A DNA stretch of 64,000 bases, from positions 1,214,459 to 1,278,458 of the forward strand of contig CM000435.1 of the NCBI GenBank assembly GCA_000165345.1. Reading direction: 5' to 3'. Below the pieces are notes generated by a model. That model was not told the DNA's origin, did not search any database, and worked only from the letters and a program-made list of their open reading frames with translations. Positions 1 to 64,000 of the stretch are shown here, piece after piece; within the stretch, counting starts at the first letter, position 1, and each line of letters starts with the position of its first letter. The position numbers and the translations under genes are program-made.

Positions 1-425
1 TCTAGTTTATACCCAGTATTAAATATTTAGGCCTTAGCTTATTAGTAGAAGACATATTCAAAGTGTGAGGAATAGGTGGTTTATAATTCAGCCTTAGACT
101 CTTTGATATATTCAAATTAAACAAATTGTAGACTTAATTAATTAGTATTATGTATTCTAAAATATCTATTTAGAGTGGGATCTATTTTTCATTTGAAGAA
201 AAAATAGTCCAATATTCACTATTCAGAAGTTGTTTATAATAAATCTAATAGATGGAAACTAATAGCAATGGTAAATTAACTTAGAAATCAGCTGCATCTG
301 AAATTCATAAAGATTATCATCCTTATTTGTGCTAGTATAAAATCCGCAGTGATCAAGAAAAGCCAACATATTAGTTGGAAGAAAGCATGTAAAACCATGA
401 ATATTAAATAAGAATGCAATTCACT

Positions 426-1997
426 TTACTCGTCATCATCATCATCGTCAGCCTCATCTTCATCTTCACTCCCACCCTCCTCATCTCCATCGGAACTGCC
501 ACTACTTGAAGAATAAGACTCCTCATCATTTTCAAAGTCTTCGTCATCTTCATCATCACTTGGTAGGTCTTGCTCAAGAATAGACTTGGTTGATGATTCT
601 TTCTTAGAAGAATCCTGATCTTTTGATCTAGAAGTTGTTCTTCTAGATGAAGAATCAAGACTCTCCTGAAGATTTTTAATTCTGATATTCTTTTCTTGTA
701 AGAATTTTATGAGTGGATTATACTCAGCTTTATCAATACTTGTGAAACTGTAGTCACCTCCACCCCTAATTGTAATAGTTAATTCAAAGAATCTAGTTTG
801 ATTACCACCCATTCTTGAAAACTCAATATTCAAGATATCATCAAATCTAATTAATATTACAGGTTTTGTAATAAAAATGAAGCTACGATTAAGAGGATAA
901 AGTAGACCATCCTGAGCCTTATATGAGCATCTAATACAGTGGTACATAGATGCAGATCTGAAATCTCCTGGAACTATGATTGAGTGCCCTGTTAGGGACT
1001 TTAAAATACGAGTAACTATATCCCAGAATTTACCGGTCATTATAGGGGATAGCCCAGTGAACCTTTGAATTTCTTTTTCTGAAAGATTTAAAGGCATTTC
1101 AATATTCTCATCTTGTTGTGTATCAAATTGCATTACAACAAATGGGTATTTTGTGTTTCCTTGTCTCATTGGAGTTTCTAATGCTACTACTAGGTTAACC
1201 AAGGATGTACCAGGCCTTGGGAGTAGAAATAGTCTGGAAATTGATTGGAATAAGATTGTATAATCGAAAGATTTACCATGGAGTTTTAAGCAGTTAACCA
1301 AAACTTCAATTTCGTATCTACCTCTTGGAACCAATAAGTGAATATCATTCCAACGACAGACTTTGTCCATAGATCCACTAGATCCTATTCCTGTCAGCTT
1401 TAATAAATCAGATCTCAATTTTTCTGCTGATGACAAGGAATTTCCATCAAGGGAATTTTCTTGATTTGGTACGAATAAACGTATCTCCATTAATTCATCA
1501 CAATCTTCTCCTGCATTAACTCCTTCATTGAACTCCAAAACTAACTCTGATTTAGATGGCATTGCTATTTGATTAATATTAATACTCGGAACATACATCA
1601 TTACTTTGCCTTCATTACCTATACATATGGTATCATTGTGAATAGTTAAATCTCCCCAATTAATTCCTTTTGTATTCAGCTCCTTAGTCTCCAAATTAAT
1701 TCCATAATATGTCTCAAAATGGCTCTTAATTACACTATAATCTTCAGTCTTAAAACCTGTAAAGTGGATGCAATCCTTTTTTTCTCTGATAAATACTCTT
1801 AATTGACAGCTGCTATCCTCACAACTTGTTTGTATCCATTCAACTCCCATAACTTCCTCTGGTTTATAATGATAAGTTGCATTTGTTCTTCTATTCTTCC
1901 ACCCAAATAGTTCTTTACTTGCTTTAAATATTCCTTGGTCCTGGTAACCCAGCCCTCTAATATTTCCATAAGATAGTACTCCAGCGGTTGTCGCCAT
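426..1997 (-). CDS. SSRP1: FACT complex subunit SSRP1/Pob3 (structure-specific recognition protein)
   Basis: 523-aa ORF starting at ATG 1997. Blocks nearly identical to human SSRP1: LVPRGRYEIEV vs LTPRGRYDIRIY, LHGKSFDYTILFQSISRLFLLP vs LHGKTFDYKIPYTTVLRLFLLP, IVPGDFRSASMYHCIRCSYKAQDGLLYPL vs TVPGNFQGHSGAQCITCSYKASSGLLYPL. The C-terminus is an acidic Ser/Asp/Glu tail. Confidence 0.9.
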   Translation of the reverse strand: MATTAGVLSYGNIRGLGYQDQGIFKASKELFGWKNRRTNATYHYKPEEVMGVEWIQTSCEDSSCQLRVFIREKKDCIHFTGFKTEDYSVIKSHFETYYGINLETKELNTKGINWGDLTIHNDTICIGNEGKVMMYVPSININQIAMPSKSELVLEFNEGVNAGEDCDELMEIRLFVPNQENSLDGNSLSSAEKLRSDLLKLTGIGSSGSMDKVCRWNDIHLLVPRGRYEIEVLVNCLKLHGKSFDYTILFQSISRLFLLPRPGTSLVNLVVALETPMRQGNTKYPFVVMQFDTQQDENIEMPLNLSEKEIQRFTGLSPIMTGKFWDIVTRILKSLTGHSIIVPGDFRSASMYHCIRCSYKAQDGLLYPLNRSFIFITKPVILIRFDDILNIEFSRMGGNQTRFFELTITIRGGGDYSFTSIDKAEYNPLIKFLQEKNIRIKNLQESLDSSSRRTTSRSKDQDSSKKESSTKSILEQDLPSDDEDDEDFENDEESYSSSSGSSDGDEEGGSEDEDEADDDDDDE

Positions 1998-2370
1998 CTT
2001 ATAGAGGATTACAATAGGCTCTCCAGTTAATCAAAACAATCGTCTATGTGTGTTAATATTTACTAAAAGTCTCAAAACTATCCTTTGATCAACTTACAAT
2101 TATTATTTTATTATTTTATTTTCCTATTATTATTTACTCCATAGTGGGGCAAAGGCGGTACCTTTCCTAAATATTACATAAAAACATTTAAAAAAATTGA
2201 ATATTGTTTTAGATCAAATAATTAAAAGAAAATCTCAAACTAAAACTTCATAAATTGAAATAAACAAGTTCTATAAAATTGTTAAATCTTCAAAACATAT
2301 TCCCTTCCCTTTGTCACATTAATCTAAAATATTCATTACTTTTCATTTGACTATAATTAAAATACTATTA

Positions 2371-2378
2371 GGCGGGAA
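2371..2378. promoter_or_regulatory. E2F-like box GGCGGGAA upstream of the FACT/SSRP1 gene
   Basis: Motif instance taggcgggaacatcc, about 375 nt upstream of ATG 1997. Confidence 0.4.
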
Positions 2379-2394
2379 CATCCCAAATTCTGAA

Positions 2395-3525
2395 TTACTT
2401 GACAAAAAGAGAAATTGCTCTAATAATTTCTAAAGAGAGTGCAATACTTTGATCAAATGTATATTTTGATGAAATATTGCTAATATATCTGAGAATCTTG
2501 ACCACTCCATTTCTGGTATAATCAAAAATTTGTTTGAAGTGGATTTCTATATTAACAATAGGTCTTGCGAGTAGATCTATAAGATTATGACTAGGATTCA
2601 ATAATTCCATTGGCCAAGGGAAAGGCTTGCTATAGCTTGAAACTAAAACCCCATTTACAATTAAGTAGCCATCTGTTGTTAATGGAGCATACCTTCCCAC
2701 ATACTCGTAATTTTTTTGATTGCTGTTTACATTAGAAATTATCGAGACTTGTGTTACCCACCCAACTCGCTCTTTTGAATAGATAATTACTGAGTCACCA
2801 ACCCTAATATCCTTTGCTTGGATTGAAGTAAGTTTCTTTTTTTTCTCAAGTTGAGGAGTGACTTCAATTCCAATAGCTTTTTCAATTTGACTAGGATAAT
2901 AACAATTTCCTTCGTGTGGTTTTTCTCCAAGGTATTGTATGAATATTAGATGATTCGGAGAAAGAACCAGAGGTTTCTCCATCCCTAAATATTCTACTTG
3001 AATCCATTCATCATCCAAGTATATATTTTTATCTTTATGTAACATTATTTCAACTTTGCTGTACTTAAATTTCATTGTGTTAAGATCTCTAATTAAAACA
3101 TACTCTCCAATTCTTAAATCTTCCAACTTTATTTCTCCCCTTTCTCTAGTGATTACTAAGCTATTTCCTGGGAAACACAAATTATTTGATTGACTCTGAG
3201 CCCCACAATTTGGATTATAAGGATAATCATCCTCATCAAGTTCATTAGACAAGTAACCAATATTTATCAGTTGGCCTACACAGGAAGAGGGAAATGCTAA
3301 TGAAATGGCATTTGAAATAACATTCCCCCACCCAGACCTAAATCCGGTTCCTCCTGCTGACATTCCTGAAAATGTATCAAATATCGATTTGGTTCTAACT
3401 CGAATAAAACTTAGATTTGAATGAAATAAATCCACATTTTTGCGAGATTCTTTATTAAACCAGAATAATTCAACAAGTATAGTTAACCAGAGAAAGCAAA
3501 TAATTTTTATATTATTAACTTTCAT
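2395..3525 (-). CDS. Secreted Hint (Hedgehog/intein-type autoprocessing) domain protein
   Basis: 376-aa ORF with a hydrophobic N-terminal signal (MKVNNIKIICFLWLTILVELFWF). Hint block A is CFPGNSLVITRERGEIKLEDLRIGEYVLIRD (Cys nucleophile), block B is SPNHLIFI (the T/SxxH motif), and the C-terminal block is TTDGYLIVNGVLVSSY (Hedgehog has TxxGTIVVNxVLASCY). Confidence 0.7.
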   Translation of the reverse strand: MKVNNIKIICFLWLTILVELFWFNKESRKNVDLFHSNLSFIRVRTKSIFDTFSGMSAGGTGFRSGWGNVISNAISLAFPSSCVGQLINIGYLSNELDEDDYPYNPNCGAQSQSNNLCFPGNSLVITRERGEIKLEDLRIGEYVLIRDLNTMKFKYSKVEIMLHKDKNIYLDDEWIQVEYLGMEKPLVLSPNHLIFIQYLGEKPHEGNCYYPSQIEKAIGIEVTPQLEKKKKLTSIQAKDIRVGDSVIIYSKERVGWVTQVSIISNVNSNQKNYEYVGRYAPLTTDGYLIVNGVLVSSYSKPFPWPMELLNPSHNLIDLLARPIVNIEIHFKQIFDYTRNGVVKILRYISNISSKYTFDQSIALSLEIIRAISLFVK

Positions 3526-3769
3526 TTACTCAAACCAAACCTCAATATTTAGCTATATCATTAGATTAGTTAAAGTTACAAAAAAAATTTAATTAATAAA
3601 ACTCTCTGCATTCAACCAATATCAATCTGGCTATTTTTTAGTTTGATTTAATTATTAATACAACTCTCCTTCTAGAACTTGATTCCTATATTCTTCCTTT
3701 TTTTTAATCACTACCACATTTTTATTAAATTGTCACTTATTGAAATTTGTGAGTACACACATTCAACTA

Positions 3770-3797
3770 TTTGGCGCCACAATGCGGCGCCAAATTG
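3770..3797. promoter_or_regulatory. Paired inverted E2F-like boxes TTTGGCGCCAC-N6-GGCGCCAAATT upstream of the prenyltransferase-alpha gene
   Basis: Two GGCGCC cores 17 nt apart, about 115 nt upstream of ATG 3909, in an AT-rich intergenic region. Confidence 0.6.
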
Positions 3798-3908
3798 CCG
3801 GTACTTGAAAAGATCAAAAAGAATTTTTGAAAAGAAGTCAAGTGGAAAAAAATTACAAATAAATAAATAACTAGAATTGTAAGCAAAATTTATACAAACC
3901 TAGATTAA

Positions 3909-5612
3909 ATGCATGGCAGAGTGAAGAGCGAGCAGAAGGAACTTACTGAGGAGGAAAAGCAGTACATAGCAAGAGCAAAGCGGCTTTTTGATGAATGCAT
4001 AGAGTTAATTAATCAAGATCAAAAAGAGTCAACCTTTTCAGTAAAAACTTTGGAATTAACTGAAAAGATTTTGAAGATTAATACAGAAGTAGCAACTATG
4101 TGGAATTTCAGGAAAAGCTACATTATTTCTGAGCAAAGCAATACACAACTTATTGATAATATATTAAACAATGAATTAATATTGACAGAAAGTCTGTTCA
4201 AAAATGACCCAAAATCTTACAATCTTTGGTCAAATAGAGCCTGGTTACTTGAGTTTATTGTGAATCTTAAGGATGCTGACAAAATTCTACTTAAGGTTGA
4301 AGAAGATTATTTGAAGAATATTTCAAATTTTGATAACTTAAATTATATACAACCATTTAAAGAGTCCTTAGCTAAGTACAGCAATATAAGATTAAAGTTA
4401 TTGATAAATGAATTAGAGCTTTGCAATAGGTTATTTGAAGTAGATGATCGCAATTTCCATTGTTGGAGACATCGATCATTTGTTCTTTGTTGTTTAAGAT
4501 ATATTTCTGTTATTATATCATGGAACACCTTTCTAGAAGAAATGCAACTACAAGAACTAGAATTCCTTAATAGAATGACAGAAACCAATTTTTCAAATTA
4601 TTCTGCTTGGCATCATAGGACTTTACTTGCGTTTGGACACCAATTTAACAGCATAAAAGACTTTAATAGAGAAGCAGAGTTTGTGCATACAGCAATTTAT
4701 ACTGAACCAAATGATCAGAGTATTTGGCAATACTATTTTTGGCTAATGGGTGACTTTCTTCCTAAGATACTCTTTAAAAATGAACAATTTAAAGTAACTC
4801 CATCATTTCATATCAAAGATTTACAGGTTGAATTTCCTGAAAACAAAGATGATCAAATAGTAATTCACATTAAATTTTCATTACCTTGTTTGATTAATAG
4901 TTCTACATCAAGCCTATCAATAGAATCTGATGATGGTTCCACAATCACTTTTGAAAAAGGTACCTGGGAACCAATTTATGAGGACTATGCAAGCATCTAT
5001 GGCTTTTTTAACTCCAAACTAAACTCTGATTTTGACAATAAACGTAAAAAACGAACTGCAACTTGGAGTTATTCTTTATCTCTAAAAGAAAATTCCCAAG
5101 ATGAAATTAGATCCATCACTAATTTACTAAGTAATTCCCCATCCATTTTTCTAATAATATCTGCTGCACATTCTGATACAACATATACAAACACTCCATC
5201 TTGGAACTTAAATGACCCAGAATATAAAAATGAAACGTTTTCATCACTCAGAATTAGTCCAAAATTAATTTTGGATGAATACAAATTCTACAGTTTTAAT
5301 ACACGTACAAATGACAATATAGTTACTTGTAAATATTATTTTCAGTCAGAATCTTCCAAATCTCAACTTAGAGAATGGATTGGAATTCTTCAAAGTGAAT
5401 TTGACCTTTTAAAGAGCATACAAGAATTAGAGCCTGAATGTAAATATCCTATAATAGCACTTAAGTATGTAAATGACATCTATCATCTATGCTCTCCGCC
5501 AGATATTGCGGAGAATGAAAAAATGAAAGTGGATCCAGAAATGATAAAACTGCTACCAACTATAGATCCTCTAAGAAAATTATACTATAGTGAAAAGTTC
5601 AATATTGCATAA
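3909..5612 (+). CDS. Protein prenyltransferase alpha subunit (PPTA repeat protein; likely Rab geranylgeranyltransferase alpha)
   Basis: 567-aa ORF from ATG 3909. It carries repeated PPTA-type motifs: MWNFRKSY, KSYNLWSNRAWLL, RNFHCWRHRSFVL, NYSAWHHRTLL, NDQSIWQYYFWL. A long C-terminal extension suggests the RabGGT alpha type. Confidence 0.7.
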   Translation: MHGRVKSEQKELTEEEKQYIARAKRLFDECIELINQDQKESTFSVKTLELTEKILKINTEVATMWNFRKSYIISEQSNTQLIDNILNNELILTESLFKNDPKSYNLWSNRAWLLEFIVNLKDADKILLKVEEDYLKNISNFDNLNYIQPFKESLAKYSNIRLKLLINELELCNRLFEVDDRNFHCWRHRSFVLCCLRYISVIISWNTFLEEMQLQELEFLNRMTETNFSNYSAWHHRTLLAFGHQFNSIKDFNREAEFVHTAIYTEPNDQSIWQYYFWLMGDFLPKILFKNEQFKVTPSFHIKDLQVEFPENKDDQIVIHIKFSLPCLINSSTSSLSIESDDGSTITFEKGTWEPIYEDYASIYGFFNSKLNSDFDNKRKKRTATWSYSLSLKENSQDEIRSITNLLSNSPSIFLIISAAHSDTTYTNTPSWNLNDPEYKNETFSSLRISPKLILDEYKFYSFNTRTNDNIVTCKYYFQSESSKSQLREWIGILQSEFDLLKSIQELEPECKYPIIALKYVNDIYHLCSPPDIAENEKMKVDPEMIKLLPTIDPLRKLYYSEKFNIA

Positions 5613-5703
5613 TATTCACAAAATTCCCAATACAAATTGAGGAAAATACCTGTAAGATGAGCTATATTCAAATTAGGGAGGAATCCATCATTCGAAAAAA
5701 CTC

Positions 5704-6297
5704 TTATAAGACAATTTCCTCCTGATCGTCTTCCATATCCATCATGCTAACATCTGTGTTACCACTAAATTTATCTATAAATGATTTTCTCTTTTCAACG
5801 ATCTTATTCATTTTCTTCTCGCTCTTTTTAAGAGCTTTCTGGCGAGAAATATCACTCATTGTTGTTGTTTGTGCTAAAGGAATTTCAGGTCCCTTTAGTA
5901 ATGTAGCATTTCTCTCAGTTTCCTTATCAACTAAAGTCCTCTGTGTCTGCTGCTGCTTCATTAATCTAGTCTTGTAGAATCTCTCCTTTCTTGATTCCTT
6001 AATCTTTTCCACCAATTTCATTGCCTTGATTGTCTTAATATATAGCTCTCTGTCATATCTTATTGGGCAATTCCTCTTCTTTTCAAATTCAAATGTAGTA
6101 TCCATAATCATTTCTTTTCCACGAGTCTTTCTATATGCCTTGGTCCATTTGGACTTTCTTGGGTTATGCTTCATCTTAAAATGTCTATGGCATTTACTTC
6201 TGCAAAACCTGAAAATTTTGGCATCATTTCTTACAAAAGTTACACCGTGACCTGGATATATATTACTTGAACAGTACCAACACTTCTCAATACGCAT
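5704..6297 (-). CDS. RLP24: Ribosome biogenesis protein RLP24 (ribosomal L24e-like)
   Basis: 197 aa. MRIEKCWYCSSNIYPGHGVTFVRNDAKIFRFCRSKCHRHFKMKHNPRKSKWTKAYRK is near-identical to eukaryotic Rlp24 ([51 protein letters not shown]). Confidence 0.9.
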   Translation of the reverse strand: MRIEKCWYCSSNIYPGHGVTFVRNDAKIFRFCRSKCHRHFKMKHNPRKSKWTKAYRKTRGKEMIMDTTFEFEKKRNCPIRYDRELYIKTIKAMKLVEKIKESRKERFYKTRLMKQQQTQRTLVDKETERNATLLKGPEIPLAQTTTMSDISRQKALKKSEKKMNKIVEKRKSFIDKFSGNTDVSMMDMEDDQEEIVL

Positions 6298-6610
6298 ATT
6301 TTCTGTGCTCTTCTATTATACAGTCAAATGCTACTCTTGGGACAACGCACTTCTTCTTTTATAAATGTATCAATCTTTTAGTTCAAAGTCTGACTTCAAG
6401 CTAACTTGTCTCTTAGAATGTTACTTTATATCAGACGTTTCAAATTCCTTAGATTACTTATAGCTCTACTCGAGATACTAGAACTACACCTGAATTGTTC
6501 CAAATACTTTTCCAGCCCTCTTTCTACTACTTTTATAGTTATCCCCTTGTAACTTATGTTTTTTTATTCCCTCCTTTTTATTTATCTATTATTATTAGTC
6601 AAAAAATACA

Positions 6611-6642
6611 TGGCGCCAAAATGGGTCCACATGTGGCGCCAT
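6611..6642. promoter_or_regulatory. Paired E2F-like boxes TGGCGCCAAAA ... TGGCGCCAT in the divergent RLP24 / Slt11-like promoter
   Basis: Two GGCGCC cores 23 nt apart between divergent genes (5704-6297 minus, 6759-7319 plus). Confidence 0.6.
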
Positions 6643-6758
6643 TAGCAACAATATAATAATAAAGAAAATCTGAAAATTGATTAAAGTAATTACAGAAAGA
6701 CCGGCAAGAGTTTGCCTTAATGCCCTTAAAGTAGGTTTAGAGAAGGGAGGTTTGAAGA

Positions 6759-7319
6759 ATGTCTCACGGTTTAAGTTATGAGGACTGCAATTTCCCCATT
6801 GTATGCGACAGATGCTTGGGTGAAAGCAAGTTTCTCAGAATGACAAAATCAAACCAAGAAAGATCTTGCAAGATTTGCAATCGACCATGCACAATGTTTC
6901 GCTGGAAGCTTCACAATTCCAAAAAATACAATCAAACCACAATATGTTATTCTTGTGGTAAAATCAAGAATGTATGCCAATCATGCGTAAGTGATTTAAA
7001 CTTTGGATTATCATTATATGCCAGAGATGACTATATAAAGAGTAAAAAAGAACAAGGAGATGAAACTGCTCTTCAAATTATGAATATTCCGGATAGCGTA
7101 GATAACAGGGATCATTTCATGGAGAATAAATTGAATGGAAATGATGAAACCTTTATTAAGAGAATTGATGAAAACCAGAAAAAGAGAAAGGAAATATTAA
7201 AAAAGATTTTGGCAAAGGATGACAAAATTGAAGCAAAAGAAGTGACCAATTATAGTAAGAATACCACAGAATGTGGCTCTAGTTCTAAAACTACAATCAA
7301 AAGTATTTCGAAAAATTGA
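6759..7319 (+). CDS. Slt11/RBM22-type N-terminal zinc-finger domain protein (no CCCH/RRM part encoded)
   Basis: 186 aa. NFPIVCDRCLGESKFLRMTKSNQERSCKICNRPCTMFRWK...TICYSCGKIKNVCQSCVSDLNFGL aligns with RBM22/Slt11 [39 protein letters not shown]...[24 protein letters not shown]. The ORF stops at 7319 and no downstream ORF continues it. Confidence 0.7.
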   Translation: MSHGLSYEDCNFPIVCDRCLGESKFLRMTKSNQERSCKICNRPCTMFRWKLHNSKKYNQTTICYSCGKIKNVCQSCVSDLNFGLSLYARDDYIKSKKEQGDETALQIMNIPDSVDNRDHFMENKLNGNDETFIKRIDENQKKRKEILKKILAKDDKIEAKEVTNYSKNTTECGSSSKTTIKSISKN

Positions 7320-7469
7320 ATACTTAATACTTTAATAAGTATATTTGTAGCCATAATGCCACTATATATAAATGCATACATTTCATTATACAAATATATT
7401 TTTCATAAAAGCCTTCTAATAGTTAAAAATCTGTTGCTAATTTTTTTTTTTTATCAATTCGATGTCAAG

Positions 7470-9464
7470 TCATTCATTTACCTCATCACTTTGTATCATT
7501 TCTGAAACTACATGATCACTGGAAGATGATTGCTCGGAAGGCTCTGCTGCCTGACCTGAAGTAGTTTTGTCTAAAATATTAATGGTATTTGAGCTTTTTT
7601 GGCCGGCTTGAAGGAACAATTTATCATCCTGCTCACCTTGCGTTGGTGTGATCAACCTTTCGCTGTTGTCTTTTTGAAGTTCATTGAGCATTCCAACTTC
7701 ACGACTCTGAGAATCTACTTCATTCAAATCATTGATAATCTCTGATTCAACTTCAGCTCCAACTATTTGGTCATTATCATCGTTTTCTATATCTCTAATT
7801 TCCTTTTCTGCTTCTTGCTCCAACTTTTGTTCCTCTTTAATCATCTCCTCATTCCTTCTATTAATGCTATCAGAGAGCTTCTCAAATTCTTCTTTAGACG
7901 GTAGTTCAAGGCCTTCTTTTAAGCCCTGATCTTCACTATTCTCTGGATTTGCCTCAATTAAATTCACAATCTTTTCTCCACCAGCCTTATTATTTGCTTC
8001 CAATTTGTTCAGAATGCTCATTCCTCTGAACGATGGCTGATCATACATACTTTCTGCCAACTCCTCCTCCTCCTGTTCTTCCTTATTCTTGGAGATTTGT
8101 TTATTTTGAATCTTGGCCTTTTTTTTCTTAATCGCATTTCTTCTCTTCTTTCTCTTATTTTTCTGAACATCTTTTTGAATTTCTTCTACAACCTCACTCG
8201 ATTGTTCAAAATTATCTTCTTTATCATCGCCAACTTCATTATTATTTCTAATTTCTTCCCCAAGCTCTTTTGCTATTAAATCAACTTTTCCCTCTCCAAA
8301 TGAAACTGAGCTTAGCTCTTTTGAAATATCCTCGCCTTGAGCTTCTGTTGAATCGGTATCTGTATCTGTGCTTGCCTCTGTACTTGAACCTTCCGAAAAG
8401 TCAGATATTCTATTCTCAATTTCCTTTTTATCATCTGGATGAACTAAAGCAAGAACTTCCTCTGATAACTCCTTCAAATTGATATTTACCATGTGAGCAA
8501 TAGTCTTTGGTGAAACTACTCCAGAAATTGTCTTGTCCCCAATTAGCCAAGTTGGATAAGATGTGATTTTTTCTTCAACACAACTTGTCCAAGAATTTCT
8601 ATTCTGATCAAAGTTGCAGTCAAAATATGAATTATTGTCTTTAAGTACTTGAATAGCTGCTTTTCCCCACTCCAGTTCAGTTGCAATTGCTGCAGGTGAA
8701 GTACTTATTGTGTAATATTTTCCTCCAGATTCTACATACCTTTCAATAATCCTTCTATTGATTATTTCCTCTCCTTTAGTTAGTTTTCTAATATTCATAA
8801 CTTCTGAAGTTAGGTCTTTTACTTTTCCAGTAATTTGATAGTTTCTTGAATACATCATAAATATAAACACAATAGAACTTGCAACAACTATTCCAAATAA
8901 CCTGAAACTTTCTGTATAAGTACTAAGAACTCCAGGTATCCATGTTAAAATAAGAGCTAAACCAATTACAGAAGACTTGAGTAAAAATGTCACTGATCTA
9001 GTATTATATTCAAATAAGCCAATAAACAAGAAGTAGCAACTCATAATTGCAATAAAGTTAGTCATCATGAAAACTATTCTATTCCATATTCCAATGCTAT
9101 CTATCCAATTCAAAATAGAAGAAGTATAACCCTCAGCATTTTCGTATAGATTTGAGTAGGTATAATTTGAATTATAGCTTCTGTACTCTTTAAATCTTTC
9201 CCCATCTTCAAACTCTATTTCATTTTGAGCTTTCATGTACGAAAATGAAGTTGCAATTAACAATGAAATCTCAGCCAATAAAGAGTATACTGATAATGGT
9301 ATTCCACAAATCCACCAAGCCTTGCTTTCCAATAGTTGGTGGTCATATATTGACCAGTTTTTATCCATATTATTTAGATAATACAAATCTAATATACTCA
9401 AAATTATGCAAACTGACCAGCAAGCCAATAGCACTGGCATTGTAAAAGCACTAAAAACGCTCAT
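7470..9464 (-). CDS. Multi-pass membrane protein with a VKOR-like TM segment and a thioredoxin-like (YPTW) domain; acidic low-complexity C-terminus
   Basis: 664 aa from ATG 9464, with 5-6 predicted TM helices in the first ~210 aa. A VKOR-like FG(I/V)P helix motif appears as AWWICGIPLSVYSLL. A DsbA/Trx-like segment follows: YYTISTSPAAIATELEWGKAAIQVLKDNNSYFDCNFDQ...WTSCVEEKITSYPTWLIGDKTISG (YPTW is the hallmark of VKOR-fused Trx domains). The expected CxxC is CNFD here. The C-terminal half is Glu/Lys/Asp-rich. Confidence 0.45.
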   Translation of the reverse strand: MSVFSAFTMPVLLACWSVCIILSILDLYYLNNMDKNWSIYDHQLLESKAWWICGIPLSVYSLLAEISLLIATSFSYMKAQNEIEFEDGERFKEYRSYNSNYTYSNLYENAEGYTSSILNWIDSIGIWNRIVFMMTNFIAIMSCYFLFIGLFEYNTRSVTFLLKSSVIGLALILTWIPGVLSTYTESFRLFGIVVASSIVFIFMMYSRNYQITGKVKDLTSEVMNIRKLTKGEEIINRRIIERYVESGGKYYTISTSPAAIATELEWGKAAIQVLKDNNSYFDCNFDQNRNSWTSCVEEKITSYPTWLIGDKTISGVVSPKTIAHMVNINLKELSEEVLALVHPDDKKEIENRISDFSEGSSTEASTDTDTDSTEAQGEDISKELSSVSFGEGKVDLIAKELGEEIRNNNEVGDDKEDNFEQSSEVVEEIQKDVQKNKRKKRRNAIKKKKAKIQNKQISKNKEEQEEEELAESMYDQPSFRGMSILNKLEANNKAGGEKIVNLIEANPENSEDQGLKEGLELPSKEEFEKLSDSINRRNEEMIKEEQKLEQEAEKEIRDIENDDNDQIVGAEVESEIINDLNEVDSQSREVGMLNELQKDNSERLITPTQGEQDDKLFLQAGQKSSNTINILDKTTSGQAAEPSEQSSSSDHVVSEMIQSDEVNE

Positions 9465-9900
9465 CTTAAAATTTAAAACTATCCATATAAAATTTGAATT
9501 ACTATATTAATTTTCTATTATTTGATTTTGGGTGCAAAATTTATATTGATTACCGAGCACACTAAATTTTCAATACACTATTCGGGAAAAGCTAACAAGC
9601 CTAAATTCACACTTTAACAAATCATTAGATTTTAATCTCAATAGTAACATTATAGAGAAAATTTGTTCAATGTAGTACTATTTGGTTTATTAATCAATAA
9701 TTGGTTTTGTAGAATTTAGTGTAATGTTAACAATTTTAGATTAATTTTAGAATAAAAAATGAAATGGAGACTATTAGACAAATAAATAAACCAGAAAGAT
9801 TTAAACTCTAATATAAAGAGGGCTTCAACGAATTCTACTTCCTAATTTATAATTATTTTTTTTCAAAACTTAATTTGGACTTGAATATTAAAAATGCACC

Positions 9901-9912
9901 TTTTTGGCGGCA
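9901..9912. promoter_or_regulatory. E2F-like half box TTTTTGGCGGCA
   Basis: Lies between the 7470-9464 and 9989-11635 minus-strand genes, in the upstream region of the membrane-protein gene. Confidence 0.4.
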
Positions 9913-9988
9913 TATGTGGGCAGAAAAGCATGTATATCTTGATTTTTTTTTAATATGGAAATAAGTGTAAAAATAATTAAAGAATACC

Positions 9989-11635
9989 TCAATTCCATGA
10001 TAAAGACTGATTTCCAGAATTGATGTAACTTGGAATACTTGAACAGGAAATGCTGAAAATAAAATTGTTAAACTCGTGGTTTAACTGATCAAACCTAATT
10101 TCAATACTTTTAATTTTATTGAAAGCATATTCTCTAGATTCGCTCATCAAATTTTTATTATCAATTACAGCTTCTCTAGATTTGATTCCATAGAGCTCAA
10201 CAGACTGCCTAAGCTTTTCCATTCTTTCAATAAACTGAGCATATCCAGAATTAGAAATGACAGGCTGCAAGACTGAAATTTGGTCATTGTCTGTTACAAC
10301 AAATTGATTTGCTACCTCTGATTTCTTGGCTTTTAAGCTTTGACTATGTAAAATTAAAGCACTTTCCATGTACTGAATCTCTTCTAAAAGGGACTTATAT
10401 GTAATCTCGTTTGCTGTTCCGTGTACAGTAAAGGATGCAGGTGAGGTCGCCATGAACATGTCCATAATACCAACAAGCTGGAGTTGTAATTCACTCATTT
10501 CTTGCTTAAGTAGTTGAATATCCTTATTTGTAGACTCTAAACTACTTGGCTGTGGATAAAATTCTGAATCACTATCTTCAACAAAACTCTCCTCTGTAGG
10601 TGTTTTATTTGAACCTGAATTAAAGTCCCCATTAAAATACTTTACTTTTCCATCCTGATCAATCAAAACTTTTCCTTCGAGTATTTTGTCCTTATTTTTT
10701 GTGAGAAACTCCTTTAGATAATCCTTTCTCTCCTTTAATCTATTGAGAAGGTATTTATAATCTGTAATACTACTCGAGTGTTTGACAAGTAAAGGACCAT
10801 CTAAATTGGCATCTTCGGATTCATTCAATCCTAAAATTTGGTTTTCAACTCTATCAGCATTTTTATTCTTATTAATACCTTCATCATCACCAATTAATAA
10901 TGATCTAATAGACCTGCAACCTTCTGGAAGTTCTAAATCTCTCAAAATGATGTTATTTAGCGCATAACATAAATTTTTGGAATCTTTAATTTTTTCAATT
11001 AAACTATTTGCTAAATACATATGGGAAAGAGGTTTCATATTCCACCTATCAGCATAAATAAAAAACATCATTACTGCAATATTGTTCCAATCTTCATCAA
11101 TATCATAAACGCTTTTATCTTCAACAGGTGAAAACGAAAAGATATTCCATACTTCCTTTTCTTCCTCTGCTTTATAAAACTTATCTTTATTTCTAAAAGT
11201 TGAAGGATTTACTACATCCAAGTAAACTGTTAAATTCTTCATAACTTCATATATTGAGCTAGTTTTAGTATTTAAAGTTACTAATATTATTCCGGTACCA
11301 GATGATTGAACTGCATTCAGGTCTATTTTTGCTCTTGGGAAATATCTTTCAATATCTGAGCTAACGCTAACACACCCGTCAAGTGCAGGATTGTCTGGAT
11401 TAGTTACACAGTCAATAAATTCTCCGATACTATCCATCATCCAAACATTACAACTTACATCTTCAGGAAGCTTCCAGTTATCGTAATCATCATTATTGGC
11501 TTCTTCAGGAAAAATTTGTGATCTTTCAAATCTAACAATGATAACTTCCCCTGCATATTTAGGTATTCCGAACCCTCCATGTGAACTATAATGCTTCAAT
11601 CTCCCTGTTTCATTTTCTGTGATAAGCTCTGTCAT
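9989..11635 (-). CDS. Hypothetical protein with C-terminal coiled-coil region
   Basis: 548-aa ORF with no internal stops and an E2F-like box upstream at 9903. The C-terminal third is heptad-like (LKQEMSELQLQLVG...). No family recognised by eye. Confidence 0.55.
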   Translation of the reverse strand: MTELITENETGRLKHYSSHGGFGIPKYAGEVIIVRFERSQIFPEEANNDDYDNWKLPEDVSCNVWMMDSIGEFIDCVTNPDNPALDGCVSVSSDIERYFPRAKIDLNAVQSSGTGIILVTLNTKTSSIYEVMKNLTVYLDVVNPSTFRNKDKFYKAEEEKEVWNIFSFSPVEDKSVYDIDEDWNNIAVMMFFIYADRWNMKPLSHMYLANSLIEKIKDSKNLCYALNNIILRDLELPEGCRSIRSLLIGDDEGINKNKNADRVENQILGLNESEDANLDGPLLVKHSSSITDYKYLLNRLKERKDYLKEFLTKNKDKILEGKVLIDQDGKVKYFNGDFNSGSNKTPTEESFVEDSDSEFYPQPSSLESTNKDIQLLKQEMSELQLQLVGIMDMFMATSPASFTVHGTANEITYKSLLEEIQYMESALILHSQSLKAKKSEVANQFVVTDNDQISVLQPVISNSGYAQFIERMEKLRQSVELYGIKSREAVIDNKNLMSESREYAFNKIKSIEIRFDQLNHEFNNFIFSISCSSIPSYINSGNQSLSWN

Positions 11636-12083
11636 TTTTTTTTAAAAGCTCTTTTATATTAATATTATTTAAAATATTTTCATTTAACTAGAGATCTTAA
11701 TTCGCTTAGTTCATATAGCATGGTACTTTACGTTACGTATCTACGTGTTATACCAATATTGTTCATAACTAACAGTTACCTGCAAAATAATCTTAATTAA
11801 AAGAAATTTAAATTGAAAATATTTAAGAAAAACAAATATTATATCTAAAATCACTTTTAAAAAGATAATAGTAAGTCGATATTCACTTTTATCGCAACCT
11901 AATACAAACATTAAACTCCACTTCAAAATGATAAGTTCTAAAAATGTAGGCTATATATATTAATGCTTTAAATTTCAAAAATCCTATGTAATATAGTTGA
12001 AAATCTGAATAGATTTGGATAAGATCTTTTATCAAAACTTGAATCAATTTTTCAAATGCTTATTTTTGAACTGACTACAATAG

Positions 12084-12126
12084 TGCATGCAAGGCAGCGC
12101 CAAATCACACGAACGCTGTTGGCGCC
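12084..12126. promoter_or_regulatory. TGCATGCA box plus paired E2F-like boxes (GCGCCAAAT ... TTGGCGCC)
   Basis: TGCATGCA at 12084-12091, GCGCCAAAT at 12097-12105 and TTGGCGCC at 12119-12126. Intergenic between the 11635 minus-strand gene and the small plus-strand ORF at 12319. Confidence 0.55.
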
Positions 12127-12318
12127 TATTTGAAACAAATTTGTGTGGTTTTTGATATAAATGTAAGATGAAAAAGAAAATGTATTTTTTTTCATTTTTT
12201 TTCGCAAGTTAAGGTAGGATTATCTTTTGTAATATTTTTAAATTACTTAGGTTGATAGAATGTTTCTCTTTTTTGTAACTTGACTAACTATTAGAGCATA
12301 AACTCTTTTAAAGTAGAA

Positions 12319-12543
12319 ATGTACAGAAATGAAATATTAAGTAATTTCTCCTCTAGATTGAGAATTATGTATCGCTACTACGAGAATAGATGGAATGAGC
12401 TTATATACAAACAAAATGATGATTTGGTAATGATTCTAAAAGAATATAACTTGAAAATAAAACGTGTAGCAAACAACCAAGGAAAAGGGATAGTTAAAAA
12501 AATAATGTTTTGTGAGCCTGATATAAAAAGGAATATAATTTAA
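12319..12543 (+). CDS. Possible small protein (74 aa), unassigned
   Basis: Clean ATG ORF about 190 nt downstream of a paired E2F box (12097-12126) in an otherwise empty 650-nt intergenic gap. No homology recognised. Confidence 0.25.
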   Translation: MYRNEILSNFSSRLRIMYRYYENRWNELIYKQNDDLVMILKEYNLKIKRVANNQGKGIVKKIMFCEPDIKRNII

Positions 12544-12689
12544 ATAAACTTGATTCTACAGAAAGAGCGTTTTCTATCATCAAGTACAATTTTCTAAAGT
12601 TGGGAAAAGCAATACATAATTTAAAATAACTTGGGTGTTGGAAATAAATAGTATTCAAGAATTGAATAAAAATAATCCAAAACCTTTAT

Positions 12690-12986
12690 TTAAGAATCTG
12701 AAATCTTTTGCCTCTTATATACTTGTTGGTCTTTCTCAAAGTTTTGAGTCAAATCTTCATATCCCTCTCCTACCATTCCAATACAATCGCCACGTAAAAC
12801 AAGAGACTCCATACTTACAGTTTCTACTTTGTTCAGATCTTTATTATATATCTTTTCAAAGCAATTTTGTAATACTATATTTGTTAGCTGATCGAACCCT
12901 ACCAAATTCCCAACATATACTTTGTTATCAACTGTCAATACGCTCACAGTCTTGTTGATAAACTGTTCTAATGTAGAACTATTCAT
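12690..12986 (-). CDS. LSM8: Sm-like protein LSm8 (U6 snRNA-associated)
   Basis: 98 aa. LEQFINKTVSVLTVDNKVYVGNLVGFDQLTNIVL...VETVSMESLVLRGDCIGMVGE matches human LSm8 LENYINRTVAVITSDGRMIVGTLKGFDQTINLIL...VEQVVLGLYIVRGDNVAVIGE. Confidence 0.8.
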   Translation of the reverse strand: MNSSTLEQFINKTVSVLTVDNKVYVGNLVGFDQLTNIVLQNCFEKIYNKDLNKVETVSMESLVLRGDCIGMVGEGYEDLTQNFEKDQQVYKRQKISDS

Positions 12987-13314
12987 CTGCTAATTCTAAA
13001 AGTTGGTAAAAAGTATGCAAATAATTAATAAGGACCAATATAAATATATATATTTATATAGATCAGTTTGCCAATGTATTTTGGAATCCTAATTTTTTTT
13101 AAACCTTGAAAGTAACTGGAATAATTGAAACAGTCAGTTCAAAAATAGAAAATCCTAAGGCATTGTCTAGCCACGTATTTAAGATGAATTCTTATTTAAT
13201 ATATTGTTAACAAATAAATTTCCTTGAAAAATAATTTTAAAATAATTTTTCTGGTCTCATTCTACCGACATCAATGGACCCTCATCTTGATACCGGTTTT
13301 TGACTATGAGTGCA

Positions 13315-13325
13315 TTTTGGCGGGC
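13315..13325. promoter_or_regulatory. E2F-like box TTTTGGCGGGC
   Basis: Intergenic between divergent LSm8 (minus, ATG 12986) and the 13613 plus-strand gene. Confidence 0.5.
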
Positions 13326-13612
13326 TTCGGGAATAATTTATTTATTAAGCTGATGAAAAAATTAGTATACAAATAATTTAGATTACTGTGAGTTTGAAAG
13401 AAAATTTTCGGTATTATTTGTTCTCACTGGAAAGAAGATACAATCTCTTGAAGGTATAAAGTAAAAGTCCCTTATATTCGTATTAATAATAAGTGGCTCA
13501 TAAAGCCATTAATAATAAATTTAAAAATACGAAATTTATGTGAGAATATAAGTAATAAACCTTTAAAGTGAGGGAGAAAGAGGTAGGAGTTTATCATATT
13601 GAGTACAAAACC

Positions 13613-15586
13613 ATGTATGTGGGCTCTCAGAAGAAGAATGGAGTTGTGGAATTAGAACTTGTGGGAGAAATTCCAAAAACTGAAAGGTTAGATACCGATG
13701 TAAACTCTCCCGTTTCATATGATGATTTATTCGAAATTATACCAAATTCTAGAGGAAGAAAACGCAGTAATGAGCTGAAGATTGATATACCTGAGGACTT
13801 AAACTCTCAGATGGCCGAACTTCTAAAATTTTGTGGTATTAATGAATTTGATGATGAGGAACCCTTAAATTCGGAAGAAAACAATAAGCAATCAAAATAC
13901 AATAAGGACTCTAAAAATGATAAATTACTTAAAGCTCACTCTATAGGTCCACCATTCTTAGTCAGATTAATGAGGTATAATTTACTGGAAAATAAGTTTC
14001 CTAACTTTTTTGATTTTGGGGTAAATTTAACTTTGCCTGCTTCTTTTCAAGTCTCTGAATATCGCCTTCTAAAGACAGTTCATCCCAGAGATAATCCATG
14101 GTACAAAGGTTGTAATAAACTTATTTTATTGGGGATCCCTTCATCTTTACGTCCAAATGACTTGAAGGAAATTATCCTATCTTTTGCTAATAAACCAGGG
14201 TGTAATTTAAAGATCAGAGAAACAGAAGTTGAAAATTCTAGCCCAGATTTGAAGTCTTCATCCCAGAAGTCCTTCTCAATTACAGAGTTGGGTATAAAGA
14301 ACTTCACAAATTTGTTTACAACAGAAAATAAAGGCCACTACTTAAATAATTTATATCAGCCTTCTGGAGCATTGGTAAAGAGTCATATGAATATGGCAAT
14401 ATTAGAATTCCAAGAAGAAGAAGATGCATTTGAATTTTGGGTGGCGTTAAGTACCGGACTATTTCAATGTTATGGAAGCGTTTTAACAGCAATTCCTGAC
14501 CCTTCTGGAAAGAGAATTCTTGCCGAGGGAATGTTAACGGTATTTTCCCCAAAAAACATTCCACTTATGGATTCTATTGAATCTTTTACAAAAAATATTC
14601 TTCAAAAGAATTATCAAAACTCAGATGAAGTAGAACTTGTTTTATCTTTTCCACTTATTGGTTCATCACGTTCTATTGATACTTTAAAAAATGAATTAAT
14701 TCAAATATTTAAAGATTTACCAGAATCTGACAGTTATGTAATTGAAGAAACTGTATACTGTCTAACTATACGTTCTAAGACTCAAAAAATCATGGAACTA
14801 ATTAACAATCGGCTTTTTCAACTTTGTACTTTCAAACTGACTTCAGAATCCGATCAGATGAATTTTATGGATGAGAATAATCAAATTATAAATACTGCAA
14901 TGTTTATTTTCAAAGACAAAATTTGTGAACCTGTAATAATTCAAGGGAATTATGATATTCATCCAATAAAGCACCGTACAATTGAGCTTTCAAGCTTTAA
15001 TAAAAAGCACGAAAAGAACTCTAAAGTCAGTTTTTCCTCAGTAAACCAGAATGATCAAGACACAGAGCCTGTTGGGTTTCTTTTCAAGAAATTTGAGGAA
15101 TTAAGAGAAGCTCTTCAGCATGGGCTAGCACCAATCTCTACAAACTCCGGAGACCAGAACATTAATTCTGACCAAAATGGTTCAAATAACGCTAAGAGAT
15201 TGCTTAGAACCCCTTCAGAAGTTTGTTCAATTGGTGACTCGAATTCTTCGCAAATAGCATCTAACACGATGAATGCTATCAACAAGAAACTTTCTGGAGT
15301 CCAAATAGATGGACCATTAAAGAATGAAGAAGAAAATTTCGTACAAGAATATCCAGATTCGCATTATAGACGCTCAAATAATAGAAAAAGAGCTCTCGAA
15401 AGTTTAGATGAGGATCCTGAACTTCCATTAGGTTCAAATTCTGACAATAGAAATGTGAACGGGTCAAATAAAGATGAAACACAAAGATCTGAAAACAATA
15501 AAGCTGAGAAATCTACAAGCAAGAGGAAAACCTCCGTTGAACTACCCAGGAAAAACATTAAAAGTAGCTCATCTAGGAGAGACTAA
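13613..15586 (+). CDS. Hypothetical protein (possible RRM-like segments), Ser/Asn-rich C-terminus
   Basis: The ORF track opens at GTG 13568 and the first ATG is 13613. The ~657-aa frame is uninterrupted. Segments such as ILLGIPSSLRPNDLKEIILSF and AILEFQEEEDAFEFW look RNP-like, but no firm family call is possible. Confidence 0.5.
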   Translation: MYVGSQKKNGVVELELVGEIPKTERLDTDVNSPVSYDDLFEIIPNSRGRKRSNELKIDIPEDLNSQMAELLKFCGINEFDDEEPLNSEENNKQSKYNKDSKNDKLLKAHSIGPPFLVRLMRYNLLENKFPNFFDFGVNLTLPASFQVSEYRLLKTVHPRDNPWYKGCNKLILLGIPSSLRPNDLKEIILSFANKPGCNLKIRETEVENSSPDLKSSSQKSFSITELGIKNFTNLFTTENKGHYLNNLYQPSGALVKSHMNMAILEFQEEEDAFEFWVALSTGLFQCYGSVLTAIPDPSGKRILAEGMLTVFSPKNIPLMDSIESFTKNILQKNYQNSDEVELVLSFPLIGSSRSIDTLKNELIQIFKDLPESDSYVIEETVYCLTIRSKTQKIMELINNRLFQLCTFKLTSESDQMNFMDENNQIINTAMFIFKDKICEPVIIQGNYDIHPIKHRTIELSSFNKKHEKNSKVSFSSVNQNDQDTEPVGFLFKKFEELREALQHGLAPISTNSGDQNINSDQNGSNNAKRLLRTPSEVCSIGDSNSSQIASNTMNAINKKLSGVQIDGPLKNEEENFVQEYPDSHYRRSNNRKRALESLDEDPELPLGSNSDNRNVNGSNKDETQRSENNKAEKSTSKRKTSVELPRKNIKSSSSRRD

Positions 15587-15633
15587 TATTTAGAATTTAA
15601 GCTCCAAACTTTATAAAATATATTATTTATGAA

Positions 15634-16809
15634 CTATTCATTTCTGTTAATTTTAATAGAGGAAATAGTTTTATATACCTGTTCTTCATTACTTATGACT
15701 CCTATTTCTTGAATTCCAGATAATTCATTAAGCTGAATTTCAGAGATATATCCAGGACCAAAGCTTTTTTTTGAGTATGCTTTCACAAGACTACTAGAAT
15801 TAAATGTTAATTTCTGTTTTTCACTTTTATTTCCGTATTTTGTATTGATAAAGGTTACATGTGGGTTATAATCCTGTACTATAGAATCTTTTAGATTTTG
15901 TGATTTGTTACTAATCTCTGAATTAGAATCAGATATTGTTAAATTAACCCCATATTTTATCAGTATCTCACAAAGTTTAATCCAAAGTCGTTTAATCATT
16001 GCAATTTTATGATTTTCAGATATTTTTGCATATACAACTCTAGAATTATAAGGAGATCCAAAGTACCCTAATCCATGTAACTCCACAGGAAATCCCTTTT
16101 CAGAAGATGATTCTTCCAAAATGTCTCGAAACTCTTGAGTTTCTTTTAATTCGAATAATGCATTCTCACACTGTAAAAGTTCTTGAGGTGTTTCTGCTCG
16201 AACTAACCCCAAAGTTATGTGCAATTTCTTCTCACCAATAAAAAATGTCGGTTTAATTTCTCCGTACTCTGCAGATTCATTCACCACTTTTTTTAAAGCT
16301 TTGAATTCCTTGAATAGATTCAAAGAGTGCTGATTAAATGATAAACTGAAAAAGTGTGTTGGAGTTTGATTTACTTTGATATTTTGATCTTTTTCCTCCA
16401 AATAATCCACAAATTCCAAATGATCAAAATTTGAGCCAAGCTTAGTAGCTTCTTCAGATTCTTCGCTTTCAGAATTTGAGAAATTACTATCTTCCTTAAT
16501 AACTTGCACTTCGCTTGTAGGCTTAAATGAAAGTCTTTTCAACAAACTTGCTGGAATCTGACTCAAGTCCACATACTCACTCACCATCCTCCCCCTTTCT
16601 TTATCCCCTGACCTCTGAAAGATGTTGTCTCGTATTTCAACAGCTTTTACTGGCGGGAATAAAATCATCTCATCTAACTTTTCGATTTCATTTGAATGAA
16701 AATGACTACCCTGGGGGGAATTATGATCATTATAAGATCCCTCTGCTCCCGTAACTCCGCTTTCTTCGTTCAGTTGTTTTTTAGATTCCTTAATTTTTTT
16801 TGAAGCCAT
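15634..16809 (-). CDS. 2H phosphoesterase family protein (AKAP7/ASCC1/LigT-like)
   Basis: 391 aa. Two HxT/S motifs are spaced about 115 aa apart: KKLHITLGLVRAE and NPHVTFINTKY. This is the signature of the 2H cyclic phosphodiesterase/RNA ligase-like fold. Confidence 0.55.
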   Translation of the reverse strand: MASKKIKESKKQLNEESGVTGAEGSYNDHNSPQGSHFHSNEIEKLDEMILFPPVKAVEIRDNIFQRSGDKERGRMVSEYVDLSQIPASLLKRLSFKPTSEVQVIKEDSNFSNSESEESEEATKLGSNFDHLEFVDYLEEKDQNIKVNQTPTHFFSLSFNQHSLNLFKEFKALKKVVNESAEYGEIKPTFFIGEKKLHITLGLVRAETPQELLQCENALFELKETQEFRDILEESSSEKGFPVELHGLGYFGSPYNSRVVYAKISENHKIAMIKRLWIKLCEILIKYGVNLTISDSNSEISNKSQNLKDSIVQDYNPHVTFINTKYGNKSEKQKLTFNSSSLVKAYSKKSFGPGYISEIQLNELSGIQEIGVISNEEQVYKTISSIKINRNE

Positions 16810-16881
16810 AAATCATTCTAATCGGTACCGTTAATTTCCTCAATTTACTTTTACTACTTTAAGCACTGCAAGCAAACAGAG

Positions 16882-16905
16882 AGCGCCAACTAATGGCGCC
16901 GTTTG
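16882..16905. promoter_or_regulatory. Paired E2F-like boxes AGCGCCAAC-N3-TGGCGCCGTTT in the divergent 2H-phosphoesterase / CtIP promoter
   Basis: Two GGCGCC-type cores about 70 nt from ATG 16809 (minus) and about 260 nt from ATG 17165 (plus). GCATGC also occurs at 17096-17101. Confidence 0.6.
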
Positions 16906-17164
16906 TCGATCTAATTTACAGCCAAAATTATTTAAAGGGGTGGGCTTAATAATATTCTGAATTTACTTAAGAATAGAAACGGGTATAATTTGACTTGGAA
17001 AATAGCAAGAGGTTGCAGATGTTTTATATTTTTTGTGTGAGCATTTTCATTCGGAAAATACACTCGTATTAAGTAAATAGTATTAATATATCGATCGCAT
17101 GCTGGTAGTTACCAGGAGCTAAACAGTAAAATAAAAATAAGATAATACTTGTTTTAATGAAACC

Positions 17165-17965
17165 ATGGATCAAATCATTGACGATGATGAGTACAATTCA
17201 ATTTTCCCACTTGAGAAAATTGCTTCTCATTTGAATATTTCCTTAAAATTCCTAGAAAATGCTCAAATTCAGTGGATGAATGAAAAAGAATCACTCCTTC
17301 GTGAAATTGAGAGACTAAGAATGGAAAATAGAACTCTAAGAATGGAAGTTAGAAGTAGTGAAAATATTGAAAGGAATTCTGTCTCAAATACTCCAAATAA
17401 CAACAGAATTAAAAGTTATTATTTAATAAACAATGACTCTGGTCAGATTATTCCTATCCCTCCAAATCCAGTAAATCAAGTAGTTGGAAGAAGCTGCAGT
17501 AGTTCAAACAATATTAAAAGAGTAAACGATGTTCTTGAGATTCAAAATATTACCGAAAGAAATTCGAATGCTATTCCAAATAGAAATTCGATTTCTGCAT
17601 CGAGAAGCATCCAAAATGATCAGATTTCTCCAGCTACAAGTTCACAAAACTGTCGAGTGAGACATATACAACTTGAAGACGAAAATAGCGACCATGAACC
17701 ATTAGAGGAAAAGAAAAAAGCTATTAAGTATAGAGAAGTTGGAAAAAGTATTGGCAAAAAAGAACAAAGAAAGAATCTTGAAGCATTCGAGTGTACCGAG
17801 TGTTCTAAGTTTTACAAAGCTATTAATAATAATAGAACATCAAATAGCCAATCAATGTGTAAGCATCTAAAGCAAAGCCTTCTTCTTCAGAATTCAGGAA
17901 GGCATAGGTTCAAACATCCTCCAACTAAATCTCCCCCAGGGTATTGGGATTTGGATGAAATTTGA
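17165..17965 (+). CDS. CtIP/Sae2/Ctp1-family DNA end-resection factor
   Basis: 266 aa with an N-terminal coiled coil (LLREIERLRMENRTLRMEV). The C-terminus FECTECSKFY...SGRHRFKHPPTKSPPGYWDLDEI matches the CtIP/Sae2 signature (CKECEIYY...[22 protein letters not shown]). Confidence 0.75.
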   Translation: MDQIIDDDEYNSIFPLEKIASHLNISLKFLENAQIQWMNEKESLLREIERLRMENRTLRMEVRSSENIERNSVSNTPNNNRIKSYYLINNDSGQIIPIPPNPVNQVVGRSCSSSNNIKRVNDVLEIQNITERNSNAIPNRNSISASRSIQNDQISPATSSQNCRVRHIQLEDENSDHEPLEEKKKAIKYREVGKSIGKKEQRKNLEAFECTECSKFYKAINNNRTSNSQSMCKHLKQSLLLQNSGRHRFKHPPTKSPPGYWDLDEI

Positions 17966-18056
17966 TATTAAGAAAGTATAATAAAATTTTGTTAACTTAT
18001 TATTTCTATTATCTTTTTTTTTTACTTATATTTCATTTTAAATTATCAATATGTAA

Positions 18057-19190
18057 TTATCCGGCATTAGTAAACGGTAAATCTTTTCCATTAGGTATTA
18101 AGTTAGAACCAGAATCGGGATCAGCTTGCAGTACAAAAACGGCCCAATCTCTTAAGATGTGGTTTATTTCTTTCAAGAAGGGTGACTTACATTGTAAAGG
18201 AGTACAATTTGTAGAATGCACCGCTACAACGAGAGAGCATGCTGGCTCTTTAAAAAATTGTGCCTTTTTCTCCACGTACTGGAGAAGTGGAGCAGTTGTA
18301 GCTTGATTATTACCTATAAGTTGCCCAAGATTTCCAGAAATAATTATTTCTTCTTCTGTTTCTTTACCAAATACATTACCATAGTTTCCCATATATACCC
18401 CCGATAAAGGACCAAATTCCAATTCTTTTTCTAAACCAGGCTCAAACATTTGGGTCGCTAATGTTCCTCCGAATGCCATTTCTTGGAGTCTTCTAAGCAT
18501 TATATTGTTGTTATTACCGATATCATCCCATTTCCTTTTACCCACTCCAATCTCAGATTCATCATCTTTTAATCCTTTGGAATCTCCACAAATTCCTTTA
18601 TCTTTGATACAATTCTTTGAACTGTTTTCAAATTCGTTAGTTAAAAACTCAACATTATTTTCCATATCAATTCCCATACCTCTCATTTGAACAGCTTGGA
18701 TGTCTGCTTGACTTTTCTTCACATAACGAGAAGAGGAAGTGAACAAATTGTTTGAAATAGTGTCTTGACCTCTTGAACTAGTGTCATTAAAGTTGATTGG
18801 AAACTCTTGATCATTCTTATTTTCAGAAATTTCGTTTAAAGTTTCAAAGATATCTTCAACTACTTCATCTGACACCACATCATTCTCATCAAATGTTCCA
18901 GAAATAATTTTGTATGTCTCATCTTCAGGAATTTCTTCTCCAAACTCATATTTTTCGAGTGCTTTAGGAGGAAAAATAACGTTGAAGCCCTTTGGACACC
19001 AAATTCTGCCTCTTGTATAATTAACAATATTACAAATCATAGTTACTCTTTGATAAAAAGCAAAGTTTGAGCCAATATATGAAGGTTGGGAATTATCTGG
19101 ACAAATTGCTATTGGTGGAATAACCTGAAATGCTTTGCATCCTTCAATTGAATTAACAAATCCTGCTGGACAAATTCCTCCATCCAATTC
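18057..19190 (-). CDS. COWP-like Cys-motif protein, exon 3 of 3
   Basis: Continues ELDGGICPAGFVNSIEGCKAF...ICPDNSQPSY...WCPKGFNVIFPP, then an acidic low-complexity region and a Cys-containing C-terminus. The ORF-track Met is really an internal TTG codon. Confidence 0.55.
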   Translation of the reverse strand, partial: ELDGGICPAGFVNSIEGCKAFQVIPPIAICPDNSQPSYIGSNFAFYQRVTMICNIVNYTRGRIWCPKGFNVIFPPKALEKYEFGEEIPEDETYKIISGTFDENDVVSDEVVEDIFETLNEISENKNDQEFPINFNDTSSRGQDTISNNLFTSSSRYVKKSQADIQAVQMRGMGIDMENNVEFLTNEFENSSKNCIKDKGICGDSKGLKDDESEIGVGKRKWDDIGNNNNIMLRRLQEMAFGGTLATQMFEPGLEKELEFGPLSGVYMGNYGNVFGKETEEEIIISGNLGQLIGNNQATTAPLLQYVEKKAQFFKEPACSLVVAVHSTNCTPLQCKSPFLKEINHILRDWAVFVLQADPDSGSNLIPNGKDLPFTNAG

Positions 19191-19247
19191 CTATAAAAAA
19201 AAAATTCAAATGAATTATCATCAATAATTTTATCTCCTTAAACTTAC

Positions 19248-19408
19248 AGAAAATGGAATAACACGATACCCTTCGCATGCCCATGATATAATATCTGGAG
19301 TAACTTCTCCTGTATTTGAATTAGTTTCTGATTCGTACTTAAGTCTAAGTTTCATTCCTGCTGGACATGCTAAAGAAGGTCCTACTTCTCTTTTTTCCTG
19401 GCAAATTC
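19248..19408 (-). CDS. COWP-like Cys-motif protein, exon 2 of 3
   Basis: Intron 1 is 19409-19493 (85 nt, GTAATT...AAAATAG) and intron 2 is 19191-19247 (57 nt, GTAAGT...TTTTATAG). Phases are consistent (1 then 0). The exon encodes ICQEKREVGPSLACPAGMKLRL...WACEGYRVIPFS. Confidence 0.5.
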
Positions 19409-19493
19409 CTATTTTTAATAAATAAAAAATATATTATATTTAATATAAGTAAATTTATTACTGTAAGCCAAAAAGAATATTTTGCAAAATTAC

Positions 19494-19953
19494 CTGGATA
19501 TAAAGATGACTGTTTAGGAATAGTGCCTGACGCTGAGCTAACAAATCTTCCCAGATCACCAAAACACTCTGTTCTTGGTCCCAAAGAAACCTCAGCCATA
19601 CAAAGTGGCCCCCAAGGAGTCCAGCCTTTTGGGCATCTGACCTGAACAGGTCTAATTAATTCAGGTACCCTATTATCTACTCCTTTTTCTTGCTTTCTAG
19701 TTAAAATGGGTTCAAATTCAGGTTTTTTTTCCGTCAATTTATGAAGCTCAAGAATCTCCGTAATATTTGCATCATATCTGGGAAACTTGTCTTTCCAAGG
19801 AAGGGGCTTGTAATCTGACTTTAATTTTTGAGGTCCATACATTTCAGCTGGGTTTGTAGATCCTGAAAAGTCATGCCTTTCTTGTGCCACATTTCTTTGC
19901 GATAATACATATCTAAAACATAAAACAAGCAGTAATAATATCAAAAAATTCAT
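19494..19953 (-). CDS. Secreted Cys-motif protein with CPxG(F/W/M) repeats (COWP-like), exon 1 of 3
   Basis: Signal peptide MNFLILLLLVLCFRYVLSQ. The exon ends CCAG|GTAATT in phase 1. It contains RCPKGWTPWGPLC. Confidence 0.55.
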
Positions 19954-20061
19954 TTTATAACTAGAAAATGAGTATCATCTGCTCAGTTCAATTCATATTT
20001 CTTGAACTTTCATTAAAAAGAAAAACCTTATTGCATGCTTTTTTATAATATTACCAAATTA

Positions 20062-20070
20062 CCCGCCAAA
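20062..20070. promoter_or_regulatory. E2F-like box CCCGCCAAA (reverse complement TTTGGCGGG)
   Basis: Intergenic between the COWP-like gene (minus, ATG 19953) and the WDR44-like gene (plus, ATG 20303). Confidence 0.5.
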
Positions 20071-20206
20071 GCGATTTTTTGATGATACCCCAAAAAGATC
20101 GATAAAGAAAAAAAAATAGGACAAATTATTACGTGAAAAGTGGGAAAAACTTTGATACACATATTTTTGTGTATGAGCCCTAATAGTGAATCAGATATTA
20201 GGTAGC

Positions 20207-20224
20207 AGAGAGAGAGAGAGAGAA
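20207..20224. repeat. (GA)9 microsatellite / GAGA-like box about 80 nt upstream of the WDR44-like gene
   Basis: agagagagagagagagag at 20207-20224 in the intergenic region. Confidence 0.6.
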
Positions 20225-20302
20225 GCAAAATATCTTGGAGTTGGAACAATGTTTTGAAGTTAATGGGATCAGAAAGAAGAACAAAGGTATTTCCGGTTAA
20301 AT

Positions 20303-22975
20303 ATGAATAACGAGATTGAAGTATCCGGAATTTATTCATTACCTGAGATAGATAAGTTAATAGGAGAAAAGGTATTTTTTTCATCGGCTCTACAAAATAG
20401 CCTTTCAAGCAAAAATGAACAAGAATTAAAAATATATAGTTATCTAAATCAAGATTTAAGCGGATCTATCTTAGAGACTGAATCAATTTTAAATAAAGTA
20501 TTTAACACTGATAACTTTTCTATGACGGATTCGTCTATTTTGGAGAAAAATGAAGACAATATAGTCGATGGAATTCATCAAAAAGAAGAGTTAAATAGTC
20601 ATTACGTCTCAGTAGAAAACACTCTGAAAGAGAATCAAAGCATTGAAAACTCTTTGAGTGAATTTCCAGATGAAAAAGGAGTAGCAGCTCAAGATGATTT
20701 AAACGAGAGTTCTGAAGGGAAAAGTAAAATTAATATCAACGAAATGGAGCATTTTATGGATGCTGATGCAAACTCTGTTGGGTCTGAGATGGATTCTCTG
20801 GATGGATATACAACATTTGACTATGGATTTGATGGGAGTGGGATTATTTCTTCTGTGGAAGACTGGGAAAGTGACGATAACTCGGTAGTTTTTAGATATA
20901 ATGAAATGGCCTGGCCAGAAGAAGCCATATTAGAAGGAACAGAAACGGATGCAAATGAGGTTATAGAAAATATATGTGAAGAGGATGACCCAGATAAAGA
21001 TTTAGGCGAAGCTAAATCTGAAGAAGAAATTGTACCTAAAGAAAATACTCCTGAATGCAAGGATTATAATCAAATTTCAGTTAATGAAGAGAATTTTATT
21101 AAAGAATCCGAATTTGTTAGCAGTGAAATCAAAATTGGTGATGTTGAATCTATTGGCAGAAGCGATCAAATAGATAGTGATGAAAGAGATGTTATTTATA
21201 TAAAAAGAAGACCAGGTTCTGAAAGCAGCTTTCATGTTGAAGGAGGGATGATGCACGTACCTTCAGTTGAACAAGAGGTAGTACTGGAAAAAGTTGCGGG
21301 AGAGAGTGCTGAGGCTTCTCCGTCGTCGACAAAATTCAGGAAATGGCTTTCAAGTAACTCAGGAACCTCTAAGATCCATTCATATTTAGGAAATTTTAGA
21401 GGAGAAAATTTCAAGGATGGCTCCGGGATATCTGGTTCAAGTACTTTGAAGAGTTTATTTAAAGTTGGAGGAGTTTTTAGAAGATATGGGTACCTTTCAA
21501 ACTCTTCTTTTAACTCAAATCTTGTTACAAGTTTGGGAAGTATTATTAATCAAGCAGAAAAGAGCAATAGTAGGACATTCAAAGGTGATGATTCTGGCCT
21601 ATCTCATGTAGAAGTCTTAAACGGAGCTCACGAAGCCAGAAGAAACTTGAGACAGCGTACCCTTCCGATGAAGATTTCTACAAAATTTCAAATCAGCAAT
21701 AAGACAAGGAAGGCAAGGGAAAATGATATTGGATCAATTTGGCTGATAAGAGAAATATATTTATCTTTAACACCTCAAATTCTAAAGCTATCAATGAGTA
21801 TTGATGGAGAGTGGTTGATTTTAGGAAGTCAAGATGGTAGTATACGACAATGGAAGTTTAAAGGAGATGAATTTGGAGATTCTGGAATGATTTCGTCATC
21901 AGGCCATCAAATAGAGCCATTCTTTAATGAAAAGGAGGACTTTAATATTCAAGCTCATTCAAATGCAATCATATCTTTGCACTGGGAGAATGATGAAGGA
22001 AGCCATAGGTTTCTCTCAAGCAGTATGGACAGAACTGTGAAGCTTTGGGAGGCAGGCTCTACAGAACCAAATGCTGTAATTAACTGCTCAGATTGGCCGA
22101 CATCTGTTTCTTTCCATCCAATACAAAAAAATATTATTTTTATTGGCTCATTAGATGCATCTGTACAGATTTTGAGACTAATTCCTAACGAAGGTTCCCC
22201 AAATAAATTCCTAACCAAAGTAGTTGAAACGATTAGAGTACAGGATTTATTGACTTCTTTATCTATTTCACCTAATGGTAAATATCTTGCTTGTGGATTT
22301 AAGGATGGGGGAGTTGCATTTTACGATGCTAGAACTTTAAAGTATAGATGTGATGTGGATTGTAGAAATAGAAGAGGAAAATCCTCAAAAGGCAGAAAAG
22401 TTAGTGGTATTTCTTGGAAAAGAGACAATAAAAGTGTTTTAGTAACTACTAATGATAGCAGAGTGAGATTATTTAATTTGAGTGATTTGTCAACATTTGT
22501 TAAATTTAAAGGCCATATAAATGAGGAAACTCTTCTTTCTGCTCAAATTTCTAATGATGAAAAATTCATAGTCTCTGGTTCGGAAAATGGGTACATTTGT
22601 TTGTGGGATCTTCAACCAGATTTTGGAAGATCCATTTTTGGAATCCAATACAATAAAAATAACCTAAATGGCTCGAACTTCCACCCAAATGTTACCAGCA
22701 ACCAAATTTCTTTAAGATATGATAGGATTAACATTAGAAGAGGTCCCACGCAACATTGTGTTGACTCATTCAAGGCATTTGATTCGTCTCTAACCTCGAC
22801 TATACTTGCTCCTCCTGCTTTTTCCAAAAAGATTATTAAATTCTTCAAAATGAACCAAAGAAATTCATTGAATTATCCTTCATTTGGAACCTACATTAAT
22901 GAAAAAAATGCTCAAATATTTATCGCTGTAAACAGAAATGGACAAATCAGAATTTTTATGAACATTCCTAATTAA
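20303..22975 (+). CDS. WDR44/rabphilin-11-like WD40 repeat protein
   Basis: 890 aa with an acidic Ser/Glu/Asp-rich N-terminal half. C-terminal WD repeats closely match WDR44: SSSMDRTVKLWE (SSSMDKTVRLWH), ISPNGKYLACGFKDGGVAFYDARTLKY (CQNGKYAVIGTYDGRCIFYDTEHLKY), LVTTNDSRVRLFNLSDL (LVTSNDSRIRLYDLRDL), IVSGSENGYICLWD (LVSGSEDKYVYIW). Confidence 0.75.
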   Translation: MNNEIEVSGIYSLPEIDKLIGEKVFFSSALQNSLSSKNEQELKIYSYLNQDLSGSILETESILNKVFNTDNFSMTDSSILEKNEDNIVDGIHQKEELNSHYVSVENTLKENQSIENSLSEFPDEKGVAAQDDLNESSEGKSKININEMEHFMDADANSVGSEMDSLDGYTTFDYGFDGSGIISSVEDWESDDNSVVFRYNEMAWPEEAILEGTETDANEVIENICEEDDPDKDLGEAKSEEEIVPKENTPECKDYNQISVNEENFIKESEFVSSEIKIGDVESIGRSDQIDSDERDVIYIKRRPGSESSFHVEGGMMHVPSVEQEVVLEKVAGESAEASPSSTKFRKWLSSNSGTSKIHSYLGNFRGENFKDGSGISGSSTLKSLFKVGGVFRRYGYLSNSSFNSNLVTSLGSIINQAEKSNSRTFKGDDSGLSHVEVLNGAHEARRNLRQRTLPMKISTKFQISNKTRKARENDIGSIWLIREIYLSLTPQILKLSMSIDGEWLILGSQDGSIRQWKFKGDEFGDSGMISSSGHQIEPFFNEKEDFNIQAHSNAIISLHWENDEGSHRFLSSSMDRTVKLWEAGSTEPNAVINCSDWPTSVSFHPIQKNIIFIGSLDASVQILRLIPNEGSPNKFLTKVVETIRVQDLLTSLSISPNGKYLACGFKDGGVAFYDARTLKYRCDVDCRNRRGKSSKGRKVSGISWKRDNKSVLVTTNDSRVRLFNLSDLSTFVKFKGHINEETLLSAQISNDEKFIVSGSENGYICLWDLQPDFGRSIFGIQYNKNNLNGSNFHPNVTSNQISLRYDRINIRRGPTQHCVDSFKAFDSSLTSTILAPPAFSKKIIKFFKMNQRNSLNYPSFGTYINEKNAQIFIAVNRNGQIRIFMNIPN

Positions 22976-23286
22976 AAACAATCTCTTATATTAGGTTATT
23001 CTTCATTTGCACTCTGATAAAAAAAAATTAATATCTTTCAATCTATTCCTAAGATAATAACTCTATCTTTTCATTCAAATACACAATATATTCTCGTCAC
23101 GAAGATACGTATTTCTTTGTTTTTTCTTTATCTAAATAGCATTAAACTTATATGAAGGATAACATAATTCTGTGTTATTCAATAGTAATAAATCAAAGCC
23201 TGAAAGTAATTACATCAATAAAACTCGGGTATTAAATTTAAGACCCTTTCCCGATCAAGGATGAAATATCTAGTATTTACTTTCTT

Positions 23287-24858
23287 TCAAGTAGGAACAA
23301 ATCCAACTAAGTTTACTATTTTTAATTTATTACTTGAATCAAATGATGCATTTAGGCAAATATTTCCCTGAATAAAACGAACATATAATAATAAATTATC
23401 GATAGTGAAATTAGGGTTAGAACATTCAGAAGATCCTTCATTGTTTTCAATAGACAGTATTCTCTCAGCTACTTGCCTGGTTAAACATACATCCTCCAAT
23501 AGTAATTCATCCCACGGCTTTGGTAAAGGTATTGGATAATGAATACCTAGTTCAAGGAGCATTTCATCACTATTTACACTCCTTCTAGAGTTAATTACAA
23601 CAGCTTCAACCCAAATGACTAATTCATCTTCATTTTGTGGGTGATCAATTTCATTTAAACTTTCAGAATTAGTTTGTAATACTGATGGAGCTTCCGATAA
23701 ATTAAATTCATGATTATTATTTATATCAGGATAATAGCTATTTAAACCCTCGAAATTTTCATCTTGATATTCTAAATCCTCTCTAATTTCAATATCAGCA
23801 TAATTTTCAAAGTCAAAATAACCTTGTAAATCGTCTACAATACCGACATCCAATATTTCATTTTCCTTTTCTTCAATGGACTTAGGAAAAATCTCAATAA
23901 CTGAATTAGAATCAGAATTAGAGTTATCTGGTTCTATAAAGCATTCATCTTTGATTTCTAATTTCTCTAATAATAACTCGTCTTCAATCAAAGAGTTGCT
24001 TAAAAAAGAATCTGAATTAACTTGATTCAGTGCTTTTTGGTTTGAAATAACTTTATAGTTCTCTTCAAATATCTGATTATCTTTTTTTTCCTTTAAGCCT
24101 GAATTTGTAATCACAAAGTTTGAGTATGACCTGATATCTAAGATCCCCTCTGGGGTTTTAATTGGTTTCTTAACTAAGTTTTCTGACAAAATAGAGGAGC
24201 TGGAATTGCTTGTAGACTTTTCTCCTATGTTTTCATTGAGCTTTTTAACTCGATCATGAACACTTTGTTCAGCATCTTTATGCATGATAAAAGTAAGCAT
24301 TCCAGGTAATAAAAGCATGACTCCTCTTTTGATTTCAGGCTCACCTGACAAAAGAACCAATATATGGGCGTTGTTATCTCGCTGATTTGAATCTCCATTC
24401 TTTTCAATATGTTCTGTATATTTGCACCAAAAGCTTATGAATTCATCTAATTCAGGCATGTACCTATATTCCATTGCAGAGCATACATTTGTGCCATCTG
24501 TTAAAATGAGTTTCATCATCCTATTCTTAGAAGGAGTAGTTATTGATACTTGCTCCATCTTAGATAAATCTGAGTTAAAATAGAATCGATTTCTAGACTT
24601 AGCCTTGGAAACATCCTCAGCCTCTATTAATTGCAATAAATGAACTCCTTTTAAGTTAATTTTATGCAAAGAATGAATATCCAAAGGTAGACTTCCTTTC
24701 TTAATAATTTTTGATAGGTCCACTGAAAGCAAAAGTTTTAAAAGTTTGTCAGAATAATCATCATAATCCTCTTTAAATGGTTCTAATAGCTTTTCAACCT
24801 CCTCACAAACTTGAATTTGCAAATCCTTCAAAATGTGTTCAATCAAATTTTCACTCAT
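23287..24858 (-). CDS. RMI1-like protein (DUF1767 N-terminal helical domain plus OB fold); long acidic C-terminus
   Basis: The track ORF opens at TTG 24870 and the first ATG is 24858 (MSENLIEHILKDL...). The OB-fold region MMKLILTDGTNVCSAMEYRYMPEL...ILVLLSGEPEIKRGVMLLLPGMLTFI resembles the RMI1 N-OB (LKLQLTDGSQSVRAVEYRPIP...G.LLL). TDRD3-type proteins have the same layout, so this is tentative. Confidence 0.45.
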   Translation of the reverse strand: MSENLIEHILKDLQIQVCEEVEKLLEPFKEDYDDYSDKLLKLLLSVDLSKIIKKGSLPLDIHSLHKINLKGVHLLQLIEAEDVSKAKSRNRFYFNSDLSKMEQVSITTPSKNRMMKLILTDGTNVCSAMEYRYMPELDEFISFWCKYTEHIEKNGDSNQRDNNAHILVLLSGEPEIKRGVMLLLPGMLTFIMHKDAEQSVHDRVKKLNENIGEKSTSNSSSSILSENLVKKPIKTPEGILDIRSYSNFVITNSGLKEKKDNQIFEENYKVISNQKALNQVNSDSFLSNSLIEDELLLEKLEIKDECFIEPDNSNSDSNSVIEIFPKSIEEKENEILDVGIVDDLQGYFDFENYADIEIREDLEYQDENFEGLNSYYPDINNNHEFNLSEAPSVLQTNSESLNEIDHPQNEDELVIWVEAVVINSRRSVNSDEMLLELGIHYPIPLPKPWDELLLEDVCLTRQVAERILSIENNEGSSECSNPNFTIDNLLLYVRFIQGNICLNASFDSSNKLKIVNLVGFVPT

Positions 24859-25004
24859 CAATCTATTCAATGTTCAAATCTCATTTAACAGGAAGAAAAT
24901 GTATTTTGCACATTATAAGTTCATTTGAGCTACTCACTATTATTTCAAACTAATTATTTTTTTCTTTTACATTTGGATCAAATATTGTTTGGTACCGTAC
25001 ATAA

Positions 25005-25015
25005 TTTGGCGGGAA
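25005..25015. promoter_or_regulatory. Canonical E2F box TTTGGCGGGAA in the divergent RMI1-like / hypothetical promoter
   Basis: About 150 nt from ATG 24858 (minus) and about 50 nt from ATG 25063 (plus). Confidence 0.6.
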
Positions 25016-25062
25016 TTGCAATTCCAAAATAATCAACAAAAAAATAAAAGAAAGTTAAGATC

Positions 25063-26808
25063 ATGTTTAAAAAGCTTAATATAAAAGAAAAGGGCTGTGA
25101 TGATGAATCTTTACTCTCTGACAGGTTTCATATTCAGAAACTTCTTTTAGATTTTGATAGGGAAGCATCCATTCATTTAGATGATGACAATACCGAAGAA
25201 CTGCTTATTCAACTTTCTAAGATTTATTCAGAATATGTTATTCCCTTAACTGCAGTTACAATAAATGAAGACCTTGTAAAAAGTTGGAGTTTGTTTAATA
25301 TTTATTTAAAATTAGAATTGTGTGGTGGCTGTATTGAACACTTCATATTAGCATTTCAAATGATTTCTAGTATTATTACCACAAATCCAAATTCTGTATA
25401 TTTATTATTTACTCCATTAAATGAAAGGACTGATATATGCCCAATAAAGTACATATGTTTGATGTTGAGTAATTCTTTTTATGGCTTAGATCCCAAATCA
25501 CCAGAATTTGAAAATTTGTTAACTAGTATTAGTTTTTTACAAACTGATTATATTGGAAACGGAATTGAAGATGAATTTATTAGAAATTTGGAAAATGGCC
25601 AAAAAGATAATTTGAAAGCTATTAAGAATGAAGAAATTGAAAATAAGAAATTCAAATTAGAAGAATTGGCAGTAAATTTAATTATTGAATCTCTAGATTT
25701 ACTTGAGCTAATCCTAAAGTACATAGATGATTTATCATTGATGTATGAAGCAGATTTTAAGCAAACCGAAAATTTTATTATTTGCATTAAAGCTTTAATA
25801 GATACTTACTCCCCTATATTTCAAACAATTCTCTCATCTAAAATGATGTTAAAATTACATGGGAAGGAAACTGATAAGATTAAGGAAACACGAATTATTG
25901 TTTTGAGGATTTTTGAGAGGCTGGCTTTGGTTTTATTTAATACAGGCCTACTTCCTTACTTTCTTGAATCCCTTAATAAAGAAATAGTTAGTAATCAAGG
26001 TACTGTTTTTGAAAGTTTGATGGACATTCTATCTCCAGATTTTCCGAATTGGTACACATTTAAGTACAAAGGGCTGGAAGAATTAAAAAATTTCATTTTT
26101 TCTTTACAACTTCAATTTACTGGATTCTTGTTTTTAAAAACCATATGTAACACTGTAGAAGAGCCATCTTCCGCCGTTAATATGCTCTTAAATGTAAGAA
26201 AGTATCATATACCTTTTGATGAACTCCCTGACTTTATCTCACAATCCAATTATTGGTTTAGCGACATTAAAGACAAAATAAACTTTGATAAAGAAAACAC
26301 TATTTTTGGAAATTTCTCGGAATATGGGAATTCTTTACCAAAATATGTAAACAGTATTTTCTCCAACTTATTCTATAGGGTGGCTGCTGTAGCGTTTCAT
26401 AATGGGCTCAAACTCCAACAGAATATGATCGATTTTTCTCAAATCACTGAAACATTTCATGAAGGTATTATTGGAAGTGAAACTCTGGCTCTAAAAAGAC
26501 TTTACTCTCTTAAGACTGATCTTTTTATTGTTAATATCCAAATTATTACTTTTATAATTTCTTCAATTGTTTCAATTTCTGCAGAAGTTGTTTCCGATGA
26601 TGAATTTATAAAGTCAAATCCTACAGCAGAAGTTATTTCTATTCTTCACTTGTTTTTAGTATGGATCTGCGAGTTCGTATTTGATTACAAATCTAAAATT
26701 CCAATATTCTATCATATTCTTGAGGAAATTAATATTATAAAAATTAGGCTTCCTATACTATATAATGCCTTTAATAATAAAGATTCTACAAATGATAATA
26801 AGATATAG
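25063..26808 (+). CDS. Hypothetical protein
   Basis: 581-aa ATG ORF immediately downstream of a canonical E2F box (TTTGGCGGGAA, 25005-25015). Helical and Leu/Ile-rich. No family recognised. Confidence 0.5.
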   Translation: MFKKLNIKEKGCDDESLLSDRFHIQKLLLDFDREASIHLDDDNTEELLIQLSKIYSEYVIPLTAVTINEDLVKSWSLFNIYLKLELCGGCIEHFILAFQMISSIITTNPNSVYLLFTPLNERTDICPIKYICLMLSNSFYGLDPKSPEFENLLTSISFLQTDYIGNGIEDEFIRNLENGQKDNLKAIKNEEIENKKFKLEELAVNLIIESLDLLELILKYIDDLSLMYEADFKQTENFIICIKALIDTYSPIFQTILSSKMMLKLHGKETDKIKETRIIVLRIFERLALVLFNTGLLPYFLESLNKEIVSNQGTVFESLMDILSPDFPNWYTFKYKGLEELKNFIFSLQLQFTGFLFLKTICNTVEEPSSAVNMLLNVRKYHIPFDELPDFISQSNYWFSDIKDKINFDKENTIFGNFSEYGNSLPKYVNSIFSNLFYRVAAVAFHNGLKLQQNMIDFSQITETFHEGIIGSETLALKRLYSLKTDLFIVNIQIITFIISSIVSISAEVVSDDEFIKSNPTAEVISILHLFLVWICEFVFDYKSKIPIFYHILEEINIIKIRLPILYNAFNNKDSTNDNKI

Positions 26809-27143
26809 TATATTTGAGCTAAATCTAGACAACTATTGATTCATGTGACACAAATGTGAATAGTTATTATTCTCAACAGGGATTAATCTTTCTAGCTCCC
26901 CTATTTCTTAAATTACTATTCTATTTAGGCTACACACTAAATATATTATTTCATATTTAAAATCAAACAAGCCAAACTGAATTGAAAAGTCATTTAGTTT
27001 CGTAGTCAAAGTAATTTTTTTAATTAAATAGACAAATCTTTAGGGTGATAGCTTAGAGAAACTTGTGACATAACTCCCCTTATATCTTGCTTTGGACTTG
27101 TTTAATTTTACTTGGAGGCGGAGATAGGCTCATTCTTCAGAAA

Positions 27144-27158
27144 AATGGCGCGCGCTTG
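27144..27158. promoter_or_regulatory. E2F-like GC box AAATGGCGCGCGCTT upstream of the 3229-aa giant ORF
   Basis: The only GC-rich island in the 600-nt AT-rich gap, about 265 nt upstream of ATG 27422. Confidence 0.45.
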
Positions 27159-27421
27159 AAAATGTTTTTTTTTGTGTTGTATTGATTAAAATACTTTTTG
27201 TTATATATAATAATTAAAAAAATAGAGGAGTTTAAAAACCACAACATAGATAAATTTAATAGATTTAGAGAAACAAAAGTAGCTAATCAACTCATAATTG
27301 ATGTGTCTAAGGTTGAAAACAAAGGCAAAAAATCCGCAGAATTAACACTGAAGAATTTATGACAAAAATTAATTAATTTAGGTGGGAAAAGAAAATAGTG
27401 GCAGGAGCCTTAAGATCAAAG

Positions 27422-30400
27422 ATGGATAGAGACAGATGGATTGGATTACTGAGAAATTGTAACAGATCCCTGCTTTCATTCCAAGTATATGCAAACCACC
27501 AGTATACAGAAAAGGGGAGTACCCAAGAAATAGAAAATCTGGTTCTGAAAGATATTCCTCTAGTTGTTCGTGAGAGGATTGAGAGTTATACAAAAAAAAG
27601 TATTATTCCTCAGAATATTTCTCCTGAGAGTCAAATATTTTCAGAAAAGGATGTAATTAAGACAATTTCAAATTGCTTTCAAGTAGAATCAGAAGAAGCC
27701 TGTCGAATTTTTAGAGGCTTTAACTATTTAAGAGAAGGCGGTTTCATTATAAGATTTACAAATACAGACGACCAATTTTTATCAAAAGAGATCATAAATA
27801 GAAACGGGAATGATCCTGAAGGTAAATATAGTAATGCTGGAACAAACTCTGGAGGAGTTTTGGATTGTTTTTTTTCAGATGTGGACTTAATAAGCAAAAT
27901 ATACGATTTCATATTACAAGAACAGCTTTCTCTACTAGACTCAGTGAAATTCATGTATGAAAATGCAAATTTTGAAAAGGAACATTCAGGCTATGGAGCA
28001 GTTTTAAAGAAGGTTTGTTTTGGAGAAGTCCTCTGGGGAAAAGACCAAGATCAATCAACAAAAGAAGGGATTGGAAAACATTCTTCCTCATTTAATATAC
28101 TAGATGAGCTTTGGAGATGGTATTCTAGGTTAGTTAATGACCAGTTTGTTGATTTTGACAATCCAGAATTGGAAAGAGTTTTTGGAGGTCCTCTATTACA
28201 AGCATATTCTAGACAACTACTCGAGTCTAATCTGTTACACACTATTTTGGTGGTTCTCCAAGCTCATAAAGGGTATATGGGTAGTTTAACTGGTATTCAA
28301 AAGAAACCAGAAACTGAAGTGAGCTCTAACAATAATAATAATAGAATCCCTATTGGGGAATCTCTTTCAAGGTCTTCACCTCTTAACAGATGTAGACTCA
28401 TCATTTCTGAACTCCAGTCAAAATGCTTCCTTGGTAGTCTTTATACTTTATATTCCTCCAACAGTGGAATTGGCATAGGACCACTCACGTTTTGCGATAG
28501 CAGCTTGGCTCACTCCACATCTATGATAGATCAACTCAGACAAACTGCCTCCAATGGAGTACTTTTGGCTAGCTCTCTAATACTTTCATTCTCTCCAAAA
28601 GAGATTACAATTAATAATGAAGATTTGGGCTTTTTAATCAACGTTATAGTAACTTTATTACAGTCAATATGCTCGAATGACTCAGGAGAGGTTTTGTGTG
28701 ATATCCAACAAGAAAAGTATAACTTTTCTACTCCTGCGAGAGCTAAAGCTGATACATTTAGTAGAAATGCTCAGAAACAACTATTTATAAGAGGTAACTT
28801 ACTTTTGGTTCATGCTAAGGTTGTAAAACCCTTATTACCTGCTCTAATATTCAGCTATGCCTCCATAGTTGTACAAACTCCAAATAGAGATTCACTTTTG
28901 GCTCCTATTCTTGAAGCTCCGTCATTCTTTCAATCCTCTGCATTTTCTGATTCTTTGGAAAGTATACTTCATGCTCTCAGTTCTCAACATCCTCTTAAAC
29001 AATATATTTCAGTTTCATTACTTTCAAGCTGCGGATTGGAAAACAAGACAACTCAAAACAAAACTTTAGATTTGGATGATGCTTACTTTTCAGAAGATTT
29101 TAATAGTGACAATAAGAAAAATATCATTCTGGGAGAAGCCTTTGGAACATATTACCAGCATTTGGTTCTTTATAGTATAATTAGAAATACAGTTTCAACA
29201 TTTTCACTCAACTCCTTACCTTTAGTTGCAAGAATTTCGAAACATCTAAGTTTCTTACTCAGAAAAGAGCCTAGACTGGTTTATAGAGAATGTTGGAGAG
29301 GGGACTATTTCAGACAAATTGGAGTCCATTTAATCATTGAATTATTCATGTCATCATTTCCATACGGAATTGTTGAGTTTCTTGATCTCTTAAACAGTCT
29401 TGTTCCTGACTTTAATTCAATTTCAAAATTCAATCAAGCTGACATCGATATGGCCAAGCAATCATTCAAACTTTTTATGACTTTTTTGAGAACTCCAATT
29501 AGAAATATTTCCTTTCCTCCATACCTTTCCTCTCTTGGGTTATCTCCTATTCCTGTTAATAATTGGAATCCGGATTCAATAAAAAATGATTCTGAATTCC
29601 CTGAGCTTCCTCTACATTTACAAGTATCACGCTTAGAGACACCAGATTTGGCTCTTGGAGCATCCTTTTCTCAGGCATCCTTGGCAGGAACGCTTGAAGG
29701 ATGCTTGTTGGACTTTTTAGAAATCAAACTCAACGATGTAACTCCGCTCTCTGCTGGATTTCCGAATGCAAGAAAATGTCTCACACCACTTAGAGTACTT
29801 CCTATTGGAGTTGCTCAGTCAGTTCCTTTAAAGTCGCTTTTAATCGAAAACTCAGAAACTAGTTTTTCTTCACCTCTTTGGTCAAATTCTCCCTATGGAA
29901 CTTCTTATGACTTTCCTGAAGTTGAAATGCCACCATATTACCACATTTACAATTCTAGAAGCAAGTTAGAAGAAAGCAAAAAGGTAAGAAGTTCCGATCT
30001 TCTTGATATTAATAAGCTTAGACTTCCTTCTGAACTTAATAATAACTCAACAGAAATTAGGCTTGGAGATTTGGACCCTTTCACAATAAAATTCTGTTGT
30101 AAAAATATTCAAAATCCTGATTCTTTGCCATCGCTTCTCAAAATTTTGTTGTTGATCTGGGAATCTATTGGCCTTTCATTGTCACAGTTTGGCGGAAACT
30201 TGATAAAACAACATATTGAAATGCTGGTTTCACTTAGCGAACTTATATATAGACTTGCATCATTCCACCCTTCAATTATATTTGTTCTTGATCAGGAAAT
30301 CTTCTCATGGAATGCACTAATTCCGAATGCTACCCAACAAGGATTAAAAGCTTCCACTAGATTTGGGCTTTTACCAATCAAAACTATACAAATGCTGAAG

Positions 30401-33400
30401 GGAATTTGCTATCTAATTAACAACAAGAATAATGGAGAGGAGGCTGTATCAGTTACTTTCCAAACTATTCCTAGACTCATTAATCTTCTTCAAGTATCCC
30501 TCCAACCTATTGATTTACTTTCAATCGATGACGCAGCTAATGGGAACTTTTTAAAGCTTCAAATTGGTTCTAAAGAGTTTAATAGAGAAAATAAACAAGT
30601 AAACAAGCAATCAAAGTTATTTAGCTTTCAATTCCCGTGGAGCCACCAATCTCACAATATACCAATGTACTGGCTTGTTCCTCTGTTGGTTTCATGTCTT
30701 GGTTCGAAAACTCTTGTGGATCCGGCTACACAAAGAGATTCAGGTTTTTATTCTCCAGTGCTTAAAGGAATACAGGGATTCAACTTGGATGAGCTTTTTA
30801 ACCTTGTATCAAAATCTCTAGAAATTGTCGAAAAGCAGCTGAAGTCATATCCAATTACTGCTCAAATTCTTGAATTTATTGTTACTTTACTTAACTTTTG
30901 TCCTGCTTCATTTTGGGGTCTTGGATGGGACAGACATGCAAGACTTCTGCTTTCAACTTTGGAAGAATTTAGCTATAGTTCATCTACAACAAATAAGATT
31001 ATTAGAGATATTCAGTTTCTAATTAATGACTGCATATTATGTCAACAATGCTCTGAAGAGTTGGAGCAGAGAGATTTATTTGGATTTTTTGGTAGGATCT
31101 CCAACTTCTCAATTCATACCGTTCTTTCTAGAATTTCAAGCTGGCAATTCAATTTGGAGTCAGAAAGGAACTTATTGTTTCTACGCTCACTTTCAGTGTT
31201 TGGATTACTATTAAACTCAATGGACTCTGCTACAATAATAAAATCTGACGAAGATTATGAACAACAATTAAATGAAAACATGATAAAGTCTGAAGTTAAA
31301 GATAGCAACTCTTATAGCCTAAAAGATATTGTTCCCAGTATTTCAGGAATTGCATCGTCTAATCATCGTGCTATTATAGCTACTCTTTTAAAACACATCA
31401 CTGAAACTGGCTTGATACCTTCATTACTTACAATACTGTCTTGTGAATACAGCATTCACTCCCAGTCATTTAGAAGGTCGCGGTATTCGCAGTTAGCAAA
31501 AGATGAATTGAATGATATTCCTGCTCCTTGGGAATTACTTATTTCAAACTCTGTAGTTGCCCAGGCAATGGAAAAGAATGAATCTCTTTCCTTTACTCTC
31601 GCTCTCCATCTTCAACATTCAAACTCTCAAGTTATGTTTTTAGATAAACTCCTTGTTCCTACGTTCGAATGCAGTAATACTCTTCCTAACAGAAGCGGGG
31701 AATTATTCTCTTCTCCAGATGTTATCGTTGCTCAACAGGTTGTTACTGAAGTTCTCAAGGTAATTCAAAAATTGCTCAACTCCGTTGCCGATCTTCAAAC
31801 TAGTTCAGATATGCTTTGCTCTCTAAGAACGGCTTTAGTTCAATGGATTTTATCTTCTTCATCAAATCAAGGCTCTCATATTTCAAATAGTCTGCTGAAT
31901 TCCCCAAAGTTTAGTTGGTCAGATACTGACATTATCGCAAATCATATACATTCAAGAATATCACTGCTTTATCTTTCTAAGAAGCCAGTAATGAATTTAG
32001 TAAAGTCTTTATTTTCACTCATGCTTAGCTTTGTACCTTCATCTATGGCCTCAAATACTCCAATTGTTGCAGCAAAGCTTCTCTCTTCATTCTGTTATAT
32101 ACTTTCATCAGAATCTTCCGTAAACAACTATGAGCAAAGCCAAGTACAAAACTCCAGATTGGACATAATTCTTGAGCAAATTCTAAAGCCATCTACATCT
32201 CTCGGCTCAATACAGCAAGATTTCTTACTTTCACTAACAAATACTAAACTATTTCCATTGCTGATCAAACTTCTATACCAAGAGCTTGACTTTGTACTTT
32301 TAGCCCCGATTTTCAGCTTCTTAAAGACCTTTGACTTTTCTGAAACTAAAATAAATAGCCAGGACAAAACCCCAATTGAATTTTGTAAAGTGGTTTTGGA
32401 ACTCATTAACTTATTTTCTGCATCCCATCCTTCAATGCTTATTGGATCAACTAAAAGCTTTTCTTTTGAAAGGCTAGATTATGTTTTAGCTCACTGTAAA
32501 TCTAATCTCACTATTTGCTCTGGTAATCAGATTAATGGGTCTCCTTCATCCTCTTTTAGTAGAATCGGATTAATTTGCCATGCTATAGTTGGAATCCTTG
32601 AGAAATGTAATTCACTACTAACATGTATCAACAAGGCTAATCTAGTAATCTCCTCAAATCTGCTCAATATTTTACATCTAATTCCTCTTTCATTAAGTAT
32701 ATTGAACCAACTTTTTGAAAATACAAGATCAAAGGATTTCTTGATCAGGGAAATGTTTATTAAAACAAAAGATAAAGATGGCAGTCCATCAGCCACTTCA
32801 ACATGGAATATTGTCATTTCAGTTACACAAAATCTAACTTCTCTTTGGAGTTGTCTTCAACTTGATTCCAATATCTCTCAAGCCAAGTTGCAATTGTTAA
32901 CTATAATATCTTCATCTGTTGCATGTACATATCATTTAACATCCAGGTTTATCAGTGTATCTACTCATCTGAGCTTTAAAAACTATGACAAACTTCCAGT
33001 TTTCCTAAGAGAACGAAAAATATTTGATTTTGTCAAGTACCTTGTTTCAGACAAAACTATAAATGAAATTCTTCACTCCTCCAAGAGCTCCAAGCTTATT
33101 TTTGGTTTATTCCTTAGATCCAATAGCCATTTTTCAGAAGTTGAAGATAAACTAGGAGTGCCAATTAAATATTGTGTATTCAGTAGAAAAAACTATGATT
33201 CCAGTAATGATTCAGAATTGGCTAAAACTCAAAGCTCATACACAGATAATTCCTTGGAACAATTTGTTAACAAATATTACTTTGAAAGATACCTCAAATT
33301 CTCTCATTTGATCATTTCAAATGAGACAATTAACAATCTCACAGAATTTAATATATCAAAGATTTGTGAGTTTAGAGATGAAAGTACTAAAGATTTGAGA

Positions 33401-36400
33401 TCAAGTTCCTTTGATCCCAGCAGCCAAACCTTCAAGCTTCCTCCTTCCAGCAATAGTGAAACTTCTCAGCTTGCTACACTTGAAATGGTATGGGAATCTG
33501 GACAGCTTTTAGCTCCAAAACAACACTTTTCTCCAAACAATACGAGCCTTGAAAAGAAAGAAGGGTCTTTACATGTTAGAGATGAAGAACCACTTATCAA
33601 ACACTCTGTTGTTAGTTCCAGAATTAAGGAAAGGCCAGAAAATTTATCACCTCTGCAAATATCTAGGAAGGAGGCTTCTAATTCAGGATTAAACAAAATT
33701 GTGGAAATACCTTCATTACTTTCACTAAGAAACTCTTCTTTTATTCATAAAACAAGGCAATGGGGACCCGAATTTGAACTGGATGTTTCATCGGTACTCT
33801 TACTGCTTTCATGCTCAGCTGCAGCTTGTATTTCTGTTCCTCACTCAGAAATGGATATTCTGTCCTTACTTACTTTTTCTAAAGAAATGATATTCCAAAT
33901 CCGTCGAGAAAATTCATCTAGGAGCTTTCTGGAGTCATTCATGTACCTTTTAACTAGCTATAATGAACTTATATTCTATCTAAAGACGCTACTTCCTGTA
34001 GTAATTGCAAAGTTTAGTAACCTGGTCTCAAACTCTTTCCTCTCAGAATTGGCAATACTTTTTGACTCGACAAAACTAGCCTTAATTAATCATTGTATTA
34101 GTCTAGCTCAGAAAGAAAGCCACGATTTCGAACTAGAGGGAGATGATACAAGTCCTAAAACTCCCATTCTGGATAATTTGGGGCAAAGAAAGCCTAGATT
34201 CCTTCCAAATCTAATGATGACCATTATATTTTCTACATGCACTGACCTATTGACGTTTGACCTTGTATCTAGTGTCAGACTTATTCTTGGGAGAGCAGAA
34301 ATGATTGAAACTCAAAACTCATTGAAAGCCCTTAAATCTTCCACAGAGGTGAAAAGTGGTGAAAAGAATGACTCCTACACGCTCAATCTTACCCCTATTG
34401 CTCCAAATAGCTCATCGGTTTGCTTATCTTCGTCCTGGCAAGATCTCGGTTGCCAGAATTTAAAAAATAACCAGAGATTAAATGATGAGGCTTCAGAGTT
34501 TAGAGGCTGTGTTGGAAACTTAATCAATTATATGCCTGTCTCAGAATTTTCTGAAAAAAGCCAGAGGTCCAATATCAAAAGATTGTTTTCTTCACTTATC
34601 GAGCAATGTTGTAGGTACATTATTAGAAATCTAAGGACTATGTTGCTAAACCAAGAAAAAGCAATTCCGTTCCAGATTCGAACTCAGAATAAGAACGAAA
34701 TATCTACGTATAACTTTGACTTCAAGAACATTTGGACGATCCAATCTTCCCAGACGACGAATAGTTCAGCTGAAGTCCAGGTCTCACAAGAAAATGATAT
34801 TTGTTTATCCTGTGATTTAACAGCTGCAGTTTACCTCCTCCTATTTGCTCTCAAACAGTTATCTTCACTCTCAGAAGTAGAAGATATCACGCCAATTATA
34901 GAAAGCACTACAATATCATTGTTGCTAGAGCTAACTTCATGTTCTATGCAATTTTATAAGAAAAACGGAAAGTTCATTCACAGAATTGCAAATGAAGTTG
35001 GGAATATAGATTCGAATGGTAATTTACTAAACTTTTTCTCGAGCTCTTTGATAGCTCTCCCAATCCTTTGTCTTTGCATTCCTGCAAAAATACTGGAAGT
35101 TATATATATTGAAAATAGGAAAAAGCTTCTTCAGGATATCTCATCTGAGTTTACAATGAATACTTCGAACTTAAAATCTCCGATAATAACCAGAATCAAA
35201 GAATTACTTGTTACAAACCCTCTTATGTATGACTTCAATATAGATATGGCTGTCAAGATAGTCCCATTATTAGATTCTGTAATTCAACTAAGCTCTGCCT
35301 GTCTTGAAAAAAATGAAGCTCCCAGTTATAGTTATCAACAAGCAATTATCAGAAAAGGTCGTATTGAGTCCATTGGATACTTTAAACCTCTTAAAGTACC
35401 ATTTCTAAGCTGGAGTGAGGCAGCTTACCACTCTTTACTATCATCTACAATGTCTTGCCTAGCTGCAATTTCCTCTACTCCCCAAGGATGCATGCTTATC
35501 CTCAAGAGTGGAATACTAGTACAAATAGCATCAAATTTCTTCCTTAATGGGTTCAGATTTACCAATATTTCAGCTCCTTCAAAGCAATCATATGAAAACT
35601 CTGATATTACTCCTGAAATACAATCTATTATAACCCCATCAAATTCATCTTTCTGGCCCTCAACCTATCTTATAATCGAACTTGGAGATCAAACAATTAG
35701 AAATCCTATGCATATTTTATGGTGTAGGCTAATTTCTCTTGCAACAAATATATTTGTATCACTCGAAAAATCTTCAAACGTTATTTATTCAGAAGGCGAT
35801 ACAAATTTACAAAACAAAAATCTTAATGCATCTGTCCAAGGAGGAACAGAATACAGACAGTCTATGAATACCTATGCAGGGAGAATGATGTTACGTGGAC
35901 AATCACCTCGTAGTCTTAGCACTATTTCTAGAAAGTTTGCGAATACAAAAATCGAGGGAGAGACAAATAAATATATCTCGGAGCAACATGTTAGAGATGA
36001 TTCTCAGGCAAAAGAAGAAGTATTGAAATTTATTCAGCTTTTAGAGCCAAGAATTCAACTAATTCTTTCCGAGCAAAGACAAATTTCCCAACTTGCAACT
36101 TTGGAAGAATTTAACCTGGGTATTGATTTAATCAGAGCAACTATTTCTCTGAACATCCCTGAGCTTAGGTATGAATTGACAGAAATTCTTAGAAAATCTC
36201 TTAAGACTGTTAGAGGCATATCTGTAGTGTCTCTTGGGCGTGGAATAACAGAAACCTTTGACTTATTTAAACCAACTTCAAGAATAGAGAGAATTTCAGC
36301 AGGCCAAATCCCAGAAACCTTGAATTTATACCATTTAGATAGTCTCCCTGCTCAAGTACCATCCATTTTCCACCAACGTTGCTGCACTCTTTTATTGAAT

Positions 36401-37111
36401 TCTGTTAGGAGTATTATTGATACATTTATCTCAGAAACCGGGTTCTCTCTCGAATTACGTGGATGCAGAGAACTGCTCATGCAACTGTTTCATGATACTA
36501 TGGATTTAGGTCGTCCAATACTGCAACTATTGGAAGATATACCAAACCACTGTTATTCTGTCTTTACGATTGTTAAATCCAAAGGTGGGGAATCCTTCCT
36601 ACCTCTATCTTTAAATATCCAAGCTCTAAACCCTTCAGAGCCTTCAATTGGTGATTTCCTTCCAGAATATAAAAATTCATCACTGAATAAGAACAGTGTA
36701 GAATTTAGAGGAATAGCCAGGGTCTCAGCTATTACAGAATCATGTTGCCTACCAGAAATGATCACTTTCAGCTCATTTGTACATTTGCTTAGCTCTTTGG
36801 TTGACAATATTGCAATTTGTGGAGCGAAATGCCTCTATACACTTGAAAGTTTAGAGGCTTCAGATCAACATAACGACACTATTAGAAGATTCTTAGAATT
36901 CCTTCACCTTTCTCAAGGTCTCAACTCTTCTTCACTTTTGGATTCATCAAGGAAATTAATTGAAAAGGTTTATGCAAATCTTAAATCTAAGCTTGGAGAT
37001 CAAATTAATGTGGAAGTTGTAGGTCTTGTTGGAATCAAGAAAGATCCCATTCATACACTTTTATTTGACAGACTCTCGAATACAAATAGTAATGCAAGTT
37101 CTGGGATATGA
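27422..37111 (+). CDS. Giant hypothetical protein (~3229 aa), probably alpha-helical repeat
   Basis: A single uninterrupted 9.7-kb frame. The track opens at GTG 27398 and the first ATG is 27422. An E2F-like GGCGCGCGC box lies at 27146. No catalytic motifs (P-loop, kinase, HECT, RING) seen by eye. Confidence 0.65.
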   Translation: MDRDRWIGLLRNCNRSLLSFQVYANHQYTEKGSTQEIENLVLKDIPLVVRERIESYTKKSIIPQNISPESQIFSEKDVIKTISNCFQVESEEACRIFRGFNYLREGGFIIRFTNTDDQFLSKEIINRNGNDPEGKYSNAGTNSGGVLDCFFSDVDLISKIYDFILQEQLSLLDSVKFMYENANFEKEHSGYGAVLKKVCFGEVLWGKDQDQSTKEGIGKHSSSFNILDELWRWYSRLVNDQFVDFDNPELERVFGGPLLQAYSRQLLESNLLHTILVVLQAHKGYMGSLTGIQKKPETEVSSNNNNNRIPIGESLSRSSPLNRCRLIISELQSKCFLGSLYTLYSSNSGIGIGPLTFCDSSLAHSTSMIDQLRQTASNGVLLASSLILSFSPKEITINNEDLGFLINVIVTLLQSICSNDSGEVLCDIQQEKYNFSTPARAKADTFSRNAQKQLFIRGNLLLVHAKVVKPLLPALIFSYASIVVQTPNRDSLLAPILEAPSFFQSSAFSDSLESILHALSSQHPLKQYISVSLLSSCGLENKTTQNKTLDLDDAYFSEDFNSDNKKNIILGEAFGTYYQHLVLYSIIRNTVSTFSLNSLPLVARISKHLSFLLRKEPRLVYRECWRGDYFRQIGVHLIIELFMSSFPYGIVEFLDLLNSLVPDFNSISKFNQADIDMAKQSFKLFMTFLRTPIRNISFPPYLSSLGLSPIPVNNWNPDSIKNDSEFPELPLHLQVSRLETPDLALGASFSQASLAGTLEGCLLDFLEIKLNDVTPLSAGFPNARKCLTPLRVLPIGVAQSVPLKSLLIENSETSFSSPLWSNSPYGTSYDFPEVEMPPYYHIYNSRSKLEESKKVRSSDLLDINKLRLPSELNNNSTEIRLGDLDPFTIKFCCKNIQNPDSLPSLLKILLLIWESIGLSLSQFGGNLIKQHIEMLVSLSELIYRLASFHPSIIFVLDQEIFSWNALIPNATQQGLKASTRFGLLPIKTIQMLKGICYLINNKNNGEEAVSVTFQTIPRLINLLQVSLQPIDLLSIDDAANGNFLKLQIGSKEFNRENKQVNKQSKLFSFQFPWSHQSHNIPMYWLVPLLVSCLGSKTLVDPATQRDSGFYSPVLKGIQGFNLDELFNLVSKSLEIVEKQLKSYPITAQILEFIVTLLNFCPASFWGLGWDRHARLLLSTLEEFSYSSSTTNKIIRDIQFLINDCILCQQCSEELEQRDLFGFFGRISNFSIHTVLSRISSWQFNLESERNLLFLRSLSVFGLLLNSMDSATIIKSDEDYEQQLNENMIKSEVKDSNSYSLKDIVPSISGIASSNHRAIIATLLKHITETGLIPSLLTILSCEYSIHSQSFRRSRYSQLAKDELNDIPAPWELLISNSVVAQAMEKNESLSFTLALHLQHSNSQVMFLDKLLVPTFECSNTLPNRSGELFSSPDVIVAQQVVTEVLKVIQKLLNSVADLQTSSDMLCSLRTALVQWILSSSSNQGSHISNSLLNSPKFSWSDTDIIANHIHSRISLLYLSKKPVMNLVKSLFSLMLSFVPSSMASNTPIVAAKLLSSFCYILSSESSVNNYEQSQVQNSRLDIILEQILKPSTSLGSIQQDFLLSLTNTKLFPLLIKLLYQELDFVLLAPIFSFLKTFDFSETKINSQDKTPIEFCKVVLELINLFSASHPSMLIGSTKSFSFERLDYVLAHCKSNLTICSGNQINGSPSSSFSRIGLICHAIVGILEKCNSLLTCINKANLVISSNLLNILHLIPLSLSILNQLFENTRSKDFLIREMFIKTKDKDGSPSATSTWNIVISVTQNLTSLWSCLQLDSNISQAKLQLLTIISSSVACTYHLTSRFISVSTHLSFKNYDKLPVFLRERKIFDFVKYLVSDKTINEILHSSKSSKLIFGLFLRSNSHFSEVEDKLGVPIKYCVFSRKNYDSSNDSELAKTQSSYTDNSLEQFVNKYYFERYLKFSHLIISNETINNLTEFNISKICEFRDESTKDLRSSSFDPSSQTFKLPPSSNSETSQLATLEMVWESGQLLAPKQHFSPNNTSLEKKEGSLHVRDEEPLIKHSVVSSRIKERPENLSPLQISRKEASNSGLNKIVEIPSLLSLRNSSFIHKTRQWGPEFELDVSSVLLLLSCSAAACISVPHSEMDILSLLTFSKEMIFQIRRENSSRSFLESFMYLLTSYNELIFYLKTLLPVVIAKFSNLVSNSFLSELAILFDSTKLALINHCISLAQKESHDFELEGDDTSPKTPILDNLGQRKPRFLPNLMMTIIFSTCTDLLTFDLVSSVRLILGRAEMIETQNSLKALKSSTEVKSGEKNDSYTLNLTPIAPNSSSVCLSSSWQDLGCQNLKNNQRLNDEASEFRGCVGNLINYMPVSEFSEKSQRSNIKRLFSSLIEQCCRYIIRNLRTMLLNQEKAIPFQIRTQNKNEISTYNFDFKNIWTIQSSQTTNSSAEVQVSQENDICLSCDLTAAVYLLLFALKQLSSLSEVEDITPIIESTTISLLLELTSCSMQFYKKNGKFIHRIANEVGNIDSNGNLLNFFSSSLIALPILCLCIPAKILEVIYIENRKKLLQDISSEFTMNTSNLKSPIITRIKELLVTNPLMYDFNIDMAVKIVPLLDSVIQLSSACLEKNEAPSYSYQQAIIRKGRIESIGYFKPLKVPFLSWSEAAYHSLLSSTMSCLAAISSTPQGCMLILKSGILVQIASNFFLNGFRFTNISAPSKQSYENSDITPEIQSIITPSNSSFWPSTYLIIELGDQTIRNPMHILWCRLISLATNIFVSLEKSSNVIYSEGDTNLQNKNLNASVQGGTEYRQSMNTYAGRMMLRGQSPRSLSTISRKFANTKIEGETNKYISEQHVRDDSQAKEEVLKFIQLLEPRIQLILSEQRQISQLATLEEFNLGIDLIRATISLNIPELRYELTEILRKSLKTVRGISVVSLGRGITETFDLFKPTSRIERISAGQIPETLNLYHLDSLPAQVPSIFHQRCCTLLLNSVRSIIDTFISETGFSLELRGCRELLMQLFHDTMDLGRPILQLLEDIPNHCYSVFTIVKSKGGESFLPLSLNIQALNPSEPSIGDFLPEYKNSSLNKNSVEFRGIARVSAITESCCLPEMITFSSFVHLLSSLVDNIAICGAKCLYTLESLEASDQHNDTIRRFLEFLHLSQGLNSSSLLDSSRKLIEKVYANLKSKLGDQINVEVVGLVGIKKDPIHTLLFDRLSNTNSNASSGI

Positions 37112-37310
37112 ACAAATTAATATACTTTAGATTTGTTTTATAATAGTAATTAATGATCTAAATGCTTCAATAATAAAAATTAATCTACAATTCTTATATT
37201 TTGTATTCCATCCTATTTTTTCAAGTATTTTCAATTTATATTGAACAGAATTTTTGAATCCCCTCCAATTTATCTATCTCTATATCCGGAAAATTAACAT
37301 AACTAACCAT

Positions 37311-38315
37311 TTAACTTGCATTAAATTGCCTTTCTTTAGTCATAGGATTTGCCTTTTGGATCAATCTTGAATCTTTTTTTGGGTTCCATCTTGCAATTAG
37401 CTCGCTCATCTGTATTGCAACAACTGCAGATGCCGAAGTTGGAGATAGTCCTGAATCTTCATCTTCTTTTCTGGTACTATTTCTACCAAAATTAATATTT
37501 GAAAATTTATTCTGTTCGTTTGTTTTATATATTTTCCCTACTAAATCATTATTATGTGGCCTTTTCTTTAGACTTTTATAAGTAATATGCTTACTAGCTC
37601 TTGTACTGCTTTCATCCCCCGTTGTACTTTCCTCAATCGCCTCAGTAAATGCTTGAACTGATGGAAGAGAAGAAGAAGACCTAGGTCTTGTCGTTATCTT
37701 GCAACTATCAGAACTTCCATCTGAAATTAGCGAATGCCTTCTCAAAGAGTTGTTCTTTACTTTTGTAAAAGTGAGCGAAGGAGCATTCATTGTATTGTTA
37801 TCCTTCTTTTCCCTTCCTACTAAAACCTTTCCTTCAATATCATTGAAATTAGAATCATCACACTCTTGTTCAATTGGAACTTCATCTCTTCTAGACTTGA
37901 AGCCAAATCTTTTTGCATATCTTGGAATAAGTGCAATCGCCAGAATAAACAAACCAAAAATAATTACTGAAATAAAAAACATCAAAGTTAATACCTGAGT
38001 ACCATTATAAATAATCTCTGAGGTTCTTAAACTATTGTATCCATGAACTTCAGAAATGTTATTAGCAACATCTTGCTTTTCAACTCCTGCTGTTCTAGAA
38101 GTTATCAAAGAGTCGTCCATCTTTGCTATTTTTGTTTGAGAAGGATTTCTTGCATCTCCAACTTCACTCTTGATTCTCATTTGATTGTTTACCTTAAGAT
38201 TGTTGTAAACTTGAGGACCATTTACTACATTTCCTCCTTTGCTTTGCTCCTGTTTTATTCCAAAAATGCCTTCACTTAATGAAATAACCAAGAGTAATAC
38301 TAAAAATATTCGCAT
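37311..38315 (-). CDS. Type-I membrane protein (signal peptide plus single TM), Ser-rich cytoplasmic tail
   Basis: 334 aa. Signal MRIFLVLLLVISLSEGIFG. TM helix LTLMFFISVIIFGLFILAIALI followed by RYAKRFGFKSRR. No homology recognised. Confidence 0.55.
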   Translation of the reverse strand: MRIFLVLLLVISLSEGIFGIKQEQSKGGNVVNGPQVYNNLKVNNQMRIKSEVGDARNPSQTKIAKMDDSLITSRTAGVEKQDVANNISEVHGYNSLRTSEIIYNGTQVLTLMFFISVIIFGLFILAIALIPRYAKRFGFKSRRDEVPIEQECDDSNFNDIEGKVLVGREKKDNNTMNAPSLTFTKVKNNSLRRHSLISDGSSDSCKITTRPRSSSSLPSVQAFTEAIEESTTGDESSTRASKHITYKSLKKRPHNNDLVGKIYKTNEQNKFSNINFGRNSTRKEDEDSGLSPTSASAVVAIQMSELIARWNPKKDSRLIQKANPMTKERQFNAS

Positions 38316-38430
38316 TCTTTACATATCGATTATAATAAAGTATGGAGAAACGCAAAGGGATATGTGACTTGCTCTCATCTTCAATCAACTTTGAATTTTA
38401 AAGAATGGCCCTCGTTTTTCGGTATTATAG

Positions 38431-38442
38431 TGCATGCATGCA
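38431..38442. promoter_or_regulatory. TGCATGCATGCA box (ApiAP2-type motif)
   Basis: Overlapping TGCATGCA copies about 120 nt upstream of the type-I membrane protein gene start (38315, minus). Confidence 0.35.
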
Positions 38443-38707
38443 GATTACATGGAATGTTTAATTTTACTTTATAAAGATTTAGATATCAAGTAAATCAATT
38501 TTTATAAATTAAGATAAAATAAATACACTTATTTTGAGATCTACTGGGAAATTTGAATAAATTTTTTCATCCAAATTTTCCGAAAAAAAAAATTCATCAA
38601 TTACGTATTATTGTATATAGAAAGAATAAATTATTTCCTAATATGATAAAAAGTTTAAATAGTACTAATTAATAGCTAGTAATAAACATATAATTGTGTA
38701 AATAAGT

Positions 38708-41608
38708 TTAGTCTTTTTTCAAAATACCACTAATAGCCCCAGAAAAAGTATTCAATATTTTATTCTGAACATTATTATTGGCATTTCTAAGCTGTTGAGT
38801 CTCTCTATACATCCCTGCACGATTAAACCAGTAGCTCTGTTTTTCGGAATCTCTAAGCTTTGGAATTAGTTTTGCTGCGATGTGTCTTGCATCATAATAT
38901 ATACAAATATCAATGATCTTTTCCAAGCTAATGGGAGGGTATGACAAATTTAAAGACTGAACTTCAGCTGAAAGTTCTTGAAACTTTTTTCCCATTGCAA
39001 GGCCTTTAATTTTATACGTCCAATAAATCTTATCCTGAACATTTAAAGCATTTTTTAACTGCAAAAGATCATCTAGAAGCCCTAGGAATGCAAGATATTT
39101 GATTGTAGTGGAAAGTGAGCATCCAACGAATGAAACAAAATTTGGAATTTCAGAGGTTCTCCAAGATGCTTGCTTAGATTTGCTATCTAAATTTGTCTGA
39201 TATTGAATAAGCTCTATTTCAGCTATAACAGCTTCACGTTCAAAAGAAGAACCAGAATTAGGATTTGAAGAATGAATAAAAGATATTGCTTGAGTTTTAT
39301 CGTTTGATTGAGGAATTGTGTTTTTTAGCAGTATTAATGACTTAGTTAAAGTATTATTGGAGATCATTTTACTAATTTCAAGAGATTTTTTTGATTTCAA
39401 AGATGAAGAGAAATAAGCAGCTGCATGCGCAAGATGCTCGAGTTTTGCTAATACAGAATTTTTCTCTAGAGTTGCAAGCATAATCTTAACCCAGCCAGCA
39501 TCAAAGAAATTTTCCATCTCTTCAAAAAGTTTAAGAAGTAAGTCAGTTTCTCCTAAGTTGGTACAGTAATATATTACAAAAGGTACCATTTCTGGAATAT
39601 TGGCCAAAGTCTCAATAGTTTCAGAATCCCAATAATGCTTTTGAGTTGACTCAGAAGTTAATGGAGAAGAATTTTCAATTTCTCTAAATTTTTCTTTGGA
39701 TGATGCAAACAACAAATGGGTAACGCAAACGTACACAAGGTCTATATCTCTGTGCTTAATAGACTGTTCAACGGCTAGCTTAAAAGCTGGTAGCTTAAGT
39801 AACATGGCAACTCTTCTTTGAAGATTTGGCTCATGTTGTAGTAAAAGGATAGCAAGATGCATTCTTCCTGCCTTTGCTGCCTCATCAGCTATTAAGGAAA
39901 AGCAAGAGCTTCCAACACCATTTTCTATAAATCCACTACTACCCTGACTCCCAATAATCTTTGAAATTATAGTCCCAGCCAACTCTTCGTCAGTAGCTTC
40001 TAATGAATGTCTTATTTTTGCACATGCCCAGCTGGATAGTATATGAAAGTAGCTAATGTTGCAATATTCACATATTTTTATTGAAAGTAAATAGCATCTG
40101 TGGTTTGCCAATCTTGTTGAAAGAACCTTAACACCATAAGTTCTGAGCTGAACAACACTTGTGTTAAACTCTGCACTAGACTGATTAACTGCCTTTACTA
40201 TGCGAAGATCTCTACAAGCTGATATATAACTTCTTTCCCATTTCTTAGCCTCAATTTGATCTGAACCTAAGGATTTAATAGAAAAAAGTCTCCCGAATGA
40301 TGCAACTTTAAGAAGTTTAATGCAAGTTTCCTCCTCATGAAACTTGCAAATAGAAGCATCAATACATTTTAAGCTCGCTTCTATTAATTGGGAAGAAATT
40401 GCCCTAAGTGAATAATAAGCTGTAATATCTCCCGAAATGTGTTTTTCATATGCAAAATAAAGCATTGCAGAAGGTTCACAACTACCTATTCCAAAAACGC
40501 TTTCTAGACATTCTGGGACCCTATATAAGAAATCAGAGTGTGTTGCTGTTTGAACCTTAACTCCGTCAACTTCAGTATTTAGAATTAATGGCTGCCTACC
40601 GTAGTTATATGTTAGCCATTGATTATCAGGACCTCCAATATAAACTACATTTTTCAGCTTTTGATTTCCGGAGGGATCTGAAGTAGAAATAACAGCATTT
40701 AAGGCTACAGATTCATTTCCACACCAAACCATTTGCCTCAACTTAGAAAATGATATATTCAACTTGCATGAGAATATGGGATCTTCAAATATTGAATTGG
40801 TTTTTCTCAATGAAAAAACAAAAGATTCAGTTAATGAAGCCAATACTGCCCCATTTGGAGAGACACTGAATGCAAGTATCTTCTCCCTCGCCTCACCATC
40901 TGAATTGAATGATAAATATGCTGGATCAACTGGGCTCGGAGATGCAATTCCTTCTTTAGTAATTAAATTTGAAATTTTTGGATCCCAAATACTAATTATA
41001 GCAATAGAACTATCTTCAAGGGGAAGGAAAACATTTGTGGGAAAAATAAAGGAGATATTTGAATCATTGCCATTTGGAGTTGTTACTGAAATTTCCAGTG
41101 GACTACACCTAAGTGGTATATTAGTCAAACAATAACTCTGTGATATATTGGAATTTGAAACAAAGTGCACATTATAACTAGAAGTCACAAAACAAATACC
41201 ATATGGAAGTACCCGAGCCATAATTATACACTCTGTAGGTTCTATGTTCCGCTTCAAACTTATAATACTCAACTGTTCTAATAGGGGGGAAAATACCCTT
41301 ATTGTTCCATCAGAAAATATAGATAACAGGGTACTTTCTAGAGTCCACCCAATAGATACTGGAATATGATCCATCCAAGCAATTCTACCTAGTTCAGTCC
41401 CTCTAAAAGTATAAGTTGCCAGGTAAAAGTTAGAAACCAGAGAATTTCCATCTGAAGGAAGTGCCATCAAAATAGCTATAGGACCCCCGTTATTTGCTAT
41501 TGCAATAATATTCCTCCTCAAATCACGATCGGAAACCTCCCAGCTCATTTTCGAGTCTCTCCTCCGGTCATACCAGCCATTTCCCAGCCTTTGCCAGTTA
41601 TATTTCAT
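38708..41608 (-). CDS. VPS16: Vacuolar protein sorting 16 (HOPS/CORVET core subunit)
   Basis: The track opens at TTG 41620 and the first ATG is 41608 (MKYNWQRLGNGWYD). The N-terminus KMSWEVSDRDLRRNIIAIANNGGPIAILMALP matches human VPS16 [31 protein letters not shown]. The C-domain LSIKICEYCNISYFHILSSWACAKI matches [29 protein letters not shown]. Confidence 0.85.
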   Translation of the reverse strand: MKYNWQRLGNGWYDRRRDSKMSWEVSDRDLRRNIIAIANNGGPIAILMALPSDGNSLVSNFYLATYTFRGTELGRIAWMDHIPVSIGWTLESTLLSIFSDGTIRVFSPLLEQLSIISLKRNIEPTECIIMARVLPYGICFVTSSYNVHFVSNSNISQSYCLTNIPLRCSPLEISVTTPNGNDSNISFIFPTNVFLPLEDSSIAIISIWDPKISNLITKEGIASPSPVDPAYLSFNSDGEAREKILAFSVSPNGAVLASLTESFVFSLRKTNSIFEDPIFSCKLNISFSKLRQMVWCGNESVALNAVISTSDPSGNQKLKNVVYIGGPDNQWLTYNYGRQPLILNTEVDGVKVQTATHSDFLYRVPECLESVFGIGSCEPSAMLYFAYEKHISGDITAYYSLRAISSQLIEASLKCIDASICKFHEEETCIKLLKVASFGRLFSIKSLGSDQIEAKKWERSYISACRDLRIVKAVNQSSAEFNTSVVQLRTYGVKVLSTRLANHRCYLLSIKICEYCNISYFHILSSWACAKIRHSLEATDEELAGTIISKIIGSQGSSGFIENGVGSSCFSLIADEAAKAGRMHLAILLLQHEPNLQRRVAMLLKLPAFKLAVEQSIKHRDIDLVYVCVTHLLFASSKEKFREIENSSPLTSESTQKHYWDSETIETLANIPEMVPFVIYYCTNLGETDLLLKLFEEMENFFDAGWVKIMLATLEKNSVLAKLEHLAHAAAYFSSSLKSKKSLEISKMISNNTLTKSLILLKNTIPQSNDKTQAISFIHSSNPNSGSSFEREAVIAEIELIQYQTNLDSKSKQASWRTSEIPNFVSFVGCSLSTTIKYLAFLGLLDDLLQLKNALNVQDKIYWTYKIKGLAMGKKFQELSAEVQSLNLSYPPISLEKIIDICIYYDARHIAAKLIPKLRDSEKQSYWFNRAGMYRETQQLRNANNNVQNKILNTFSGAISGILKKD

Positions 41609-41684
41609 CTTTTTTGACAAACGACTTTAGTCCACAGCCTATTACTCCTGTAAACAAAAGCTATGCATTTCCACTAAGTGCACA

Positions 41685-41701
41685 TTGGCGCGTGCGCCAA
41701 C
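41685..41701. promoter_or_regulatory. Palindromic double E2F-like box TTGGCGCGTGCGCCAAC in the divergent VPS16 / hypothetical promoter
   Basis: Near-perfect inverted repeat (TTGGCGC / GCGCCAA) about 80 nt from ATG 41608 (minus) and about 135 nt from ATG 41835 (plus). Confidence 0.6.
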
Positions 41702-41834
41702 TATCGGGTGTTACTGAAATATTTATACCGTAATTTCCGACTCACTCAGTTAGAAAGATAATTCGACTATGGCTTATTTTGCTCAAAAGCTATCGAACTT
41801 TTAGCTTTAGCTAAAGTTTTATGTTAAAATATAG

Positions 41835-43067
41835 TTGATCTGTTGGAAGAATTTAAGAATGAGTAATTCTCCAGAAAAAATTCAGCTTTTAGCTTCAACT
41901 GGCTTAAGAAGCTATTCTGATGAAGAGCTTCCAGTAATTACTCCATGCTCTGCTCCTTACTCATCTACAAGCTTAAATCGAGATTTTATTTCAAACTCCA
42001 TTGCAAAGAGCTTTCCGTCTATTAAGGTATATTCAGAACAGGATGGTACATACATAACGTTCCATATTAAATCTGTGGAAACTACTGTGGCAAACCTTAA
42101 AAATTTCATTGGTTCATTAAAAGATAATAAGAGAACACACAATAGTAGTCTGGATTCCCAAGCATCAACTATGGATTCAGATTTGAATTTATCTCGGCAA
42201 ATAAAAGAAGGTGAATTATCATTATTTGAACAGAATATTCAAATATATGGAGAGATTCCAGGTCTACCAAAGAGAATATTATCTGATTCAGACAGAATTC
42301 TACAAGTCATTAGGGAAACTGATAATTTGAAGTTATACTATTTATATGAGAGTTTTGAAAATAAAAAAGGTACTCAAAATGAATTGATAGTTATTGTATA
42401 TCCTAAAGCGAACCTACACGAATTAGGGATCAAATGTTTTATCACCATTTCTGGATCTGGACTAAAATTCATTCCAGTTGATGAGACTAAATCATCTAAG
42501 AGAATCATTTTTATAAGTTTTGATGACGTTTGTTCAGTAACAGTATATAAACAAGTAGAAAATAGTCTTTTAATAAAAAGAAGGACAATTGGGAAAAGCC
42601 CATTTCTTATTCGAGCAAGTTCCAGCGTCGATTTTACTGTCATAAAGAGAAGGTTAAAACAGGCTTCAGAATTACAGAAAGATTCAAGCCTTATTTCTGA
42701 CGCTGATTCCAGGTTGTCTAAATGCAAGTTGCAATTCAATAATGTTGAGTTAATGACCAAAATGAACGCATTAACAACATTTTTTGAATTTGTAGGCTCT
42801 GAATTTGGTAGGATTTTCTTTTCTAATTGGATTAAATCTATTGAAGAAGATTCGAAGAAATCCTCTGAATTAAAAGTTTTAAAAGAAAAGTCTGAAAATA
42901 ATAGTCTCAGTCATCTAATCACATTCACGAAAATTAAAGAAGGCTTAATTAACCAAGACTACTTTTCACTTAGTGAGGAGAAAGAATTAAATGACTTTAT
43001 AGTTGAATTTCAAAGATATTTAAGTGAAGCCTCACCTTCTTTAGAAGATATATTACAGGTAAATTAA
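41835..43067 (+). CDS. Hypothetical protein
   Basis: 410-aa ORF. An alternative ATG at 41859 gives MSNSPEK. It is divergent from VPS16 with a palindromic E2F pair (41685-41701) between them. No family recognised. Confidence 0.5.
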   Translation: MICWKNLRMSNSPEKIQLLASTGLRSYSDEELPVITPCSAPYSSTSLNRDFISNSIAKSFPSIKVYSEQDGTYITFHIKSVETTVANLKNFIGSLKDNKRTHNSSLDSQASTMDSDLNLSRQIKEGELSLFEQNIQIYGEIPGLPKRILSDSDRILQVIRETDNLKLYYLYESFENKKGTQNELIVIVYPKANLHELGIKCFITISGSGLKFIPVDETKSSKRIIFISFDDVCSVTVYKQVENSLLIKRRTIGKSPFLIRASSSVDFTVIKRRLKQASELQKDSSLISDADSRLSKCKLQFNNVELMTKMNALTTFFEFVGSEFGRIFFSNWIKSIEEDSKKSSELKVLKEKSENNSLSHLITFTKIKEGLINQDYFSLSEEKELNDFIVEFQRYLSEASPSLEDILQVN

Positions 43068-43206
43068 GTTTATAAACTGTATTTACGGCAAACTGTTAAA
43101 TATTATAATTAGCAATGCATATATATATAGATTAGTTATCAAATTTAGTTTATATTTTTGTAAATAAATCTGCAAATATAATTTTATTTCAGTAATACTA
43201 TATAAC

Positions 43207-46200
43207 TTAATTTTGCATGACTTTAAGTAATGCAAAACACTTGTTAAATAAATCTTGGATTATTGGATAGGTACGAGAACTTAAATCCAAATCCTCAAAT
43301 GTTTCAGCTTCCACCTTAAGTAGCTCAAGTGAAATCATTATTGAGCTACATTGGGAATCAGAATACGTTCTTAGAGGCTTTCTCACATGTTCAACAGAAC
43401 TTACTAGTTGGCTGGGATTGAAGGATAGGAGTACCTCTAATAGAGCCAAAGATAGTACGAGGAATTCAGAACTCCTAGATATTTTGGCCTTCTCCAGAAT
43501 ACTCAAAATTTTTATTTTATCTGGAAACTCGTCAACTTTCCACTGTTTAATAAATTTCTTTTTCGATGATGAAAGAGCCAGACTTAGAAATAATTTCAAA
43601 ACTCCACATTTTATTGGTATTGGAACAGAGTCATTTAAAATAATGCTATCCAAAAGCATTCTGCCTTTTTTAGGATTAATTTTTAAATCAAAACCATCCA
43701 GTTTATTCAGTTCTTTCTTAGTTACGTTACTCATGAGGAAGCCATTCTCTTCATTAATTTCAATAGGAAAACGTAGAGCTCCTCGATTTAACCTTAAACC
43801 AACAGAGCTTTCGGTATCAAGGAGATTGATAAATAAGTCGTGAAAGCGTGCAGAACCTTGGTTTTGAGATCTTGCCAAATCTGAAAGCGGTACTGGGTTC
43901 GCTCCTTGCGTTATATTCGTCATTTGTGTCTCGGAAATTGGAATAATTTGCGAAGAACAACACAATAATAGAGAAATTATCTGCGTAATCATATAAGAAA
44001 AATGTTCAATATCTTGACTTTCGCCAGTGATTTTGCATGTATATTTCCACCAAGTTCGAATGCATGTTTCAAAACCAGAGCGATTACTTCTTTCAAGTTC
44101 TGCTTCTAGTTGCTTGGAAATGCAACTAAGGAGTGCCAAAGATTCTAAGGTAAAGTTAAGTAAAGGCTTCAACTTGTTATTAGTTAAAAGATTATGAGGA
44201 CCTTCAAATTCTGCTAAAAAGAGTCCAATAACTTTTATAAATTGGAAAAGACAACACATTTGTGAAAGAAAAGCATTTTCATTAAATTTGTTCAAGTTTT
44301 TGTTTGTCTGTTTAGCCATTGCTCTAAGAGAAGCAATTGTACAAGATCTAAGCTCTCCAAGACAAATTTCTCTGATTTCAACAAGAATTTCAGAAGTTCT
44401 CAGTAAAACATTATCCAATAGGCCATTGAGATAAAAATTCTTGTTAAATATTCTATTCCAATCTCCTAGATCTGACGTTCCACTAGATTTGACCTTGATC
44501 TTATATATAAAGGAGGCAAAATAAATAATAGGGTAGTTTAATTTACTTAAACTTTCTTCTGAATTGTTTATGAAGAGCCAAATGTTCTTTAAATCATCAG
44601 TAAACTTCCCAGGATCAAATTTATTTAGATTATTGGTTAATAGCTCCGTAAATATATCCATTGTAATTATCTGAATATAATAATCAATACAAAGTTTTAT
44701 TTCATTATAGAATTCTTTCTTTTCACTTTGTTGTGCTCGAAGCTCATTGTATAATTCTTCAGAGTGGCTCATTTGGCTTTTCGAAAAAAATGAAGTTAAA
44801 TATATAAAGTTTTCCCATATTGTAAAAATGTGGTTAAAGAGCTTTCCAATAAATTCCTCTTCCATTTCAATGGACAAGCTTGAGCTGTTGAGTATTGAAA
44901 GAGCAGATAAAAGTAAGGCCAATGATTCCTGTAACATATCAATTTGGTCCAAAGAACAATAAAGCGTCAAAAACTCTGAACTAATTGAAATTTTACTCGA
45001 TATTTCAATTCCTACTATCACTGAGTTGAATATCTCTTTTTTCAGCTCCTCACTTAAAGAGTTTGATGAATCATCAATTGAAACTATCTGGGAAAGTTTC
45101 AGTGACAATAAAGAAACTCCCATTAATAAATTATAGGTATTGTTGAAGTTTAAGCTTTGTGGCAATTCCAATGTAAGGTTATGTCCATCTTTTGACTTTG
45201 GTAGAATTTTAGACATACTCAAAAGAACTTGATTACAGAGTGAAGAGATCTTTTCTAATAGTCTTGAACAAATTTCATGATTCTTTAATCCTTTGTCAAA
45301 CAAAAACAGTAAAAATGATAAAAGCTTGTTCATCTGGTCCGAAGTCATTTCCTTGGGGGAGATCTTACTAATTAAAATGATTATGTGCTCTCTTAATACT
45401 CCAAAGCAACTTGGATCCGCTTTTACTATGCATAAAACAAGTTGTATTTGTAAAAGAAAACTATTAATACTCAGTTCTAAGTGAGAAATCCCACTTAGAG
45501 ATGAAGAAAAAAGACTTAAGTTATCAGCAATTTTTTGGAATACAAGAGATGAGAAAGGCAAGAATCTACTCAACTTGCAGAGAAACCCAAACATTAAATT
45601 GGTGAATAAAAGCCTTTCTTTTTCAATATTCGAATCTTGCATTGTTATTAGATTTAAAAAAGGAGTGATTATTTCTTCTGCAATAACTTCCATAGATTCA
45701 GTTAAAGTTGTTATTACTAGCTGAATTTCTCCATTATTTTGATCGAAATTTTCATTGGACTCGATTTCAATTGGTCTGTGTTGAATGGTCAAAAAAACTT
45801 CTAAGAACCTTAAAATACTGGCTAAATACTCAAAGAACTCCACATTTCTCCATCCAATATATGATTTAATTAAATTTTCATTTATTGGCACTAAATAGCT
45901 CATATTATTGATCAAGTGATTTAAACTCTTAATAGACCTAGAGAAAATGAACCCCCAAGATATTTGCTGATTTATTTCAATATTATCAACATTAGGAATC
46001 CGAAAGTTAGAAATTATTGAATAAGTATTATTAGAATGTTCATAATCCCATTTATCCAAGAGAACAAGCTTTAAATCCCAGATTTTTGTTTGAACTTCAA
46101 ATGAACTAGAAACCAATCCTACACCTAGGAGCCACTTAAGAAGGCTTTTTTGTATAAGTGCATTAATTGGATGGTTTGGGTTTTCAAAAACTGAGATTTT

Positions 46201-49200
46201 ATCGAAAATAGATATTACTTTCTTGACAAAATACGAATCTTGAAAACTCTGTGCGCAAAGCAGTAATTCAGGGAGCTCTCTATTACAAAACAGACTTTTG
46301 TTTAAAATAAGCAGCTTCAAACATTCTAAAGTGTACCTTGGATCTTCTTCAAACCATCTTTTTAGAGGCATCTTACTCAATAATTTGGTTACTAGAAGCA
46401 TAGTAGTAGGAGATTGAACTGTATTAATGGGGTCAATTAGCTTCGGTACTTGCAATATAATAAAGCTCCATTGAATATTAATTGGTAAAATATCAAATAA
46501 TAATTCACATAAAGCCCCATTACAAGAGTCCAAACAAAGGGAAATTGTATCAAAAATTCCAAAGCTTATCTTCGGTCTGATTGTTCCGACTATAAAATTG
46601 CCATCTTTATCTCTGAAATAGTTGTTAAAATATGATAAGATTATAACAATAAATGAAGAATATTTGGAAAGAGTTTCTGAAAGTGACTCACTATTTACGT
46701 GCTGGAAAGAATGTAGTATTGAATGAATAACTTTAAGTACTGCAAGCATTTTAATATCAATATTCCTTGATTGAGAATTAATTAAATCAGAATATCTCTC
46801 AATTTCAGAAAGATACTCAGGGTTATTCTGGCCCAACAACATTATTAATTTTGAAAGTACAGAGTCGATACTGTCCTTAATTTTTGATATTCCGCTTTCA
46901 AGACGAACAACTTGACTGGTCATTCTTGTCCAGGGAAATGAAAGCGAAAATACCGAATACAAAAATTCCTCAAGAGGTACGCCACTTGTTTTGATGGATC
47001 TTTTTCTAAAAAGTCTATCTAAATCCCATAAAACCTTTGAAATTTCTTGTGATGCATTTGTTTGAGAAACAAGAGGCTTGAACAAATTGACTTTCTTTAC
47101 GTCGTCAAATTTGAGAGGTGAGGTATGCTCACTATTTTCATGTAGTTCTACTTCATAGATTTCCTTATATTCTTTTGTTTCTCTTGTTGAAGTTGGGAGA
47201 ATTAACGTGTTTCGGACCAAGGGAGATGTTTTAAGGTATGTGGTGGTCTTATCTAAAAATAAATCATCTGGAGATTCAATACTTGGAGTATCTGAGATTA
47301 CTCCTGTTTTTAAAATTATTATCAGAATGGTTGTAAGGAGTGAAAATGAACCAGATCTACATTCTTCAGAGGAACTGAATATCCAAATACTTAGGTGGTG
47401 AATGAGCGTAATTGAGTAAGATGCAGCTAGATATTCTAGTAAATTCTTTCTATATGATCTCGAGATAAAAATTGCATTTAGAGCAATTGAAAGATGGTAG
47501 AACAGAGAATTTTCTTCAATTGAAATGAGCTCTGTAATATCAAAAGCTGACTCATCTCTTGAAGAATTGTCCAAATTCTGCTTTTTAGTACAGAAACTTT
47601 TACAGCTCAGATTCATCAAAATCTTCACAAGCTCATCTACATATATACAAAATAATTTACATGAAATTTTTGAGGAAGTTAGAGATTTAGTCAAGGACTT
47701 TAGTGCAGAAATCTTTATTTGTGTTTGAATCCTTGGGTTTTTTATTGCTGATAAAAGTTTGGAGAGTCGAAAAGAGTCTGGAGTTTTTAATACTGACGAA
47801 TTTGGCCCTTCTGTGCTCATCATTACTGATTTCTTGTGGTGAATATCTAATTCTTCCATTTTTTCTACCAACAGAGCCTCTCCATATATGTTTTGTTCAT
47901 AAGCAGTACTCATTTCATCTTTTTCGAGGTCAACCAAGGTAAAATAGTCGAAAAAAATATGCTTTGTATTCAAGCTCCACTGTCTTTCTATAAATTCAAG
48001 ATCATTTACAACTTCTAAATTTAAATCGTCTTTAGAGAATTTTACTCTTTTATTCAAGAGATCGACTAGCTGCAAAACAGAGGTTCTTCTTAAACTTCTA
48101 TTTTTAAGTATTAAAGTAAGCATAGTGGACACCATATAAAGTTCTGCAAGATTTTCTAAATCTAGATTATCCTTATTCCCACTCAGAATTAAAGAGCAAT
48201 ATAATATGCACCTTCTAATTCCTCGCAGTCTAGACTGGCAAAATTTGATATTTGACGAAGAAATCATTAATTCCGAAACTTTGGTCCATTTTGATAGGAA
48301 TAATTTTAAGCTCGAAATAATTTTGGATGAATTTGGGAGTACTTTTTTATTTTGAAAAAGTACAAAATCGAGAGTTATAACTTTGGAAATCCAAGTTAAA
48401 GGAGAATAAAAGTGAAGGCATTCATCAGACACTCTTTCAATTAAGACGTCAAAAAGAGACGCTAGATTTTTGGACCCATAGCTTTCTTGGCATAAAAGAT
48501 CGAATAAGTATCCTAATGTAATTGGTATTAAATTTTCAAATGGTGAATTCTTTAAACTAAATAAATAATCCAATAGAATACTTAAATGTTTTGATAGATT
48601 TTCTTTAGAAGCATCAGATCTTAATATATAAATTATGGATGCAACTACATGGATTGGGCTTTTAATGAATCTTTCAGTAAGCTTTTCTATATAAGAAAAT
48701 TTATATTCCATTTGGCCTTCTAAAGAGTAATTTGAATTATTTGGGTATAAAAGCGAAACAAAATCGTAGACAAATAATGTTTGGCTAATCATTGAAACCG
48801 AGTCTAGGCTCGCCAAATCATTGCCTTGGAACAATGACTCTAAGACATCCAATATAGTAAATCTGATAGAATCGCTATGCACTATTCTAAAAGAATCGAA
48901 TTCAATTATTTTTTCATTTCCAAGCAAAAAAACAATGCATGACATCAAGCTATTTGTTTCAAAGCGCTCCATGTGTTTACTCCGTTTAGTTTCAGACTCG
49001 TGTACCTTTTCTAAAGCTGATCCATGACTATTGTTGCTATTATTTGCAGAATTAAATTCTGCACTAAAGTTGTAAATATCTTCAATATTTTCTAAACTGT
49101 CCAAATCGTTAAGATCTGCAATTTTATCTGAAGATTCAACTTCTTCATTGTATTCTGCAAAAGATTCAATTTGCAAATCAAACCTTTGATTGAAAAGAAA

Positions 49201-50178
49201 ATCAAGTTTGGTATTACACATTTTGATATCTTCAAAGTAAACAATCTTGAATATTGTGGAAACATACTTGATGAATTGAGAGAAAATGTCCCCTGCAGCA
49301 AGAAGAGAAAAATATTTATGGCCTTCATTATCCGAAAGAAAGTTAAACCTGGTAAAGGTTGAACAAATGAGTTGCGCAGAATCCAAAAATTTTAGGTTAC
49401 ATACTGAAAAATCCACTACTTGTGGCTCAATTTTAGTCTTCTTTGATTGAAGCTTTTTTTTAATTTCAATTGCATTAGAGTTTAGGTCGTTACAACTCAT
49501 TAATAGCCTGAACAAAGTAGACCAAAGCCTGCTTTCCTTCATTAAAAGTTCAGAATATGTTGAAATTGATTCTTGAACGACAAAAGATAAAGATACAAGA
49601 GGCTCTAATTTACATTCACAATGAGAAGAAATGGATGATTTTAAGGAGCAACAAACGAGGTTTGGAATAACTGTTTCTGCAAGATTTAAGATCCAAAATT
49701 CTATTTCAGATACATCGGTTGAATATACTTTGTTTTTAGTTAATAATTCATTAATGCTTTGTATCATTTCCGTTAATAATTCAAGGATTTTCTCCTTAAG
49801 AACAACACAACAACTAGATCCCATATATCCATCAGTGCTCGAATTTTCATACAAACCAGGAAATAATGCCTTGTAAGTTTTGTCAGAAACTGAGGGACAG
49901 CAGCATGAGCTCAAAGAATTAATCAACAAGTCCCACAACTCCAAATTTAGTGTAAGCAAAGCTGAGGGGAAATCTCCTAATACATCCTGCCTAATTGCAG
50001 CAATAAGCTGCAATAATTCTTTACATTTTCTTATCTTTATTTGAATATCACCATCTTGAATCTTTGAAGTAATTTCCTTCACAGCTTCATTAATATGACT
50101 CAATAGTTCTGCCTCCTGTTTATTCACGCCAACTTTTTCAAGGAGCTCCAGGTTTTCACTCTCCAACCTGAAACTCAT
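43207..50178 (-). CDS. Giant hypothetical protein (2323 aa), probably HEAT/ARM-like helical repeat
   Basis: A single uninterrupted 7-kb frame from ATG 50178. Leu-rich, helical and Cys-rich in places. No enzymatic motifs recognised. Confidence 0.65.
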   Translation of the reverse strand: MSFRLESENLELLEKVGVNKQEAELLSHINEAVKEITSKIQDGDIQIKIRKCKELLQLIAAIRQDVLGDFPSALLTLNLELWDLLINSLSSCCCPSVSDKTYKALFPGLYENSSTDGYMGSSCCVVLKEKILELLTEMIQSINELLTKNKVYSTDVSEIEFWILNLAETVIPNLVCCSLKSSISSHCECKLEPLVSLSFVVQESISTYSELLMKESRLWSTLFRLLMSCNDLNSNAIEIKKKLQSKKTKIEPQVVDFSVCNLKFLDSAQLICSTFTRFNFLSDNEGHKYFSLLAAGDIFSQFIKYVSTIFKIVYFEDIKMCNTKLDFLFNQRFDLQIESFAEYNEEVESSDKIADLNDLDSLENIEDIYNFSAEFNSANNSNNSHGSALEKVHESETKRSKHMERFETNSLMSCIVFLLGNEKIIEFDSFRIVHSDSIRFTILDVLESLFQGNDLASLDSVSMISQTLFVYDFVSLLYPNNSNYSLEGQMEYKFSYIEKLTERFIKSPIHVVASIIYILRSDASKENLSKHLSILLDYLFSLKNSPFENLIPITLGYLFDLLCQESYGSKNLASLFDVLIERVSDECLHFYSPLTWISKVITLDFVLFQNKKVLPNSSKIISSLKLFLSKWTKVSELMISSSNIKFCQSRLRGIRRCILYCSLILSGNKDNLDLENLAELYMVSTMLTLILKNRSLRRTSVLQLVDLLNKRVKFSKDDLNLEVVNDLEFIERQWSLNTKHIFFDYFTLVDLEKDEMSTAYEQNIYGEALLVEKMEELDIHHKKSVMMSTEGPNSSVLKTPDSFRLSKLLSAIKNPRIQTQIKISALKSLTKSLTSSKISCKLFCIYVDELVKILMNLSCKSFCTKKQNLDNSSRDESAFDITELISIEENSLFYHLSIALNAIFISRSYRKNLLEYLAASYSITLIHHLSIWIFSSSEECRSGSFSLLTTILIIILKTGVISDTPSIESPDDLFLDKTTTYLKTSPLVRNTLILPTSTRETKEYKEIYEVELHENSEHTSPLKFDDVKKVNLFKPLVSQTNASQEISKVLWDLDRLFRKRSIKTSGVPLEEFLYSVFSLSFPWTRMTSQVVRLESGISKIKDSIDSVLSKLIMLLGQNNPEYLSEIERYSDLINSQSRNIDIKMLAVLKVIHSILHSFQHVNSESLSETLSKYSSFIVIILSYFNNYFRDKDGNFIVGTIRPKISFGIFDTISLCLDSCNGALCELLFDILPINIQWSFIILQVPKLIDPINTVQSPTTMLLVTKLLSKMPLKRWFEEDPRYTLECLKLLILNKSLFCNRELPELLLCAQSFQDSYFVKKVISIFDKISVFENPNHPINALIQKSLLKWLLGVGLVSSSFEVQTKIWDLKLVLLDKWDYEHSNNTYSIISNFRIPNVDNIEINQQISWGFIFSRSIKSLNHLINNMSYLVPINENLIKSYIGWRNVEFFEYLASILRFLEVFLTIQHRPIEIESNENFDQNNGEIQLVITTLTESMEVIAEEIITPFLNLITMQDSNIEKERLLFTNLMFGFLCKLSRFLPFSSLVFQKIADNLSLFSSSLSGISHLELSINSFLLQIQLVLCIVKADPSCFGVLREHIIILISKISPKEMTSDQMNKLLSFLLFLFDKGLKNHEICSRLLEKISSLCNQVLLSMSKILPKSKDGHNLTLELPQSLNFNNTYNLLMGVSLLSLKLSQIVSIDDSSNSLSEELKKEIFNSVIVGIEISSKISISSEFLTLYCSLDQIDMLQESLALLLSALSILNSSSLSIEMEEEFIGKLFNHIFTIWENFIYLTSFFSKSQMSHSEELYNELRAQQSEKKEFYNEIKLCIDYYIQIITMDIFTELLTNNLNKFDPGKFTDDLKNIWLFINNSEESLSKLNYPIIYFASFIYKIKVKSSGTSDLGDWNRIFNKNFYLNGLLDNVLLRTSEILVEIREICLGELRSCTIASLRAMAKQTNKNLNKFNENAFLSQMCCLFQFIKVIGLFLAEFEGPHNLLTNNKLKPLLNFTLESLALLSCISKQLEAELERSNRSGFETCIRTWWKYTCKITGESQDIEHFSYMITQIISLLLCCSSQIIPISETQMTNITQGANPVPLSDLARSQNQGSARFHDLFINLLDTESSVGLRLNRGALRFPIEINEENGFLMSNVTKKELNKLDGFDLKINPKKGRMLLDSIILNDSVPIPIKCGVLKLFLSLALSSSKKKFIKQWKVDEFPDKIKILSILEKAKISRSSEFLVLSLALLEVLLSFNPSQLVSSVEHVRKPLRTYSDSQCSSIMISLELLKVEAETFEDLDLSSRTYPIIQDLFNKCFALLKVMQN

Positions 50179-50275
50179 CTGTGGCAGTGAAGCTTATACA
50201 TAAATTTATTCCACCGAATATTTCTATCTTTTTTTTCTCACTTTTAAGTTAATTACACATTCATGTTATGAGGAA

Positions 50276-50283
50276 GACCCGCC
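50276..50283. promoter_or_regulatory. E2F-like half box GACCCGCC upstream of the 2323-aa giant gene
   Basis: About 100 nt upstream of ATG 50178 (minus strand). Confidence 0.3.
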
Positions 50284-50416
50284 TTTTTTTACAGGTAACT
50301 TATAGTCGACTAGACGGCCAGAAAGTGCTTATAATTGCTTAAGAATTTAACTAAAAGAAAACATGTAACGCAAACCGGATAAATTATAATAAAACAAAGA
50401 TACATAATTACTCTTG

Positions 50417-51405
50417 CTAGATACTTTTCTTTTGCTGTTCTCTAGAAGGTCTTTTCGACTCGCAGTGAGTTACAAGCCTTTTAAACATTTGAATATATTT
50501 TCTTGTAGTTTCATCATTCAAGACATGAGCAATATGAGAGGAAAAAATTTTTGTTCTTCCAGCTCTTTCGTGTATACCTACCATAGTTACGCCCATTGGC
50601 CATGGCGCATTTCCAATTGCCAATTCAATATATTTATCTTGAGCTTTATTGTAATCTCTTTGGTTACACAAAGTCACAATTTCAAATAATTTATCGAGAA
50701 CCTCTTTATCAACTTTTCCATCAGATGCCTCTAGCGAATTAACTAAAGGTTGAATGTCTCTTTTTGTTTGATAGTATTGAGCGGAATCCTGCATACCTTT
50801 TTCTGTTTCAGAGTCCGCTTTCTTTCGACATTTAAGTAGTTTCTCCCATTCTTTTAGCTGAGTATCTATCCATCTAAGAATAAACTTCTGATTGCTTTCT
50901 CCTTCTATATGCTCAAATTCCTCATATATCTCGACCTGTGTGTGGTCATCGCTTACAGAATAGAGAGAGAAATTAGGATCAAAGCCATGCAAAAAGATAT
51001 TCTGTTGGCCAATATTCATTTCTTCATTTGTTCTTCCCTTAAACTCTAATCTCCTTAGTCTATTATATCTTTCGTTATCATCCTCTCCAAATAAGGTTAT
51101 TGGTTCTCCAAGTAGTCTTAGCCTCTTTATAGTCTCCTCATTTTGTATAGGCAGGGAAGAGGTTAAGCATTCCGAACCATTTTCCAATTTATTTGAGATA
51201 ATTTTGCAATCACTATTAGATAAATCAATAACAGAACTACTATTTTCATGGTTACTTTTCTTTATTCTGTCTTCCGAAGTTATACAATGTGAATTCTTAA
51301 TATTCTCCTTCTTTACTTTTTTCAAATCCCTTTCTCTCTGCCTTCTGATATATTCTTGCCTCTCATGCTCTTGCACTTCACTTTGAGAAACCCAACTTCG
51401 GTTAT
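50417..51405 (-). CDS. PRP18: Pre-mRNA splicing factor PRP18, exon 2 of 2
   Basis: ETIKRLRLLGEPITLFGEDDNERYNRLRRLE (human [31 protein letters not shown]). [62 protein letters not shown] (human [59 protein letters not shown]). The exon starts at an AG acceptor in phase 1. Confidence 0.85.
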
Positions 51406-51474
51406 CTAAATGTAAACGAAAAAAAAGAGGTTATTAATCAGTAATTATAACGTCTGCATTATTATTAAACTTAC

Positions 51475-51532
51475 CTAGCTTCTTTTTAAGTTCTATTTTT
51501 TTAGAGTTAATAAGCTCCTCAAGAGATTCCAT
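51475..51532 (-). CDS. PRP18: PRP18 exon 1 (MESLEELINSKKIELKKKL-)
   Basis: ATG at 51532. Donor CTAG|GTAAGTTT. The 69-nt intron 51406-51474 ends TTTACATTTAG. The phase-1 join gives ...KKKLDNRSWVSQSEVQEHERQ, which parallels the human PRP18 N-terminus MDILKSEILRKRQLVEDRN. Confidence 0.7.
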
Positions 51533-51667
51533 CCAATTTAATTAGTCAGAAAATATCAAAAAAGATTACAAGAGTCATATAGAAAACTTTAAATTGTCCG
51601 CTTTTCCCAAAAAAGTACAACACTTAAATACAATTATGCAATCTTAAAACTTAATCAAACACATTAA

Positions 51668-51682
51668 CCGCGCGCGCCAATC
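51668..51682. promoter_or_regulatory. E2F-like GC box CCGCGCGCGCCAATC in the divergent PRP18 / secreted glycoprotein promoter
   Basis: About 135 nt from PRP18 ATG 51532 (minus) and about 130 nt from ATG 51814 (plus). Confidence 0.5.
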
Positions 51683-51813
51683 CCAGCAATAGTCTACTAT
51701 AACGAAGCTGTAAAATGAAAAGTCAAGTAAAATATATTCTTTGCATGGGGACTGATAAAAATTAAATTAAAATATGATAAAGAATATTTTAAACTCTGAA
51801 TAGATTTAGAATA

Positions 51814-54800
51814 ATGCGGAAGATAACAATTTTTTATTTTTATTTAATAATATTGTTAAAAACTTCAAATTGCCAGATACCTGGAGGAAATTATGACAAG
51901 ATCACGGTAGAACCATACTTGGCACAAAATGGATCTCCTTATGGAATTGATGTAAAAGACCCTAAACCAACACCTCCATATTATGAAACTGTTTGGGGTG
52001 CAATTTCGGTTCCCCCATTAATCACTCCATGTCAATTTATTAATCCAATAACTTTAACAGTGGGAAACCTTAATAGAACTGATCCCGTTCCAGTTGAGTT
52101 CTCATGCGATACCAAAAAATTGAGTGGAACATCCAAAATACAAACTCAATACGGAGTTCTTACTATCTCAAATGCTGTTGCTTTATCCCCACTTTGTGAA
52201 GCTGCTGCCACACTTTTAAACGGAATAACTCCTACTATAATTCAAACCTACTCCTATACTAACCTAACTTATTATATAACAAATGATATGATTGAAAGCC
52301 TAATTCTTAAATTTCCACAGACCCATCAATCTTTAGACGGTCAGGGAGAGATTAATTGGCTTTCTCAACACATATTTAGTGAAGTTTGGTATGATATTAA
52401 AGACGACCTTGGTCTTGCACCTGAATTAAGCCCTAAAATGACAATACCATTAATCTATAGGGTATTTCTACCAAGCGATATACTTCCAGGAAAAAATGTT
52501 GTTGGTTCTAATGGCGATCACTATTTTGTGGATGCATTTAATGTTACCATTTTAGATGTTTCATCGTTAGAGCATTCTAGAGATAATAGTGACAATTTGT
52601 GGGTTCCAAAGTATGGATTAGGAGGTTTTATTCCTACAATTACCCCAACTTATCAGATGAAGGTAATTCCATACTTTAGTAACGTCACAACTCACTACAA
52701 TAACGCTGCTATTACGTGGGGACAAACAAATATTCCATTTACTGTTACTCCAATCAGAGTTGTGCCACCTTCAAGATTACCTGAGCAGACTCTGAGTTTC
52801 CAAAAAAAATCTAATTGCTCAAGCAACTTTGATTTTTATTTCCCACTAAGACCTTATACAATGGTTGGAAACCTTATAGATGATGAAGATCCAAGAGATC
52901 TTTCGCTTTTACTGAGTAAAAAATCAGGCTCCATATTTCAAAGAAATACTCTTAAAGGAATGGGATTTTTCAACAAATTTATTATTATGAATAACCCCAA
53001 AAGAACAGGAATATTAGAAGATACTGGGTCACCATCAATTATAATTGAAGAGAATTTTATTGGAGGATGTTTTTTTAATGGAACGTTCCCGTTTACACCC
53101 TCAATAGAAAATAAAGGATTTTACCAACAAGGACGTTGTTCCAGTGAACAATTAAATTCTAGTACTAAGTATAAAAGCCCATTTTATCCTCCACCAAAGA
53201 AATTTGATGGATACTTCCAACCTTCGTTAGATCACCCAGGATTGCAAACTACTATTCTTCAAACAGTGAGCTATACCCAGAATGGTGGAGGTCCTAAGGA
53301 ACTAGATGACTCAAAAAAAACCTTTATCAGAAATTATCCAGGAATTTCTGTAGTCAGCCAAATTTTTTATGGAATTTTCTTACAGGGGCCCAGAGTTACA
53401 TGGCAATCCTCATTGTTTCATAACCAAAATAATCCAATTATACCGGAGGGATCTTTTTATGCCTTTTCACCGCAATATATTGAAAAAATGTTTGGTTCCT
53501 TTAACCTTCCTGGGGGTGGAGCCAGCTGCAGAGCTGCTAGAATGCTTCCAATTCCAACGGAAATGGTAGATGTAAAAGTCACTTGGCAATGCTATACACC
53601 AGCAACTCCTGTTTCACTTTTGTATTCAACTACTACTCTTAAGGATCAAGCATTTGAAACTTGCATGGAGGCAAACCCTCCTCCTGCAAGCCTTGCAAAT
53701 TGTATTACGGCTGAAAAGAAGTTGCCATATACTCTTAATACTGGATTACAAAAAGGAAATACTTGGAGCGCTAAAATTGAATCTAAGGAGTATAGCACTA
53801 CCACCCCATTACTTTTTATACAAAATAACACGTCGCCGCACGTAATATATGGGTATTCTCCAACAGGTTGGTGGATTGAAACATTACCATATCCAAATAA
53901 CTACAATCAATGGTTCCTCCGTACTCAGACTTGCGCGTACCCTTCAGAAATTCCAATATTCCCTACAGATATCCCTCAAGTATTCACTATCAAATCAGTA
54001 CCAAAAGCATGGGATCACATTAATACAGGTCATCATTTCGCTACAATACCTTACACAAGTCAAAATACATCATTTAGTTTTGAAGTTTTGCTGAATGAAG
54101 TTTCATATTTTTCTAGTATGACTGAAATTATTAAATTCGAGTCTCAGCTGTTATGTGAAGGGCACCACTCTATCCACCTTGAAACTTTACCTTCTGAAGC
54201 TTTAGTTCAAGAAATACTTCCTCCTGAATCAATAATTGTTTCTGCAATTATTAAACCATTTAGCATACTATCAGAGCAAAATGTTAACTGTTTTCTTGTT
54301 TTCCGTGCCTTACCTGAAAACTTGAAACAGGCTACATCAATCCCCACAGCTTATGGAACTCTTGCAAACCAGATTCCTACTGCCCCTATAAGGGGAATTG
54401 GAGAATATATTTACTTTTTAAGTGCAGATATGCCTCCTCAGATGGAAGAATTCTCTCTGTTGATTCCAAACCCAGGAAAAACATCTGCAAGTGATACTCT
54501 TTATCTTCAAATACCTAGAATCGCATTCCCAACAACAGTACAATCATCTGTTTTTCCTTCACTAGGGATCATTGCATCATCAGACCCAGTGGTATCATCA
54601 TCTTCAAGGATTTTAATTATAGGAGATCAACTGCAACTTTTGCAACAATCAATAAGGCTACCATCAACAGAAAAAGCCTGGTATGTTTTTCTGAAAGCTT
54701 CAACGCCGTCCAACAGCGGTTGCCTAATCCCTTGCGATAAAAGTCTCAAAAATCATTACATATCTCCTTATTGTAGCTACGGAAATGAACCAATTTGTCC

Positions 54801-56265
54801 ATATCAGAAAGTAATTATGAATGATCAACTTGAGAGCAGAGAACAAATAATGGAATTAATAGCTGCTGCAACACATTCATTATCCTACTTATCTCTTTTT
54901 GATGGACTTCAACTCGGTATTTCTTTGTTTTCACAGCCAGTATCTCAATCTCTCGTTTGGAATGAATACTTTGATGTATTGTATGATATGCTTTTAGATA
55001 ACCCAAAAAATCCAACTTCTGCGGATTATTCAGCATCTAAAATTACAGTTTTTGGAATCTTAAATATGATACTCCGAAATGCATTAGAAAACCCAAAGCT
55101 ACAAATAGATACAATTAAGCCATTCAATTCGATTATGAATAATACATTAATATCTGAATGCGCAAATAGCCCTGGGTTTAAGTTTCTCCTTTTAGAAACT
55201 ATAGACCTTCTTGTTGCAGTAAACGGGTGGGATTTCATTTCATCAAATATTCAATACTTGCAAGTAGTTGAATTAATATTGCAATCAATTGGAAATAGGT
55301 TATCATTTTCGGACCCTATTAGATCTCAATTTAAATGGGATGGACCTAATTCTAAAATTACTTTCGAGAGTAAAACATTTGCCAAGCAGGACTTAAAATC
55401 AGGATTTAAGTTAGATACAATAAATATTCCGCCTTTTTCTCTCTCAAACAACATTGAATTTCAGCTTGCAGAATCTATTTATATGATTCAGAATCCTAGA
55501 TACTTTGATCACCAGTTAGCAAGTTCTTATTGGATTCCTTCCTGCCCAAATAATACTCTATCCATCTCAGTTTCAAAGTATCCAAATGAGCTTATAAGAC
55601 AATCCATCCATAAACATATTTCCAATGAAGATCAAGTTGTAATACCAGTACTATCTACATCATTTTTTGCATGCTCTATTGACTATTATCTAATTAACAT
55701 TCCAACCCCAGTTTCTTTCAATATTGATATTGAACTTGACATACAAGCTAATATCACAAGCCTTTCGTGTGTTGCAAGGAAAGGAGATCAGTGGGATGGA
55801 TCTTTATGCCAAACATTCCACCGCTATAATGAGTTTAATACTAGAAAATCTCAAATTCAATGTCTTTGCAATGCATTATCTAGTTATGCTCTTAAAGGCA
55901 CAGTTACTCCCTTAAACAAATATCAAAATGATACAGCAGCTTGGCCAGGATTTGATGGAGATTTTGGTGGATTCATTCCTAATATTTCTGAAATTCGTCC
56001 TTTATTAGGAAATGTTGGGTCTGGGTTTATATTCCTTCAAGGAGACTCAACTAACAAGAAAAACCCAAATAGCAATTTAGAAGATGGTCAGGTTGGAAGA
56101 TATTCGGTCAATTATAAGCGAGAAAAAAATAATACAAGCGAAACTGTTGGGCTTGTTCAGGAACAATCAGCATTTAATGGTATTGCTTACTATGATTATG
56201 ATTTTCTCTATTCGTGGGAGCCAAAATCATACAATTTAACAGTAAATGTGACTATTGAGCATTAA
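51814..56265 (+). CDS. Large secreted glycoprotein (1483 aa), Cys-containing, many N-glycosylation sequons
   Basis: Signal peptide MRKITIFYFYLIILLKTSNCQ. No TM helix afterwards. Many NxS/T sequons and scattered Cys. No homology recognised; likely lineage-specific. Confidence 0.6.
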   Translation: MRKITIFYFYLIILLKTSNCQIPGGNYDKITVEPYLAQNGSPYGIDVKDPKPTPPYYETVWGAISVPPLITPCQFINPITLTVGNLNRTDPVPVEFSCDTKKLSGTSKIQTQYGVLTISNAVALSPLCEAAATLLNGITPTIIQTYSYTNLTYYITNDMIESLILKFPQTHQSLDGQGEINWLSQHIFSEVWYDIKDDLGLAPELSPKMTIPLIYRVFLPSDILPGKNVVGSNGDHYFVDAFNVTILDVSSLEHSRDNSDNLWVPKYGLGGFIPTITPTYQMKVIPYFSNVTTHYNNAAITWGQTNIPFTVTPIRVVPPSRLPEQTLSFQKKSNCSSNFDFYFPLRPYTMVGNLIDDEDPRDLSLLLSKKSGSIFQRNTLKGMGFFNKFIIMNNPKRTGILEDTGSPSIIIEENFIGGCFFNGTFPFTPSIENKGFYQQGRCSSEQLNSSTKYKSPFYPPPKKFDGYFQPSLDHPGLQTTILQTVSYTQNGGGPKELDDSKKTFIRNYPGISVVSQIFYGIFLQGPRVTWQSSLFHNQNNPIIPEGSFYAFSPQYIEKMFGSFNLPGGGASCRAARMLPIPTEMVDVKVTWQCYTPATPVSLLYSTTTLKDQAFETCMEANPPPASLANCITAEKKLPYTLNTGLQKGNTWSAKIESKEYSTTTPLLFIQNNTSPHVIYGYSPTGWWIETLPYPNNYNQWFLRTQTCAYPSEIPIFPTDIPQVFTIKSVPKAWDHINTGHHFATIPYTSQNTSFSFEVLLNEVSYFSSMTEIIKFESQLLCEGHHSIHLETLPSEALVQEILPPESIIVSAIIKPFSILSEQNVNCFLVFRALPENLKQATSIPTAYGTLANQIPTAPIRGIGEYIYFLSADMPPQMEEFSLLIPNPGKTSASDTLYLQIPRIAFPTTVQSSVFPSLGIIASSDPVVSSSSRILIIGDQLQLLQQSIRLPSTEKAWYVFLKASTPSNSGCLIPCDKSLKNHYISPYCSYGNEPICPYQKVIMNDQLESREQIMELIAAATHSLSYLSLFDGLQLGISLFSQPVSQSLVWNEYFDVLYDMLLDNPKNPTSADYSASKITVFGILNMILRNALENPKLQIDTIKPFNSIMNNTLISECANSPGFKFLLLETIDLLVAVNGWDFISSNIQYLQVVELILQSIGNRLSFSDPIRSQFKWDGPNSKITFESKTFAKQDLKSGFKLDTINIPPFSLSNNIEFQLAESIYMIQNPRYFDHQLASSYWIPSCPNNTLSISVSKYPNELIRQSIHKHISNEDQVVIPVLSTSFFACSIDYYLINIPTPVSFNIDIELDIQANITSLSCVARKGDQWDGSLCQTFHRYNEFNTRKSQIQCLCNALSSYALKGTVTPLNKYQNDTAAWPGFDGDFGGFIPNISEIRPLLGNVGSGFIFLQGDSTNKKNPNSNLEDGQVGRYSVNYKREKNNTSETVGLVQEQSAFNGIAYYDYDFLYSWEPKSYNLTVNVTIEH

Positions 56266-56738
56266 ACTATAAGATAATTTGCCAAATTATTCAAATAGAA
56301 ACTGAATCAAAATTTTTAATCATTATTAAGCAATTTTGTTAACAAAAATAGCAAAATACATTAGAAAACAAAGTTAAGGTTGTAGGAATAAATGTAAAAT
56401 ACCAAAGGCGATTAATTTTTTTTATTTCTCTTTCGGCATTTTCTTTACTTACATTAACAATTTTTTTTGATTTCCCTCCAAATAATTTATTATTTGGTAA
56501 AGGTAAATCTCAAGTGTGGGCATTCACAGTCAAATCCTGACCATAGAAAAATCCCACATTAGACATGTGGAAACAAAAATTCAAAAAAAATATAAATATG
56601 AAATTCAATTAAACTATAAAGATGAATTTATAAGATTAAAATTTATTGTTCATTTCCTCAATTAATACTGGTAGATTATAACTCAGGTAGAAAAATCAAA
56701 TTAAGGTTCAAATATTTTTTTAATATCTTTTTTTAACA

Positions 56739-57458
56739 ATGAATAATTTCATAAATGAGATGTCAATCAAGTTAATATACAAAGCTACTAAATACATATT
56801 TATTTACATGATTTTTGCTTTACTTTTAAAAAAACTAGAAGATAATAGTCATAAAATATCTTTTGATTCGAACTTATCGCTTATAAAGGTTCTAAACTCA
56901 TTCGAAAATTTACAAATAGATTTAATGGAAGACCCAAAAGACCTAAAATTAGCTATTGATACTGAAGACATAAATCAGCCTGATATTTCTGAAAAAAATA
57001 ACTCAACATATGTTTCTGATAAATTGGATGCTCATTTAGAAGCTGAAAATGACATAAATGAGAAAGTGCGTGTTCCCAAGATTCAATTATTATCTGAAGT
57101 AAACTTAGTATTAATTGGTCAAGAATCAAAGTCTGAAACTGAATCTCCTAAAAGTAACCAAGATGACGCAGAGAAGTATGAGCCATCCAATCAATTTAAT
57201 AGAGAAGATCTAGAAAATCACATTTCAAAATTAACGAAGAAAGTGAAGAAACTTCTCAAAGAGCTTGAAAGGGTTGAATTCATCGTGAATTTATATTCAA
57301 AGGCATTTCTTTCGGATTCAAGCATGAGTAATACGATAAAATATATTAAAAAATATGAGTTTCTAAAAAAATGTCATCAAGAAAATCTAGAATTACTTAG
57401 TAAAAAGAAAGCGGAATTAGATGAATATCAGAAAATGTTGTCTAAAACCGGGATTTAG
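56739..57458 (+). CDS. Hypothetical small protein with N-terminal hydrophobic anchor and C-terminal coiled coil
   Basis: 239-aa ATG ORF in an AT-rich gap. Hydrophobic YIFIYMIFALLL near the N-terminus. C-terminal heptads KKVKKLLKELERVEF. Weak support only. Confidence 0.3.
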   Translation: MNNFINEMSIKLIYKATKYIFIYMIFALLLKKLEDNSHKISFDSNLSLIKVLNSFENLQIDLMEDPKDLKLAIDTEDINQPDISEKNNSTYVSDKLDAHLEAENDINEKVRVPKIQLLSEVNLVLIGQESKSETESPKSNQDDAEKYEPSNQFNREDLENHISKLTKKVKKLLKELERVEFIVNLYSKAFLSDSSMSNTIKYIKKYEFLKKCHQENLELLSKKKAELDEYQKMLSKTGI

Positions 57459-58115
57459 AATTTATTACAATATTCTATTAATTATTTAAGAAAGCTAATA
57501 ATCTAGTTGAAAAAATAATTAATCTTTTTTTTTTTTTAAATACAATTTTTTTTCAGTTATTAAGGCTTAAATTTTCCGTTATACTTTTGCAAATCTTTTG
57601 CCAAACGTTAATTTATTCACCTTAAATTGGTAAAGATATTTTGTAATTATCTTATTTTTAAAGCATGCACAAATATTTTTATATCGAATTAAAAAAATTC
57701 AATATAGCAATCAAATATTAGCATTTAAAAAAAATTAGCTCAGAAATAGCGATCTTTGATTAAGAACTTTATCCTATATTTGAATAATTAAAGTTTGATC
57801 CAGCTCTATTCCAAACTTTACAACTTCCCAAATATGTCATTTTTGTTTTTCTTACCACTTTAATCTTCTTCAATTTTGTGTTATCGAATGGGATTATCAA
57901 AGTAAGCAAATATCCCTTTATTCGGCATCTTACAAATTATTAGAAAGTATTTTGAAACAATAATTAACAATACAACTAAATTTCAGAAAATCACTTGATA
58001 TGCCTACAAAATCCTAATTATTTTTATTTAAATAAACTATCAATATGAATTTTACTTGAGTTGACAATTTAGATATTTGGAAATGGCTAAGGCCATATTT
58101 ATCAATGCAGATACT

Positions 58116-60973
58116 TTACATTTTGTTTCTAATTTCTTTCGAAGTATCTTCAATAATGTCATTTTTAGTGATTACTTGCTCACCATCAACCATTTTATCC
58201 TTTTCCCCATAACTTTCCACATCTGCCAGCTTGCTGGAAAGATTGGGTTGATTTGGAAGATTTAGTGTATTAAAACTCGAATTACCTTCCTGATTATTAT
58301 GATTTTCATTTTCTTGGTTAGGATATGTAGCTGGCTTTGAGTTTTGTTCTGTAGAAGTGATTGGTAAGCGTTCTGAGTCCAATCCTTCTTCTGGAGAAGT
58401 AGCAGGAGTGTGATCTGAGCTGGATCCTGTTTCTGGTATAGTAGCAGAAGGATGATTTGAACTTGATCCAGTCTCTGGAATTGTCACAGGCGCGTGATCT
58501 GAGCCTGACCCGGTCTCTGGAATCGTCACAGGTGCGTGATCTGAGTCTGATCCAGTCTCTGGAATAGTAACAGAAGGATGATTTGAACTTGATTCAGTCT
58601 CTGGAACTGTCACAGAAGGATGATTTGAACTTGATCCAGTCTCTGGAACTGTCACAGAAGGATGATTTGAACTTGATCCAGTCTCTGGAATAGTAACAGA
58701 AGGATGATTTGAACTTGATTCAGTCTCTGGAACTGTCACAGAAGGATGATTTGAACTTGATCCAGTCTCTGGAATAGTAACAGGCGCGTGATCTGAGCCT
58801 GACCCGGTCTCTGGAATCGTCACAGGTGCGTGATCTGAGCCTGATCCAGTCTCTGGAACTGTCACAGAAGGATGATTTGAACTTGATCCAGTCTCTGGAA
58901 TAGTGGCAGGATGATCTGAACCCGAATCAGTCTCTGGTTTAGTAACAGAAGGATGGTTTGAACTTGATCCAGTCTCTGGAATAGTAACAGAAGGATGATT
59001 TGAACTTGATCCAGTCTCTGGAATTGTCACAGGTGCGTGATCTGAGTCTGATCCAGTCTCTGGAACTGTCACAGAAGGATGATTTGAACTTGATCCAGTA
59101 TCTGGAATTGTCACAGAAGGATGATTTGAACTTGATCCAGTCTCTGGAATAGTAACAGAAGGATGATTTGAACTTGATTCAGTCTCTGGAATTGTCACAG
59201 AAGGATGATTTGAACTTGATCCAGTATCTGGAATTGTCACAGAAGGATGATTTGAACTTGATCCAGTCTCTGGAACTGTCACAGAAGGATGGTTTGAACT
59301 TGATCCAGTATCTGGAACTGTCACAGAAGGATGATTTGAACTTGATTCGTTTTCTGGTGAGGTAATAGGGGCTTGCTCTGAACCAGATTCTTGATGTTCA
59401 CCATTTGAGGGCTTTTCTGTAGGATGCGGTCTAACAACTGGATGAGGCTTTGTGTTTTGGTTCTGAGTTAAGTTATTCCCACCTGATTCTGGATTTGTTG
59501 AGTTTAGTGGCTTCATTATTTCATTTTGAATATTTTGATTTTCTTGATTATTCAAGTGGCCATTTTCTTTTATAGGCGCATGTTTAATTAAAGAAGAAGA
59601 AAATCCATCGATAATACTCCAATATCCAATTGTGGAGATTGAGTTTTCTCCGGCTTCAAGAGAAATTTTGTTGATTTTATTTGTGTTAATTGGAATATAT
59701 CCAAGAATGCAGTTATTCCATGTAAGGAAAAGATAATATTCAGAATTAGAAGATTGGAGAGTTGTCGCTAAGTCTTTCTCAGAACCAAAAGTCATTTTAT
59801 TCTCAGCGCGATTAAAGGGTTTAAGACAATGTGCTTCATTCTTTTCAAAACATGTTTTTGTATAGAAAACACAAGCGATTGAATAACTTACAGCTTCAAG
59901 AGCGTGTTTCCTATCAAGGATAAAAATATCACCTCCGAGCCAACTACCATTTATCAAGCCAAGCTCAAATTTAATTTCGAATTTAGTAGAAATGTTTTTC
60001 AAAATTCCGGATCCATCTGGATTTAAAACAAATAATGACTTTGCATCGTTTGAATCAAAGAAACTAATTGAAATAGGTAAAAGATCAGTTCTTGGAACAT
60101 TAAATCCAAATCTTAAATAATTTCCCTTAGTTAGACCGCCATAATACGGAATTAAAACAACATTCGATTTGCACACATTCATTGCTTCAGAAATACTGCA
60201 AACATTATTTGATTTAGAAAGTGCTAGCATTTCATTGTTAATTTTCATCGCATCATTGACTGATATTTTGTCGCCATTATTTGTACCATTCTTATAATTC
60301 CCAGCAAAAAGAATAATTTTCGAGTGGGTATTATCAAATAAATAACTGGAACTTTCATCCCAGTATAATGAAAGGTTTATTTTTGTTGAATTTGACCATT
60401 CTTCGGGTATTTGAGAAATGCTAGATATTGTAGAATCGTTGTCAAATAAACTTACTTCATTGTCATTCAACCAAAGAAGCATTTGTTTTTTCAAGTTTGT
60501 TGTGCCAAATAAGTTAGAAACGAGCATTGGAATATTCCTAAAATCGTTCCTCTTAATAGTAAAATTGATTAACCCTTTAGAACCATTAGTTATTCCAGAA
60601 TTTTCATTATGAAAATTTAAATTTGGGCAATTTTTACTGTTTATATTAAATACAGTACCATTGTGAGATAAAACTGAAAAGATTTTATCACCATGCCCAT
60701 CTGGGGAATTAAGGCCCAAATTAATATTCGATTGGCCTGAATGTTTATCTTTGGATTCGGAGAAATCTTCATCTAAAACTTGTTCCATGGAATTATTTTT
60801 TAAATCTATTTCTTTCTCATTTGATGAAAAATATTCACTAGTAGTTTTCGTACTAGTAGTAGTTTTCGTACTAGCAGTAGTTCTTGTAGTAGTAGTAGTT
60901 CTTGTAGTAGTAGTAGTTCTTGTAGTAGTAGTAGTTCTTGTAGTAGTAGTAGTAGTAGTAGGGATTTTCATAA
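58116..60973 (-). CDS. Mucin-like glycoprotein, exon 5 of 5 (Thr-rich stalk, ~450-aa domain, then ~24 tandem 15-aa S/T/P repeats)
   Basis: 951 codons. The exon opens with (TTTTTR)n, then a Cys-containing Asn-rich domain, then repeats of SSSNHPSVT(I/V)PETG(S). It ends with an Asn/Gln-rich tail. The acceptor ATATTTAG lies 2 nt upstream of the MKIP... codon at 60971, so the exon is entered in phase 1. Confidence 0.8.
58380..59370 (-). repeat. In-frame 45-nt tandem coding repeats (~22-24 copies) of the mucin gene
   Basis: Repeated ccagtctctggaa(t/c)(a/t)gtcacagaaggatgatttgaacttgat units with point variants. They encode the SSSNHPSVTIPETGS units. Confidence 0.85.
60845..60963 (-). repeat. 18-nt ACT/AGA-codon repeats encoding (TTTTTR)n
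   Basis: gtagtagtagtagttctt tandem units on the plus strand at the 5' end of mucin exon 5. Confidence 0.8.
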
Positions 60974-61019
60974 CTAAATATTTAGTTAAATGATAAAAAA
61001 TTTAAAAATATTGACTTAC

Positions 61020-61140
61020 TAAATTCGCTTCTGTCTGTAAGTGTCCATTTGAATTCTTCATCTAGTAAAGTAGTGTTGAAAAAAGTGGGTTCTACTCCAA
61101 ATTCCTTTGTTTTGAAAATAAGACTATCTGGCCTATTAAA
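61020..61140 (-). CDS. Mucin-like glycoprotein, exon 4
   Basis: Encodes FNRPDSLIFKTKEFGVEPTFFNTTLLDEEFKWTLTDRSEF. It is flanked by intron 61141-61188 (GTAAGTGAGCC...CGTTTTTAG, 48 nt) and intron 60974-61019 (GTAAGTCAA...ATATTTAG, 46 nt). Phases are 0 in and 1 out, matching exon 5. Confidence 0.6.
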
Positions 61141-61188
61141 CTAAAAACGGTTATATTTCATTCAAGAAGTTTTCTGTGGCTCACTTAC

Positions 61189-61283
61189 CATATAAAGTGA
61201 GAATTCATCATTGTAAAAATCAAAAGTAAATGAACAAGGATTTTGATTTCCAGGTTTTGCTATTTTATCGCTAGAAACAGAGT
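61189..61283 (-). CDS. Mucin-like glycoprotein, exon 3
   Basis: Encodes (Y)SVSSDKIAKPGNQNPCSFTFDFYNDEFSLYM. Acceptor AAATTTAG|AC in phase 1. Donor TATATG|GTAAGTG in phase 0. Confidence 0.55.
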
Positions 61284-61336
61284 CTAAATTTATGGGATTA
61301 GAATCCATAAGTTAAATGGGTTACAAGTAAACTTAC

Positions 61337-61778
61337 ATAACTTTGAACCACAGGAAATTTGGATTTGCTTTGTGATAGGGTCGCATCTTATATTACCTTC
61401 TTTATTATGTATATCTTTTCCGCAAGGAAATATATATTCAAATTCATTTGAAAGGTTTAGCGGAGCGATGGAATTTAAGATGTATTGCTGAATTACATGG
61501 TTAGAATAATTCACTATGAGTAGATTGTCACTAATACATGTAAGTTGTGAACTAAAAGGAATTATTTCACAAACGTTACTCTCAACTGAACCCATTTTCA
61601 AAAGAAAAAATATCAGGAAGTCAGAGAAATAACTACTTTTTGTTGTATGAGAAAATTGCACACAATAGCATGTGATTTTTTTTAAGTTGTACCCAAAGGT
61701 TATGTCTTTTAACAAAAAAAATTGTAATGCAAAATTCAAGTGTGAAAATATCGTTATAATAGCACATAGAATGGATAG
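61337..61778 (-). CDS. Mucin-like glycoprotein, exon 2 (signal peptide plus Cys-containing N-terminal domain)
   Basis: Begins after acceptor TTATTTCTGCAG| with LSILCAIITIFSHLNFALQFFLLKD... It has no in-frame ATG before its hydrophobic start, so it needs exon 1. It ends AAGTTAT|GTAAGTTTAC in phase 1. Intron 2 is 61284-61336 (53 nt). Confidence 0.55.
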
Positions 61779-61839
61779 CTGCAGAAATAATTAGTTTTCT
61801 GTGTTCAGTTTTTCTTAATATTGAATTTATTAATTTTAC

Positions 61840-61848
61840 ATTTTCCAT
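61840..61848 (-). CDS. Mucin-like glycoprotein, micro-exon 1 (ATG GAA AAT)
   Basis: ATG at 61848 followed by donor AAT|GTAAAATTAA. The 61-nt intron 61779-61839 ends at CTGCAG. Joining gives MEN-LSILCAIITIF..., a signal-peptide-like N-terminus. Confidence 0.45.
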
Positions 61849-62489
61849 TTTTGAGAAGAAAAATCAGGTATTTTAATTTATTAAGTTATTATTTTACATA
61901 GGTTCTTGATAATATTTAGTCGTATTATTATAGATTTAGACGAGAAATTCAAACCTTTAATTTATGTAGAAATGAAATAATAATATGTCAAGCCTTTATT
62001 TTATCTGATCTAATATTTTATAATATAAAAGTTGTGAATTAATTTTTTTTTAAAATTAATTTAATAAATATTTACTAGAGGTATGAAGAGTCAAATTAGT
62101 TGGTTTATACTGAGTTCAAATTTATACAATATATTTTCACAAAGACGAAATATATAAGTAAATTTGGTGAAATATGTAAATAACATTTTATATATAGATA
62201 TTCAATATTTATAGATAATTATTTTTTTCAAGTAGAAGATGATTATAGTTAAAGATATGGAAATGAATGGGATGAATAAGAACAGAGATATGAATATAGT
62301 GAAAGTGGAGAGAGGTAGTGGAAAGAAAGAGTTTAGAAGAGGATGAGGATAGGGGTGGTTGTGGAGAAGATAAGTAGAATAGTAGTAGAGTATTCATAGG
62401 AGGAGAAATGGTGATGAGAGTAGCAGAATAGGAAATGAGAGATAATTAGATAAAGAATGGCATTAACTTGAATGTTGAAAAAATAATTT

Positions 62490-62795
62490 TTGAATTTTTT
62501 TTGGATTGTTTTTTTTTGCACTTGAATTTTTTTTGCACTTGGATTTTTTTTGGATTGAGTTTTTTTGCACTTGAATTTTTTATACTTGATTTTTTTTGGA
62601 TTGAGTTTTTTTGGATTGTTTTTTTTTGCACTTGAATTTTTTTTGTACTTGGATTTTTTTTGGATTGAGTTTTTTTGCACTTGAATTTTTTATACTTGAT
62701 TTTTTTTGGATTGAGTTTTTTTGGATTGAGTTTTTTTGCACTTGAATTTTTTTTGCACTTGGATTTTTTATACTTGATTTTTTTTTTTTCATAAA
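62490..62795. repeat. T-rich ~110-120-nt tandem sub-repeats (~2.7 copies) in the spacer upstream of the 18S rRNA gene
   Basis: The motifs ttggattgagtttttttgcacttgaattttttatacttgattttttt and ttggattgtttttttttgcacttgaattttttttgcacttgg recur at 62505, 62612 and 62712. The Lys-rich minus-strand ORFs here are translation artefacts of the repeat. Confidence 0.7.
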
Positions 62796-63559
62796 GTAAT
62801 TTTTTTTAATGGAATGTTGAATAATATTTTAAATAGCAAAGTGCTAAATTTATAAGTAAAATAATAATATAATAAATAAAGTATTAGAATTAAAAAAAAA
62901 AAAAAAAAAGTGGGCGGTGTAACATAGTGAAAATAAAAAAATAATAAAAAATATTTTTTCCGGGGTGAAGAGTATTCAACCTGGGAATGTAGGAACTGAC
63001 GTGTTAGTAGTGAGCTGACATTGAGTATTAAAAATTTGTAGTCTATTTCGATTTGAAAAGGCTATGGAATGATTAGTACTGATGAGAGAAATATATTATA
63101 GATGAGTAATGTATAATATATGAGTCGCAGGTAAATACATGTTTTTACGATTGAAATATAACGTTGTTTTATATTTGATTGTAAATGTAGTGTATTTAGT
63201 GTAGTCAATTTTGACAATATGTGTTGAATTGATATTTACACGAATGTTAAATATAAGAGGTTGTTGTATTATTATGGTTTCCAAAGAATTATATGTGATA
63301 AGTATTAATGTATGACTCTACATTGTTATATAGTAGTTATGTTGTTTATATATATTTATATGTATATATATGATATATATATTATTGTATAATGGTGTTT
63401 TGGGAGCGTACAATGTTGGAATATTTCGTAACCATTGTTGAAAAGAAAAAGCAATAATTTTTTATAATATATTATTATTATTATTATTACTTTATATTCA
63501 AGGTTATGGGGTATTTTTCAATGTAGTTTTAATACTATCTTAAATTGCTAGTTAAATTA

Positions 63560-63840
63560 ATATATTTTTCTTATTAATTAACTGGATAAGAAATTTTTAT
63601 GATATTTTTATACAGTTTATATATTATATGTATATATATGTTGTATAAATAATATATATTCATTAATGATTTCTTAAATAATTCTTTTGTTTATTATAAA
63701 TAATAGACATAAATGTATTCAATGTTAATAATATGTATATTATATATGATATATAATATATATAATATATATGTTACATGTATATATTTGTATATATTAT
63801 ATATATATATATATAACACATATTATTAATATGAATGATA
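63560..63840. repeat. (TA)n-rich low-complexity tract immediately 5' of the 18S rRNA
   Basis: Runs of atatatatat and tatatgtatatata from about 63600 up to the first base of the SSU rRNA. Confidence 0.5.
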
Positions 63841-63842
63841 GT

Positions 63843-64000
63843 AACCTGGTTGATCCTGCCAGTAGTCATATGCTTGTCTCAAAGATTAAGCCATGCATGT
63901 CTAAGTATAAACTTTTATACGGTTAAACTGCGAATGGCTCATTATAACAGTTATAGTTTACTTGATATGTTTACTAGGGTACCGAGTCCGAATTCGTAAC
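63843..64000 (+). rRNA. SSU (18S) rRNA, 5' end (partial; gene continues beyond the window)
   Basis: AACCTGGTTGATCCTGCCAGTAGTCATATGCTTGTCTCAAAGATTAAGCCATGCATGTCTAAGTATAAACTTTTATACGGTTAAACTGCGAATGGCTCATTATAACAGTTATAGTTTACTTGATA is the universal eukaryotic 18S 5' end. It differs by about 1 nt from Cryptosporidium 18S over this stretch. Confidence 0.9.

Follow-up and report, generated by a model that had tools for sequence, protein, structure and literature searches.

The locus examined here raises the question whether two adjacent open reading frames on chromosome 7 of Cryptosporidium parvum Iowa II form one gene, and whether its product could contribute to the oocyst wall. This wall is the basis of the chlorine resistance and transmissibility of Cryptosporidium, and the inventory of its proteins is still being defined, with localisations of the COWP proteins published only in 2025-2026. 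Wall proteins of the COWP/OWP type with type-I repeats are reportedly known from work by Spano in 1997, Templeton in 2004 and Possenti in 2010. The window is the whole stretch of DNA that was analysed (64,000 nucleotides; assembly GCA_000165345.1, contig CM000435.1, forward-strand positions 1,214,459 to 1,278,458), and coordinates are counted from its first letter. In the legacy annotation two genes are found here, cgd7_5390 (327 aa) and an adjacent one of 202 aa, presumably cgd7_5400. Both open reading frames lie on the minus strand, at 18057-19187 (376 aa, TTG start) and 19345-19953 (202 aa, ATG start), as an earlier note made from the sequence had described. The two introns proposed there, together with their phases, proved consistent with the sequence, because without them the exons of 460, 161 and 1134 nt form one open frame of 1755 nt (584 codons and a stop).

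19494-19953, minus strand: exon 1, 460 nt, start codon ATG at 19953-19951, phase 1 at its end; codes for aa 1-19 (signal peptide, 19897-19953), aa 20-104 and the start of Cys module A
19409-19493, minus strand: intron 1, 85 nt, GTAATT...ATAG, 13% GC, splits the codon of Gly154
19248-19408, minus strand: exon 2, 161 nt; end of module A (C156 and C168, the latter in 'CPAGM') and an insert with C198
19191-19247, minus strand: intron 2, 57 nt, GTAAGT...ATAG, 17.5% GC, phase 0, between Ser207 and Glu208
18057-19190, minus strand: exon 3, 1134 nt, starting in phase 0 and including the TAA stop at 18057-18059; module B, acidic linker and C-terminal domain

Retention of either intron introduces stop codons, and the GC content of the coding sequence is 36%, compared with 13% and 17.5% in the introns. 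Both introns interrupt identical codon positions in C. andersoni and C. bovis, while their sequences are unrelated and their lengths (61 and 110 nt for intron 1, 83 and 46 nt for intron 2, respectively) are not multiples of three. Transcriptome-derived homologues from other apicomplexans are uninterrupted across 'PG[IV]C', a conserved motif that spans intron 1, and full-length homologous mRNAs from these organisms are collinear with the spliced product. On this comparative evidence for splicing, the three exons joined in frame are confirmed as one minus-strand gene for a 584-aa protein. The internal TTG encodes Leu209 of this product and is a false start, as had been suspected.

The protein is most likely secreted and not membrane-bound, and its gene is single-copy. 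Residues 1-19 represent the sole hydrophobic segment (the only Kyte-Doolittle window above 1.6 covers residues 1-19+), and the predicted signal peptide rests on this hydrophobicity. The following regions can be distinguished downstream.

19341-19641, minus strand: Cys module A, aa 105-176, with intron 1 inside the span; Cys107-11-Cys118-12-Cys130-26-Cys156-12-Cys168; reads as a degenerate type-I-like repeat
18966-19184, minus strand: Cys module B, aa 210-282; Cys214-11-Cys225-12-Cys237-23-Cys260-12-Cys272; duplicate of module A
18252-18941, minus strand: acidic linker, aa 291-520, net charge -22, poorly conserved, predicted disordered
18060-18251, minus strand: C-terminal domain, aa 521-584; C525-11-C536-5-C541, one strand and a helix, then 'DPDSGSNLIPNGKDLPFT'

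The region of aa 20-104 is well conserved within Cryptosporidium and divergent in other apicomplexans. It is followed by a presumably disulfide-rich domain (aa 105-290) that contains 11 of the 17 cysteines, corresponding to 5.9% of its 186 residues compared with 2.9% of the entire protein. Five CPxx units had been noticed before and are indeed present (C107, C168, C214, C237 and C272), however, they are found at residues 106-277 and not within the first 150 amino acids. The two modules align with each other at 96% (hhalign, E 3.9e-9), hence, the Cys domain is a tandem duplication of a module of approximately 70 aa. Each module comprises three 'CPxG-aromatic...C' hairpin units with 12-residue linkers between them, so that the domain can be described as two degenerate OWP type-I-like six-Cys repeats, the last one lacking its closing Cys. 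The linker, whose acidic low-complexity character had been recognised correctly, shares 19% identity with C. andersoni, and family members differ in its length, from near zero to over 300 aa. The Cys-containing C-terminus, likewise anticipated, is 100% identical in chipmunk genotype I, 65% identical in C. andersoni and still recognisable in Toxoplasma and gregarines; it gave no Pfam or PDB match. Pfam scans of the C. parvum protein and eight homologues yielded nothing above noise. Structure prediction with AF2 from a Cryptosporidium-only alignment was unusable (pLDDT 29.8) and improved upon addition of distant homologues, when folded beta-rich modules were predicted at residues 105-305 and 520-575 (pLDDT mainly 80-90, locally down to about 60) separated by a disordered linker. 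Within this model, module A reached 74-89 but about 60 over aa 131-150, and module B about 86-91, falling to 63-72 over aa 241-260.

Homologues were detected in Toxoplasma (TGME49_208760), Neospora, Cardiosporidium and gregarines, with 14 conserved cysteines and the unique C-terminal domain, while none was found in Plasmodium or piroplasms. The protein thus belongs to an as yet unnamed family, first described here, common to Cryptosporidium and these lineages, and the homologues were found only in lineages making resistant oocysts or spores. The odd-numbered conserved cysteines are followed by proline ('CP'), and the family-wide spacings are 11, 12, 23-26, 12, variable, 16, 11, 12, 23-24 and 12.

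The sexual-stage expression expected of a COWP-like protein was also observed. In the RNA-seq supplement of Tandel et al. (2019), the log2 CPM values are 1.99 in asexual stages, 5.22 in females in vitro and 7.04 in females in vivo, i.e. a logFC of 3.23 from asexual to female stages (about 9-fold up) and a further +1.82 from in vitro to in vivo. The mRNA level is 4- to ~500-fold below those of COWP1, 4, 5, 6, 8 and 9, being 4- to 6-fold below COWP9 and much further below the other five. The region upstream of the ATG is a presumed promoter, because it is a divergent intergenic region shared with the neighbouring WD40 gene, and it contains two candidate motifs.

19954-20302, no strand assigned: intergenic region and presumed promoter, 349 bp, divergent, shared with a gene for an 890-aa WD40 protein
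20033-20038: GCATGC, candidate motif, 80 nt upstream of the ATG
20062-20070: TTTGGCGGG as seen on the minus strand, candidate motif

We favour, at roughly even chances, the reading that this single gene encodes a secreted, female-expressed OWP-like protein that may be a minor accessory of the oocyst wall or of something deposited together with it. After transcription in female gametes, which is stronger in vivo, where stages after fertilisation and stages forming oocysts occur, the macrogamont or zygote would pass the protein through its secretory pathway. Disulfide cross-links would then tie the scarce protein into the wall or the co-deposited structure; the OWP-like domain would permit its integration into a matrix rich in Cys, and a specific interaction would be contributed by the C-terminal domain. 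However, the same protein might act outside the wall as a secreted adhesive or structural protein of the late female or zygote, residing for example in secretory organelles of the sporozoite, in the crystalloid body or in the matrix that lies between sporozoites and wall, and using EGF-like Cys hairpins as a binding scaffold. This possibility is less probable in our view but has to be taken seriously, since expression is modest and rises in vivo together with post-fertilisation stages, females upregulate other protein classes too, among them crystalloid-body proteins, and the protein retains a unique conserved C-terminal domain unknown in any OWP. Moreover, cgd7_5390 is missing from the list of oocyst-wall genes that Tandel et al. 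worked with, and from the available part of the proteomics tables of PMC12548878. On the other hand, it is equally absent from the available part of the 'sporozoite gene' supplement of Tandel et al., which includes COWP5 and COWP6, and from the supplements of the AP2-F paper as far as these were accessible. The Cys framework is furthermore closer to OWP type-I repeats than to any PDB family, which argues against a role outside the wall.

The resemblance to type-I repeats could also be convergent or generic, the Cys domain being an independent Cys-rich fold in which 'CPxG-aromatic' beta-hairpins recur with 11/12 spacing. We regard this as rather unlikely, although several observations point in its direction. 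A profile of the Cys domain searched against 5.8e9 proteins retrieved only orthologue fragments at E<=10 and no COWP. The whole family aligned to COWP7 fragments at only 13.7% (hhalign), and BLASTP scored the COWP7 fragment at only 23.9 bits (E 0.008, one comparison); these fragments had been recovered with a chimeric query from published tagging-primer translations, which retrieved no other COWP. A 23-aa single-unit HMM gave mixed results, with about 0 bits on the Cryptosporidium members, and neither the C. parvum sequence nor several other members exceeded Cys-fixed shuffles; it was superseded by three-unit profiles. No Pfam family is in common, and AF2 predicts beta-sheets that are compact and carry long hairpins, for which no neighbour of EGF- or furin-like type was found in the PDB.

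Against convergence stands the behaviour of the complete modules. In a comparison whose COWP/OWP side comprised three OWP2s, one OWP6 from Eimeria and, from Cryptosporidium, only a fragment of COWP7, module A matched the type-I x3 profile at 97.1% (E 5e-11) and module B at 97.6% (E 4e-12; hhalign). Reversed controls that kept composition and spacing reached 10.5% and 0.1%, whereas bona fide OWP2 proteins with 'degenerate type-I' repeats scored 94-97% and the C. parvum sequence alone 88%. The type-I HMM gave 21.7 bits for the C. parvum protein and 15-32 bits for the family, while the best PDB sequence was a fibrillin cbEGF with 16.4 bits, so that all but two family members outscored every PDB sequence. 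In COWP/OWP proteins the cysteines recur every 10-12 residues in tandem arrays, and EnOWP6 alternates 11 and 12 strictly over 40 cysteines. In C. parvum 6 of the 10 spacings are 11 or 12 and keep the OWP register, with 11 after a 'CP' Cys and 12 before the next, the others being 16-30. The three-hairpin periodicity with six cysteines and the 'CP' register are conserved in the family, and six cysteines per repeat is the number given for OWP type-I repeats (Jonscher 2015, PMC4514997). Expression and phyletic pattern also agree with those of OWPs. The proposal of a COWP type-I-like protein is hence partly supported: the profiles and the Cys framework speak for it (97%, controls at most 10.5%), ordinary sequence searches gave no link to COWPs, and the N-terminal domain can fairly be called that of a short COWP-like protein.

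That the legacy annotation is correct, with two independent unspliced genes (202 aa and 327/376 aa), is highly improbable despite the separate calls persisting in GCA_031892065.1, GCA_048859185.1 and prokaryote-style calls on Logan assemblies, because the tail of the 202-aa frame is non-conserved and translated from 13%-GC sequence, the 327-aa cgd7_5390 would begin at Met258 inside exon 3 and in the middle of the conserved module B, the expression rows of cgd7_5390 and cgd7_5400 are co-regulated (r=0.87, 12 samples), and the conserved intron positions and collinear mRNAs described above fit the spliced product. The gene model itself is not new, since the newer annotations cpbgf_7005400 and CPATCC_0011350 already carry the 584-aa version. 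This product is annotated in C. parvum BGF/ATCC (1 aa different), C. hominis, C. meleagridis, C. ubiquitum and chipmunk genotype I, and the orthologues of C. ubiquitum and C. canis are named 'Oocyst wall protein' in UniRef. None of the names cgd7_5390, cgd7_5400, cpbgf_7005400 and TGME49_208760 turned up in the main text of a paper in the literature searched, which likewise gave no tagging or spatial-proteome data for cgd7_5390. The split models persist in many datasets on expression and proteomics, where cgd7_5390 is cut to 327 aa and the exon for the signal peptide is a separate gene; the signal peptide and the Cys domain are thereby hidden from screens for secreted wall proteins.

If our interpretation is true, a conserved, single-copy and female-upregulated OWP-like protein would become a tractable candidate for studies on wall, suture and sporocyst biology, and its orthologues in Toxoplasma and gregarines might provide an evolutionary link for the diversification of type-I repeats. 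More speculatively, it might be possible that an unrecognised ancient apicomplexan family, present in Cryptosporidium, coccidia, Nephromycida and gregarines and not detected in Haemosporida or piroplasms, combines two degenerate OWP type-I repeats with the unique, highly conserved 3-Cys C-terminal domain and organises or anchors the wall of oocysts or spores, late (after fertilisation) and in low abundance. The C. parvum member would then count as a '10th OWP-like protein', and its unstudied Toxoplasma orthologue would be TGME49_208760.

Among known systems, the CPW-WPC proteins of Plasmodium sexual and zygote stages are characterised by a 'CPxxW' motif. The C. parvum protein resembles them in being Cys-rich and, by prediction, secreted, and in its 'RCPKGW' sequence. 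Membership was nevertheless rejected, because neither the C. parvum protein nor any of eight homologues scanned matched Pfam PF09717 at E<=10, no WPC motif is present and no Plasmodium homologue was found. Small disulfide-closed beta-hairpins, as predicted here, are shared with EGF-like/cbEGF and growth-factor-receptor Cys-rich (GFR-CR) repeats, the InterPro class to which COWP1, COWP4 and COWP6 are assigned. Against PDB sequences, the family profile gave marginal matches to a Notch1 EGF fragment (E 0.61) and to 'CPxGW' in a type II antifreeze protein and herpesvirus gD (~15 bits). No Pfam EGF-type model matched, no similarity to solved EGF, furin-like or GFR-CR structures was detected, and the predicted fold had no PDB neighbour.

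Closer parallels exist to TgOWP2 and EnOWP2, the OWPs with 'degenerated type-I repeat', in which the type-I pattern has likewise given way to an irregular Cys spacing and the gene also has short introns. EnOWP2 is made during sporulation (PMC4514997), and the late expression is in common. In contrast, OWP2 has 47 Cys in 467 aa, the direct profile comparison of the modules with OWP2 is weak (10-27%), and the C-terminal domain has no equivalent there.

Identity with one of COWP1-9 was rejected, because cgd7_5390 and the adjacent 202-aa gene lie outside the nine loci (in the order COWP1 to COWP9: cgd6_2090, cgd7_1800, cgd4_670, cgd8_3350, cgd7_5150, cgd4_3090, cgd4_500, cgd6_200 and cgd6_210). 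Unlike COWPs, the C. parvum protein has only two degenerate repeats with 11 repeat cysteines, hairpins 2 and 3 of each repeat being expanded to 23-30 residues, and a long acidic linker followed by the unique conserved 3-Cys domain. It lacks type-II and His-rich repeats, which are also absent from TgOWPs and not required for coccidian OWPs, and its overall Cys content of 2.9% is below the 4.96% of COWP4 and 7.43% of COWP6 (bioRxiv 10.64898/2026.05.05.722909). These differences, together with the low mRNA level, the position outside COWP1-9 and the outcome of the ordinary searches, are the reason why 'short COWP-like' is used here as a description of the N-terminal domain and not as demonstrated membership or function. 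An N-terminal signal peptide and no transmembrane domain are features of the COWP/OWP family (PMC12548878), and both are predicted for the C. parvum protein. With the COWP, TgOWP and EnOWP proteins of oocyst (and sporocyst) walls it further shares the 'CPxG[FYW]-x6-C-x11' hairpin units in 11/12 register, grouped in threes to six Cys per repeat, the transcription in female or sexual stages, and the presence in both Cryptosporidium and coccidia.

The studied gene had been described in the earlier note as two minus-strand ORFs joined by two introns, and the ORF list matches the two frames exactly. The features concerned are the following.

18057-19187, minus strand, ORF of 376 aa beginning with TTG
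19345-19953, minus strand, ORF of 202 aa beginning with ATG, also the upstream legacy gene
18057-19040, minus strand, legacy gene of 327 aa
19409-19493, minus strand, intron of 85 nt
19191-19247, minus strand, intron of 57 nt
19954-20302, divergent intergenic region of 349 bp between the studied gene and an 890-aa WD40 gene

Removal of both introns leaves 460, 161 and 1134 nt in one frame of 584 codons, which agrees with the proposed intron positions, lengths, phases and in-frame join. Both introns show GTAAxT...ATAG borders and a GC content of 13% and 17.5%, compared with 36% in the CDS and 32% in the window overall, and retention of either one leads to early stop codons. The support for the predicted splicing is comparative. 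In the C. andersoni and C. bovis orthologues both introns interrupt the same codons as in C. parvum, with lengths of 61/83 nt and 110/46 nt, respectively, and sequences unrelated to the C. parvum introns; other species have seven annotated full-length orthologues, 577-605 aa long; and homologues from gregarine and other apicomplexan transcriptomes are collinear with the spliced product over the intron-1 junction motif 'PG[IV]C'. Current annotations already contain the three-exon model, and to this extent the earlier note rediscovered known annotation.

The protein XP_628682 of C. parvum Iowa II is identical to the last 327 aa of the exon 3 product and the liftover loci CPHLJ_7g5390 and CPCDC_7g5390 belong to the same cluster, hence the locus is cgd7_5390. 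A single residue (I499M) distinguishes the complete spliced product from cpbgf_7005400 / CPATCC_0011350. Judging by its neighbouring genes, the window lies at the right-hand end of chromosome 7 and is read in chromosome orientation, with the local order SAE2-like, studied locus, 890-aa WD40 protein and RMI1. The WD40 protein is cgd7_5410 ('WD40-repeat-containing protein') in the table of Tandel et al. 2019 (PMC6877471), which implies that the 202-aa ORF is probably cgd7_5400; the expression rows of cgd7_5390 and cgd7_5400 correlate with r=0.87 across 12 RNA-seq samples. The legacy two-gene model, of which the 202-aa and 327-aa products also appear separately in the recent GenBank assemblies GCA_031892065.1 and GCA_048859185.1, is very unlikely. 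Its 327-aa product begins within the second conserved Cys module, so that neither the signal peptide nor the Cys domain is captured in datasets keyed to cgd7_5390/cgd7_5400.

The intergenic region contains GCATGC (20033-20038) and TTTGGCGGG (20062-20070, minus-strand reading), which we take to be candidate motifs resembling the ApiAP2-type and E2F-type motifs upstream of Cryptosporidium genes. Elsewhere in the window, a 376-aa minus-strand ORF at 2395-3525 has an N-terminal hydrophobic segment and a precomputed Pfam Hint match (PF01079, hedgehog-type intein-like) in matching public contigs. The window is gene-dense except for about 2 kb at 11636-13612, where a six-frame scan gave no ATG-start ORF of at least 150 aa; a short gene, or one with introns, could lie there. 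A Thr-rich, mucin-like ORF of 951 aa (58116-60971, minus strand, starting MKIPTTTTTTTRTTTTT), roughly 8 kb short of the chromosome 7 end in CP029786.1, has repeats at 58411-59346 and 60839-60961 and contains a 42-nt (14-aa) tandem repeat with 22.4 copies and 85% match. Past the last large ORF, close to the chromosome end, is a T-rich tandem array (62494-62785) with periods of 15, 49 and 110 nt and 97% match at period 110.

The 584-aa protein comprises the following parts.

aa 1-19, the sole hydrophobic segment
aa 20-104, without Cys, well conserved inside Cryptosporidium
aa 105-290, Cys domain with 11 Cys (107, 118, 130, 156, 168, 198, 214, 225, 237, 260, 272) at spacings of 11, 12, 26, 12, 30, 16, 11, 12, 23 and 12; its halves are modules A (aa 105-176) and B (aa 210-282)
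aa 291-520, acidic linker, net charge -22, 19% identity to C. andersoni, predicted disordered
aa 521-584, strongly conserved C-terminal domain with C525-11-C536-5-C541, ending in DPDSGSNLIPNGKDLPFTNAG

The single hydrophobic segment points to a signal peptide, and a TM segment is lacking. The signal peptide, the acidic region and the Cys-containing C-terminus postulated before were all recovered, while the CP units, formerly put into the first 150 aa, are located at residues 106-277. AlphaFold2, run with a 19-sequence alignment, predicted beta-rich folded regions at aa 105-305 and a strand-plus-helix unit at aa 520-575, with pLDDT mostly 80-90, falling to about 60 over aa 131-150 and 241-260, and values below 50 for the remainder. 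Since both parts have an odd number of Cys (11 and 3), a disulfide between the two domains may exist, perhaps formed by Cys272.

Exhaustive searching by HMMER, using a profile of the orthologues, retrieved 24 representatives (E<=1e-3). Besides Cryptosporidium they include the coccidians Toxoplasma (TGME49_208760), Hammondia and Neospora, as well as Cardiosporidium cionae, Ancora sagittata, Selenidium serpulae, Gregarina niphandrodes, Gregarina sp. Poly1, several marine-apicomplexan transcriptomes, and metagenome and Logan contigs; no Plasmodium, piroplasm or Eimeria sequence was retrieved at this cut-off. A check of Cys spacing in orthologues, proposed in the earlier note, revealed 14 Cys common to all members, the odd-numbered ones being 'CP', with spacings of 11, 12, 23-26, 12, variable (19-241), ~16, 11, 12, 23-24 and 12 and a C-terminal C-11-C-5-C. 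The linker is almost absent from a 317-aa protein of Ancora and elsewhere runs to several hundred residues. No Pfam domain was found in any member scanned, and the only informative name is 'Oocyst wall protein', carried by two UniRef entries. A clear member with all 14 Cys (P0035, XP_053992436.1) is filed in RefSeq under the bee 'Hylaeus volcanicus' on a 2.76-Mb scaffold, which suggests apicomplexan (gregarine-like) sequence inside the bee assembly.

Sexual-stage expression, expected if the protein is COWP-like, is borne out by the 'AllDiffGenes' data (PMC6877471), in which the log2 CPM of cgd7_5390 rises from 1.99 in sorted asexual stages to 5.22 in females from culture and 7.04 in mouse females (logFC 3.23 for cultured female vs asexual and 1.82 for mouse vs cultured female).

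Transcript levels of oocyst-wall protein (COWP) genes in Tandel et al., as log2 CPM asexual / female in vitro / female in vivo
COWP1: 5.2 / 16.1 / 15.7
COWP8: 1.35 / 14.8 / 14.05
COWP6: 5.4 / 14.0 / 13.8
COWP4: 2.6 / 10.6 / 11.4
COWP5: 0.96 / 9.6 / 9.9
COWP9: 2.0 / 7.8 / ~9

COWP transcripts in females are far above cgd7_5390. Its additional in vivo increase is like that of the later-expressed COWP4 and COWP9 and hints at a role late in development, perhaps after fertilisation. The curated oocyst-wall list of Tandel et al. and the AP2-F paper supplements examined do not include the gene, nor do the rows covered of the 2025 proteomics tables, where its absence carries no weight. The conservation table of Tandel et al. 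places it under OG5_222749, in a list with C. parvum gene IDs only. The protein is most likely a secreted product of female/zygote stages that would form part of the Cys-rich wall matrix. Less likely is a function outside the wall, as a secreted or adhesive protein during late sexual or sporozoite development. As a wall-matrix component, the protein would enter the matrix through its OWP-like disulfide-rich domain, the conserved C-terminal domain might mediate a specific interaction, and the disordered acidic spacer would keep both apart. While the 'Oocyst wall protein' label is already on two UniRef orthologues, the literature searched mentions neither an internal duplication or quantitative type-I match of the cgd7_5390 protein, nor the 14-Cys framework or unique C-terminal domain, nor a family reaching Toxoplasma TGME49_208760 and gregarines.

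The likeness to COWP type-I repeats (six-Cys units) claimed before stood at the profile level but not in direct searches. Identity with one of COWP1-9 was ruled out by the gene IDs in PMC12548878, a 2026 COWP4/6 preprint and the code of Tandel et al. Among 5.8e9 proteins, a Cys-domain profile retrieved no COWP at E<=10; a COWP7 fragment scored 23.9 bits in BLASTP, and the entire family matched two COWP7 fragments at 13.7% in hhalign. A single-unit (23-aa) HMM scored ~0 bits on Cryptosporidium members, with no gain over their Cys-fixed shuffles. Pure convergence of the Cys pattern is a less likely rival in our view. The type-I relationship rests on a small reference set of EnOWP6, EnOWP2, EpOWP2 and EbOWP2 (Jonscher et al. 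2015 supplement) plus the COWP7 fragments, which represent the only Cryptosporidium COWP compared. The set includes both regular (EnOWP6) and 'degenerated' (the three OWP2) type-I repeats according to these authors. EnOWP6 shows strict 11/12 alternation of Cys, and in the family, as in EnOWP6, each 11-spacing begins and almost every 12-spacing finishes at a 'CP' Cys. In this shared register the Cys domain can be divided into six hairpin units, whose loops measure 11, 23-26, a variable number, 11 and 23-24, the sixth being open, with 12-residue linkers between them. Homology also links the halves of the domain (hhalign 96%, E 3.9e-9, five Cys all aligned). With a single insertion, placed in the second hairpin, they matched a clean three-unit type-I profile at 97.1% (E 4.9e-11) and 97.6% (E 4.1e-12); with the C. 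parvum sequence alone, each half reached 88% (E ~3e-6). Reversed-sequence controls, which preserve composition and Cys spacing, yielded 10.5% and 0.1%, the C-terminal domain 1.2%. We read the N-terminal domain as two putative degenerate OWP type-I-like repeats, a relation visible only at profile level. The six-Cys type-I HMM had fibrillin cbEGF as top match among all PDB sequences (16.4 bits, E 0.065); in an equal search space the family scored 15-32 bits (Cardiosporidium 32.1, Toxoplasma 25.9, C. parvum 21.7 with E 0.0014) and the OWP2s 42-49 bits. Direct comparison of OWP2 with the family halves is weak (10-27%). The accepted degenerate OWP2 proteins reach 94-97% against the three-unit type-I profile in the same test as the halves.

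Follow-up and report, generated by a model that had tools for sequence, protein, structure and literature searches.

A spliced, three-intron gene for a Ser/Thr-rich protein with conserved cysteines at the end of Cryptosporidium parvum chromosome 7

The locus and the question

The 64-kb window examined here, that is, the whole stretch of DNA that was analysed, represents the distal end of Cryptosporidium parvum chromosome 7, as indicated by neighbouring ORFs that exactly match chromosome 7 proteins. Its minus strand encodes a protein with a Thr-rich stalk and a long Ser/Thr/Pro-rich repeat array. How this gene is spliced and where its protein begins are the immediate questions; beyond these, the locus raises the problems of the route taken by a conserved, apparently secretory, microneme-predicted, Ser/Thr-rich protein that has no signal peptide, and of whether its central domain is a lectin, both of modest relevance to work on Cryptosporidium invasion ligands and vaccine antigens. 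As the best explanation, and a probable one, we favour a gene with three introns and a start ATG at 61595, with the chromosomal location and the protein layout described below.

No protein-coding gene lies beyond the one at 58116..61595(-) at this end of C. parvum chromosome 7. Its start at 61595 lies about 2.2 kb from the rDNA unit at 63843, and the neighbouring gene is XP_628694 (XP_628694.1). In C. parvum Iowa II, a separate 101-aa protein, XP_628696.1/EAK90503.1, corresponds to read-through of exon 1. Judging from the accession order and the 'end of chr 7' description, the spliced gene probably unites cgd7_5520, the 951-aa ORF, with the old cgd7_5530 (EAK90503.1, 101 aa). As cgd7_5520 it would be the repeat-bearing gene that comes after cgd7_5510. 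On this identification the gene is the one that current C. parvum annotation names 'Hemogen'; in C. canis and C. felis the name given is 'serine/threonine rich low complexity protein'. Strains are reported to differ by rearrangement of a 'Hemogen gene' located where chromosome 7 ends (bioRxiv 10.1101/2025.05.20.655157), and a secretome table gives cgd7_5520 'Hemogen' as 'Predicted as microneme protein' (PMC12604037).

Gene structure and its conservation

The gene consists of four coding exons separated by three introns of phases 1, 0 and 1, and removal of the introns (147 nt in total) yields a 1110-codon ORF that starts with MGSVES at 61595. On the minus strand, exon 1 (61337..61595, 259 nt, with the ATG at 61595-61593) runs from MGSVESNVC to GSKL and ends in phase 1; it is followed by intron A (61284..61336, 53 nt), exon 2 (61189..61283, 95 nt, including YSVSSDK and NDEFSLYM), which restores the frame, intron B (61141..61188, 48 nt), exon 3 (61020..61140, 121 nt, from FNRPDS to TDRSEF), which again ends in phase 1, and intron C (60974..61019, 46 nt). 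All three introns have the form GTAAGT...TTTAG. The last exon (58116..60973, 2858 nt including the stop codon at 58116-58118) holds the 951-codon ORF at 58116..60971(-), whose first residues are MKIPTTTT. The earlier note on this DNA had taken this ORF to be the last part of a spliced gene, correctly, and had also pointed to three GTAAGT donors upstream on the same strand, which are indeed present, starting at 61336, 61188 and 61019, and are conserved in other species (see below).

The cluster of GTAAGT donors exceeds chance. Because this hexamer occurs 18 times on the minus strand of the 64-kb window, about 0.09 copies are expected in the 323-nt donor span, compared with the 3 that are seen (Poisson P(>=3) ~1e-4). 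GTAAGT is the donor of all four verified introns in this 17-kb stretch. The earlier suggestion that a multi-intron gene is unusual in this genome is overstated: introns occur in about 10.8% of C. parvum genes, and where they do, the gene is divided into 2-10 exons, 2.6 on average (PMC4637869).

Comparison of seven species or genotypes (C. parvum, C. hominis, C. tyzzeri, C. meleagridis, chipmunk genotype I, C. canis and C. felis) reveals that the donors, acceptors and intron positions are kept in all six of the others, with an open ORF resulting in each. The introns range from 46 to 53 nt and differ by -1, -2 and +1 nt, that is, by steps that are not multiples of three: intron A, whose site is conserved in all seven, also occurs at lengths of 52, 51 and 50 nt, and intron B is 46 nt long in C. 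meleagridis and 51 nt long in the chipmunk genotype and C. canis. The codon at the intron C junction is ATT, GTT or TTG depending on the species, in agreement with the annotated C. canis protein. Exon indels are of 3 or 6 nt only, and exon substitutions are biased to the third codon position. The variable sites by codon position number 29/19/61 in exon 1, where all indels are multiples of three, 12/8/22 in exon 2 (indels of -3, +6 and +6) and 12/11/25 in exon 3, which has zero indels in six species. The start ATG and the sequence MG(S/A)(V/T)ES(N/S)(V/I)C are kept in all seven, with synonymous changes inside the MGSVES codons (GGT/GGC/GGA and GAG/GAA). On this comparative evidence, we consider the three short introns to be real.

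The three-intron model is already known, being present in the best public annotation. In GCA_035232765.1 (CP141124.1), the DNA of which is identical to the window over 57500-62790, a 1110-aa product is annotated over exactly 58116..61595 of the window minus 147 nt of introns; the corresponding gene (at 11378..14857(-) in L003) ends, as annotated, at 61595 and does not differ from the model described here, whereas the five-exon model of the earlier note adds 64 N-terminal residues. The annotated C. canis, C. felis, C. meleagridis and chipmunk genotype models likewise have three introns and start with MGS or MGA. Several public Cryptosporidium annotations still split the gene in two: in C. hominis GCA_045269125.1 it appears as two genes, of 935 aa and 96 aa, the C. 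tyzzeri annotation contains an 835-aa gene only, and in C. parvum Iowa II, EAK90503.1 stands apart. In these three cases the unspliced annotation does lose the Cys-containing N-terminal domain; the earlier claim that such an annotation would miss a signal peptide is unsupported. The practical value of the three-intron model is one of annotation hygiene. Its 5' end rests on comparative evidence together with existing annotations, which may have been transferred from one another.

Protein layout

The predicted protein opens with an N-terminal domain of 160 aa, in which six Cys are conserved; a Thr stalk, a central region, a repeat array and a C-terminal tail follow, and the conserved Cys number 13 in total. 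The N-terminal domain had previously been credited with 6-7 Cys; a Cys-containing domain is indeed there, and six conserved Cys remain once an unsupported N-terminal extension (see below) is removed. The Thr-rich stalk (60839..60961(-)) consists of (TTTTTR)n followed by TTASTK and TTTSTK, and the (TTTTTR)n repeat noticed earlier corresponds to an 18-nt period with 6.4 copies at 60839-60953 (TRF). The stalk differs in length from species to species, C. felis having a short one and C. canis none. The tandem array (58411..59346(-)) had been described as about 24 copies of a 15-aa repeat; its period is actually 42 nt, i.e., a 14-aa unit, SSSNHPSVT(V/I)PETG, in 22.4 copies. Both the copy number and the unit sequence vary between species. 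The repeat region contains 25% Ser, 14% Thr and 14% Pro, and, like the stalk, is a dense Ser/Thr(/Pro) tract of the kind suited to clustered O-GalNAc. The C-terminal tail, IIEDTSKEI(R/K)NKM, is conserved.

The central Cys-containing, beta-rich region (59580..60641(-), 354 aa) is Cryptosporidium-specific over its roughly 350 aa. An AF2 model built from 5 sequences (mean pLDDT 57.8, medium confidence) suggests that it forms one or two galectin-like beta-sandwiches. There was no Pfam match at E <= 1, Gal-bind_lectin (PF00337) included, and no PDB sequence match; the canonical galectin sugar-binding signature H-x-N-P-R / W-G-x-E-x-R is not evident. The region contains paired invariant Cys, C-x8-C and C-x6-C. 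The C-terminal half of this domain has a paralogue in C. hominis, P0053, which shares four invariant Cys and has a hydrophobic N-terminal signal or anchor.

The missing signal peptide

None of the seven orthologues has a signal peptide or transmembrane segment by hydropathy scan, the maximum Kyte-Doolittle 19-residue mean being about 1.0-1.2 in all of them. Given the 13 conserved Cys, the Thr stalk and the signal-bearing paralogue, a signal peptide might have been expected, and the conserved model has none. Neither a hydrophobic segment nor a conserved upstream signal-peptide exon, either of which could provide for secretory entry as in the Gp900/Gp40/CpMuc class, was found. The 'mucin' label is plausible from composition, as read from the sequence, and is topologically unexplained because the conserved model lacks a signal peptide.

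The functional reading that we put forward is that of an apical-organelle (microneme-associated) adhesin- or escorter-type protein, in which extended Ser/Thr-rich segments would serve to display a lectin-like beta-sandwich. If the protein does enter the secretory pathway, these segments would carry dense O-GalNAc. An alternative route to membranes, N-terminal acylation, is suggested by the invariant MGxxxSxxC at the N-terminus, and the N-terminal peptide of the protein with the annotated start would then be, putatively, (acyl-)GSVESNVCEIIPF.

The alternative that survives best takes the annotated model to be right and the protein not to be a lumenal or extracellular mucin at all. It is quite possible, if doubtful, that Gly2 is N-myristoylated and Cys9 palmitoylated, that the protein resembles Cp23 or acylated APH/ARO-type proteins in being attached to apical-organelle or pellicle membranes from the cytosolic side, and that its Ser/Thr tracts are unglycosylated or carry nucleocytosolic modifications. 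The protein begins with Met-Gly, its third residue is small, its sixth is Ser/Thr and a Cys is nearby, with no signal peptide, which amounts to a match at the level of the motif only; G2, E5, S6 and C9 are invariant across the seven species. We take its MGxxxS/T to fit the N-myristoyltransferase consensus (PROSITE PS00008). The motif is a loose one, however, and its chance occurrence is not negligible; C9 could also be one of the six disulfide-forming Cys of the N-terminal domain. The lack of both a signal peptide and a transmembrane segment agrees with acylation, as does the precedent of Cp23, which has no signal peptide and was found by mass spectrometry to be N-myristoylated and S-palmitoylated (PMC5549699). 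Organelle-surface acylated proteins would, furthermore, be expected to co-fractionate with the organelle in spatial proteomics. Pulling the other way are the paralogue P0053, where the homologous Cys-containing domain follows a signal peptide or anchor, the C-x8-C and C-x6-C pairs and the predicted galectin-like sandwich, which are typical of extracellular domains, and the Thr runs, of a type known to bear O-GalNAc when found in secreted proteins of C. parvum.

A variant of our reading, rather unlikely as we see it, retains the adhesin-like character and holds that the protein truly lacks a signal peptide in all Cryptosporidium, reaching the microneme or surface via dual acylation of MGxxxSxxC or another unconventional route. 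The adhesin hallmarks of the protein are the 13 invariant Cys, the galectin-like sandwich (in the model), the Thr stalk, the Ser/Thr/Pro repeat array and the signal-bearing paralogue. If true, this would be, after Cp23, the second and a much larger case of signal-peptide-independent display of a sporozoite antigen.

It is also conceivable, and distinctly less probable, that the MGSVES start is wrong or incomplete, and that a signal peptide is supplied by an unannotated 5' exon or an unconventional mechanism, such as a non-canonical intron, a lineage-variable leader exon or an in-frame uORF-like hydrophobic segment. This possibility draws on the secretory-type features of a protein that has no signal peptide, and on hydrophobic short ORFs that three lineages carry about 170-180 nt ahead of the ATG: MGVVICLINIFICTYLNLG* in C. 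felis, which lies in frame at -177, MLIITIFSHLSFASHFF... at -172 in C. meleagridis, and LSILCAIITIFSHLNFAL in the C. parvum group. In C. felis, however, three in-frame stops come after the segment and no GT donor precedes the earliest of them, and the upstream neighbour of the gene is only about 570 nt away. Chance hydrophobic peptides are, in any case, expected from translation of T-rich upstream DNA. A brute-force search, covering up to 740 nt upstream for single-intron models with an ATG, GT(A/G)...AG and a hydrophobic in-frame N-terminus, gave none in C. hominis or C. felis and no solution shared elsewhere.

The least probable explanation is the five-exon model of the earlier note, in which 61596..61848(-) is coding: a start ATG at 61848 opens a 9-nt micro-exon (61848-61840), a 61-nt GTAAAA..CAG intron (61839-61779) follows, and a 183-nt extension (61778-61596) leads into exon 1, so that a signal peptide, MEN-LSILCAIITIFSHLNFALQFFLL, and 40 more residues precede MGSVES. 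The model does assemble to the 1174 aa that had been reported, compared with the 1110 aa of the conserved one. [quoted passage not shown] The frame upstream of MGSVES is open for 65 codons, which has P about 0.004 by dinucleotide shuffles; this openness, however, is confined to C. parvum and is due to indels that set it apart from all other aligned species. Each of the six others has an in-frame stop within 4-31 codons ahead of the ATG.

The upstream region changes between species in the manner of non-coding DNA, unlike the adjacent exon 1. Variable sites in 61596-61778 are distributed 35/37/36 over the codon positions, with no bias, as against 29/19/61 in exon 1, and the net length differences between species are +11, +2, +2, +11 and -12 nt. 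In C. hominis, C. tyzzeri, C. meleagridis and the chipmunk genotype, the frame does not run unbroken from the acceptor to MGSVES; net differences of +11 and +2 nt count against the model, as do stops found in frame 31 and 30 codons upstream, and stops lie in frame 4 and 20 codons before the ATG in C. canis and C. felis. The proposed first exon itself fails: its position reads ATG TAA in C. meleagridis, no ATG is aligned there in the chipmunk genotype, the ATG or the donor of the first intron is missing in the chipmunk genotype and C. canis, and nothing equivalent to the five-exon arrangement exists in the chipmunk genotype, C. canis or C. felis. Its donor, GTAAAA, departs from the GTAAGT of the verified introns, and none of the public annotations compared uses the model. 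Thus, of the four introns once claimed, three (53, 48 and 46 nt, with the frame restored) stand and the fourth falls; with the start, splice sites and frame not conserved even in sister species, we reject the micro-exon, fourth intron and extension as CDS and regard the five-exon model as highly improbable. From its sequence, we judge 61596..61848 to lie outside the CDS, as non-coding DNA upstream of it (5' UTR or promoter), and the extended 5' model should not be adopted, attractive though it is as a way to supply the signal peptide.

Comparison with known systems

Under the three-intron model, the protein resembles several Cryptosporidium mucin-like glycoproteins in composition and probable location. 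Like Gp900/cgd7_4020, Gp40/15, Gp20 and CpMuc, it has Thr runs and long Ser/Thr/Pro-rich repeats, a species-variable repeat number and a likely apical-organelle or secretome association. The comparison with CpMuc and gp900-class loci proposed earlier, however, uncovers no detectable sequence homology outside low-complexity regions, and glycosylation is only predicted here.

MIC1 and M2AP, two proteins with folds relevant to the central region, have signal peptides. With galectin folds, including the T. gondii MIC1 galectin-like domain (2k2s) and M2AP (8j64), the central region shares 10-16% sequence identity in a medium-confidence model.

Consecutive Thr runs are modified with O-GalNAc in C. 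parvum Gp20 and Gp900, and nearly all O-glycopeptides in the same study came from four O-glycoproteins, among which the present protein does not figure (PMC5549699). An N-terminal signal peptide, absent from the present protein in all seven species, is found in Gp900, Gp40/15 and Gp20, and in Gp900 there is a transmembrane segment as well (PMC5549699). Cp23 (cgd4_3620), like the present protein, lacks a signal peptide, starts with Met-Gly followed by a nearby Cys, and is a low-complexity, antigen-like protein of invasive stages (PMC5549699). Cp23, however, is small, acidic and Cys-poor, with its Cys at position 3, whereas the present protein has 1110 aa, 13 conserved Cys and folded domains; acylation is established for Cp23 and is a motif-based prediction for the protein encoded at the end of chromosome 7.

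Gene structure

The mucin-like, Ser/Thr-rich gene occupies positions 58116-61595 on the minus strand of the window and, with three introns removed, encodes a 1110-aa product that begins with MGSVES at 61595. Most of it consists of the long ORF described in the earlier note (951 aa, 58116..60971(-)), which we recovered along with its Thr stalk, a repeat with an 18-nt period. The C-terminal repeat, previously given as about 24 copies of 15 aa, has a measured period of 42 nt, that is, 14 aa, and 22.4 copies.

Upstream of this ORF, the three same-strand GTAAGT donors that had been proposed are found at 61336, 61188 and 61019, each followed after 46-53 nt by a TTTAG acceptor, and excision of 61284-61336, 61141-61188 and 60974-61019 (53 + 48 + 46 = 147 nt) merges segments of three different frames into a single ORF. 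With 18 occurrences of GTAAGT on the minus strand of the window, ~0.09 would be expected in a stretch of 323 nt, against the three observed (P ~1e-4). The initial homologue search yielded two C. canis proteins only, and the nearer orthologues were found via neighbouring genes, by which the orthologous loci were located in a second C. parvum assembly, GCA_035232765.1 (L003), C. tyzzeri (L014), C. meleagridis (L015), C. hominis (L016), chipmunk genotype I (L017), C. canis (L001) and C. felis (L018). All seven loci have introns at the same three positions, where the donors are GTAAG(T/C) and the acceptors YAG, and the resulting ORFs are uninterrupted (1110, 1094, 993, 954, 826 and 943 aa; the C. 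felis protein as annotated has 748 aa). Variable sites at the three codon positions number 29/19/61 in coding exon 1 (61337-61595), 12/8/22 in coding exon 2 (61189-61283) and 12/11/25 in coding exon 3 (61020-61140), all on the minus strand; indels are multiples of 3 nt only in the first two of these exons and are lacking in the third. In the three introns, variable sites have no codon-position bias, and the indels include -1, -2, +1 nt and others. Judged by sequence comparison, the three GTAAGT introns are real; of the five exons and four introns claimed originally, these three introns, conserved at seven loci, stand, whereas the fourth intron and the micro-exon do not. Nor is a multi-intron gene the rarity it was taken for: about 10.8% of C. 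parvum genes carry introns, with 2-10 exons in those genes, and a four-exon gene is not exceptional (PMC4637869).

Annotation and chromosomal setting

The ORF, the repeats and the three introns are already known, as the best public annotation agrees with them in both span and length of the product: the L003 gene at 11378..14857(-), with a 1110-aa product and 147 nt of introns, maps onto window 58116..61595. The C. canis protein (P0050) also starts with MGSVES and crosses the same junctions. In C. hominis GCA_045269125.1 (L016 16317-19748), the gene is split into a 935-aa (MKIP...) and a 96-aa (MGSVES...) product, C. tyzzeri (L014 16286-18793) has a single 835-aa gene only, and in C. parvum Iowa II a 101-aa protein, EAK90503.1/XP_628696.1, stands on its own and represents exon 1 reading through into the intron at 61284-61336. 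All these split or truncated genes become full-length ORFs if the three conserved introns are applied. In the protein collection searched, no entry matched exactly the 951-, 1110- or 1174-aa products or the orthologues of C. hominis, C. tyzzeri, C. meleagridis and the chipmunk genotype. From the order of accessions, XP_628695, or cgd7_5520, is the probable entry for the 951-aa ORF, in agreement with the report of a 'Hemogen gene' at the chromosome 7 end that is rearranged between strains (bioRxiv 10.1101/2025.05.20.655157) and with a secretome table that gives cgd7_5520 as 'Hemogen', a predicted microneme protein (PMC12604037).

Seven long ORFs in the window, where G+C is ~30%, exactly match C. 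parvum chromosome 7 proteins, including EAK90501.1/XP_628694.1 (56739-57458) and the 'very large membrane protein' EAK90498.1. The window breaks off within an 18S rRNA gene and includes its 5' end (63843-64000, plus strand; Rfam SSU_rRNA_eukarya, 125 bits), which makes the gene at 58116-61595 the final protein-coding gene ahead of the rDNA/subtelomeric region described at the 3' end of chromosome 7 (bioRxiv 10.1101/2021.01.29.428682). The mucin-like gene and the rDNA unit are divergent and separated by an AT-rich spacer of ~2 kb (G+C 0.23). An AT-rich tandem repeat at 62494-62785 (minus strand; periods 15, 49 and 110 nt) reads as a Lys-rich ORF, 62580-62792 (MKKKKSSIKNPSAKK...), which is annotated in GCA_035232765.1 as a 71-aa gene (L003 15842-16058) but has the look of a repeat artefact, not of a gene. 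The window and L003 have the same sequence over 57500-62790; SNPs begin at 62791, just past the tandem repeat, and an indel lies near 63203. In the neighbouring Prp18/PRP4-domain gene, a 69-nt GTAAGT...TTTAG intron (51406-51474, minus strand) is present; a bacterial-style ORF list gives only the 319-aa 3' exon of the annotated 348-aa product.

Protein domains and relatives

The gene encodes a modular protein that is restricted to Cryptosporidium and has a conserved start, MG(S/A)(V/T)ES(N/S)(V/I)C, in all seven orthologues, with synonymous differences within these codons. Each orthologue has exactly 13 Cys, and six of the seven share the tail ...DTS(K/T)EI(R/K)NKM (IIEDTSKEI(R/K)NKM in five, ILKDTSTEIRNKM in C. 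felis); the chipmunk model ends before it. The length of the Thr stalk is variable, with a short version in C. felis, and the C-terminal repeat varies between species in both unit and copy number. The C. canis protein has no Thr stalk, a different repeat unit of ~20 aa (NPIKDNTENTGNSESLPSEK) and a tail segment that is acidic and rich in Asp/Glu; in the C. felis annotation (P0052), ~140 residues are missing from the start of the central region, and the repeat is of the PRPHPVVNNTE type.

Pfam gave no match on the N-terminal and central domains (the central one at 59580-60641), PDB sequences likewise gave none when searched with a profile of the central domain, and an AF2 model from 3 sequences (pLDDT 44.7) was left out of the fold search. 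When 1.84 billion representatives were searched exhaustively by HMMER with a central-domain profile, four relevant relatives emerged: the orthologues of C. canis and C. felis, a Logan fragment and a C. hominis paralogue of 306 aa (P0053, PPS93119.1; E = 5.6e-10). Two other matches under E = 0.001 were both weak and short. The paralogue, with a hydrophobic N-terminus (MNLTIAWTTAMIYLIISSTLVPLAG), has four invariant Cys in common with the main family, C-x8-C and C-x6-C. Of the central domain, it has only the C-terminal half, preceded by a signal peptide or anchor that is hydrophobic.

Topology and the region upstream of the start codon

No signal-like or transmembrane segment is found in any orthologue. 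This absence of a signal peptide, together with the invariant MGxxxSxxC start, points to N-terminal acylation of the kind demonstrated for Cp23 (PMC5549699); the signal peptide of the C. hominis paralogue and the paired Cys argue for a lumenal or extracellular domain, and we consider an acylated, non-lumenal protein a serious but rather unlikely alternative.

A leader exon that has escaped discovery is improbable, given that the search up to 740 nt upstream, in which we listed every single-intron model combining an ATG with GT(A/G)...AG and an in-frame hydrophobic N-terminus, gave none in C. hominis and C. felis and none common to the other species. Two further candidates were rejected: a 51-nt 5' intron, GTAGTT...TTCAG, ending 10 nt inside the CDS, has lost its GT in the chipmunk genotype and offers no in-frame hydrophobic start, and a hydrophobic 19-codon C. 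felis uORF, MGVVICLINIFICTYLNLG* (L018 1656-1715), in frame with the main ATG and 177 nt upstream of it, is followed by three stops, with no donor before the first. The distance of this uORF is similar to that of the signal-like segment in the C. parvum group and of a 26-codon hydrophobic uORF in C. meleagridis, which may be due to chance, the DNA being T-rich, or to conservation of the uORF position.

The five-exon model does assemble into a product of 1174 aa, as claimed, by adding a micro-exon (61840-61848), an intron (61779-61839) and an exon extension (61596-61778), all on the minus strand; together they would lengthen the protein by 64 residues, with DITFGYNLK, ITCYCVQFSHTTK and SSYFSDFLIFFLLK among the predicted tryptic peptides. 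Across species, we aligned 520 nt upstream of the ATG. In this alignment, 61596-61778 evolves like non-coding DNA: its variable sites are spread 35/37/36 over the three codon positions, and net length differs from C. parvum by +11 nt in C. hominis, +2 in C. tyzzeri, +2 in C. meleagridis, +11 in the chipmunk genotype and -12 in C. canis, through indels of 1, 2, 4, 5 and 6 nt. Followed upstream from the ATG, the frame stays open for 65 codons in C. parvum, 31 in C. hominis, 30 in C. tyzzeri, 5 in C. meleagridis, 6 in the chipmunk genotype, 4 in C. canis and 20 in C. felis. Within C. parvum alone such a frame is unusual (P ~0.004); it exists because two indels set C. parvum apart from all other aligned species. 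At the position of the 9-nt micro-exon, the C. meleagridis sequence is ATG TAA, and the chipmunk genotype and C. canis lack an equivalent; the proposed donor is GTAAAA, in contrast to GTAAGT in the three introns here and in the Prp18-like neighbour. By this comparison with the sister species, the would-be new 5' part fails, and the micro-exon, first intron and signal peptide, which taken together we deem very improbable, are therefore rejected.

Short blocks at ~61650-61720 (minus strand) are kept even in C. canis and C. felis (L001, L017 and L018 compared), namely, (A)GACAT..TTGGGTGCA(C)AAC and CATG..TGTGTG(C)A(A/T)TT, and a further conserved block, GGAAA(A)TGT(A/C)AAATTAAT(A/G)AATT, overlaps the proposed micro-exon. 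These blocks may be promoter or transcription-start elements.

Possible function

The protein would be a lectin-like or partner-binding beta-sandwich borne on extended Ser/Thr-rich segments, and its place of action would be the apical organelles of invasive stages, or it would act from there; this placement derives from a microneme prediction given at second hand in PMC12604037. What remains curious is a conserved, secretory-looking protein that combines the lack of a signal peptide with a predicted galectin-like domain. Among C. parvum glycoproteins, the Thr runs of Gp20 and Gp900 carry dense O-GalNAc (PMC5549699).
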